Assembly: GCA_964016885.1 (NCBI GenBank) | Contig: OZ024742.1 | Location: 80,724,001 to 80,788,000, forward strand | Direction of reading: 5' to 3' | Source of the DNA: Eledone cirrhosa | Taxonomy: Eukaryota | Length of the DNA stretch: 64,000 bases | Shown: positions 1-64,000 of the stretch, one piece after another | How positions within the stretch are numbered: the first letter of the stretch is position 1 | How the letters are laid out: every line of letters begins with the position of its first letter | Notes under the pieces: generated by a model | The model's input: the letters and a program-made list of their open reading frames with translations, nothing else | What the model was told of the DNA's origin: nothing | Databases searched by the model: none | Translations under genes and position numbers: made by a program

Positions 1-378
1 TATAAACAGTTTGGGGGAAATAATCTTCAATACAAAACAAGACAAGAAGTGTAAAGAGATACATCGTAGGAGGTATGTTAGAAAATCATTTACACAAATA
101 ACACAAACAGGAATTACAAATCTAATTTAAATGAAGTTATATTTTAGTGCGAGTGGTTTTGTTGATTAGCAATATGAATATATTTAACTACTTCTGGAAG
201 TTAAAAATATGATTGTAATTCCTGCTTCGTATGTGGCAGGAGGACTGGTTATATACTTTAAAATAGTGGATGAGCTTTCAGTATACTTAATTTTAAGCAT
301 TGGGTTATTTTCGCTGCTGGGCAGACGGCTATTTGTCTTTTGCTACGCTAATTTTAAATTAATCATATATGATGACAG

Positions 379-445
<67 letters not shown>

Positions 446-469
446 TCTTCTTTTTATTAATATTCGAAG

Positions 470-2320
470 GAGTGCCGCGACTCTCGATGACCGCAGCGCT
501 GTATTGGGAAAAGCCGATAACAGCAGATGGAATACGGGAAGCCATGGCTGTCGGCACGAGGGGTAAATCACCAGGTTTGGATGGCCTGACCTATAAGGTT
601 TATACTAACAAGCTAGACTTATTCGGGGACGTCTTGGCAGACGTCTATTGCGACTGACATCAGATCGGGAGCATTCCCAGGTTTGTGAGTCGCGGGAGCA
701 GTGGGGCTGCGGAGAAACGTTCAAGATTTTGGCCAAGGTGTTAGCAACGAGATTGGCGCTTGTAGTCGGTGATCTGGTGGGAGAGGAGGTGTCATACGCC
801 ATTCCATTCAGATCCATCCACGACAATCTCCATCGCATGCAATATATTATACAGAGGGTGGATAAGGAACCTGGCACGGGTGGAGCCTTGATAAAGTTGG
901 ATCAATACAAAGCATTTGATAGGGTGGATCAACGGTAACTGGCAGCGGTCCTCGCAGCGGCCGACTTCGGGTCCGTCTTCGGGGATTGGATCGCTGCAAT
1001 GCACAGCGACATCTGCTCAGTTGTGTGGGTGAACAGTCAACTGTCACATCCATTCAGCATCATCGCTCAGTCAACCATGTTATCCCCTCTCGTCCCTTTT
1101 GTACGTATTGACCCTCGAGCCGTTACTACACAAACGTAAACTGGGATGCGGGAGATCCTTATCGGCTTACGCCGACGACGTCAGCGTCGTGGTCTCGAGC
1201 ACCAGACACGTCCAGATGGTTGGTAACGCTCTCAAGGAATACGAAGCGGTGACAGGAGGCGGAGAGGGTGGCCCCTCTCACTTCAAAATGGAGCGCCTCC
1301 TCTTCCGTTTTTTGTTGACGGGGCGTTCTCCCAAGTATAGACGTTCTATCGGCTGCCAGCACTCGTTGCATGGAGGCTAGGAATGCCGTGGCTGATGATG
1401 CACAAATATGCGCTGACGCTGCGACATCTCTGGTGCTTCCTTGAACGTGAACAGTTGTGGTCGCTGTTTGCCAGACGCGTTTTTTTCCCAGCCCATTCAT
1501 TAAGGGATCTGCTGTCTTGGATAACTAAATGACCGAGGGATAGCGGTTGGAGCCTTTTACCCGCTGGGCTCTAGTTTCGGTGGAACATCCACCTCGGTGG
1601 CCATGGTGAATTAGATTGTATGCTGGACAAGGTAGAACGCATTGAAGATGGTCACTTTGCTCACCGGTGAATCCCTGATTAATTTTTTCAAATTTCACTT
1701 GGAGAGGAACATCATGGTGGAAAGGCAAGTGATGCCTTCTAGTAACTTGTTAAAAGGTGGGTGAAAGTGGCAAAACTGGTCTGACTGAACGAGACCATTC
1801 TGAGTATTCGCCTGTAGACTGAGGAGTTGAAGATCTGAGAGAGAGGGCAGTTGCCGCGACGGTTTGGGTGACCGTGGTCTTTTGTGTAGTTTTCGCCATG
1901 AGTGACCCTCGGAGGTTTCCCTCCTATTTTTGTTGTTTGAAATTTTGATTTGCTTTTACCAATTTTTATCTTCTTGTTATTACCTTTTCACACGGCCAAA
2001 ACCCACTTTGTAGTGTTCTGTGCCGTCTGTAATGTTTTTTCTTGATGAACTTGTGGCCAAAACAGAAGCCAATGTCCTACATCTGCTGTCCCGTGTAGGA
2101 CGGATCCGGCTATCAGCTGAGTCCATCATGATGATTACCCCGCCGCCCTCCCTTAAACAGGAGGGGCTGGCAGTTTTTAACTGACTGGTGGCCATGGTAA
2201 AAGAGATCGTATTGTGGACGCGTGTGAAAGGTTTGACGCGGGGCACTCTCCTCTTCGGAGAGGCCCTCATTATCGTTTTCAGGTGGAAACTCAGGGTGGA
2301 GAGAGAAGTACTACCGTACC
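470..2320 (+). mobile_element. Degenerate non-LTR retrotransposon (Tx1/L1-like) reverse transcriptase remnant
   Basis: Frameshifted RT motifs in order: GKSPGLDGL, FKILAKVLATRL, ALIKLDQYKAFDRVD, YVLTLEPLL, SAYADDVSVVV. A C-terminal segment at ~2030-2310 (LVAMVKEIVLWTR) follows, and stops and deletions interrupt it. Confidence 0.85.
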
Positions 2321-3129
2321 GCCTGTTTTTTTGAAAGTTTTTTGAAAGTAAAATTTAACAATGACTGTTATTCGGTAGTATTGGTAAAGCGTTGGACAAC
2401 ATGTTTTGCAGCATATATCATAGTTATGATCCTTTAGGAACATCTACAACACTGAAGAACCACAATGTGGACGATCTAAGTTTGCATCACTACCTTGACA
2501 TTGCTTCAGATATGAGTGAAAGCTAAATGGTAAACCATGCCAAGGTGAACACTACCATCACAACCCCTGTTAACGCTACCATTACCGACATAAACATCGA
2601 ACCGACTTCGGTTACGAACATAAACAAGACAAGCAGCAACAGCAAGAGTAACTGAAACGGTGAAAGCACAAACAACAAACACAGCTAAAACAAAAGCGTC
2701 AAACTTTCAACGGTCCAAAGATCGAGAAATCAAACGAAGGATCCAACAGCTCTGTTAAGTCGCCAGCAATCAAATCTCCTTGCTAGTCGGCCAGAGAAAA
2801 ACGGCACGTTTTAAAAAAAAGAGAGGCCCCTAGTAGAAACAAAACAAAGATTACCACTTATTCAGCTGCTTTATTTACGCGGGTACAAAACCAATTGTAA
2901 AAGACTGTTCTCAGAGAGGAGTGACTAAAGGACGCAAAGAAGATGCTACGAGAAATGTGTCACAGTTTCATCCTCAAGCCTCCGCCCGAAATGATGGAAA
3001 CAACACTTCCTTGTACAATGACATACAGTATAATTGGTATTAAGTAATGTCGGGTTGAGGAATTAGCGCATCCAATATACAAAAAGCCTTGTAATGCATG
3101 TTGGGATGTAAACATATATTGCCCAAATG

Positions 3130-3197
<68 letters not shown>

Positions 3198-3346
3198 TAT
3201 ATATATATATATATATGCAAAAGTGTTATTTAAAATTGTTGGGTTACAACAAGTAAATATTTTATAACTGATATAAAGCACTCAGCAAGTTTTGGAGTAG
3301 ATATACGATATTAAACAAATGGAAACTATATTTATAAAACCATATT

Positions 3347-3412
3347 TATTTCATTATACATATTTCAGGGATACCATATTAAAAATATGGCATGCCTTCT
3401 TCAGATAAAATA
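3347..3412 (-). ncRNA. Type I hammerhead ribozyme motif (PLE pLTR)
   Basis: Inverted copy of 5739-5804 with intact CTGAAGA and GAAA core. Confidence 0.7.
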
Positions 3413-5043
3413 CAATATATAAGCAGTTTTATAAATAAATTTGACGTACCATATATATTGATCAACTTGTATGTAAGAAGTTGGTTTGGTAGTGAGATGT
3501 TTATAAATATTTAGTGTTAAGCACAGTTAGAAAGAAAGACGGAGAAAAAGAAGAAATGTATGTAAAGAAAAAAAAAGAGAGAGATAGAGAGAGAGATAGG
3601 GGAGAGAGAAATAGTGAGGGGGTGAAAAATGAGAGGCAGCTGAGGCAACAGATGAATAATAATAATTCATCATACACATTGAGAGATTTAGGAGGGAGGG
3701 AGTACTGTAATTATTTAGTTATAGTGTTAAGGAGCCGGAGAGAAATAAAAAATAAATCAAGAGAAAACAGAGGGGTAGAGAAAGATAGAGGTGGGGGGAA
3801 AAAGAGGTAGACCAAATAATAATAATTATATATGGGGAGGTGAGAGAAATAGGAGAGAAGTAAGAGAGAAAACAAGAGAGAAGCTCGAGAGGCAAAGTTA
3901 AAATAACCGATACTTAAATTTCATCATGTATAAAGAGGGAGGAGAAGAAAGAGCTATATCTAGAGAGAAGGATGATAGATTTACAAGTTTACGTTATGTC
4001 CTATCAATTTGAATTATCAATTCATATGAATTGGGTATTATAATGTAAATATCAATATTCATGAATGAGACATAGATATATAATGTGTGAAAAATAATGA
4101 CCATATGTTTAGTTTAAAAATTCTTAGGTCGATGTACCAAAAACTGAGATAAAACTTCAAAAAATACGGAAATGCATATGTATATATGTACTTTCCGGAA
4201 AAGGAAAGAAAGAGAAAAAGAGAAGGTCATCTCAAGTTCTAGGTGACACTATAGACATACCCGTGATCTTACGTGATCAACTCTGTAATTTCTTATTTCA
4301 CAGGAAACAATTTTCCCTTGTGTTATAAAAGATTTTACTATATATATATATATACATACATATATATACATAAAACTATATATTAATATTAATACTCCTG
4401 CCCTCACATACATGATTATCGTTCATGTATAGAATATTATGCATATCTGTAACATATCCAGAACTATAGCCACACATACATATATATATATATATGCGTG
4501 CGCACATATATGTACATGGACAGATACAATAAACAGATAAAATAGAATATACTCTGTAATCATTCCATATTCATATTAATACATATGGCCTTTGCACAGA
4601 GACAACAGATATTAATATATCGGCACAGAGATATCTAAACGTTAAGAATATTTTCATCACTCCCTAGAGTATCTAGGGCGTAATAAACACAGTATGCCCC
4701 CATATCAACCACAGAAATCTACCCTTCCAATTTATCTGACAATATATTGCCAAGTTCATTAGAAGCAATCAGAATCAAAAAGCAAACAAAAGACCAACAA
4801 TTATTCAACAAAACTTATTTAGCAGAAATCATTTAAAAGATTTAGGAGACCCTGCTCTTATATTTAGTATAGAAGTTTATCTAGCGTAAAATTTATTCAA
4901 TAGATTGGGAGCATCAACATTTTAGGGTAGTTTAATTACATCATTGGTATATATTTATGAAGAAGGTTTAAAAGAAAAAGTTGAAGGAATCGAAAGATTT
5001 ATCGTCAGGTTTCATAATTAATTAAATATCTTAACTAAATATA

Positions 5044-5400
5044 CTACATTTTAAATTTATATTTATATTTAAACGTTGAGTTCAATCTATGTCTGCAGCA
5101 ACTGAATAAATTGCTCCTTAAATTAAGGGAATGTTTAGATTTTAATATAAAGAATATCTCCTCCACGCAGAGGTCACATGTCTCAGATGAGGAATTAAAA
5201 GGAATCCCTCTTGAGACTATATTCCAAAACATCGAATATCCAACGTTATCATGTTTAAGTTGCCAGAGTAAGCCTGATAGTGAAGTTGAAGATTTTTTGT
5301 TTGGATCTGTGAAAGAATTCTTATGATTATTATAGCGAAGTTTAAATTCTGTCGAGGTGGAACCAACATAGTTAAAAGAATTTAAGTTAGTTTTAACATT
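5044..5400 (-). pseudogene. PLE GIY-YIG endonuclease C-terminal fragment
   Basis: Translates to NYVGSTSTEFKLRYNNHKNSF...WNIVSRG...CDLCVEEIFFI...LNLRSNLFSCCRH. Confidence 0.85.
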
Positions 5401-5738
5401 TTTTTTATTTCTCTCCGTCTCCTTAACACTATAACTAAATAATTACAGTACTTCCTCCCTCCTAAATCTCTCAATTTGTATGATGAATTATTATTATCCA
5501 TCTGTTGCCTCAGCTGCCTCTCATTTTTCATCCCCTCACTATTTCTCTCTCCTCTATGTCTCTCTATCTCTCTCTCTGTTTTTCTTTACATACATTTCTT
5601 CTTTTTCTCCGTCTTTTTTTCTAACTGTGCTTAACACTAAATATTTATAAACATCTCACTACCAAACCAACTTCTTACATAAAAGTTGATCAATATTTAT
5701 GGTACGTCAAATTTATTTATAAAACTGCTTATATATTG

Positions 5739-5804
5739 TATTTTATCTGAAGAAGGCATGCCATATGTTTAATATAGTATCCCTGAAATATGTATAATGA
5801 AATA
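5739..5804 (+). ncRNA. Type I hammerhead ribozyme motif (PLE pLTR)
   Basis: TATTTTAT-CTGAAGA-agg..stem II..cct-GAAA-T(ATGT)A-TA-ATGAAATA. Stem I is 8 bp including one G-U, and stem III is minimal. Confidence 0.7.
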
Positions 5805-6949
5805 AATATGGTTTTATAAATATAGTTTCCATTTGTTTAATATCGTATATATATATATATATATATATTGGGAAATTACATGTGAGGCTTTTATCGGAGA
5901 CAAAATCCCTCACGCTATAACCACTAAGCCGTTATGAGTTTAATCTGTTGCCGTCCTAGTGATGGTAAATGTTTCTCTGTAAATCAGGTTGACCCAAGTG
6001 TTACCTGCAATAGCTATTTCTTGGATAGTAGCTCTGTTCTTTTTTATATTCAGTACAAAAGAGAGAATAACTGGTCTTCGGTATTAAAAGAGAATATCCC
6101 CCTTAATAAGGATTGCAGCTACTCTTCCAAACGGGCAAATAGTAACTTGAGACCATCCCTGGGATTTGGAACGCAGAAACACAAAATCACGCATTTGGAT
6201 CTAGGACCTTCAATAAGTCATTCAGCTCAATCCAGTCCATGAGAGAAGAAATGTCACCCATATTTTTAAATCCCAAATCATCTACGGTGAGGAATAGCTA
6301 CGAATATAGTAAATAAAACACCATTCGTAGAGGTGTCACACGCAACTGTCTGAAGAGCACTTCCAGTATACAGATATAACCAACGGCAATCTGAAAAGTA
6401 TCTCCAAGACACATGGATGACATGATTTCCACAGGGCAAAATCGGATATGGTTTGTGGTGATGGTGATAAGTATCATACGAAAAAAATAAAGACAATCTT
6501 TCTAATATAGTAAACAATAATATAGAACAAAAAAATAAAAGACATAACCGACACAATGATATCAACACTATCAGTAATATAGCCACTACCAACTCCAACA
6601 CTATCATTATCAACCCGTACGAATCCCACCAGCATCAGCATCACCACAACTGCAGATAGCACAGTTACCGAGACCCTGTCAAATAGAAGAGAGTCCTCAC
6701 ACCCAACAATAACATGAATGCAACCAAAACAAACCCATCAATAAGTATAACATAACACACAAACTTAATCATGAAGCAATTGAAAAAATACAACACCCGA
6801 ATAATAATTCTACCACAACTCAAAAGTATGCAAATCACATAATATTCTTGTATATAATAAAACTGGAAATCCCCGATGTAATTTAAGAATTCGTGTAAGT
6901 ATTACCAAAATAATTAAAGGCTAACATGTTATTGGAATTATCACAAGAT

Positions 6950-7675
6950 TATGTCAGATTTCTCACTTGTCTCTCTTTTCATATACATGACTTTATTCAG
7001 AATAGCCAGAGTAATTCACAAGGTCTGGAGTTGTCATATGAGCAAGAGCACCAGATTAGGATCCGACATCACAGAATTGTTTCGTAAAAGCTTCAATTTC
7101 CCGATACGGATTATCTTATTCATCCTGAAATTGGTTGTGCCGGACATGACCAGTAGCGCCAGAGAAGACTTCATGATAATAACCGTTCATGCTCCAACAG
7201 CGGTAGCAACAGCCTGTCATTTTCTGCAGACTGGGGTATTTTCTAGGAACGGACACTTCTTTAGTGTTAGTGGAAGACTGGAACGTTATGAGAGGTACCT
7301 TGTGTGGGATGTGACTTTTCACCACGTAGGTATGTCTTCAAATTGATTGAGACCAGGGACTCATGCAATTATTTTGCTAATGGTCATGTTGAACAGACAC
7401 AGGGACACACGTGGATGCCTCACTAGACCATACAGTGCCAAACAGCGAAATCTACTATAGATTTGCAGGATCTTAAGCCGAAATATTCATATATACACAC
7501 AAACACAATATGTATATATGTACACATGATCGGATACGTTTCTCTCCCATTTATCAGGTTTTGTTTTTTATCCTGCAGCGTGCCCAAGTACACTAGGTGC
7601 AGGTACCGGTTTAGTTACCGATGACACGATTATATGACAAGTTGTACTGGATTACATGTTACCAGTAGCATTAAG
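6950..7675 (-). mobile_element. Probable decayed LINE (RTE-like) 5' region
   Basis: 7545-7672 is homologous to 42040-42185 (caggttttgttttt.tcctgcag...gtactgg..tacatgttaccagtagca). The family call rests on resemblance only. Confidence 0.35.
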
Positions 7676-9934
7676 GTTTGATTTAACTCAGTCATTACAT
7701 AACATTAAGGTAATTTCTGCAAAGCAGGCAATAAGTTAATAATACTTTTAGATGATCTGGAGCGATATTTTGAAGTCTGGAACTGATTGTTCATAATTGC
7801 CTGTACTGGGGCCAATTATGAAAGATCAAAAGTACCTTGAATTGTTGACGGAAATCTAAAACGACATATCCACATATATACATACAATATATTTAGGCAC
7901 GCTAATGCACTTTGATACAGAAAACATATTGTGCAAGTAGGTTAAGATCACAATCCTACAGAGGCCTGGAGACATACGTGTCCAAACATCCATTGGAATG
8001 TTGTAGGATTAAACACATGATCTCAGACTAAAAACATCCAACTCAATAGCCTTATTGTAGGCAGTTAAGCATGTAGGTTATAAAGTGATTTCACGGAAAT
8101 ATTGCCAGGTTTATATATATAGCACCTCTTGTGAGTATGTATCATTATGTGCACATTGATGATATTTGTACGTGTATACTAAATGCAACAAATAAAATAA
8201 ACATTAGTATCGTCACAGTATACTAACATATGTGTAATGGCATACATATTCATAGGCATATGTATTTGTGTATTCCTGTGTATATATTTCACGAATTATA
8301 TCTAGATGAACGATTTACGGAGGGAATGCAAATTGGAGACATAACTGATATATCAGCATGGCCATAGTGTCGCATCCTAGATGATGGCTTCAGTATCTTT
8401 GAGAATTTACAATAATACTTATTTCCCTCGCCTGATACTATTTTCATCCTAATTACACTAGATCTAATAATACACTAAAGAAAATGTATATAGAATCATT
8501 TATTTATAATAGATATTCTATGAAAAAATACCATACGATAGTATCATACACAATATATGAAGTAATGAAATACATCTTTAAAGTTTCATGTCATGATGAG
8601 TACATACATAACAGATAACATTTATTTATAACATTTATTTTGGATTTACTAAATTATGTATGCATTAAAATGTCAGTATCCAAGAAAACCTAAATGTCAG
8701 TAGAAATTTTACAATGCCATTATTTAAAAATATATATTGATTAATAATAAATAAATAGATAACACACTGTAAACAAATTCAGACATTTCCTGAAATGCTC
8801 ATTCATCATGGCATATCAACTCCTTTCAATATATTACAGCACTTCAGATATTAAAGATTGTCAATGAATTTATTAACGAATTCCCCAAATATTGTGTAGG
8901 AAACCCTTGAACATTAAAATAATATCTAAATTAGACTGGATAATTACTACTAATTCGCTGTTAGAGAAACAGATTTTTTTGTGGGGGTTGGGTTTGCTAT
9001 AATTATGTTTAACGTCATACGGATTTATGAATTTTCATTAAAAAGCCTTTCAAAAGAAGGATTATAGAAAGCAACGTAATTGCAATTATAAATATTGTTT
9101 CAATAGTGAATGTCTAACAATGCTAAGGAGAATACACCCATAGATGCAGATACACCAATACCTTCACAAAAGCAATCAAATGCTTAAAATATATGTGAGC
9201 TAAAAACAGAGTATCCTAATATCACGAATTTATAAATATATAATTGATTATGATATTACTAAAAAGACAATAAACACAAACATTCGCACACCAAGAGGAT
9301 TAAAGTGTATTAAGTAAATAGATATGCCATGTTTGAAAAATGAATTATCACCGTCATAACATGCCATGATGATAATTGTTAAATCTTACATTTTCTTTGA
9401 TGATGGAATCAGAATAAATGACGCGGATGAATGCCATGTTTATTCATGCCTAAACAGAAAGAAAATTGGCGAATTTTTCTTCAAAGCATATTCAGAAATA
9501 TATATTAACAGTAGAATGAGAGTAAAGGAAAGCAATAGCTTCTAATCTGCACACATACGTATGCAGTAAGCTGCATACCAAAATGCAGACATACATACAT
9601 ATACACGCACAAATACATGCACACGCAAAATCAAACACATATACACATGTATGTGCATGTTTGTATATGTGTGTGTTTATGTATTTGGAATTTGTGTGTG
9701 AATTGCATTTAATTATTTATACATGCATTCCTGTACATATATTGACAAAGATGTATATAGATTTAATACACGGCTACATTAAGAGTAATGATTTATATTT
9801 AGAGTAAAATAAATTACATATGCGTTAATAATTGATAAATTTCCTCATATGGATTATTCCATAATTGGTTTTACTCATCTCGACAGGAAGTAATTTTCGA
9901 CATATACTTGATAGATGTCATGCAACATGCTACG

Positions 9935-10541
9935 AAATCTGAGGTACTCGTCCTCTCGAGGAAGCCTGTACATTGCACTCTACATGTGAATGGAATTCCA
10001 CTGAAGCCAGTGGAGATTTAAAGCATCTCAGAGCAATATTCACGAGTGCTGGAAGGATGGAGGTTGAATTAATTGCAGTAATCAAAAGGGAGGTAGATGT
10101 AAAAGCCAAACCGACTCTTCAATGCATCATTTCTGCCAACACTTACCTATAGTCATACATCTTGGGTAACGACCGAAAGAGTAATAGATCAGAGTGTCGG
10201 TCCAAATAGGACCACATCTCCGAATTGAGAGATCACAGTTTTGATATTATGGGCATGCGATTATAATGTGTCAGGAAAGAATCGATGGACATATTTTATA
10301 GGCAAATCCAACCGACAGGAGTCCAAGGGTTAGAAACCAAGCAAACTGTATGGATAACATACATGAGCTTAGCTCGTCTTGCTTGGGGATCCAGCTGTAT
10401 CATATGGAAACGGTTGCTTTTGACAGGAATAATTGAAATGTGTGCTGGAAGGCTCTGCCTTCACAACCCTCTCAGGAAGAAGAAGAAGAAGAAGAAGAAG
10501 AAGAAGAAGAAGAAGAAGAAGAAGAAGAAGAAGAAGAAGAA

Positions 10542-10572
<31 letters not shown>

Positions 10573-10635
10573 AAGAAGAAGAAGAAGAAGAAGAAGAAGA
10601 AGAAGAAGAAGAAGAAGAAGAAGAAGAAGAAGAAG

Positions 10636-10665
<30 letters not shown>
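9935..10665 (+). mobile_element. RTE-clade LINE 3' fragment ending in a long (GAA)n tail
   Basis: Decayed EVLVLSRKPVHCTLHVNG..FKHL..IFTSAGRME..FLPTLTYSHTSWVTTER, followed by (GAA)n at 10475-10665. Confidence 0.7.
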
Positions 10666-10666
<1 letters not shown>

Positions 10667-10768
10667 TTTATCATCAGATTTTAATCTGAGATTACAATTT
10701 GGTAAATGCAGAACGTTTATGGTGTATAGAATTAATTCTATGAGTCGTTCATTTATGACAGAATGTAG

Positions 10769-10799
<31 letters not shown>

Positions 10800-11456
10800 A
10801 TATATTGAACCTACTCACAGAAACATTTTTCAAAGTTTAATGTCTGATAAGATTTATATACCTATCGAAACACTACATTCTCCACTCCGAGAAATGATGA
10901 CAGATAAACGCCAGCAAATTATGAAACTATACGAAAAGACAAATCAATTTTACCCAATATATACAGAAGTATGGATTGGGAACTTTAAGAAAATTCAATG
11001 TCCTCCTATTCTACGAATTTTGTCAGCCAACATCGAGGAAAAACAAATGGGCAATGGGAAGATTTTTTTTCATAGAGAAATTCACACCAAACCTGAATTC
11101 CTGGAGCACATAATTTTTATTAATACCTGGTTAAACCTTAGTTACCTGCCTTGTAAACCATTGTGTTTCCCTCGATAAAGGGTGAACATATAGAGCCAGT
11201 TGCATGCACTGTTTTAACAAACACATAAATGACACTAACATTACAAATGGAAATTTAGAAATTTGGACAGAGAGATTTTCTGAAAAGCGGAACCAGTCAA
11301 ATACAAAAGTAAAGTAATTATGTTTTTGTGTGTTCTATACACCTAACATGTAATTAAAATAAATAAATATACATTAAGTGCTTTTTTTTCAAATAGATAT
11401 TATTTTTTTCCTCTACAACACGATTTGTATAGATATAATTAATCTACCAACATTGT

Positions 11457-11595
<139 letters not shown>

Positions 11596-12226
11596 CTTTA
11601 TAAACAACAATCAAAACCGGCCGGAATCAAACTTTTTATTAAAATTTATTTTAGAGATATATCCACATTCTTAAATTTATATTCATTTATGCACATGCTT
11701 TAATAAACTGTTATAACTTTTTTAATGCTATGTGTTCATTTGCTAATTATGATATATGCCTTGAACTATATTTAATGTTACTATAGCAGCATATTTCTCT
11801 ATACCAGTGTGTTTTAAAGATTTTTTATGCATTGAGCAGCTCATATTGAATTTATATACTCATATTTTTCACATGCCTCTTCTATCTTTGATTGTTGTTT
11901 ATACAATATTTAGGCTTTGTAATATACTTGTCATCTTACATTGAGCTATTCTCATACTTGTAATTGGATAATATTTACTAATACACTCATATATATATAT
12001 ATGTGTGTAACTCCGATATAAAATCTGCGGCTCAGTAATAACCGATGATGTTAATCTCTTCTTTTCGGGTTATAGCTACTGTCGCTCTGAGAGTGGGATT
12101 GGCTCAGTGCACAATCTTTCCTCACTTTAACAAATATCTTCACGCACACGCAGTGCACGATAGGATTAATTAATAATTATTAATAATGGTATATCATTCA
12201 ATGGCCATAGTCGATAACGAGGGGAA

Positions 12227-12288
<62 letters not shown>

Positions 12289-12291
<3 letters not shown>

Positions 12292-12600
12292 GTATAATAA
12301 ACAATACAATATAATTACCTCATTACCAGAGGTTTCCCGAATAAGACGAATACGAAAGAAACGTCCTCATTCGTTCGTCGGACGAGGCAATATAAAACAT
12401 AGTGAAATATTTGGAAAGTCGCCTCAAGAAATCTCAAGAACGAGGACGTTTCTTTCGTATTCTTCTTATTCGGGAAACCTCTGGTAATGAGGTAATTATA
12501 TTGTATTGTCTATTATACATTAAATTTTGCTCTGGTACTTATATAGAGCACTCTTCACTCCTATCCCCTTTTCAATTTTCAACGGAAACTTCAATACTTA
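12289..12600. mobile_element. Short PLE pLTR insertion with inverted arms in (TA)n; decayed HHR
   Basis: 12289-12368 is the reverse complement of 12442-12520. It contains CTCAAGA..GAAAcctctgGTA, and its tail (gctctg..atagagcactc) resembles 29040-29145. Confidence 0.65.
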
Positions 12601-12619
12601 TATATATATATATATATAT

Positions 12620-13983
<1,364 letters not shown>

Positions 13984-14064
13984 GAAAGGTATAGAACATA
14001 TTGTAGCAAAAATCCAACAGTATTCCATAATAATATATATATATGTATGAAATATAGATTAATA

Positions 14065-15017
14065 TCTATATATTAATTTGAACAATGTCAGTATTCCGTG
14101 TGTCATAATTCTCGATTATCATTGGGTCATAGGTTTCAAACGCCTCCGCCGACTTCAATGACGCCAAACTGAAACGAATATGCATAATGCCAATGAGGGA
14201 GTTAGAGGGGAGAGTGTGAACGCTGTGTTGGATACACTATGTATATGTGTCAGTGTAGAGACATGTGTGTATGATGTCTGTGGAAATAAGAGGGGGAGGA
14301 AACCAATACATATTAACATGTGTGCATGTGTATGTACGTCCGCGAATGTTTATGTATGTATGTGTGAGTGCAGCGTCCCACAGAAAGTAAAAACTATCAA
14401 CATGTTTGAGTGTGTGCGTGTGTAAGTTTGCATGCGTGTGCGCGGAGTTTCCATGTATGTACGTGTGTGTGGCGTTCTTGCAGTTTATATGTCTGTGTGC
14501 CTGTCTGTCCGTCTAACCTACACAGAGTTGTGAAGGGTGTAAATAGTATAATTTATTGTTTATTTATTATAGCTGACCACTTATAGATAATCATGTTATC
14601 CATATCCATATCAATTTGGCATTTGTACAAACCATTTCAAATAAATAGGGACCTTTTTTACATTGACGGACATCTTTTATATTAATTATCTCTATCTAAA
14701 TCTACATATAATATAAAAATTGGAACTTCCATCATCCTTTTGAGAAACGTGGAACAACCACGTCTATGCAATGATTCACGTTTTACAGTCAGGCAGCAGC
14801 AGAGCATTTCTTAGAGGTCGCTATTCCAGGTGGGAGCGCCTAGAATTGTTCATATAGTATATCTGGAATATTTGTTTTACTGATTTTTGTATCACACAGA
14901 CACATATGGACTCGCTTTAGACTGTAATCAGACAAACATCCAATAAGTGTCATTTTCTCTTTTACCTGTCTTTTCTTATCATCTGTTTACCCGGGCGAAG
15001 CTGGGTACGACAGCTAG
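14065..15017 (+). mobile_element. Non-autonomous Helitron, unit 1
   Basis: Starts A|TCTATATATTAATTTG and ends with hairpin tacccgggcgaagctgggta followed by CTAG. Confidence 0.85.
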
Positions 15018-16137
15018 TCTATATATTAATTTGAACAACGTCACTATTTCGTGTGTCATAATTCTCGATTATCATTGGTTCCTAGGTTTCAAACGACTCC
15101 GCCCACCTCAACGACGCCAAACTTAAATTAATAGGCATAATGCCAATGAGGGAGTGATAGGGGAGAGTAAGAAACAGAGAGGCAAAGTGAACTCTGTAAC
15201 TATTACTATGTCTGCGTGTGCACGTACGTTCGCGTATGTTTATGTGTGTGTGCGTGCGTGCAGCGTTCCACAGAAAGTAAAATCTATCAATACGTGTGAG
15301 TGTGTAAGTGTGTGTAAGTGCACGGGTGCGTGTGTAAGTTTGCGTGCGTGTGCGCATTTCCATGCGTGTATGTGTGTGTACGTGGGGCGTTCCACAATCG
15401 CCACGCAGTTTGTCTATCTGTGTGCCTGTCTGTCCGTCTAACATACACAGAGTTGTGAAGGGAGTAAAGAGGGACCTTTTTTTACATTGACGGACATCTT
15501 TTATATTTATGATTGTGTCATTTTTTGACAATTGCTCGAAATAAAATCAATTCTACTTTATCAAACAGTGAACTACAGCGGCGACAGCGGGCACCCAGGA
15601 ATGAAGAAAAACGGGCTGAACAGCGCCATCAGAACGCCGAACTTCAGAGGCGAAGACGTGCCGCCATGAATGAAGAGGTGTTGGCTGAACAACGTCAACG
15701 AAACACTGGAGCCAAGCAGAGACGGCGTGCTTCGAAGGTTGAAGACGCACTGTCTGAGCATCATCTTTTATATTAATTATCTATATCTATAACTACATAT
15801 GATATAAACGGGTGGAGCTTCGATCATCCTTTTGAGAAACATGGTACAACCACGTCTATGCAATTATACACGTTTTACAGTCAGGCAGAAGATGAACCAT
15901 CTCCTAGAGGTCACTATTCTAGGTGGGAGCACCTAGAATTGTTCATATACTACGCACAAACGGTACAATGAAGAATCTGGTATATCTGGAAGATTTTTTT
16001 TACTGTCTTCTGTATCACACAGACACCACGGACTCTCTCATACTGTAACCAGACAAACATCCAATACAGTCATTTTCTCTTTTACCTGTCTTCTCTTATT
16101 ATCTGTTTACCCGGGCGAAGCCTGGTACGTCAGCTAG
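15018..16137 (+). mobile_element. Non-autonomous Helitron, unit 2 (head-to-tail with unit 1)
   Basis: CTAG/TC junction at 15017/15018, same termini as unit 1, ends CTAG|T. It has an extra Arg/Glu-rich segment at 15515-15768. Confidence 0.85.
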
Positions 16138-16868
16138 TATATATATTTATGTGTGAGTTGGTGTGTGTGTGTGTGTGAGTATGCGTGTGTGTGTGTGCGT
16201 GCGAATGTGTGTAGAAGCGTGTGCAAGTGAGGACACCGTAATCAGTTAACGGGTTTGATCTCATTGTGTCTTATTATTACATTTTCATTCCCCGTTCGCC
16301 ATCGAATGAATAGGATCTGAAGCTATATTCTCCAATTTTGTAACACACCATGATACAACAATTGCCATGCTTACAAGATATATACGAGGGTAGTAAAACA
16401 ATTGTTTGCACTTTCGTAATAATATATCTTTAACTTATTCACTCTGCCGTCTGCTCCTGTCTGCTCATAATTGTTATGATTGGGGTCACGTAAGCGAAGT
16501 TTGTTCTTGATCAGGCCTGTTTTCTTGCTGCTATTACAGTGTAAACATTACCGCTCCGTGAGCAGTGTGCACGAAGGAAGAACAATTAACAGTGTTACGA
16601 TTTCTCTGTTCGAAAGCTGTGTTGATGAAACTGTACGTGTTACAATATTTATGGAAGCCTTGAAAAAGCTTTTTAACCAATTCTTTATTGCGGGTTTAAC
16701 GATTTAGGTGAAATTATATAAAAGTAAAGTGATATTCACGAAACCGAAGAAATAATATCTCCTCTACATATAAAATTTCCCATATTGCCTATAATGAAGC
16801 CTTTCACAAGCGATGTCTACGGTTCCTCTATGGAGAGAGGTAAAATGACTGATGTTAGAAAATTGACA

Positions 16869-17841
16869 TCTCTATATATATAAAATTCTTTGTATGTCCC
16901 TCTGTCTGTTTGCCTCTCTGTCTGTTCCTATGCATTCTCTAACGGCTGGACCAAATCAACTCAAATGTTACAAGGGAATAGACCCCGGGAGTGTTAACAC
17001 GCAATTCTTATGTTCATTTGGATTAAAACAATATAATAATTTATCTAAAATATATATTTCTATAGTAAAGTCTGGTAACCTCAAACCACGATGACATCAT
17101 ATTGTATATGCTTGTGTATGTGTCTGTGAGTGTGTGTGTGTTTTCGAGTTCGTTACATACGTTAGGTTTCAGAGAATTAAACACACACAAACACAAACAT
17201 CTACACATACAGATACATATGTTATAACAGAGAGGCGTGCATCAATGTATGTCTATGTGTGTATGTGAGTATATCTCTGTGTGTATGTGAGAGTGTGTGT
17301 GGGTGTATGTGAGAATGTATATGTGTGTGAGTGCATGTTTGATAATTTTTATTTTCATTTGGATGAAAACAATAGATAATAACACAACGAGGTCACATTT
17401 TGTGTATGAATATTATGTGTATGTGAGTGTGTGTGTGCCCGTTCATTGGGTACGCTATTAAATACACACATATCTATACCTATGTAGCGACTGTAAAAAA
17501 ATGAGGTGAAACGTTATGCATGTGTCTGCCTAAAGGTATGTCTGTGTGTGTCTATCTTAGTATATGTATGTGAGAGTGTATGTGGGTGACTGTGTAGCAA
17601 CAAATTATTCATTTGGACACCAACAAAAAATTACACAATGAATATTGTTTACCCTAAGATGCTTCAAGATTGACAGATTTTCATTTCTAAATTCTATTAA
17701 CACTACAATTTTGATTTTTTTAAAATAAAATATAGAAATTTTGAAATAATTATGAGAAAAGAAAACATATCTTCATATTTATTGTTTACTAATCTGAATA
17801 AGAAGATCAGTAACCCGGGGAACGCCGGGTTCTTCAGCTAG
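16869..17841 (+). mobile_element. Non-autonomous Helitron (second family)
   Basis: 5' TCTCTATATATATAAAA..ctgtctgt; 3' hairpin aacccggggaacgccgggtt followed by CTAG|T. Confidence 0.8.
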
Positions 17842-18742
17842 TATTCTATAAATGTTGCATTGAATCCTTTGTTTGCAATACCAATAATGAGTGGTGGGTT
17901 ATGTCGTCAGAATGATGACGATATAATTCGAAAAGTGGTGATATATAGCCAGCACGTCAATGGAAGGAAACGCGTAAGGAGAAAATGGCTGAGGTACAAA
18001 TATAGCATCTCTCTTTTCGACAGTTATATCAACATATTCATCAAGCAATTCGTAAACACTCAGTTATTCTTTGATTACTTATATGTAATCAATAATAACT
18101 GCAAAAAACAAACTTCATTATCATCCGCAAGTGAAGTATTTAAGGGCTCCTCTTATCCGCCAAGAAGTACATTTTGATGGAAAACACATTGCTAGGACAC
18201 ACAGACCCACAAACAGAAATGCACCACCAAATATAATTCTGACACTACACTCTAACAGTATGGAATGCTTTCTATTTATTCGCTCACACTTTACGCTACA
18301 TTAACAATTGACTTGACTTACATAGGAAAAATAAAATGTATACATACACTGACCAACACAAGGTTCAATTATACTAAGTTTCAGTATTTTCCATAATTGT
18401 CCCACCCACCTTATAATTTATATATAATTACAAATTATGCAGAGAAATAGTCCAGATTTTTGCAGGAATTGCTTCAGTTTGACTGGGTAACAAAAGCCTG
18501 AATTGTCAATTCACACCTTCTCCCAGAAGACTTCATCTAGAAATCATATTCACACATTTTGATCACGAAGCCAATGGTATGCATCCCTTTATAAGATACA
18601 AATGCATCCTGACTCTAGCCTAGATACCTAATCTAGTGTTATAAATGTTACGAATGTACGAGTAAACAATAGTTCAATAACCTTTTTATATATAGATACC
18701 TCCCTACCTACACTTCTCTGTCCCTCTCTCCCTCTCTATCTC

Positions 18743-18811
<69 letters not shown>

Positions 18812-18974
18812 ATGAAGTCAAATAGGTAAAATTTGGTTTCCTTTATTATAAATTATAGACTACTCCGGAGTAAACAACCCAACCTGCGTACTTCGTCGAG
18901 TGTTCCAATATGCATACTGAGGTGTTGGTTAACAAACAACATATAGTCAAAATATATATATACATATATCTCTA

Positions 18975-19050
<76 letters not shown>

Positions 19051-19057
19051 AAAATAT

Positions 19058-19188
19058 ATTCCTGACGTTTTCTAAAGAATGAAACAGTTCTAGCCCTGTA
19101 GAATTTCATCTATATTAACACTTTTATATTCTGCTATGTATTGAGTACCTTACTTACTGTGGTTACCTCCGATTCAACCCGGAATAAC

Positions 19189-19190
<2 letters not shown>
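19058..19190 (+). mobile_element. PLE pLTR fragment with decayed HHR between (TA)n arrays
   Basis: attc-CTGACGT-..-GAAAcagttctagccctGTA-gaat, homologous to 44581-44650. Confidence 0.55.
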
Positions 19191-19262
<72 letters not shown>

Positions 19263-19554
19263 TATAAACTATGTCCATAGAATCATTTGATAATATATAT
19301 ACACCATTTCCTCTCCCAATTAGCATAATCAACCACACAAAAAAACAATTAAACCAGGCTATAAAATTAAATGGCACCTATGAAGACATAGTAGATAAAT
19401 AAACGTCACCAATCTATTCGCGATCAACTGCTATAGAATATTTATCCAATCTTTCAATAGCACGTGAAAATCGATTAAATATACCGTCAACCATACACAA
19501 ATAGGTATGAAATTAAAGTTAGAAGAAAAATGCACATACACATGCCACGAATGC

Positions 19555-19635
19555 GTTTCTACCATTAGGGTTGCGTTCGCTTTCGGAAATATCCTATCAA
19601 GGATAAATTCTCGAGCTTCGAACTCATCAGGAAAC
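19555..19635 (-). ncRNA. Type I hammerhead motif, core mutated (GAAA to GCAA)
   Basis: Minus strand reads gtttc-CTGATGA-gttcg..cgaac-GCAA-ccctaatgg-TA-gaaac. Confidence 0.6.
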
Positions 19636-20237
19636 AAACTCACTTGGAGAAAGATATGTCTTAAATGATCCCCGCCTGAAACGAATTCAAAATGACTAAG
19701 AACTGTGACCTGGCAGTGGTCAAGTCAGAAAGAATGTGATTGGTGACTTACGGCGATCGGGCTGGTTGCTAGAAAGTGCAGCCAAATATTGCCCAAATTG
19801 CATCTCAACCTTAAGGGAGATTATCAAATATAAAGATTTACATATACACAAACTAGACAAAGTCACAGATATATATCTCTCTGGCAACCGTTCACGATGT
19901 GGCTCAATGATGAATTAATAAATTAAATAATAGAGAAATATACTATAAAGTATGTCCATAGAATCATTTGATAATATATATACACCATTTCATCTCCCAA
20001 TTAGCATAATCAACCACACAAAAAAACAATTAAACCAGGCTATACGATTAAAAGGCACCTATGAAGAAATAGTAGATAAATAAACGACAGCAATCTATTC
20101 GCGATCAACCGCTATAGAATATTTACCCAACATTTTAATAGCACGTGGATATCGATTAAATATACCGTCAACCATACACAATTAGTTATAAAATGAAAGT
20201 TAGAAGAAAAAATGCATATAAACATACCAGGAATACA

Positions 20238-20287
20238 TTTCTACCCTTAGGGTTTCGTCGCTTTTGAGCTTCGAACTCATCAGGAAA
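20238..20287 (-). ncRNA. Type I hammerhead ribozyme motif
   Basis: Minus strand reads tttc-CTGATGA-gttcg..cgac-GAAA-CCC(TAA)GGG-TA-gaaa. Confidence 0.8.
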
Positions 20288-20427
20288 CAAACTCACTTGG
20301 ACAAAGATGTTTCTTAAATCATGCCGGCAGAAACGAATTCAAAATGGCTAATAACTGTGACATGGCAGTGGTCAAGTCAGAAACAATGTGATTGGTGGCT
20401 TACGGAGAGAGGGCTGGTTGCTAGAAA

Positions 20428-20461
<34 letters not shown>

Positions 20462-20463
20462 TA

Positions 20464-22128
20464 TACATTATGAAGAGAGAAGAAACATTTAGATATAATT
20501 AGTAATAAAATGTATCATACCTAAACTGCTCCTAAATTCCTCGACTACGTAGTTTCGTGGCATAAACAAAAACAATATATCATAAAGATATAGAGTCCTT
20601 GCGAGGTCTGCCGACTTATCAAGAGGATACCTCATTTTACTAGTCTCAAGAACGCGTCTACACGACGTGAGAAAGAATCCCAAAAGGCGGAGGGGGAGAT
20701 AGTCACGCGATATAACGGTCGAGAAACAGAGCTAAGCCTCTTATAACCCCGAATAAAATACCACGGAGGCGGAGGGGGTATTCATATCGAGGCCGTAGAA
20801 GAGGTGGTGAAGAATGCGAGAAGTATGAGTAATGGAAGCTTTCCAGCTGTCCCCACACTTCAAAGATTGCTCGACCAGAGGGAGTTATTAACAATATATT
20901 TAGAAACACACAGATACATGCGGACACACACATATATACATGAATGCATCCGCACCCAACTGTGAGTTAAGGGTGCCAACTTCACCGATGTTGCTCAATG
21001 AATGACTGGGACAGACCAATTCAGTTGAACTAGACTGAACCAGTATCAGAGTTAAAAATACATTATGAAGAGAGAAGAAACATTTAGATATAATTAGTAA
21101 TAAAATGTATCATACCTAAACTGCTCCTAAATTCCTCGACTACGTAGTTTCGTGGCATAAACAAAAACAATATATCATAAAGATATAGAGTCCTTGCGAG
21201 GTCTGCCGACTTATCAAGAGGATACCTCATTTTACTAGTCTCAAGAACGCGTCTACACGACGTGAGAAAGAATCCCAAAAGGCGGAGGGGGAGATAGTCA
21301 CGCGATATAACGGTCGAGAAACAGAGCTAAGCCTCTTATAACCCCGAAGAAAATACCACGGAGGCGGAGGGGGTATTCATATCGAGGCCGTAGAAGAGGT
21401 GGTGAAGAAGGCGAGAAGTATGAGTAATGGAAGCTTTCCAGCTGTCCCCAGCTCATATATACATGAATGCGGATGCATTCATGTATATATGTGTGTGTCC
21501 GCATGTATCTGTGTGTTTCTAAATATATTGTTAATAACTCCCTCTGGTCGAGCAATCTTTGAAGTGTGGGGACAGCTGGAAAGCTTCCATTACTCATACT
21601 TCTCGCCTTCTTCACCACCTCTTCTACGGCCTCGATATGAATACCCCCTCCGCCTCCGTGGTATTTTCTTCGGGGTTATAAGAGGCTTAGCTCTGTTTCT
21701 CGACCGTTATATCGCGTGACTATCTCCCCCTCCGCCTTTTGGGATTCTTTCTCACGTCGTGTAGACGCGTTCTTGAGACTAGTAAAATGAGGTATCCTCT
21801 TGATAAGTCGGCAGACCTCGCAAGGACTCTATATCTTTATGATATATTGTTTTTGTTTATGCCACGAAACTACGTAGTCGAGGAATTTAGGAGCAGTTTA
21901 GGTATGATACATTTTATTACTAATTATATCTAAATGTTTCTTCTCTCTTCATAATGTATTTTTAACTCTGATACTGGTTCAGTCTAGTTCAACTGAATTG
22001 GTCTGTCCCAGTCATTCATTGAGCAACATCGGTGAAGTTGGCACCCTTAACTCACAGTTGGGTGCGGATGCATTCATGTATATATGTGTGTGTCCGCATG
22101 TATCTGTGTGTTTCTAAATATATTGTTA
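20464..22128. mobile_element. Young tandem plus inverted array of a 595-bp non-coding HHR-bearing unit in (TA)n
   Basis: Left arm 20464-21450 has period 595, and right arm 21468-22128 is in the opposite orientation. Copies are nearly identical, with HHRs at 20538-20627(-), 21133-21222(-) and 21795-21884(+). Confidence 0.9.
21795..21884 (+). ncRNA. Type I hammerhead ribozyme, U3-A8 core variant
   Basis: TCCTC-TTGATAA-gt(c)ggca..tgccac-GAAA-CTACGTAG-TC-GAGGA. Stem III is palindromic and the predicted cleavage is after 21879. Identical copies lie at 20538-20627 and 21133-21222 on the minus strand. Confidence 0.8.
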
Positions 22129-22428
22129 TATATATATATATATATATGTATATGTGTGCGTGCGTGTGCTTATAGAGATGAACATACGCACACTGACACA
22201 CTGACACGCACACATAAACGAACATACACATATACATATATATATATATATTATAATGAAATGACAGGAGGCTGGATTTGTGTAAATCCTTGAAAGGTTT
22301 ATTATACTATGATCATTTCAATGACCGGTTTCCATATGAATCCGGTGATATCATCAGGTATTCGAAATACAATGCGTGAATGTAATAGATAAAATCCATA
22401 TCTATTACATTCACGTATTATATTTCGA

Positions 22429-22610
22429 TGGATTGGTAGTATCGGTAGAGGGTCGGACGCCATGCTTTGTAGCATAGAGTTACGGCCCGTTATGATCTGA
22501 GTTCAAATCCCGCCGAGGTTAACTTTGCCTTTCATCCTTACGGGGTCGATAAAATAAAGTACCAGTAATACACTGGGATAATTGCTGGCCTTGTGCCTAA
22601 AGTAGAAACA
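22429..22610 (+). mobile_element. tRNA-derived SINE (family A) with 12-bp target-site duplication
   Basis: B-box-like gagttcaaatcc and conserved body aactttgcctttcatccttacggggtcgataaaataaagtacc. TSD ATTATATTTCGA lies at 22417-22428 and 22611-22622. Confidence 0.9.
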
Positions 22611-22622
22611 ATTATATTTCGA

Positions 22623-22680
22623 ATACCTGATGATATAACCGGATTCATACGGAACCCGGTCATTGAAATGATCATAGTAT
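22623..22680 (+). ncRNA. Minimal type I hammerhead ribozyme
   Basis: ATAC-CTGATGA-tataaccgg..ccggtcatt-GAAA-TGATCA-TA-GTAT with palindromic TGATCA. Other copies lie at 22304-22361(-) and 26411-26468(+). Confidence 0.8.
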
Positions 22681-22880
22681 AATAAACCTTTCAAGGATTT
22701 ACACAAGTCCAGCCTCCTGTCATTTCATTATAATATTTAACTCCGTAATAGCACCACCAACTACAAAAGCATAGACGGTTGAACTGTTTTACGTTGAGTA
22801 CTCTCTATATTATTACATTACGATTGACCATACTGAATAGACCAGCTCTATACAGTGGTGAACCTCAAACCTGAATATAG

Positions 22881-22935
<55 letters not shown>

Positions 22936-24523
22936 TGTGTGTGTATGTGTGTGTGTGGGGGGGGGGGGTGCGTGTGTGTGTGTGTGTGCGCGTGTGCGTG
23001 TATGTGTGTGTGTCAGTGTGCGTATGTGCATCTGTATGCTTAAGGATACAGATATATGAACACTGTGCTTCATTAAATCAGTCTCTGGTCTATAGTAAAC
23101 TGTTGCTAACTAGAGAAATTGTTTCCGTTGATTTCTCATTTAAGTGAAGTGGAACACAAAATATTTATATATTTCCTTTGATTTTTTTTTTTTGTATTTA
23201 TTATGGAACATTTACTTTCAAATCCTCATTCTATATTCTTTTTTACACTATATTTTTTCTGCTATAGTTATTCGTTGCATATTTATTTGTTAAAGTACCG
23301 TATACATGTAAAATTCATTTTCCTTTTTATATCTTGCAAATATATTGAAACATCTCGCGAATTCTATTCGACGTGTGCAGTCTTATGCTTTAATTTCTGT
23401 ACCTTATAATTATAAAATCATTTATATTTTCGATGGTGAATATTGATTTTCACGTGAAACTATTATATTTCGAAGTCCAACCTATTTTATAGTTGATGTT
23501 TGATGTGTCTATTGAATCGATGTTTGATGTGAAATGAATCTGCTAATGAGTCCGTTAAGCTTTGAATTTGAAAATTGTGATGCATATGCTAAATTATTTG
23601 TTTATTTAACACCTTTCTTGAATGAGTGCACATGTTATGCATTTAATATCTATATGAAATAAGTAACATATTTATTAGGGATGGTATACCCGGAAAACCT
23701 CCTTTTTCCTTAGAGTTTCCTGCAAAGAAATCCACGCAAGTTACGCAGCCATAGGTACAATAAATTTATAATTTATTGAATTCATGTATATATAGAACAT
23801 AACATTTTATTTAAAGAAATATATATTAAGAATAAAAAGTAAACAAGATAAAATATTGGGTGTTTGGCTGAAAAATTAATAAACGATCAAAGACAGAAGA
23901 TTACGTAAGATAATGTATAAAATAAATAAACGTCACCGTTAAAAGAGTCTGCAAGCAGCTAAGCATTAATTTAATTTTTCAACAAACTTCAATCGGTTGA
24001 TCTTCTTAAAAGAGTAAATTAATTCGTTGAATAATCTTTCATCTAAATGTTTAATATTCAGTTATATAATAATGATATCATTCATACAAGAAAACTTAAA
24101 TATACAAATTAATAAAATGTCTCGTTTATTACTTTCAATGTGTGATTAAATTATTTTCCATATTTGATTTTTTATTAGCACTATACACATTATTTAGTAT
24201 TAATAAGCAATATAAAGGGATAGAATACATGCATTAAATGTTTATTTAATATTCATCATTTATATTAAATTTTCTGAGATGTGTATGAAGCTGTACTGCA
24301 AATATTAACACATCAGATTGAAATATGTCGTGGCTACTACATTTATGACAGAGTTCTTTACGTCATAGGATAGTTAAAGTGCCCGATGTGACAAATAATC
24401 CCATAATGAATGTTCAAAGAAGAAGTAATACAAAACAGGATCACATGAACGTAATCTAAGAATCATCATATTTAATATTGATGAAGTGCTACAGGTCAAA
24501 TACATGGCGTATGTTAGTTACGA

Positions 24524-24815
<292 letters not shown>

Positions 24816-24889
24816 CTCCCCTCTCTGTCTCTCTCTCTCTCTGTGTATATAAAAGTTTACATATATATATACATACACATACATATACG

Positions 24890-25326
24890 CGTTTTGCAAC
24901 TGGTCACTTTTTGGCTCAATGAAAAATTAATAAATTAAACAATCAGAGCTATATATCATAAAACATGTCTATAGAATCACAAGATAAAATATATACTATT
25001 TCCTCTCCCAATTAGCATAATTAACTATATAAAAAATCGAATAGACCAGGCTATACGAATGAGGCTTCTATGAAGCAATCTCCAACAAATAACCTAAACT
25101 AGTGCTTCGCGTCGGCCGTAGTGGAATATTTATCGAATATTTCGACATTCGATAAATATTCCACTACGGCCGACGCGAAGCACTGGTTTGGGTTATTTGT
25201 TGGAGATTGCTTCATAGAAGCCTCATTCGTATAGCCTGGTCTATTCGATTTTTTATATAGTTAATTATGCTAATTGGGAGAGGAAATAGTATATATTTTC
25301 TCTTGTGATTCTATAGACATGTTTTA

Positions 25327-25335
<9 letters not shown>
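24890..25335. repeat. Near-perfect ~380-bp palindrome derived from a relative of the 682-bp family
   Basis: 24950-25138 is the reverse complement of 25146-25335. It shares tcctctcccaattagcataa and accaggctata with the 19261-20426 element. Confidence 0.9.
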
Positions 25336-25371
<36 letters not shown>

Positions 25372-25375
<4 letters not shown>

Positions 25376-25835
25376 CAGAAAATATTGTTTGGGTAAAAAC
25401 AGGAGTAAGTAGGAGAAAGCGGTCAGCAATCGTAAATTTTAGTTACGATGGAGAATTTTATAAAAATAAGAAAATGAGATGCTGAGGTTACATATACAGT
25501 TTAATCATTATAATTATTTCCACGGGTCTCCATGCAATCGAGATGCCCTTCATGCATTTGCTCTTGTAATAAAAACGGTATCCTCAGATGAATAACCGAT
25601 ATGTTTGATAAGTCTCTGGCTGGTAAAAACACACGTCCTATTGCTCGTGTGCCCAGCAGACATAGACTGTGTTTTTACCTGCCAGCGACATATCAAACAT
25701 ATCCGTTATTCATCTGAGGATACCGGTCTCATAACAACAGCAAATGTATGAAGTGCATCTCGATTGCATGGAGAGTTGTGGAAATAATTATAATGATTAA
25801 ACGATATATGTAACCTCAGCATCTTATTTTATTAT
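25372..25835. mobile_element. Older inverted pLTR pair with HHRs, between (TA)n arrays
   Basis: Arms ~25465-25640 and ~25662-25835. HHR TCAT-CTGAGGA-..-GAAA-TAATTA-TA-ATGA lies at 25710-25796(+) and 25505-25591(-). Confidence 0.75.
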
Positions 25836-25847
25836 TTATATATGTAT

Positions 25848-25900
<53 letters not shown>

Positions 25901-26530
25901 CGTGTGTGTGTGTGTATATATGAGTGTGTGTGTAGAAATGATGAAGTTCGTAATAGCACGGAAAATATATTTAAGGGACTGTTCTTCCTTTTTTAGCCTT
26001 TCTTTGATTCGTCAAATTAAAATTATTGAAAAAATGAGAGAGACAATTCTTTTAAAAAAAGTTTTATAATATATATAAAGTATATAAGTATTACCAGTTT
26101 CGATGTATTATCAAAATTCGTCTTATTGAATGTTGAGTATTGAAATAAAAAATTAAAACGAATTAATAGGAGTTAAAAACTAAAACTTAGAGATTCAAAT
26201 TTAAAATCAAATATTAGAGAAAGTTTTTTGCCATCTTTCTTGATCAAAATTTGGCGGGAGAGTGATCTCATTTTAATGGAGAGGAAATAGTGAATATAGC
26301 AGCAGCTATGTTTCTTCATAGCCGGGACTATAAACTTCTAAATGTGTGGTCGTCTTCTTTTCTCTCTGCCTTTTCAGCCCCATGGGATATACTTCTTCGT
26401 TAAATTTCGAATACCTGATGATGTCACTGGATTCATACTGAACCCGGTCCTTGAAATATTCATATTATAATAAAGTTTAAGGAATAACACCAGTCCAGCC
26501 TCCCATTATTTTATAATTATAATATATGTA

Positions 26531-26762
26531 CGAGGTGTGTCAGAAAAGTTCCAGGACTGATGTCACAAAAGATTTATTTCAAACCGAAACTTCACGCTAA
26601 GAGTTTTCTCCTTCAAAGTAATCCCCCTGGAGTCTAATGCACTTTGTCCATCCTTTTCTGCCACGCTTGCATGCACTCTTGGAATGATTCTTCCGGGACC
26701 CTCCGTAGTTCAGTCGTCACGGTCTTTTTCATGTCGTCCACGTCTTCGAAACGAGTCCCCTC
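26531..26762 (-). mobile_element. Mariner transposon 3' end (transposase C-terminus plus TIR)
   Basis: TA|CGAGGTGTGTCAGAAAAGTTCC terminus. The minus strand encodes GTRFEDVDDMKKTVTTELRRVPEESFQECMQAWQKR..KCIRLQGDYFEG. Confidence 0.85.
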
Positions 26763-26799
26763 CGGGTCGTACTCGAAGATCCATGACTGTCCCTAGCAG

Positions 26800-27722
26800 T
26801 ATGTTTATTTGTGTGCTTGTGTGTGTGTGTGTATGTGTGTGTGTATAGGAAGATGATTCTATTAGTAGAAATGGGGGACGGAGTTGTGTGTGTGTATGCG
26901 TGTTATGTGTGTGTGTGGGAGTGTGTTAAGATGGAGAGAATATATTTATTGCGTGTGTGTTTGTGTGTAGGAAAGTGATTCTATTAGTAGAAATGGGGGA
27001 GGGAGTTGTGTGTGTGTGTGTGGCGGTGATATGTGTATGTGTATGGGTGTTATGTGTGTGTGGGAGTATGGTTAGCATGTTCAGATGAAGAGAATATATT
27101 CTGTGTGTGTGTGTGTGTGTAGGAAAATGATTCCGTTAGTAGAAATATTTTTGAATGAACATATTTTCCTTATTTATTCGTATTTGTTCTGTTGTATTGT
27201 CAGCGGAAACGTATGCTAAGGTTTATTTAGTTCGGGTTTTTATTTTCTAAATTAGAATAAATAAGGAAAATATGTTTATTCACTAATATAGAGCAGCATT
27301 AAATATGGTTTAATATACATTATGTCAACACCATAACATGCTAACCATCCAAACAGACACATACACACACACATAACACATTCTACTTTAGAAAATAAAA
27401 ACCCGAACTAAATAAACCTTAACATACGTTTCCGCTGACAATACAACAGAACAAATACGAATAAATAAGGAAAATACGTTCATTCAAAAATATTTCTACT
27501 AACGGAATCATTTTCCTACACACACGCACACGCACACAACATATATATTCTATTCATCTGAACATGCTAACCATACGCCCACACATACATAACACCCATA
27601 CACACACACACAACACCCCCACCCCTCCACACACACACACAACTCCATCCCCCATTTATACTAATAGAATCATCTTCCTATACACACACACACACGCACA
27701 CAAGCACACACATAAACATACA
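26800..27722. repeat. Inverted repeat built from (TG)n-containing ~140-bp subunits
   Basis: The motif tagga..tgatt..attagtagaaat occurs three times. 27060-27250 is the reverse complement of ~27385-27600, and 26800-26900 of ~27630-27722. Confidence 0.75.
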
Positions 27723-28267
27723 TATCTCTACTTTCTTTATTTCAACAGAAAGTCTGAATTATGACACCCCAGCGAACCACCCATATTCACTGAACCAGAA
27801 GAATTCTCCCATTCCATTTCTCTTGACCATTATCTTTTGTTTGTCATAAAATTCTCTAAAAGGCTACAAAATAAATTCCCCAAAACGGGCGCGATTTTAA
27901 TGAACTTGTTCACGTGACAGTCAGATTTTAATTTATAAACAATCAAATTACATTTATAAAAAAAAAAAGCCTTCGTGAGCCCCCTTTTTTTAAAGTAAAA
28001 AGAAATTCAAACAAACTGACGCGAAAGCTGATGTGCTTATTCACGTGACTGCAGCAACCAACCAAAATTCACTCATATATGAAAAAACAGAGTCCCCACT
28101 CCCTTGTTTGAAGATTTGCTTATTTGTATGTGAGGGCCTACTATGATTATTTATCCTTATTTGTGTGTGTGCATTTGTATCTTTTTATATGTGACTACGT
28201 ATGCATGTGTGTATATAAGTGTGTATGTATGTGTGTGTGTATGTATGCATGTATGTATGTGTATGTG

Positions 28268-28326
<59 letters not shown>

Positions 28327-28343
28327 ATGTATATATATATATA

Positions 28344-28397
<54 letters not shown>

Positions 28398-28570
28398 TAT
28401 ATATACACATATATATATATATACGCTGGCACTACCAACGCTTGATTGGGTCTACTCCACCCCCTCCCCTCTTTCTCCTACTGGCAGGTTTAGCCACCAT
28501 CTCCCCTACTAATTTGCAGCCACAGAATTACTACTGATTTTTGACAATAACTTTGACCATATATGGAATT

Positions 28571-28664
28571 ACCCCTTGAGAACATCGGCTATTTAAATAC
28601 CAGGATAAATTTTCATTTAGTCCAGAATTAGCCGTCGAAACGGCTTGAGCTCAGCTGTCGGGGT
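28571..28664 (+). ncRNA. Type I hammerhead ribozyme, U3-A8 core variant with full stem III (PLE 3' fragment 28430-28678)
   Basis: ACCCC-TTGAGAA-catcggcta..tagccgtc-GAAA-CGGC(ttgagctca)GCTG-TC-GGGGT. A homolog lies at 45289-45385. Confidence 0.75.
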
Positions 28665-28676
28665 CTTACTGGTTCC

Positions 28677-28707
<31 letters not shown>

Positions 28708-28987
28708 TGGTATGTTTATGTATGGATATATATATAGATATATATGTATATGTGTGTGTATATGTGTCTCTGTGTATATATATATGTGTATATATGCGTG
28801 TATATATATATATATATATGCATGTGTGTATATGTGAGTGTGTGTGCATGTGTGTGTGTACGTGTGTACGTGTGTGTTGTTATATATTCTTATTTATTAT
28901 CCGCCCTTTTTTTTTCCTCCAGCCTCACTTTCATATCTGTTATATTTTTGTTTTTCAAATCCTCTGTCAATAAAGACACCAGGATTT

Positions 28988-29047
28988 TTTCATTCTGATG
29001 AATGAAAGCAATTTAGGTTGCTTTCAAGAAACAACTGGTAAATGAAA
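28988..29047 (+). ncRNA. Minimal type I hammerhead ribozyme (PLE pLTR fragment ~28890-29145)
   Basis: TTTCATT-CTGATGA-aTGAAAGCAA(tttagg)TTGCTTTCAa-GAAA-C(aactg)G-TA-AATGAAA, with a 7-bp stem I and 9-bp stem II. Confidence 0.85.
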
Positions 29048-29154
29048 TAATTATCTTATGTTGTTTATTACATAACTAATAAGCTCTGTAACTTACATAG
29101 AGCACTCTTTTTTCCTGGACCTTTCCGATGGAATTACTTCGTATATATATTATT

Positions 29155-29265
29155 TAATCCCGCCGAGGTTAACTTTGCCTTTCATCCTTACAGGGTCGAT
29201 AAAATAAAGTACCAGTAATACACTGGATAATTTCTGGCCTTGTGCCAAAAGTAGAAACAATTATT
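29155..29265 (+). mobile_element. 5'-truncated SINE family A
   Basis: Near-identical to 22505-22612. Confidence 0.85.
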
Positions 29266-29324
29266 TATTTGTGCATATGTATGTACGTAAGTATATGTAT
29301 GTATATATATATATATATATTCAT

Positions 29325-32300
29325 ATAATGGAAACATTTGAACAGGAACAAAACAGAGAGGCAGTACAACGAATGTTTATTAATTTCACGCTCTGGAGAG
29401 TGGGGTGGTGGTGGGGAAAGACGTTTCGGGCATAAGCCCTTCCTCAGGAGAGAAGTGTGTGGGAACAGAGTTCAAAGGGTGTGTAGGGGAGTGGTGGAGA
29501 GACATATAGCGAAAGGAAACGGTGCGAATGAAATTAAATATAAAAATAAAAATAAAAATAAAGCATGATCAAAATACAAGGAATGAAATAAAATTAAATA
29601 TAAAAGCATGATCAAAATAAACTGAAAATAAAAGGGGGTAAAACAGGTGGTGGAAGGGTGCAGGGTGTGTAGGGGTGGTGGTGGGTGGAGTGGGGAGAGG
29701 GAGACGGGTGTCCAAGTGGGGAGGGCTGAAGGTGGTGTGTGTGTGTATGTGTAAGGTGTGTGTGTGTGTGTATGTGTAAGGTGTGTGTGTGTGTGTATGT
29801 GTAAGGTGTGTGTGTGTGTGTGTGTGTATGTGAAAGTAAGGGTTGGGGGAAGAACGGGGTTGCATGTTCAGGAAGAGGTGTGTGTGGCTGGTTGGGGGTT
29901 GTAGGTCGGAGTGTATGTGCGTGTGTGGATAGAGGGGTGGGGGAGAGGAATCAGGAGGCTGAGGGTGAAAATATGTGGTGGAAAGCACGTGTGTGGGGGG
30001 TTTAAGCGTTTTGTTAGTGTAGGTGGCGTGTGGAGAAAACATGTTTGGGGGTGTATGTGTGGGTGAGTTATATAGGTTATTCCGTAAGAGGATGGTTGAA
30101 AAGTTGGTAAATTCCTAGGATGTTTAGGGGATTCTGTGGTGGTCAAGTTCTGCATACGAGTATTCCATGAAGAGATGGTCGGAAGAGCAGAGATGTGGGG
30201 TGCGCGCGCAACAGGAAGTGGTCAAGCAGTGGGAGTGCTGTGTGTCTGTTTGTGCTGGGAGGTGGTCAGAGGGCATAGCAGAAGTCGGTGGAATGGTAAA
30301 GGGGCGAGGATGGGTAGGTATGAAAGTTGGAGTGAGGAGGGTGTGTGTGTGTGTATTAGTAGAGATGTTAGTGGGATGAGTGAGTGTGGAGCGAGGGTGT
30401 GGGTGGAGCGGGGAGAGAAGGGTGTGTGTAGTTCTATGGAGGGAGTGTGGTGTACTGGTGTGTGTGTAGTTTGATGAAGGGGTGTTAGTGGGTTTTAGTA
30501 TACGGGAGGTGGGGAAGGGTTGAATGCAGGTGTGAGTGGGGGTTAGTGGTGGTAGGGTGTCTAGAGTTGGTGGTGTACGAGGGTGTGTGGGTACGTGTGC
30601 GTGGGGTTGAGGGTGTTAGTGATGTTAGTTGCGTGTGGGGTGGGTGGTGTAAGTGGATGCGTGGGTTCGTGTGCTTGGCGTCAGGGGGTGTTAGTGAGGT
30701 TAGTTGCGGGGTGGTGGGATGGAGGTGTGGGGGTGAGGGTTAGTGGTGGTAGTAGGGTGTGTGTTTAGTGTGAGCGTGTGTATATATGTGCCGGTGGGTG
30801 TGTGCGTGTTATAAGGAGGGGGGAGCAGGAGAAGAAGGGAGGGATGTTAGTATGTTAGTTGGGGAAGGGTGGTCGGATGAGGGGTGGAGTGGAGGTGTTA
30901 GTATTGTTAGTTGTTGGGTTGGCGCTGAAAAGAAGGGGTGTGTTAGTGGTGTTATTGGGGGATAAGTGTGGGGGGAGTGGGGCGGTCGAAGGCTAAAGGA
31001 ATAAGGGTGGGGAGTTCAGGCCGGGGGGAGTGTGGGTCTGTAAGATGAAGATAGTTCTTTGTTCGTTTCTAAGGCGATTGGCGGGTGTTCCGTGGCATTG
31101 GAGTAGGCCACAGACTGTGAGATGGCTTGCGGAATGTCCAGAGCCACCAAAGTGGCGGGCGATGGGGGAACTACCTACGAGACGATTATCCCGGAGGTGC
31201 TCAGTGAATCGGTCCGCCAGGCGACGTCCCGTCTGTCCGACATAAGTCGCGCTGCACGGTTGGAGGAGGTGCAGCGGAAGGCATGCCGGACAGAGAGAGA
31301 GTGGCCGTTGGGATCCTGGAAGGTGGTGGTGTTGGTGATGTCGGGACAGGTGTTGCAGCGGGGCCTAGAACAGGGAAAGGAACTGGGGGGGACATAGCGT
31401 TGGTTGGGGGGGATGAGCGTGGGTTGGGGGGTAGGAAGTTGTGGACGAGGAGGGTGCGGAGATTGCGTGCGCGTTTCAAGGAGGGGAGTGGTTGGGTTTG
31501 GAATATGTGGGAGGTGGAGGGGTCGGACTGGAGGCGTCGGAAGTGTCGGCGGATGGTGCGGTGGAGGTGTAAGTGAAGGGGGTGTTAGGTGATGTGGAAG
31601 GGGAGACGGTTGGTGGGTGTGCGGTTGCGTGGGGTGAGGGTGGTGGAGCGGGGGACAGCACGGGCGCGGGTGAGAGCGGTGTGGACGAGAGGGGGGGGTA
31701 ACCTCTGCGGATGAAATGGCTGACTAGGGAAAGGGCCTGGGACACGAAGTCAGCATCTCGGCTACAGAGGCGGCGGATCCTGAGAAGTTGGGAGTAGGAA
31801 ATGGAGTGTTTAGTGTGGGTGGGGTGGGAAGAGGTGAAGTCGAGGTAAGAGTGGGAGTCGGTGGGTTTGAAGAAGGCGGAGGTGACGAGGGAGTGTTGGG
31901 AGGGGTCGAAGGCGACGGAGATGTCTAAGAAGTGGACGTGGGTGGTGGAGATAGAGGTGGTGAAGTGGAGGGAGGGTGGAAGGAGCAGATGAAGGAGAGA
32001 AAGGAGTCGAGCTGTTCTCGGGTGAGGGTCGTGGTTCCGATATAGTCGTCAATGTAACGACCGTACAGTTCGGGCGTGGGGCCGGTGTACTGGACAAAGA
32101 TTTGGGCCTCAACATGGCCAACAAAAAGGTTGGCATAGTTCGGGCCCATTCTTGTACCCATGGCTACCCCCGTGACCTGTTGGTAAAACTCACCTGAGAA
32201 GGAGAAACAATTGAGGGTGAGGACCAGCTCGGCGAGGCGAAGGAGGGTGGGGCGGAGGGAATGGGGGAGGGGCGAAGGTCGAGGTAGTGTTTGAGGGCGC

Positions 32301-34073
32301 GTAGGCCGTCGGCGTGGGGGATGGCGGTATAGAGGGACTTGATGTGTAGGGTGAAGAGGAAGAGCTGTGGGCCGGGTGGGTAGGTGAAGGAGTCGAAAAG
32401 GCGCAGGGCGTGGTTGGTGTCGGAGATGTGGGAGGGGAGGGTGGTGACAAGGGGGCCGAGGATGGAGTCGAGAAAGGCGGAGATGAGTTCGGTGGGGCAG
32501 TTGCAAGCGGAGACGATGGGGCGGCCGGGGTTGTCGGGTTTGTGGAGTTTGGGGAGGAAGTAGATGGTGGGTGTGCGGGGGGTGCGGACGATGAGGTGGG
32601 AAGCGGTGTGGGAGAGGAGGGAGGAGGCGATAAAGTATTTGATGGTGGAGGAGACTTGTTGTTGGTAAAGGGGGGTGGGATCGGAGGGTAGAGGGCGGTA
32701 GAATAGGTGGTACCAGAGCTGCCTGAGGGCATCGGCCGTGTAGAGGTCCGCGCGCACACCACTACGGCGCCTCCCTTGTCCGCCGGTTTGATGACGATGT
32801 CATCTCGGCTACGGAGGGAGCGGAGAGCGAGGAGTTCGCCCCGTGGGATAATGTACCGTTTGGAACGGTGGCGGAAGTCGAAACGATTTACTGCGGTACG
32901 GCTGGCATCGACGAAGGCGTCCAGGGTGCTAAATTGCCCTGGGGCCGGCGTCTAAGAAGATGGCCGTTGGCCCAGGGCCAGAAACGGGTATGGGGCGTCC
33001 GGAGCCGGTGGCGTTCGGCCGAAATCTGCCTGTAGCTTGGTGCGTCGCACGAATCGCTCGACTTCCGTTCGGGTGCGGAACTCGTCGCTGTGCGGAGTGT
33101 GGGGTATGAAGCGAAGGCCTCTACTAAGGAGTGAGCGCTCAGGTGCGGAGAGGGGTCAGGTCAGGGGGTATGGTGACAACAAGTGGTGGGGTTTGGGGGT
33201 TTGGGGAGGGAAGGGAGGGTGTGGTGAGGGGTGAGGGGGGTGGAGATTGTGTAGGGGTGTGGGTCGAGAAGAGGTGGAGAGTGGTGGACGTATGGGGATG
33301 GGCTGGTGGTGGTGGATGGGGGTGGTTGGGAGGAGTGAGTATAGGTTGCGGGCTTTGGTGGAGCTGAGGAAGGAGAAGAGGTTGTGGTTGAGGTTTTGGA
33401 TGAAGGAGAGGATGGCTTGGGCGAGGAGGGAGTGGCAGGTGGAGTTAAGGCGGAGGAGGGTGGGGATCAGTTGGTGGTCAAGTTGGCGGAGGGTGGAACA
33501 GGAGGCGCGGCTGGAGTTGCGCATCAGGAGGCGTGAGGTTCGGGTGAGGATAAGTTGCGTGGAGGGGGAAGCGGCGGGGGAAGGGTGGAAGTGTAGACGG
33601 AAGCTGAGGGGGATAAGGTGGAGGTGGAGGCAGTGGCTGAGGAAATGAATGTGGTGGAGTGCCGGGTTTTGGCGAAGAGAATGTAGGAGAGTTGGAGGGC
33701 AGAGGGGAGATAGCAGGGTGGGAGGAGGGGGGTGAGGAAAAGTTTGAGGCGATTATGTAGTTGGTGGAGAAAGGATCTCAGGCTGGGCATGGTGGGCGTT
33801 GGGTGCTAGCAGGGGAGGGATGAGAAGGCAGGGGTGTGAAGCGGGGTGGAATGAACGAAGGAGTGAGTGCGAAGAATAGGCAGAGATGAGGAAGGGAAAA
33901 GGAAACAGAAAAACGTAGTGAGGGGGGAGTATACACAGGAACATTAAAGACAAAAAATCATAAAGAAAGATAAAAACACAGGCAATCGTGAACAAAAAAT
34001 CATAGAAATGAAATTGTAAGAACACAGGCAAAGAATTATATACGGAAATAAACAAGTACAGTAACAAAATCAA
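29325..34073 (-). mobile_element. Near full-length Penelope-like retroelement (frameshifted), strongly C-rich sense strand
   Basis: ORF remnants span 33790 to 30993, followed by a long CA/C-rich 3' region. An HHR-like CTGAGGA-agggcttatgccc-GAAAcGTC lies at 29414-29452, and the 3' end abuts (TA)n. Confidence 0.9.
30993..33790 (-). pseudogene. PLE RT plus GIY-YIG endonuclease polyprotein, several frameshifts
   Basis: Motifs in order: LLSRGLRFIP, DIVIKPADKGGAVVV, IYFLPKLHKPDNPGRPIVS, GVAMGTRMGPNYANLFV, RYIDD, KPTDSHSYLDFTSSHP, RGYP, TYVGQTGRRLADRFTEH, IARHF, PPGLN. Confidence 0.92.
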
Positions 34074-34074
34074 A

Positions 34075-35275
34075 CGCTGCCTGTCATCCCCAAATGGACA
34101 AGAGCTGATGAAGTGCGGGCCTGTCTTAAGTCGTCCATGTTGTGGCTCCAGGTGAATAGTTTGTACCTAAGCACAAATATGCGTGCTCATTTGCATGGTG
34201 ACAACATGTCTGCAGCACAGAACATTTTAGTACTTGGTGAGGGCAAGATCCCTGCGGATGACAAGGGCAGCAAAGCAATCGACACCCTGTGCAACATTGT
34301 GAGCAGCCCTTCTGAACTTTGGGAAGCAGTTTTTCCTAATGTCTCATCTAACTTTAAAAACCTCGATTGGCTCAGCCAAAGAGCCATCCTTGCTCCGAAA
34401 AATACCATGGTTAATTTTATTAACGAGCAGTTGATTGACAGATTCCCGGTAAAGAGCACATCTTCAAATCAGACCCCGACGATATCGTTAATTATCCGGT
34501 TGAGTTATTAAATCTCCTTGAGCCCCCAGGGCTCCCACCTCACATTATTAAGCTTAGGGTTGGCTGTCCCATTATGCTAATAAGGAACTTGCGTCCACAG
34601 CAGTGCAACGGTACTCGCATGGTCGTCAAGTCACTGATACACACTTGATCGAGGCCACCATTGTAACGGTATGCGGAAGAAGGGAGAATGTTTTCATTCC
34701 AAGGATGAACCTTTTCCCCTCGGCGTCAGATATCCCGTTCGATTTCCGACGATCCCAATTCCCGGTGAGACCTTGTTTTGTCATGTCCATTAACAAGTCA
34801 CAAGGGCAAACATTGTCGGTGGCGGGCATCTATTTGGAGGAGCCATGCTTCTCCCATGGCCAACTTTATGTTGCCTGTTCCCGCGCAGGGAGCAGGAATG
34901 GACATTGTGCTTACTCTCATCAAGGGATGACACGCAATATCGTCTACAAAGAGGTGCTATAGATGTTGGTGCAGGTGTTGGAGCTATGCCGACTGGAACA
35001 CTATTTCCTGGTAGGGTATCCCATGGCGGACAGATCTGACACCCAGCGGCATCAGAGCCACCATCTTGTAACTTTGGTCTACTAAATTCGCTATTGGAGG
35101 ATTATTAACCCATCATTGATTGACCAAAATGGTAATTGGTTCGTAACTTTTAATAACCGGTTCAACTGCTTTATGCACTTAATTGATAAGCTTATTCGCT
35201 TTCAAACCACGTTTACCTGTATGTAACTTTTCATAGCAAATGATCAAACCGGAGCAACGCCGGGCTAAACTGCTA

Positions 35276-35276
<1 letters not shown>
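34075..35276 (+). mobile_element. Autonomous-type Helitron 3' part: PIF1-like helicase remnant plus 3' terminus
   Basis: [92 protein letters not shown] (frameshifted). Ends with hairpin ccggagcaacgccgg and CTAG|T at 35276. Confidence 0.92.
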
Positions 35277-35325
<49 letters not shown>

Positions 35326-35358
35326 ATACGTGTGCACATGTATGTATGCGTATGCGTA

Positions 35359-35402
<44 letters not shown>

Positions 35403-35520
35403 CGTGTGTATATATGTGTGTATATGTGTACGTATGAATATATATATATAGATATATATATATACCTGAATATATATATGTATGTGTGTGTATGTTTGAG
35501 AGCGTGCGTGTGCGTGCATG

Positions 35521-35560
<40 letters not shown>

Positions 35561-35784
35561 CTTTTTGGGATATATGTGTCTGTAAGTGTGTTAGTGTGTA
35601 CATGTGTATTTACTTATATTTATATATCTATGTGTGTATATATGTGTGTATTTGTATGTGTATGTGTGTATATATTGTATATATGTTTATACATATATGT
35701 ATATGTATGCACTCTGTATCTATATGTGTGTATATGTATATGTGTATGTATGTGTATTTATATGTATATATAACAGTCGATTGA

Positions 35785-35987
35785 ATTTCGTCAATTCGGA
35801 CCGAGGAAACAATGTTTCCATTGGTCTTTCCAATTGCTAATACTATATATCGGTCGCAACTCCAGGTAGATGGGTCAACGTGACACAAAGTGTCTTCCCA
35901 AGGACATAACGCATCGCCCGGTCCAGGAATCGAACTCATGACCTCACGATTGAGAGTTCAATTCTCTTACCACTCAGCCACGCGCCT
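35785..35987 (-). mobile_element. tRNA-derived SINE family B
   Basis: Reverse complement of 63311-63515, with A-box tggctgagtgg, B-box gagttcgattcc and a CORE-like gtccttgg..aagacacttt segment. Confidence 0.85.
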
Positions 35988-36070
35988 ACACATATGTATA
36001 TATATATATACGTGTGTGTGTGCGTGTGTGTGTATATATATGGATATGCGTGTGTATATATATATATAAG

Positions 36071-36136
<66 letters not shown>

Positions 36137-36284
36137 GATAAATCTACAAAAATATACGGTAGTGTCCAATCCGTATGAAGAACTCAATGTATTCCAAATA
36201 TCATGAAAAGAGAAGATGTATTCAAAATTCTTTCGATGAAAAACACAGGAAAACAGAGTCAAGATAATAATATAGATTAATAAC

Positions 36285-37570
36285 ATAGTATATACATGTA
36301 AAATTGGCACTAAGGACTCAACTTATTCATATATAGGAGCTACTTCTAACCAATTTAAAGTAAGATTTAATACCCACAAACAGTTTTAAAAATGCCGCAT
36401 TAGCTAATACAATATCCTTAGCTGAAATAATTAATAATTATAGAAAAAATAATATCGATTATAACTTGACCCAGAGTGTGCTCAAAAGGGCCACCCCTCA
36501 TCAAAATAATAGATATGAAGGTAGATTATATTCCCAGGAACTTTTTGAAATAATGAAATCTAAGGATATCCTATTAAATAAGCGACAATAATTAATTATA
36601 TCATGCAATCATAGAATTAGAAAAACTTTCAAATATTATAAACCTAATTAATATACACTTATATTTTACAAATTATTATAATTAATCTTTTTAAATTAGT
36701 TAACCTATAATTAATATTCTACTACTAAGAACTGCATAATTTTATTTCCCTTTTACAGCTATCTTTTCCTAAAATTTATACCAATAAGTATACATATAAA
36801 CTATTTTAATTTCCTGTTAGGAATCTAAATTCCTTTTAATCCATATATGTTTGTTATTTCTCACTAATACATGTCCCCCCCCCCCCCCCCCCCCGATTTT
36901 TTTTCCTTCGTTTTTAACAACATTCTTTAATAACATCTAACTCTTATTTATCATATCTATATGAATTAATATAAATTTATCACTATAAATATACCTATCA
37001 ATTAAATTAACTTAATTTCTTTTTATAGATCTATATTCCTTATGTTTTAAATAAGATTGATATTTTTCTCTAAAACATTTATAGCAAAAAAAATTGTTAT
37101 CCTTAGATTTTAACATTAGCATTATTCTTTAATAGCATCAAATGTTCGTGTACTTTCACCGGCTTGACCTATTTTCATCCCCAAAGTAATCTTTTCATTC
37201 AAAATACTTTTTCCATTAAAAACTGAAGTCTGCATTCCTCTACCCCTAAATTAAATTTCTACTACTACTCTTCTATCAACATGACCACTTACTACTTTTC
37301 TATTGGTCAATTCAAAACCTGTTCCAAACAGACCTATTATATTTAATCTTTGTTGGTTTTTTCAATAAACAAATATCATTGTTTCTGAAGACAGCATAAA
37401 TATGTGTAGGTATGTATATTCCCTCTGATAGTTTGTAAAACATTTACATAGATATATATGATATACATACCAACACACACATATATATCCTAGAAACGAT
37501 CATAAAATGAAGAATATTTTAATATAAGGAACTGTTTCTTTGTTTTTATTCATTATTTTTATTAATTTAT
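36285..37570 (+). mobile_element. 5'-truncated PLE: GIY-YIG remnant, 3' UTR and HHR
   Basis: IVYTCKI..SYIGATSNQFKVRFNTHK..LLNKRQLIISCNH at 36285-36651. CTGAAGA (37385) ..GAAAcgatcATAaaatg (37493) precedes (TA)n. Confidence 0.75.
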
Positions 37571-37851
37571 ATATATATATATATACAGCGATTCTTTGCT
37601 TAAACTTTAATCTGTTATTTTAATAGATATATATATATACATATACATATACATGCATACACATGCACGTATACACACATATACATACAGAGTGCCCACA
37701 TATACATATATATACATATATATATATATATAAACATACATACAATATATACATACATACCCATACAGATACACACATATATACACACATACAAATATAA
37801 ATATAAGTAAATACACAAGTACACACAAACACACATATAGACACATATATC

Positions 37852-37939
<88 letters not shown>

Positions 37940-37940
<1 letters not shown>

Positions 37941-38860
37941 TGTTATAGTTTGGGAGGGTCATGTTGCCAATAAGAAACACACGCACCAGAAAGTTTTACT
38001 GCAATTTATTATAAATTAAATTTATAAATTTAAGCCTTTATAAATTTCCGGCTGGTTGGTTCCACAACCGGACGGTTGGTCATATATTCTCAAAGTTCTT
38101 TCGTTACACATTCTGTGACCACATCAGTGACTGGGGATTCTTTTCTTTGTTTTGTGCATCTCCTTTGTTCTGTCCTACGACATCTTGTTTTTGTGTGTGT
38201 TGTGTGATTAGTTGCGCATGTGTTACATCCGGGTGTATGTGTGTGTTTTTATTTGTTTATTTATTTGTTTAGTTACATGTTACTGGTGGTTGTTTGTTCT
38301 ATGTGTGTGTGTGTTTTCATGTTGTCCTTAATTGTAAGTTGTGATGTTGCTATTCCATTCATGTCTTCTATTTAATTTTGGTTGGAGTTCATTTGTGTTT
38401 ATTGCCTCTGTGATTTGTCTAAACATTCCGTCTTTTCTGTGTGTAGATTCTATTTTTATTTCTATGTTCCCTAATTTGCCCTTATGATCTATTTTAGAAT
38501 GTTGGTGGATTATTGATGATTCGTTTTTATTTTGAAGCTCTCGCCAGTGTGTTCATTTAACCGTTCTCCTTTACTATGAGGTGTCTCACCTATGTTCACT
38601 ATATTCTTATCTCTACATTGCCATTCAGTACATCTTATGCTATATACTACATTTCTAGTTTTACAGTTAATATGGGGGCTTAGTTTACAGATTATGCATT
38701 TCTTATCTATACAGGGATGTCATTGAAATGTGTATGTATTGCTAATAACTGTTTTTAAGGAGGTACCTGGTCTTTCTACTATCTTAATATCAAGTTTAAC
38801 TTTATCTAGGGCCCTTCTAAATTTGTAAGCTAATTCACCTTTAGGTGTTAAAGAATGTTG
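37940..38860 (-). mobile_element. 5'-truncated PLE: GIY-YIG remnant plus decayed HHR
   Basis: Minus strand reads IKIVERPGTSLK..CIICK..NCKTRNVVYSIRC..NIGET..RLNEH. A gtca-CTGATGT..GAAA..TA-tgac motif lies at 38079-38131. Confidence 0.7.
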
Positions 38861-38879
38861 CTAAACAAATTCAGAAACG

Positions 38880-38915
<36 letters not shown>

Positions 38916-38934
38916 CGTTTCTGAATTTGTATTT

Positions 38935-39497
<563 letters not shown>

Positions 39498-39514
39498 CAC
39501 ATACATATGAATAT

Positions 39515-41415
39515 ATAACCAGATACAATTCACACCTCCATTCTTTCAAAAAACACAGTCTAGCCAACTGCACTTCACTATCTAGCTACATACACTATCT
39601 AAAAACTAGAAACAGATCTTATACACTTCAATGGGAAGTGATAGGTAAGGCAGCATCGTACAGACCACCTAATAAATTATGTAACCTCTGTATACTAGAG
39701 ACCCATACTATAATCTTCTCGGACCTTTACCTCCTTAATAAAATATCGTAGGTGTTTGCGTCGTGCCACATCCGCTTCCGGCACTCCTTCCAAAACTTTA
39801 AACCCAATATATAACAATGTCAGATTTGAACCCATCACCGCTTCTAACACCACACCTCAAGGGCACGCCTTACACCACAACACCACACTCTCTGATCCAC
39901 TCTATCTAGACAGAAATCATTCCATCTATCTATAACTTTATACCCTTATGAGATATCCCCATAAACACCTACTTTTCATATAATTACTTTCAATTACTTA
40001 TAATTATGTAGTGATATAATACCGTCTATATAAACTGTAAATACTAGATACGGCAGTGAATTATATATGCAATTGTAATTAAATGTATGGAGTAATAACA
40101 TTGGATATATATAGGATTAATTTATTAACATAAGGGATCTGTCTAACTTATATGTAGGGTGCTGCAATGAATTATATATGAATTATATATACATTTATAT
40201 ATGCAAGTATAACTTGATGGATAGATTAATGACATTGTAAATGAGGGATGTATTTGTCTGCCCCAGAGATATTTTGTTTTTGTCATGCAAACAGCCATAC
40301 GCTGCTCCATAACTTACCAGGGGTTATGTAGACAAAATTCTAATAGGTCATCTGATGTGTTTTGAGAGTAGAGTGTATTTACAGTGAACTTTGATATAAA
40401 GATATGGCACTGTGTATGGGAAATTCAATTGTAACACTATATAATAAGGAGTAATCAACTTACTATAGATACCTTTAGTACATTATGATAGAGTAGACTG
40501 TATTTATAATTGAGATCTAGATGTAAATATATAACGGTTTATATAAGGGACGCAATTGAGGAACCATATAATGTATGTTAGACCAATGAATTTAGTTATG
40601 AGAATCAGCTAGTTACCTCCCCTTACGCATTAACTCCCCTTAATTACACACATACTTCAGGGTAATAAACCACTGTTAATTCTCGCAACAGAAAGACCCT
40701 ATTCTATAACTATGGATTAAATAACACTGAGCCTCAATACACTACAATAATTTAATGCATCAAACATTCACTACGGCATCATCGTTACTTATGTGATGGA
40801 TGTAAAAACTATGCCTTAATTTTTCTGGTTGTGAAAATGGTGGTGGATACGAAAACTATTACTTTTTTTGCTTCTTCTTTTTTCTCTTTTTCTTTTTCTG
40901 CACACATACTTTTTTTATCTATACTAAAAATAACCTACCACTACAACCACCATAATACTCTTGCTTACCCGCTTAAAGTGCTTGCATTACATGTAACACC
41001 TGCCACACAATAATGGTATAACAATGAGACACACTCGCATGCTCCATGTGTAACTAACACATACACTACCTACTATCAAACTAACACATACACTACCTAC
41101 TATCAAACTTTCCTCCTGCATTATCTGTGTTATCTGCCGAATGTATTTTAATTTTAATTTTGATTTTGATTTTAATTTTGATTTTGATTTTGATCTTGAA
41201 TTTGAATTGCTGTACAAAAAGAGTATAGTGTAATATATGTCACTCCACTGTACATCAATATATATATATGTATCTGTATGTCTCTTGCGTCGGAAAGGAG
41301 GTCAATTATATGTGCAAACATTGAAAAATGCTCCGAAAAGCCAAGCCTAGGTGTGGATGAAACAATTGTAAGTGAATAAATGCTTTGAACATAGCTTTGA
41401 TTCTTGTGAATTCTA
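39515..41415 (+). mobile_element. 5'-truncated PLE: GIY-YIG C-terminus, long 3' UTR and vestigial HHR
   Basis: [40 protein letters not shown] tcact..GAAA-CAATTG-TA-agtga motif lies at 41240-41375. The right boundary is inferred. Confidence 0.7.
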
Positions 41416-41553
41416 TATATATATAAATAACATATATATAAAACAAAAAAAAATAATATATATATATATATACACAAACATACACATACATACATACATA
41501 TAAATGCACCCACAAACATACAAACACACACATATGTATACATATATACATAC

Positions 41554-41594
<41 letters not shown>

Positions 41595-41595
<1 letters not shown>

Positions 41596-42205
41596 TGGCT
41601 GCCAACTCGTTTTTGAGTACGGCCACTACTTTATATCCATGTAGGAGAACCCCTACCGATGGGCTGAACGAGTGTGGCCTTTTAGTCCAGCCAGCGACTT
41701 GAAAACTCTGGTACAAACACTACACTTGTGACAAGTATTGACACATAGTACTGGGCCAATGGTACCATGTGACGACAAGTGCAGAGAGATCTCCAGATAT
41801 AAAGCAATGCCTGTGCCGTGAAGCTTTTATAGTGAGCAAAGGCACTGCACAAAGCCAGTCCCACTCTCTTAACCAAGATGATATTTACCAAAAAGAATAA
41901 CAAGTCAACATCCTTGGATACCATCAGGGTTGCAGGTGTTATATCAGAGTTTTCCTTCTCCTAGAATTCTCCCTTGACAAAGGCTAAGGGGTCATCTCTC
42001 CCGGTGATTTTGGATTGCCATTGATGGTTAAGAGCTCCTTTGCCATTTGACAGGTTTTGTTTTTAGTCCTGCAGGATGTCCAAAGTCACCCTCCTCACCA
42101 AGAAACCTTGGTGGGGTTGCCAGTTTAGTCGCCAACGACCCGACCATGAGACAGGTCGTACTGGCATACATGTTACCAGTAGCACCAACTGGTGACCTGA
42201 CATGT
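41595..42205 (-). mobile_element. Probable RTE-type LINE 5' UTR fragment
   Basis: Contains cagagttttccttctcctag..aaggctaa and is homologous to 7545-7672. The family call rests on resemblance only. Confidence 0.45.
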
Positions 42206-42231
42206 GTATGTATATATATATATATATACAT

Positions 42232-43806
<1,575 letters not shown>

Positions 43807-44580
43807 TACATACACATACATACACATATAGGCATATACATATAAACGCACGTAAATACAAACATACGCATACATACGTACAGTGACTCAAACAAATTCG
43901 TACATACATACATTCATAAAAATACACATACACACAGCCGCACATATACAGTATAAAGATGAAGTACGCTCTACATGCGTAAAGAACAGATAGCTAAGAA
44001 GTTCTTAAATGACTATAGTGCCGTGTTTCGGGTCCAGAGGTGGTAGGAGTAGAGTTGTAAGGAGGTGGAGGAGTACTTTGTCGAGTGTTTTTTTTTTTTT
44101 AAAGGGAAGTCTTTTTTAGCTATCTGGCACTAACACTGGCTTAAGGTATTTGCAAGTTGCTATATATATTAAGAGAAACTTGCAATATATATTAAGGGAA
44201 ACTTCACCATAGGGGGTTCATCCCAACACTTGAATCTGTTGATGGAACCTTTTCTGCCTTTGTCACCCTCATTTTCGACTTAAAGTATTAGCTTCTAAAG
44301 AATTCCCCTTTCTTTAAACTATTGAACCCAACCCGTTCTGTAGACACCTGTCTTGCGGGCATTGTTAGTCTAAGTGATAAACAAGGATTGGTATTCCAAT
44401 ACTGAACTTGTTTACAGTATTCTTTCTACATTTGTTGATATTATAGCTTTAAATAATTAGCTTTTAATGAATCCCCTTTCTTTAAATCCTTCAACCAATG
44501 ACCTACACCCATCCCTATCTCCACCCTCTCCTACCACCAGATAAGGAAATACATAAATACTGCCAATTACTTGAACACCC

Positions 44581-44631
44581 AGCTTCCTGGTGATTTCTCA
44601 AGAATGAAACAGTTCTAGTCATGTAGAAGCT
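44581..44631 (+). ncRNA. Hammerhead motif with one core substitution (CTGGTGA)
   Basis: AGCTTC-CTGGTGA-tttctcaagaat-GAAA-c..g-TA-GAAGCT, followed by (TA)n. A homolog lies at 19058. Confidence 0.55.
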
Positions 44632-44759
44632 CTTCTATATTAAAACTACATATATATATATATTCCACTCCCTATCCTCTTCCTTTTCCCCTTCGCCTAC
44701 CTCGAGGCAGCCCATCGGGCTTTTGTAGCCTCAGTACCCCTACCCCAGTAAAATATATA

Positions 44760-45479
44760 TAGCGTTCGCCGAAAACGCAATACGAACTGATTATAGCAGT
44801 GGTTTAAGAACCTAGAGAGGTGTTATTACTTTTTACTATCCAATTCTATAATTGTATATGTTTTTTATTTATTTAGTATCTTTAAATCTCAATTTATTAA
44901 CCTATCATTGGCCGAAAATGCAATACCAACTAAATATAGCAGCTATTTTAGACTCTAGAGATTTTTTATTACCATCCAATTTGATATTTGTATATATTTT
45001 TTTATTTGTTTATTATCCTCTAATCTCATTTTATTAACCTATTCTGTCACGTCCCCTCTCTATTTTCGCCAGAATCCCTTTTCGCCTGCTTCCTATCTAG
45101 CCTATTTTCATACAAAATCCTTAGATTTTGCTGTATAGAATTCACTTTCAACGCTTGACCGGCTCCACCCACTCCCTCATTGTTCTACACGCAAGTTCAG
45201 CCACCCACTGCCATGAAAGATTTAATTGTGTTTACAAGAAATGTTGACCAATCCTCTTGACAACTACAATCTTCCCATATAAGGAATTACCCCTGTGAAA
45301 AGTTCGGGTATTTATTTACCACGCTAAAAATTCTAATTTAGTCCTGAAATAGCCGTCGAAACGGCTCGACATCTGCCGTCGGGGTCTAACATTTTCCTAT
45401 TATCCACTCTACTACCATAAGTATTGAGTACTCTGGTGCGTTATGGTCCATTTCATTCCTTACCACACTTCCTTCGTTA
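44760..45479 (+). mobile_element. PLE 3' UTR and pLTR fragment (relative of the 42336 family) with HHR at 45289-45385
   Basis: Ends ccacacttccttcgtta|(TA)n like 42336. The HHR reads ACCCC-T(g)TGAAAA..GAAA-CGGC..GCCG-TC-GGGGT. Confidence 0.7.
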
Positions 45480-45519
45480 TATATATATATATATATATAT
45501 CTAAGGCGGGTAAAATTCC

Positions 45520-45633
<114 letters not shown>

Positions 45634-45879
45634 AGAGATATATATATATACACATATGCGCAGATTACACAGGGCTGTGACTGCTATAATAACCAAAGAT
45701 TCCACCTATGAACAGTCGGACATCTAAGTCGTCCACTATTCTAAATGTTGTATAAACATCATAGTTAAGTAGCAGTAAAAGGGAAATGGAGTTTAATGAG
45801 TAAAGCGAAGTCTAGAACGCGGAGAAAAGTTATTTCTCAACGAAGTTGTAAGATCAGAATAGTTTTCGAACTAATACTA

Positions 45880-46048
45880 AAATAATTGTTTCTCCTTTTG
45901 GCACAAGGCCAGCAATTATCCAAGTGAATTACTGGTACCCTATTTTATCGATCCCGTAAGGAAAGTTAACCAGGCAGGATTTGATCTCAGACAGTAACTT
46001 TATGCTGCAAAGCAAGGCATCTGACTCTCTACTTTATACTGCCTACTA
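45880..46048 (-). mobile_element. SINE family A
   Basis: Reverse-complement match to 22429-22610. Confidence 0.8.
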
Positions 46049-47501
46049 AAATAATGAATCCTTGTTTGGAAGAAGGAATGGATTATCCTTTAAGTATTAG
46101 GTAAAGATCACATAATATTCAATAAAGCACAGGCAGTATATATGTAAAAACACTTGTTTCATGGGTTTCAGTCCGACATGAACACAGTTTAATAATCTAA
46201 GATAATCAATATATTGCCTTGCTGTTTTTATGACACTAACGCATTTTACTTATGTCCAGAAAGCAAATAAACTACAGCAATTCATTTAAATCTCTATCGA
46301 ACATTTTCGGATTTTACCATGGTAATTAATCCAGGCTTATAATATCTACACTCCTCGACAGTGAAATTAGTGCAGGGTAATACTGATTGTACGTTATGGT
46401 AAAATTTTGAGAGATAACAGAATTAAAACGTATCACATCTTTCCATGATCACGAATCACATTATTCAGCAGTTTCGTCTATACATTTTCACCTTAGAAAT
46501 TGTTGGCTTTTATTGGCATTTTATATTACAAACAGAATGCACGAAATTGACGCTTATTTGATGTATAAAAAGTCAAAGATTGCAACTTCTAATTTTATTC
46601 AATAAAATACTGTTTTCTAACTATTTTTTAGCGTGTTATACTTCACGGAGCAAGGGTCTGAAATCTAATTCTCTTTTATAATGGAATCATTGATGCAAAT
46701 ATTCTATGCGGAAATACACGAGAGAGGGATTTCATCAAATATCCCAAATTCATTTTATATAATAAACTTCATTGAGAAGGTTATATCCCTAAACAATGCC
46801 CTGGACTTCTCTCTTTTATTCGATTAGATAATTAGTTTCTTACTCAGCAATATCATTTGTCTATCAAGCTTCTTTTGTTGGTTAACTCTATACACTCTTT
46901 ACTGATTTTTTTCTCACAGATATTCATTCATCTATGTCTACAGTAGAAATACTTTCAAATATTCTGATATTTTCTCTTCTGTCGTAATATGTGGACTGTG
47001 CGTATGCGCACATACCGACGAGGGTTTGCTGAAGCGTTCACACACTCACTATGGACGAGTGGAACTACAGCAGTGAACTATTGCATGCATTCATTTCTAC
47101 TCTTCTTATAAATAACTGCAGGGACTATGTTGAAAAATACACCTCATTTGGTCATATTATGCGATTGTCTTGGTCAGCTTATACACTTTTCAGCCTAAGA
47201 ACTTTTCAGTCACACCTCGTATATGTCTCACTATAACGCTTGCTAGGAGTAACCGTACATGAGAAAAATATGTTATTGGGTTATAGGGGGGGATAGATAA
47301 ATGTATGTAATAGCCGCTTCAGATTTATTTTACAGCATATTGTATGTTCTACGATTCACAATTCCTTTCTAACATTTATATATTTCTTGAGAAATTATAC
47401 ATTATATATCCACATTCAGATTATTTGGAAATAGCAGCCATATGATCGTATGTATTTGTAAAGCTTCTACTATGTTAATACGTTTCACGAAGACTACAGC
47501 A

Positions 47502-47692
47502 CGGCCATGAATTGGCAGTATCGGTAGATGGTTGGACGCCGTGCTTTCTAGCATATTTACGTCCCTTTACGGTCTGAGTTCAAATCCAGCCAAGGTAAAC
47601 TTTGCCTTTCATCCTTACGGGATCGATAAAATAAAATACCAGTAATGTACTGGGTAATTGCTGTCCTTGTGCCTAATGTAGAAACAATTAAA
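47502..47692 (+). mobile_element. SINE family A
   Basis: Full-length match to 22429-22610. Confidence 0.85.
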
Positions 47693-47829
47693 TTATTATA
47701 TACTCTCGACATTAAACGTCATTAATTATGAATTGTTAGTTATAGTTACTGGAATTTTACTGACTTTAAAATGCGAGTCTGGTAACGCAAAATACAAAAT
47801 GTATGTTCTACGATTCAGGTAAATATAAT

Positions 47830-48018
47830 TATTTCTACTTTTAGCACAGGGCCAACAATTATCCCAGTGTATTACTGTTTACTTTATTTTATCACCCCCG
47901 TAAGGATGAAAGGCAAAGTTAACCTTGCCGGGATTTGAAATCAGACCGTAAAGGGCTGTACCTCTATGCTGCAAAGCATGGCGTCCGAGACTCTACTGAT
48001 ATGCCAATCCACCGCCCT
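47830..48018 (-). mobile_element. SINE family A with 13-bp TSD
   Basis: Reverse-complement match. AGGTAAATATAAT occurs at 47817-47829 and 48048-48060. Confidence 0.85.
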
Positions 48019-49184
48019 TTAGTATTGTTAAGTATTATATTTACAGTAGGTAAATATAATACTTAACAGAAATATTTAAAAAAAGATGAAGAAAATCTAC
48101 CGATGTGGACGTAATCTGTGTGAATAGACGGGATTTGAATAGCAGTAGATAATCCATAGTAAAAAAGGCTTCAAAAAATGAAAAAAAGTTTAATGTATGA
48201 GGATGGAGAAATTTGCAAGACCGGAAAAGGAATGGAATAATTGAAGTCTTACACATGCGTATTGAAGTAAAATTTGAAATTTGGTAATTATCATTAAATA
48301 AAAGACAACATATAAAGAAATGTTTCATTCTAATAAGGTCATCATATTTCATTTTAGTAAAGAAAAAATATTATCTATTAAATAACATCAATATATGTCT
48401 GGCTATATTTTTCATTAAATAATTCAAGGAATGAAGGCTGGGGGGATTTCTTGTTAATGTCCAATAAAGAGGAAAGTACATGTTACGAAATGCGCAATCG
48501 AACAGAATGAAGGCACGTTGCGCTAGCAGATGTCATTTGATGCAATGGGTATAAGTTAATGTGTGGTATAGTTACTGTGGATGATGTATCGTAGTCATTA
48601 AATTTTTGATTTAATAGCAGTGTTTTAAAATATTTTAATATTTCTTGGCAATGTAAATGCATCATGTTTGGTAATAGCAGGTGGGAGTAACAATATAAAG
48701 ATAGAGAATACATGAAACATATAAAATATGATGTATAAACTTCACTGAAAAATACATTTAAACCATGGCATCAATGTTCTACAATATGCTCAAATTCCTA
48801 TCTCAGAAGCTATTTTATTGTAAATAGAAATGTTCACATACATTAATATGATTGCTCAATTTTAAATGCACCGAACCAACCATTGCACTGGAATAATAAA
48901 AATAAAACTGAAGATTTCTTTATAATAATATAAATATCATATTTCAACCACTCGTGTTCTCGAAATCTATACGAAAACAGAAATTCTTTTCATTTTTTTT
49001 GTATCACGTCATCTCAGAATCGTTTTCAAAATAATCGACTGAAGAATATTTTTGAATACCCTAGAACCATAAATTTTAAATTTGTAAACAAATCGGATAT
49101 ATAGCAATATATTAAATACGAGGCACATAAGTATTAAAGACGAAATAAAGAGTATAACCAAATAACATTTCTGATTTAGGCACA

Positions 49185-49350
49185 AAGGGAACATTATTTT
49201 GTGAGGTGACAAGTTGATCAAACTGATCCCAGCGGTTTACTAGTTCAATATATTATCTACTCTGTAAGGATGAAATGGAAAGTGAACGAAACTATATCCC
49301 ACAAATCATATTGTCTGTCGCTCTACCGATAATGCAAATCCACCGGCAAG
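49185..49350 (-). mobile_element. Decayed SINE family A
   Basis: ttaggcacaa..gtaaggatgaaatggaaagt..ctctaccgataatgc. Confidence 0.55.
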
Positions 49351-50887
49351 TAATAATATCAAATAAGACACATATGTGCACAATATGATATGGAATATGA
49401 AAATAAATGTTAGTAAGTTCAATATGAAATATTTTAGTGGACACTATTATATGCAACTTATATCAATGAAGTTTCACATATAAGCACCTTGTGGATGTAA
49501 GTACTGAGGCAGCTGAAATGTATTAATGAAATAGAAAACATTTGTATGTTTTTGTCATTCATATCTTAGATGTAGCTAAATGTATTCCATATCAGAAATA
49601 GTATATGAATAGTATAATATCAATCACTCTGTCGATCAATGCCATCTGAACATTCTATGAAAGTTATTACATATGTTTTTATGTGTATGTGCTTGATGTT
49701 TTTGTGAGTGCTTTTATATATGTATGTGTATTCGTACGAGCGTGTGTGTGTGTATGAGACATTTGGCTGTCGATTCGATTTTGAGTGGTACCTCTTTGTT
49801 ATTGCAATCATTTCCCTAAAACTGCTCTGATTGCACTTTTGGTGTTGTACCTGAGATCACATTGTACCTACCACGCTTCTATAATAAATGTGGTACTAAT
49901 TAATTAGATTGAATTCATGGGATTGTGTTTAGTATAAGCTTTTGAACATACATTACACCTGTTCTCTATTGGGGTTTGTTTCATAATTACTTGTTGACAT
50001 CTTGCTTATCAAATTCGGCAATATGACCCCTGAGAGCTGGACGGTTAACTAGATTGTGCTTTTCTGAAAGGTGAGTTGGCCTCGACGGTTATGTACACAA
50101 TCAAACGTGATCAGAAGGGTGATTAACTTCCAAGCATATATCTCGCATTTATCGTCTCACTCCCCTCATGTGATAACTAATGCGTGAGGAATCTCCTTTT
50201 AAAATTGATATAATATTTCTGCCAGCGCACATGCAATAAGCACTGGCCAATGTGTTGTGCGAAGCTTCAAATCCGGCGAGGTTGTGCTAAACATGATTGT
50301 ATATTTGCTAAGCATTTACATTGTTTTCTTAAATTGCAGGCTGTTTTTCCTGGCTATAGTCAACTGTAAACCAATATTACCCATATAATACCCTCTCGTA
50401 ATTGAGCTGATCTTTAGAGATTATTATTTGAGTGAATCACAGCAACTCTTCTTTTTGTGGGGTGGTTGCTAGGAGTTGGAGAGCTTTAAATATTTCACAA
50501 TAAAGCAATTTTTCGGAAGCCTGAAATCATCAAGACTGATATGAGGCCCAAAGCCTGGTATGTAATACAGGCCGAGGTTATTTACATTCTGGCAATATTG
50601 TGTCGGAAACTATGATTCAAAAGTAAAGTTTAATATAGTCTCCTGATGAATTTTCTCGAGGATGTGATGTCCATATCTCAGTGGAAAACATGACGGTTTG
50701 TCATACACGAAATACTTGATGAAAAATTTCAAGGCAGTCTCTGACCAGGTTATTTTTTCGCATTTCCTATATGCAAATGAGCATGTTAAAGCAAAATCTT
50801 TATTGAATCTAGTTTATTCTAATTTCCGTACAGGTCGAGTAGTTGTCACATACAGATTAATATATATAGATATATATATATATATAA

Positions 50888-51240
50888 TGGTTGAACACTG
50901 GAAAGTAATATCCGTAGTGGTAGAGCACTCAGTCCAAGGGACGAGTGAGGTAGAAGTGGTTACACAACAGTTAGTTCACCATACCGAGAACAATTGTTTC
51001 ACCTTAGCGGATTTTCAGCTCGGGATGGGCATGGTTATAGGAACAGGAAGGACAATCGTACGAACGTGCATGCGCAGAAACCCGGTCACTTCACACACGA
51101 ACGCCCATGCGACTCTCATATGGGCGTTCGTACAGCTGTCCTTCCTGTTCCTATAACCATGCCAATCCCGAGCTGAAGATCCGCTAAGGTGAAACAATCG
51201 TTCTCGGTATGGTCAACTAACTGATGTGTAACCACTTCTA
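50888..51240. mobile_element. Inverted pLTR pair with compact HHRs, between (TA)n arrays
   Basis: 50951-51070 is the approximate reverse complement of 51120-51240. CGAG-CTGAAGA-tccgctaaggt-GAAA-CAATCG-TT-CTCG lies at 51169-51206, with copies at 50985-51022(-) and 58433-58470(-). Confidence 0.8.
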
Positions 51241-51252
51241 AATATATATATA

Positions 51253-51430
51253 TAACGAAGGAAGTGCGGTAAGGAACCAGGCAGACCATAACGCTCCAGA
51301 GTACTCGATACTTTGGGTAATAGAGTGGGTAATAGGAAAATATTGAGGACCCCGACGGCAGAGATCAAGCCGTTTCGACAGAAATAGCCGTCAAAACAGC
51401 TTGAGCTCTGACGTCGGGGTCCTGAACATT
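51253..51430. mobile_element. Tiny inverted insertion of the 42336-type PLE terminus in (TA)n
   Basis: Long arm 51253-51380 and short inverted arm 51381-51430. Confidence 0.75.
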
Positions 51431-51476
<46 letters not shown>

Positions 51477-51689
51477 TAAGGACCTTGACGCCACCAATAC
51501 ATCCACCACACCACCACAAACGCCGCTACCATAGACAACGGCACCACTACCACACCCCCACACACACGCCAAGGTCAACCCACCACCATCACACCACAGC
51601 CCATCTCATCCACCGACCGTCACCAACATCTCACCATCACACCAACCCCCATATAAACTACATAACAACTGATACAAAGCGCTTCAGGC

Positions 51690-52365
51690 TGATCATATCA
51701 CAGGAAATCTGACAATATTTAAGGGAGATCTAGATGATTTTCACGAAAGTTTCCTAATTTATGTGAGTGTTGACTTCATCGTCTTCATCGGAGACAAATA
51801 GATAATCCATGGACCTGCTCAAAAGAAGGCCAAGATTGTTTCATCGACAGGGGAAACGATTGCCTCATGTTTAGAGGGTACAACAAGGCATTGAGTTGAT
51901 TGAATATCTTCAAAGGGCCACACCGTCAATGAAATGTACTATATATGTAACTGAGTCTGTTAGGAAAGGCTTTCAAAAACAAACGCCCAGGAAAACTAAC
52001 GAAAGCCGTCTTGTTTCATCAGGAAAAATCTTCAAAACACAAGCTCTTGGTTCAATGGCTGCTGTTCGTGACCGGTTGATCCCCCTTTCTCTTCTCCTGA
52101 TTTGGCTCCATCTGACTATAATCTATCCTCAACATGAAACAAACTTCTTGACTAGAAACCAGTATACCAGTGGCGATGACGTCATATCTAGTGTTGATGA
52201 CTTTTTTCCAACTGGATGAAACCAACGCTCTTCGCCAATGGGATCCTGGCACTGCAACACCAATGTAAAATGTGCGTGAACCACAATGATGAAAAATAAA
52301 TATCAGTTGGTCACATTCCCTGAGAGTATCTTAGCCAGACTATGCACTTTTCAGCCGACACGCCT
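51690..52365 (+). mobile_element. Decayed mariner transposase
   Basis: Across frames: KKAKIVSSTGETIAS, GIELIEYLQ..GHTVN, PPFSSPDLAPSDYNL (YSPDLAP.D motif), GILALQHQCKMCV. Confidence 0.85.
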
Positions 52366-53092
52366 AGACAGATAGAATGTTAGATATATCTTTATACGTC
52401 TGTATACGTGCGTGAGTGTAGTTATTTCTGTGTGTGTCGAAGCCTTTGAACAAGCGAATATGTTTCTGTATACATAATAATAGATTTATAATAAAATTAC
52501 GGCTTTAATTTATGTGCAGACGTCATGCATAGAAAAATAATCCATAATCGGTATTTTGTTTTCTATTAGATACATATTAGTGACGTATATTTCTCTCCTT
52601 GATGTATGCAGTGCTGAAAGTAAGCACTTACAATACTCCCACGAAATCTAATTCATATATACCTAAATATATTTGTTTCATGTATGTGTAGTCTATATTT
52701 ACTGCTTTGAACAGATGTCCTATATTTATAGTTATTCGTCTCTCACTATTGTTTTTGGAATACAGATATAAAGTATATTCATCTCTGTGAGTTCAGCTTG
52801 AAGGGAAACTTAAAAAGTTTTTTTGTTTTTTTTATTCCACATAGTTTTGTGTATTTATATATGAACTATACATACAATGGAACCCCAGTTCACAAACACC
52901 TATACTGATGAGCAGATCTGTTCATTAACAACTTTTCAAAACATGAAATGTCTCGGTTCACGAATGTGTCTCAAATAACGAACACGTAGGCCGGCAAAAA
53001 TGCTTGGAGTAGCGGCGGGAAAGCATCATTTGGCGCTTACTTAGTTACTATGTTGATATCTATCTGTCTTTCAAACACAGTCTCTCTCTCTC

Positions 53093-53163
<71 letters not shown>

Positions 53164-53259
53164 ATTTCTCTGTCAATATGTCTCTGTGGGCTTACGAATA
53201 TTTCTGGTGACGAAAGGCCTTCGAGAATAAATAAAATTTGTGTTTCGAGGTTTCCTTGA

Positions 53260-53535
53260 GAAGACGAGAGTTTTCCCAGTACGGATTTTCATCTCATCAA
53301 TGCAGCACTTGGCATCAAACCTGTTAAGTGCAAGTCGCGAGATCATCTTCTGACGAGTTTACTAATAACATATCGTCTGTAAATTCCAGCCGATTCATTC
53401 TAAATTTGCTAGTCGTGATACTATTTCCAACCCCGCTTCCCGTGTCAGTAATGTTCATGAAAATAATGAAAACGAGAGGTGACAATACGTGCCATTGGCG
53501 GAGTCAAAACTGGCAATGGGCATGTGGAAGGTCCT
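53260..53535 (-). mobile_element. LINE (RTE-like) RT fragment
   Basis: Minus strand reads LRQWHVLSPLVFIIFM (QG..LSP motif) and LEFTDDMLLVNSSEDDL (FADD-like). Confidence 0.6.
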
Positions 53536-55844
53536 GTGAAGCGTGAGATGAACGCACACAGATAGACAGATTGTGATTATCGAGACAATCAAAAGGGTTC
53601 GAAAGGGAATAAACTTGTATAAATACACACACCCACACCCACACACCGACACCCACACCCACACATATATATATACATATATCTATAATGTGGGTGTGTT
53701 TGTGTGTGTGAGTATGTGTGCGTGTGTGTGTTTTTGTGTACCTGTTTTTTTTTATATAAACACCAGTTACTAAGCACTGACTATTTAGTACACCCCACAC
53801 ACTTTCATGCCAGAGATTCCAGTGATGACCATATGAATATATATATACAACGTATTTACTTCCACAAAACAATCTAAACACCACGCCATTCCTCGACCCA
53901 TGAGAGTAGGACCATTAACTAACATTAAGGATCCATACATCATCCACACTAACAACAACTCGAGACACAACTAAATGTAAAACACAGACCTATCTCCTCA
54001 ACTCCTCAGGACGACGAATTTACACGCACAACACACATGTACAAAATACGTAGATGCTATATAATTACAACAACATCCGCCCTCCCCATTACAACTCCGA
54101 TTTAACAACAGTATAAAGAATCTGAATTACATAATCGTCTGTGTATTCCCCGATAGCTAATACAATATCAACCCTTACCAGCTTACCAAACGACACGGCA
54201 CACGCACATAGTCACACCGAACTCACATATATGCACACACTCGCACACATTGCACCTTCATGCGATACACACATAAAGTATACGTATACGATTAAATGCT
54301 GTACGCAAACGCAGCCACTCCAGTACTCAATGCAAATACTACACACTAACACGAGAAACACAGTGAATAATACACTGTTACAACATCAGGATAACACCTT
54401 CACATCACACTCACCCATCTCAAACAATAATCATAACTTCGATTTATCCCCAATACAGAGTAACTAAATTACATTACTATCCGAGGATTTACCTCAAGTG
54501 GAACCAATTTTAATCTTATCCAACCATCTAACCGGCAATCACACAACACATACACCACATACATAGACAGGCAGAACACACACCCATATACCCCCCTCCC
54601 TATCCACACCCGCATCCGTATACACCCCCCACACACACACGCACACCAATAATTACAATTTAAAACGTAAACAGAACCATTCGACTAATCAGGAGAAACA
54701 GTACGCATACATCACACACGCCCGTAACAATTCAGACATCGAACATAGTTACATCTCCATCAGTAACAGTCACACCCTTAAAATACTCACATCACTTCTT
54801 CGATTTAGATATCACACAGTGAACCTTAAATTTCATCACCACCATTGTATCGTCATCATCATCCTATCGTCGTTGACATCGTCATCTTCATAATCATCAT
54901 CTTTATTATCATCTGCGGACATACATCTATTTTATCCAACACTCTAACGGACAATCACATAACTCACACATACAGACATACACACACGCGCAGACACGTA
55001 CACACATACATGCACTCGCACACACATACACCACAACTATACAATACACATAACTGATTATACCCTGAGACAATATAAAATCAAACTTCCAAAATTACTG
55101 GTGTTAATACACCCCCGATTCCGGGCGGCATACCCGCAAATACTACGTGTCGTTCGAATTCAGGTAAGCACAAAGCTATCCACCATAAAATAAAATACAC
55201 TGAAATGAATAACACAATGTGTTTCACACGCGTTATTACGTCAGGAAAACAGCCAAACATGAAAAAGAAAACAAACACTGAAACTATATATAGTGAACAA
55301 CATGTTTTTAATATCTACATACTCAGAAATATAGCGGTTGGCAAGTAAGAACTTCACATAACTCTAACTTCGGTTTCAATTATAATAAACTACAACATCC
55401 AAAAGATAGTAGAAAAGACAAGCCTAGTGACGAATATCAGATTTCCCCATGCAGTAGATGTAACTTCATGGTAGTCGTACGAAATGTATATGTTGTTGAA
55501 TAACAGCTTTTCAATTAAAGAATGTAGACACTTCAGATAAATGACCGGCTAAAATCTTCGAGAATTAGCTATGAATTTGTGTTGAATATATACATTCCCG
55601 CCATGTATACTGTGAAGCTTATTGGTTGTTGCAGTCCAAAGGATGTGTGAGGTGTTCATTAATGTTATCCTGTTACTATATGTCTTCTCTTTCAGGTTTG
55701 TCATGGGGCTAAAGTACAGCAATAGTAATAACAAACTATATGTCAATTGGATATCTCAATGAAGTACAACTTTTGAAATAAATGATTTGCTGAATATTAT
55801 TAGAAATACACAAATTAGTGTAAATAGTTAAATGTTTATGACGG

Positions 55845-56260
55845 TGGATTGGCAGAATCGTTAGTACGTCAAATGAAATGCATTGCAGTATTTAGCAAAA
55901 TATCTCGATTATCTGGTTTCGTATTTTGCCGAACTCGATTTCGGTTATTATCTTTCCCTGGCCAATAAATTAAAGTACTTCATGCAATCATTGAGGTCGA
56001 TGTATTCAATATTTAATTTTCCCATTGATTGCTGTCCTTGTGCCGAAATTAAAAAAACTATGATTTGAAAGTGGTTTTGCTAATATCGTTAATATTTGTA
56101 GAGCTTCGCACAAAATGCATTGCAGTATTTAGTAATGGCATTCTATAGTCAGAGTTTAAATCTCACAGAGGTCGAATTTTATCGTTGAAATAAAGTACCA
56201 CTTAAATACTGGGTCAATATAATCGATGTTACACTTGTACCAAATTCCTGGCATCATGTC
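55845..56260 (+). mobile_element. Two decayed SINE family A-related copies
   Basis: ggattggcagaatcgttagtacgtc..gcagtatttag..aaattaaagtac and gagtttaaatctcacagaggtcga..aaataaagtacca. Confidence 0.55.
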
Positions 56261-58315
56261 AACATGATTACATTTATATTTGAATTGTTCTAAATGTCCA
56301 CACAGAATTGCTCATTTTAAAGCTTTATATTTGGAGAAATCAACATAAATACATTCGGAAAAAGAACTTGACTCACTGTCTGGACTGCTCCCTGATTTTA
56401 TGAATATAGATGGAAAAGAAAATGTCTCCATACTGTTTTAAATATTCAGGGCAATGAAAAGACGAAATGTTTTATAGCACCAGATTATTCGGGAAACCAT
56501 TTATAGATAAAATATGAATACATAAAACAAATATCACGTAGCATCATAACTATTTTACACGTGTTTTACACGCATATAACAGACCTATTAGAATCATAAC
56601 ATTATATGGTATAATATTGGCGAAGAAGCTTAAATATTTCGTTAAAACTTAACAGAAGGGAAGCAAAATTATATAATGAGTTACAAAGAAGGATTTACAC
56701 AGGATTTCTGAAAGAAAAATGTTATCTTGTTGGATATTATTCAAACGAGCTTCTGTCACAATATTACTTGATATAAATCCTAAGTATTTATGTAGTTTCC
56801 TCTTGGCAGAAATATAAAATGAAGCCGTATTTTGTGCATGAACAATGTGAAACAACATTAGGTAGGATCCTCCCAAGTAGAATTAGCTAATGACATTTTA
56901 AAGAAATCATGACAAATAAGCATGATAGTGTGCCAAAATACATTAGACGTATTACATGAAACTGAAAATAATGAGGAACGTAACACCCAAATAATGGTGA
57001 CGTTGAAACAATTTTCAGAACGTTTCCATATACTGTTGTCGTTTTGGCTGTAGATTAACATTTACTTGGTATGCGTGCGATGAAAAGCTTTCAAGTCATG
57101 GTCATTTTCGTATATTTCTTAGCATATCGTATATATATATATATATATATATGAATTTATTATTAAACGCTTCACCATATTTTAAAGATATTGATGAGTG
57201 ATTATGCGCTAAATTTAACAAATCCAGCGGATGTTTTTTTGCTACCATATTATATTAGCATAGCCCGAATATAATAAGATGTCATTTTACAAATTGACAA
57301 TATTCATCGAAATATTTTCACATTAAAACTAAAATTGTTTTGCATACATTCCATTCTAAAGGTACTTTAGAATAAGTCTTCATAGTATATTAATTTAGCA
57401 GTTTATAATTCAGAGACACTGATAATTCTTGGAAATAATTATGCATTATATATAATTATCATCTCATTTACTCTCCTCTAATTCTCACCATTGTAAAATT
57501 ATATAATTTTGTTCAATCTAAATGTTATACTCTAAACTTCTGATACAGCTGCATTCAAGTTAAGATAAAGCTTATATTTGGTTAATACGCATTTTGTTAC
57601 ACCCTTCGGGTAACATAGACTCAATATCGATCTTTTAAATGTCTATCATTTCCTATAAAATAACATGTGCTAGTTATTTAGCGTCAAATAAATTCTTTAC
57701 ATTCATTACATTTCCTCACAACTTGTATATTTCATATGTTGCAAGTTCTGAAACAATCTTCGTAAGCATTTGCAGGAAATTTCCAACAGCGTCTACTTAG
57801 AACTGACATCACAAATACGATATTTAACTCAATGAACGCGACTATAAAGATCTCCAGGTGTGTTCTTCGCAATTGTTTTTGATTTAATGATACATTTTGA
57901 TATATATATATATATACAAAGAACAATATATATATATATACACAGAACAAAATACCTGCTGAAGAAGCGACATCCTTGTTCGCTGATCATACCAAAAGCT
58001 TAGCATTATTTGTTTAAGCAGACATTACATGATTTAGGAGTTGCAGAAACTCTATACCGGATTTTACCACCAATTCCGAGTTGGTCCGGGAAATTTTTCA
58101 ATCATATATTATTATTTGTATGACCGGAATAGCTTGCTCGCTTATTTGGCTTTGCTGTTAATGGTATAACCATCGTCTCAGTGTGTATGGACTTTGTAAC
58201 GTATGTTTATTGATTTAGTTCACTCGTATCTATTGAGCGCTTGCCACACAATTCGGAAGTTGTTTTTCGCTAACTTCCATTAGCCGAAATGCGATTCTCG
58301 GTAATTTATATTTGT

Positions 58316-58399
<84 letters not shown>

Positions 58400-58403
<4 letters not shown>

Positions 58404-58473
58404 GTGGTTACACAACAGTTAGTTCACCATACCGAGAACAATTGTTTCACCTTCGTGGATCTTCATCTCAGGA
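58400..58473 (-). mobile_element. 74-bp pLTR fragment (50888 family) between (TA)n arrays
   Basis: Near-identical to 50953-51025. Confidence 0.8.
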
Positions 58474-58512
58474 TATATATATCTATATATATATGTATAT
58501 ATAATTGAATTA

Positions 58513-59033
58513 TAATTTAGCTTGGAGCATAGCTGTATACATATATGTATTGGAATTTCGTCTTTCTAAAGAAATACGATATGTTTATAAATAGACATAT
58601 AGAAAGCCGTAGCTATGCCCCCCCCCCCCCCCCCACACACAGACACACAAAAAGCCTGCTATCACAACATGGCGGTGTCCAGCAGAAGCAAGGTGAATAA
58701 TCGTCGAAGCATTTTGCACTGAATTGGTACTCATCAGGATGATCCTCCCGCTGTTGTAACTGCTGGACTTTAAAAATAGGAGAGAATATATAGTTTTCTC
58801 GTGTGTGTAAATAAGGAGATTAACCTCATTTGCATATGAAGCTGTATAAGTTGGCTCAATATATAATAGAATAGAATTAGGATTTAGCTCCGAGCATAGC
58901 TGTATACTAATATGTATTGGAATTTCGTATTTCTAAAGAAATACAGCATGTTTATAATTAAACATTTAGAAAGCTGCAGCTATGCAAAAGCACCGGCAGC
59001 TATCGCCACCTGGCGGTATTCAGCAGAAACAAG
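58513..59033. repeat. Diverged direct repeat (~366-bp spacing) with internal hairpins
   Basis: 58513-58693 matches 58880-59033. Confidence 0.7.
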
Positions 59034-59039
59034 GAAGAC

Positions 59040-60762
59040 CCTCTGAACCTCTCCAGTCCACACTCCACCACCCACATACCAGACACTCACACACACACAT
59101 TAACATACAAATTCACATATATATAGAAAGAGGCAAACGCATACTCTAACAGTTCACTGTCCCTCCCTTTGACACTCACTCTGGCCCTCTGTTCACCTCT
59201 TCTACCTCATTGACCGACTAACTGTCCCACAAACGCCACGAACACCACTAAATGCTCCCCATATAACCGGCCTTCTCCCTTAACCCCCGACAACGATTCG
59301 GACACATTTTCCTACCTAACAACACCACGTCTACTACTAAACACATAGTTTCATAGACACACATGCCCTCACACACCCTACTACTACGATCCCTTCTACT
59401 CTCACTTCCTTTCAACGTGCGCCATCACGTCCCCCTCGCCACCACTTCCGTCGTGACCAAACCTTCCTTGGCATCGCTCGTCACCCTTCGACCCCTGCTG
59501 TTTCCTGTATTTACCTGTATACTCCAACTAACACACACCCACATGTGGACATACACATACATCAACATACACACATCCACTGCCACACGTATACCTAATA
59601 TATTTCCGCTATTAACCAAACACAACCTTAACACTCAGGTGGATGCAACTTACACATAATCTTCCGACATACACCTGCAAATACACACACACATGCCCGC
59701 TAAATTACGCACCACATACGTAAAACAATAGAAACATCTCATACACGGCCACTATAACATAAATATACAAACACATACGAACTCACACACATATGAAAAA
59801 GAAATCACCTACACACACACGCATGTTGACACACTTACACATACACTCATTCAACACACGCGTGATAATAAACACACACAGAGGATGGTTCACACTCACA
59901 CACATGGAATAAACCTCGACCACTGCTCCCCTGGATTTACGTGATTACTCCAACCAAACATACACAAACGTGAAGATACCAATAAATAAACATACAGACA
60001 TCCCCACTCACACATATCTACATAATATATGTCCGCTACTGAGCAAACACAACCACAGCACTTGTGGATACAACATACACACAATCTTCTGACACACACA
60101 TGGAATTACATACACACATGCTAAATTAAACATTCACATACATAAAAACAATAGAAACAACTTATACACATCTACTAGCACAGATATGTACATAGACATA
60201 TTTACACACTCACATACATAAAATAAATCACCTATACACACCCGCATGTAAACACAAACGCACTCATTCAACACGCAGCTGATAATACACAGGCACACAT
60301 ATTCGAAGACACTCACATACATTAAACAAATACAGGAACAGCCCCACCCCCATATACACGCACACGCACAAACTAAAACTTCAGACATACACACATACAT
60401 ACCAGTGTGTGGACGCATCACCTTATGAGATTCTGGGACACATAGACTGAAGTAACGCACATCTACCAATTTCTTTCCTTCGACACACACACACAACTAC
60501 ACCCATGTCACCCCAATACACCCACCCTGGCCTGCCATGCCAGACATTTCACCTACCTCTCCTTTTACTTTTTTTAACTTCATTTCCTATATTTCTCACG
60601 CTAGTTATACATCAATCTGTTTTCTCCTTATCTGAACTTTCTCGAAGAAGAACTTCTGTGCGAAACGTTGAAACCTGCTCGACTTCCTCCTAGCGTTAAC
60701 CTAATATAACTCTCTAAAACTGCCTTCTGTAATTTGTTTGTTTTATTTATGAACTACACACA
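59040..60762 (+). mobile_element. Probable PLE 3' region (CA-rich) with decayed HHR
   Basis: tttc-TCGAAGA..GAAAcgTT-gaaa lies at 60638-60673. The tail agcgt..actgcct..ctgt..ttgtt..tatgaa resembles the reverse complement of 29325-29395. Confidence 0.5.
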
Positions 60763-61945
60763 CATATATATATGGTGTGTGTGGAGGTGGGGGTCCGTGC
60801 GTGTGTATGTGTGTGTGTGTGTGTATGTGTGTGTGTGTGCGTGTGTGTGTTGTGTGTGTGCGTGTTACTCTGCAGCCCGTTTAGAATGCTCAATCTTACT
60901 CCAGATGATGCAAGACTACAAAGACAAGAAGTCTGATTACCTGATCCTGTTGGAAGCTTTACTTCTTAATTACATGGAGTTCTAACAATGTTAATGGTTA
61001 TACCATAGACTGGTAGATACTGTTTATATATATATACATATCTACATATCTACACACACACACAAACACACACACACATATATATATATATGAAAATTGC
61101 CGTTAGATACAAGTATGAATACGTATGAACATGTGTATGAGTTTTGCAATGTATATACTTATTTGTGTGTGTGTATATTATGTTATCTTTTAAAATTATC
61201 ATACAACCGTAAGTCAATGGTAATTATGACGCAAAATATTTGCTTAAAAGCAAATGCAGAGACAATTTAAAGAAACTGACGTCTATGCTAACATTGTAAG
61301 TTGCAATTTCTAGTTGATGTTAATTGTTTTTAAGTGGACTTACTCCCCAAAATAATGCAATCCTATAACATCTGATGAAATAACAATTGAAAGAGGAAAA
61401 AACATGTTACATATTTCGAAGAAACATACATTTAACTAATTATAAGCGAAATCTTACGAGGCATAGTTAAACGCTGCTCTTGTAAGAAATAATGAAATAT
61501 TACATCATAAAATGTGAAGGGACTGACAGATAAACTATGCAGAATATGAATCTCTTCCTTATTGAATTTACATTGAAATAATTAACAACATCTGACAAAA
61601 CATTTGCTAGGATTCGTGCTGAAACAACCCACAAAAATACACATGCATGCACGCATGCCTACATACATATACCGAAAAATTCATACACACATGTTTCTAT
61701 GTTCGCACACACATTCTTACACTGGTTGCTGTGCATACAGCTGCGTACTCAAGGTTGCGTGTTCAAACAGAGACAATAAACTAAAACGCATACACGAATA
61801 AAATTATCTACTCTCGTCCGTTATATGCGTATTTTTCAGATTTTCCAAGATTTGTTGGTGTAAAGAAGGACGATGTATTAATATTTATTACAATAATAAT
61901 GAAAATATTGTGTACAGTGCTCAGATGCTCTACAAATAAAGTTAA

Positions 61946-62064
61946 TACTTACTGCACCTAGGTTTCACAAGCGGTCACCCATCTAATTACTAACTAGCCT
62001 CGACGTTGCTTAACTTCGGTGATTGGACGAGAACCGGTGTTTTCAGCGTGATATGGCCGTAATT
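61946..62064 (-). pseudogene. 5S rRNA-derived sequence (pseudogene or SINE head)
   Basis: Minus strand reads ttacggccatatcacgctgaaaacaccggttctcgtccaatcaccgaagttaagcaacgtcg..ttagtaattagatgggtgaccgcttgtgaaacctaggtgcagtaag. It has substitutions and no T-run terminator. Confidence 0.85.
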
Positions 62065-63124
62065 ATCTGACTGGAATGCTTGAAACCGAATATATTCGGC
62101 AACATTCATTCAAAGGCAAGGTAGTAATTTTAAATCGTGTTGCCGTTTACGGTATTAAATATGGTGTGATGGCTAAATAGGTAACTGTGGGTCACTGATA
62201 AATAAAGTGTTCAGTTAACCTTCCTAACATATATAGGTTTATTTTGACCACACACTTACGAAATAATCAAGATCAAAACAAAACAAAACAATATTTAAAA
62301 AATTCTTCCCACCATAGCAGTGAGTAACATGTCCCTAATTTTACCTGTATATATTTAGGTGGATTATATGAATAACAATTATGTAATATCGGCTAAAGTC
62401 GTTGATGTGGAAGAGCCGCTTGAACACCGGATATAGTACTATATAATGTTTGTTCGGATGCTAGGTCGCTCAGTTTAACACGCAGAGTTTAAGTGTCCCT
62501 TTTCACATGTGGAGATCGATAATGTCAGGACAAAATCCTACCCTAATCTATCGTCCTAGAAAACTTAGAAGGAAGCGTATTTTTACTCACATGCCGACAA
62601 ATTCACCACACCATATTTTCATGTTCCTATGAGTTCATCAAAACATATGGGTCTAATGATTCCAATAGAAATGTATAAGCTGACAAAATCTAAAACAACT
62701 TGTCACTATATATATCGGATAGAAAAAAACATGTACAATGATGCTTTATGTTCTAGAATCAGATACCATTGCAACATGAAGGACACACTACGTTTTAAAT
62801 AATGTATAAAGTTAATATCATGAGGAAATATTAGGTGAAATATCATGAGAACATTATAGGTGTGCAATGACAAGTCTGATACAACAAAATACAACACAAA
62901 TAAGAACAATCTTTAATATTGTGTATAAAGATGTTCAGCATGACGTTTCTTGCATCTGCGCCAGGAAATAAAACTAAAAGAGTAAAATATCATTCATGGT
63001 ACGAGTATTTATACAAATATTTGTTTTCGAAATGTCTTAAGTACCACCCTTGAAAGGCACACGTATTTCGCAGATTTGATCGCTAATAGATCCAACAAAT
63101 CTTGTGTAACCCTGAACGCAAGCA

Positions 63125-63271
63125 TATAAGATATGGCCCGGCGTTACTCGGGATTTGCTCTAGGGTTCTTATATATTTGATATATATTTATCCTTAACGA
63201 GCCCCATAAATTAAATACGTTTTTTAATATTTTGTTATTGTGTATGCAAAAATATCTGTACACGAATATAC

Positions 63272-63310
<39 letters not shown>

Positions 63311-63997
63311 AAGGCGTGTGGCTGAGTGGTGAGAGAATTGGATTCGCAATCGTAAGGTTGTGAGTTCGATTCCTGGACCAGGCGATGCGTTATGTCCTTG
63401 AGCAAGACACTTTATTTCACGTTGCTCCTTCTACCTGGAGTTGCGACCGATAGATAGTATTAGCAATTGGAAAGACCAACGGAAACATTGTTCCCTCGGT
63501 CCGATTTGACGAAAGAGGATCGTTTGAGATATATATATATATATATATATTAAAATATTAAGGAAATAATTGCTGCTTTCACCCTTAACGGGATCTGCTG
63601 AGACTAAAAAAAATCAATCTGTGAACGCAGAAGTAAATATTTCGAAAAACGTTACTCACTATATATATATACACACACACTATATATACATATACACACA
63701 CACACACACACAGATAGCGTCATAACGTCGTAATGCAGACAGCAGACATACAGGCAGATAGTATAAGGGCGCGACGTCGTAGCTATGTATCTATCTAAAA
63801 AGAAAGACTAAACATTATAGAGAGAGATCGCTAAATAGACTAATCCGGTCCCTAGGACATTGACAATTTGAAATCTGTTTGCTCAAAAGACTCACACGAT
63901 CATAAGTATTAAATGTGTAAAGTTTGAAAACAATCGGTGGGTGGTTCTCGAGTTTTAGGGAGTCAGACAGACATTCTCTGTTTTAGATATAGAGAGA
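63125..63997 (-). mobile_element. Probable non-autonomous Helitron carrying nested SINE and PLE fragments
   Basis: Minus-strand 5' end tctctctatatctaaaa..gtctgtctg..aactcgagaacc..ccgatt, with 3' hairpin cccgagtaacgccggg at ~63137-63153. The terminal CTAG is not clear. Confidence 0.5.
63311..63515 (+). mobile_element. tRNA-derived SINE family B
   Basis: ggcgtgtggctgagtggt..gtgagttcgattcctggacc..tgtccttgagcaagacactttattt, matching 35785-35987. Confidence 0.85.
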
Positions 63998-64000
63998 TAT

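Follow-up and report, generated by a model that had tools for sequence, protein, structure and literature searches.

A protein-free hammerhead retrozyme in Eledone cirrhosa, with genomic signs of an edited RNA circle likely re-read by a borrowed Penelope enzyme

The window analyzed here, a 64,000-nt stretch of Eledone cirrhosa DNA (contig OZ024742.1), contains an insertion of 2.77 units of 595 bp between the two halves of a (TA)n target (20445..20462 and 22129..22147). The insertion consists of two 5´-truncated arms joined by their 5´ ends: a left arm on the minus strand (20463..21450; 988 bp or 1.66 units) and a right arm on the plus strand (21468..22128; 661 bp or 1.11 units), separated at the head-to-head junction by a 17-nt spacer (21451..21467). 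The outer 3´ end of the left arm, at a site denoted T1, and that of the right arm, at a site denoted T2, both run into (TA)n. The arms are complementary at 100% over 562 nt and at 99% over 497 nt, and the tandem spacing is 595. The unit has a GC content of 42% and a longest ATG frame of 76 codons, and a Pfam search of two 125-codon stop-to-stop frames in it gave no match. These data bear out the initial annotation, which had described about 2.8 near-identical 595-bp units in tandem and inverted orientation without a real ORF. Tandem Repeats Finder reported nothing on the array, as its period limit of 500 is below 595.

The same window holds a single-armed copy of an older subfamily at 90% identity (38929..39394, plus strand), which ends at T2 in (TA)n. 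Its hammerhead core, in the motif starting at 39063, is unchanged, as had been noted earlier for a diverged copy. An inverted copy of its own left flank is found across the (TA)n at 38860-38930, as if the second target end had been primed on flanking DNA. A truncated copy of an autonomous Penelope element, PLE-A (42331..43721, minus strand), is separate from the retrozyme insertion and represents a candidate kind of helper. Short PLE-A-type tail insertions (24645-24725, 45379-45477 and 51249-51338), endonuclease fragments of other Hydra-like families (5074-5400, 36288-36648 and 39521-39805), a 5S rRNA match (61946-62064, minus strand; 86 bits) and a GC-rich, strongly G-skewed repetitive stretch (29500-34500) were also seen in the window.

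Each unit carries the motif TCCTC-TTGATAA-stem II-GAAA-CTACGTAG-TC-GAGGA, with starts at 21795 (+), 21222 (-), 20627 (-) and 39063 (+). The three copies in the array (21795..21884 on the plus strand, 21133..21222 and 20538..20627 on the minus strand) correspond to a type I hammerhead with a U3-A8 core, for which the cut in the first copy is predicted after 21879 (C17). The core and all three stems are present in every unit, in agreement with the initial annotation; stem II has 2 bp, a 1-nt bulge and 4 bp below a long structured loop, and stem III is palindromic. The U3-A8 core itself is already published, having been described for the minimal hammerheads of Schistosoma Cercyon elements (PMC4209133). 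No hammerhead was matched here in an Rfam scan at either the gathering or the E-value threshold. Constraining the 90-nt motif to the hammerhead fold gave -22.5 kcal/mol compared to -23.6 kcal/mol for the free fold, a cost of ~1 kcal/mol, and the minimum-energy fold of the predicted 595-nt circle does not include the hammerhead. The palindromic stem III duplex has a predicted energy of -12.9 kcal/mol, which would allow a dimer fold. With regard to activity, the minimal hammerheads of Penelope elements were reported to cleave poorly (PMC4209133), and one of nine Xenopus retrozyme dimers was reported as cleaved in vitro (bioRxiv 10.64898/2026.07.22.740005).

The predicted fold of the whole unit is far more stable than that of shuffled sequences (z = -7.15). 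Relative to this fold, the older subfamilies have 2 and 5 compensatory pairs, but 7 and 18 pairs are broken in them. None of the 44 hammerhead positions differs between subfamily majorities, compared to 54 and 118 of the 551 positions elsewhere (P 0.013 and 4e-5). This invariance across subfamilies up to ~20% diverged indicates that the motif was kept while the lineage moved. Other hammerhead-like sequences were also observed in the window. Just left of the array, at ~20235-20290 (core 20283, minus strand), an unrelated repeat carries a type I motif with the canonical C3-G8 core, and inverted pairs of hammerhead-like cores at 25587 (-) and 25714 (+) and at 3404 (-) and 5747 (+) are probably two-armed insertions of other Penelope families.

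By its sequence features the element is a non-LTR retrozyme, for which RNA cleavage and a circle are predicted: there is a type I hammerhead in each unit, the tandem repeats are short, no protein is encoded and there is no LTR/PBS organization. The type III hammerhead in LTRs and the 4-bp target duplication that define plant LTR retrozymes are replaced here by a type I motif and head-to-tail units in (TA)n. The 595-bp unit also lacks the ORF with reverse transcriptase (RT) and GIY-YIG endonuclease that defines an autonomous Penelope-like element.

A search of the 3.0-Gb assembly for the unit's hammerhead pattern returned 7,286 matches compared to 0 for the reversed pattern, and a shorter hammerhead motif returned 8,149 compared to 7 for the control. 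The assembly also contains 39 matches to molluscan haemocyanin domains and 121 clustered protocadherin-type domains, as fits a coleoid cephalopod, a group with an expansion of protocadherins. Two young subfamilies have 3,516 and 935 exact matches, and older subfamilies were found at ~90% and at 76-80% identity (the oldest, with 25 loci). The earlier proposal of recent activity is supported. Our insertion sample comprises ~140 of several thousand insertions, partly picked for being arrays; within it, the median number of units per insertion is 1.8 and the maximum 7.6, with at least two units in 58 of 142. Linkage to an ORF was checked with Penelope proteins at the best-hit loci, 53 contig-1 loci taken by position and the 25 old loci, and no copy continuous with a Penelope ORF was detected in any of these three sets. 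The absence of an ORF, the tandem units and the lack of an ORF-continuous copy in the loci examined support the earlier view that the element is non-autonomous, and the case raised against it, a unit that always forms the pLTR of an autonomous Penelope ORF, was not encountered in the sampled loci.

Penelope ORF fragments do occur within 2 kb of some copies, and in L004 only ~130 nt away, as expected in a genome full of Penelope elements. These fragments, along with an insertion signature and a hammerhead build like those of PLE-A, are what one would expect if an autonomous Penelope element had left the copies behind as its pLTRs or as truncated 3´ ends. We consider this extremely improbable, given that single arms have up to about 5 head-to-tail units with no ORF between them, that arm ends run into (TA)n, that the two neighbors read in sequence (L004 and L226) are both separate insertions, that the unit has no homology to any pLTR of the four Hydra families sampled, and that the ORF-less form persists over ~20% divergence. 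The L004 unit and its adjacent ORF fragment were also considered as a chimera with a homologous helper, a candidate that was rejected since the fragment belongs to a separate neighboring insertion.

The ends of the arms follow a strict rule. Counting phase from window position 21500, which places the hammerhead cut site at phase 380, T1 lies at phase ~460, 80 nt 3´ of the cut site, and T2 at phase 29-36, ~245-250 nt 3´ of it. The two sites are 165 nt apart, and both end in TA-like sequence. Among the 88 two-armed insertions (of 142), 77 have one T1 and one T2 end, one has two T1 ends, none has two T2 ends and 10 have a non-standard end; the 54 single-armed insertions end at T1 (25), T2 (28) or elsewhere (1). 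Identical T1 and T2 ends were found in the oldest subfamily. Many arms are longer than one unit (62 of 109 T1 arms, up to 2.9 kb, and 65 of 112 T2 arms, up to 2.6 kb), and of the 44 insertions that could be tested, 43 have two arms of a single subfamily. At their inner 5´ ends the arms stop at scattered positions, and the head-to-head junctions mostly show an overlap of 0-5 nt. The initial annotation had read the different phases at which the two arms start and end as a sign of a copied circle. For the inner 5´ ends this holds, but the outer ends are two fixed sites, and likewise in the autonomous PLE-A. The use of two fixed sites, nearly always one of each per two-armed insertion, is new to judge from our literature search.

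PLE-A has a full unit of 3,531 bp with a 784-codon frame, with full units in L061-L062 and L289-L308, and the frame is present in >40 copies among the 100 matches listed. Its protein, for which database relatives are 38-54% identical, has RWR, DKT, CxCX5C, CNLC and CKH motifs, and its target is (TA)n. The features given for the Hydra clade are RWK, DKT, a CxCX5C linker, CxxC and CxH around endonuclease E and N, and a (TA)n target (PMC8557442); judged from its sequence, PLE-A falls in this clade by motifs and target. The PLE-A hammerhead has a U3-A8 core, an identical stem II build (2 bp, bulge, 4 bp) and a long loop, and its pattern has 5,074 genome matches with position 7 left free. PLE-A also has two fixed ends, 80 nt apart and one per arm, and forms arrays of up to 4.55 x 3,531 bp (~16 kb), in which private variants are common to the passes (on the sense strand, C>T 13 and G>A 0). 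The presence of the same pairing in an autonomous element indicates that the insertion signature is that of Penelope machinery. Mobilization by a Penelope element, as proposed earlier, is supported by the tandem and inverted insertions, the alternative fixed 3´ ends and the (TA)n microsatellite target, all as in PLE-A.

BLASTN of the unit against the loci of PLE-A and three other Hydra families, a sample of those in the genome, revealed no homology, and an nhmmer search with natural copies as the profile likewise gave no hit in them (best 5.8 bits). One of these families, B, has a canonical C3-G8 core. We favor a Hydra-clade Penelope enzyme as the helper, while its assignment to the PLE-A clan in particular is doubtful. 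A second intact Hydra-like family, with a 714-codon frame, was found in L119-L124; its 3´ region is rich in TA/TG microsatellite and holds two related hammerhead-like motifs.

Where an insertion covers a position repeatedly, variants were classed as shared (present in all passes), single-pass or partly shared (present in some passes). Our cleaned count was restricted to the two young subfamilies (91 of 138 insertions, 85 of them with repeated passes), with polarity taken from the older subfamily and after exclusion of 83 columns of ambiguous alignment and of the 10 nt at arm ends; one duplicate locus was dropped, and two old loci failed the identity filter. On the ribozyme strand, A>G accounted for 73 of 124 shared variants (T>C 9, C>T 12, G>A 12) compared to 10 of 171 single-pass variants (T>C 24, C>T 28), and for one of the 13 that were partly shared. 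The skew was seen in each young subfamily alone (51/86 and 22/38), among variants common to both arms (31/54), when one event was counted per site per subfamily (29/60), and in arms of less than two units (26/39 shared compared to 3/67 single-pass). At 40 fresh loci, the corresponding fractions were 25/58 and 6/107. The cleaned count supersedes this tally and the first one (A>G 29/58 shared compared to 16/219 single-pass; Fisher 8e-10 for A>G against C>T), both of which included polarity errors in an intermediate subfamily. For PLE-A, as a control, A>G made up three of 45 shared variants, no A>G skew. One insertion, L238, carries identical private changes in 7-8 passes over both arms. This all-or-none pattern of A>G across passes is likewise new to judge from our literature search.

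The A>G sites fall in predicted helices (P 0.0035), and a 5´ G is avoided (3/32 compared to 24/84) while a 3´ G is favored (11/32 compared to 14/84). ADAR has a neighbor preference against a 5´ G and for a 3´ G, and coleoid cephalopods have high levels of RNA editing. Of the 15 recurrent A>G sites, eight were seen in at least two subfamilies. We regard the A>G changes as likely to reflect A-to-I editing of the template RNA. An alternative that we think unlikely keeps the circle but derives the A>G excess from selection tolerating A-U to G-U changes in helices, from transcription-linked DNA mutation at source loci, or from RNA-to-RNA copying. The location of the sites in helices would fit, as would the strand skew in PLE-A shared variants noted above. 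Among variants found in a single insertion only, the strand bias is also weaker (A>G 17 compared to T>C 13, P 0.04), though A>G, at 17 of 55, remains much more frequent there than among single-pass variants (P 1e-6). However, C>T, which preserves pairing to the same degree and is the most frequent change among single-pass variants, was shared only 12 times compared to 73 for A>G, the neighbor bias is ADAR-like, and PLE-A in the same genome is without the A>G skew. Editing of the template RNA remains our preferred explanation.

A strand-specific change must arise on RNA, and a linear multimer would be changed unit by unit; the all-or-none pattern thus points to one monomer that was re-read. Passes through the cut site were free of indels in 327 of 327 cases, and 5´ ends did not pile up near it (8 of 221, with 5.6 expected), which favors a ligated circle. 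The same two observations led us to reject a linear monomer on which the RT would jump at the cut site. We conclude that the template of one insertion was likely a single re-read monomer, that is, a circle, so that the circular template suggested by the initial annotation gains support from evidence that it had not used. The divergence within an insertion approximately equals that from the nearest other insertion, and homogeneity alone does not discriminate. Among the sequencing runs listed for the unit, none was of RNA, which has no bearing on its expression. Two of the runs each contain one 620/621-nt contig, at a depth of ~8, that covers one unit; we do not use these contigs as evidence, since they cannot separate tandem DNA from a circle and are explained by trace DNA.

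The same element and helper could also work without a circle if a homogeneous source array gave a long linear transcript that stayed uncleaved and served as the template. Passes through the cut site that are free of indels are equally expected from such a transcript, and unprocessed RNA was the main in vitro template for a Penelope protein, PAc (PMC11167929). In addition, five pairs of insertions have two or more variants in common, suggesting that part of the shared set was inherited through sub-lineages or a source array rather than made afresh. Inheritance, however, shifts the re-reading to an earlier round and does not remove it, and a homogeneous edited source array would itself require an earlier step from monomer to multimer. 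Editing unit by unit also predicts single or partly shared A>G changes, yet there were 10 single-pass (with T>C at 24) and one partly shared compared to 73 shared, and the all-or-none pattern extends to arms of less than two units. We therefore judge the linear transcript quite unlikely. Insertion of a monomer followed by tandem growth at the DNA level through unequal crossing-over, as proposed for vertebrate retrozymes (bioRxiv 10.64898/2026.07.22.740005), could account for the 13 partly shared variants. This seems very improbable, since columns with at least three passes have 94 single variants compared to the 13 partly shared, the longest arrays are among the least diverged, shared A>G is already present in arms of less than two units, and the fixed T1 and T2 ends and inverted arms are made at insertion.

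Taken together, the data are best explained by a protein-free retrozyme whose edited circle is likely re-read by a borrowed Hydra-clade Penelope enzyme. In the model that we propose, transcription through an array would give a multimer, which the hammerheads would cut to monomers, and a host ligase, as proposed in PMC7229834, would close each monomer into a 595-nt circle. Judged from the genomic copies, it is likely that transcripts of tandem copies are cut after C17 and that the products are ligated. The fold predicted for the circle has the 3´ half of the hammerhead base-paired to the T1 region, a state in which the hammerhead would be inactive, and ADAR would edit the helices. A Hydra-clade endonuclease-RT dimer would then cut (TA)n, with short TA-like pairing serving to prime one target end at T1 and the opposite end at T2. 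Strand displacement is a property of RTs without RNase H, and both RTs would circle with displacement, stop at random and have their cDNA ends joined head to head; failure of one side would leave a single-armed insertion. We find it reasonably likely that a dimer cuts both (TA)n strands and primes at T1 and T2, and that displacing RTs yield cDNAs joined distally into a head-to-head array. A broader generalization can be offered tentatively: one dimer acting on a single circle at two fixed sites, priming both ends of the (TA)n cut and running two rolling circles at once, might account in general for Penelope tandem-plus-inverted insertions, the 16-kb PLE-A arrays among them, and germ-line A-to-I edits returned to DNA might supply most heritable variation in the retrozyme lineage (59% of insertion-level changes).

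Movement of retrozymes as circles copied by Penelope enzymes has been put forward as a hypothesis (PMC7229834; bioRxiv 10.64898/2026.07.22.740005), and how Penelope tandem and inverted insertions form was named as an open task (PMC8557442). The family described here offers a genomic read-out of both. The likely edits mark one template molecule and point to its re-reading, and the strict rule of one site per arm constrains the geometry of the enzyme. The proposal is open to direct testing with a Hydra-clade protein that is young and intact and with a defined RNA of 595 nt, and the pattern suggests a route from RNA editing to inherited sequence in a cephalopod.

Several known systems share parts of this pattern. 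In L1 twin priming, a head-to-head inversion likewise results from priming by both target strands, but the second site is variable and the arms have no overlap, whereas the retrozyme uses two fixed sites, and each of its two arms extends over several units. In vitro, the PAc protein of the Anolis Poseidon element was shown to cleave both target strands, to extend each of them and to begin reverse transcription at two internal sites, and insertion did not depend on hammerhead cleavage (PMC11167929). The two internal RT start sites, the cutting and extension of both target strands, the AT-rich target and the predicted dimer are shared with the system proposed here. The PAc sites, however, are described as adjacent, not strand-specific and not homologous to the target, with priming that needed no homology (PMC11167929), while the retrozyme sites are 165 nt apart, almost always used one per arm, and have TA-like ends. 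Hydra-clade elements are described as having tandem and inverted insertions with a tail of 30-40 bp at one end (PMC8557442). The retrozyme resembles them, and PLE-A as their representative here, in the (TA)n target, the tandem and inverted insertions and the two alternative ends with a hammerhead just upstream, and it has the U3-A8 core and bulged stem II in common with PLE-A. It differs from PLE-A in having no ORF, in ends that are 165 nt rather than 80 nt apart, in the A>G marks, which PLE-A lacks, and in sequence, without homology. The Schistosoma Cercyon hammerheads (PMC4209133) show the same core covariation and palindromic helix III but are minimal and mostly single, whereas the motif here has a full helix III and a long helix II domain and sits inside a tandem non-coding unit.

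With animal non-LTR retrozymes (PMC7229834; bioRxiv 10.64898/2026.07.22.740005), the element has in common the non-coding tandem repeats, the type I hammerhead, a GC content below 45%, thousands of copies and the proposed circles with Penelope enzymes. The initial annotation had called it larger than typical animal retrozymes; at 595 nt, it is above the 170-400 nt given in PMC7229834 but inside the 51-972 bp given in the bioRxiv report. It is further distinguished by the U3-A8 core, the long stem-loop II, and insertion into (TA)n with head-to-head arms that end at two fixed sites. In the Discussion of PMC7229834, RT on a circle is a hypothesis and editing is named only as a possible cause of RNA heterogeneity, whereas here genomic sequence provides the evidence that a single edited template was copied. 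Among the listings of our literature search, outside subscription journals and supplements, there was no report of an all-or-none edit pattern or of obligate T1/T2 pairing, and no paper on edited genomic copies. The element is of a known kind. This variant of it, and foremost the signs in the genome that an edited RNA was copied by two rolling circles from fixed sites, is new as far as this search reaches.
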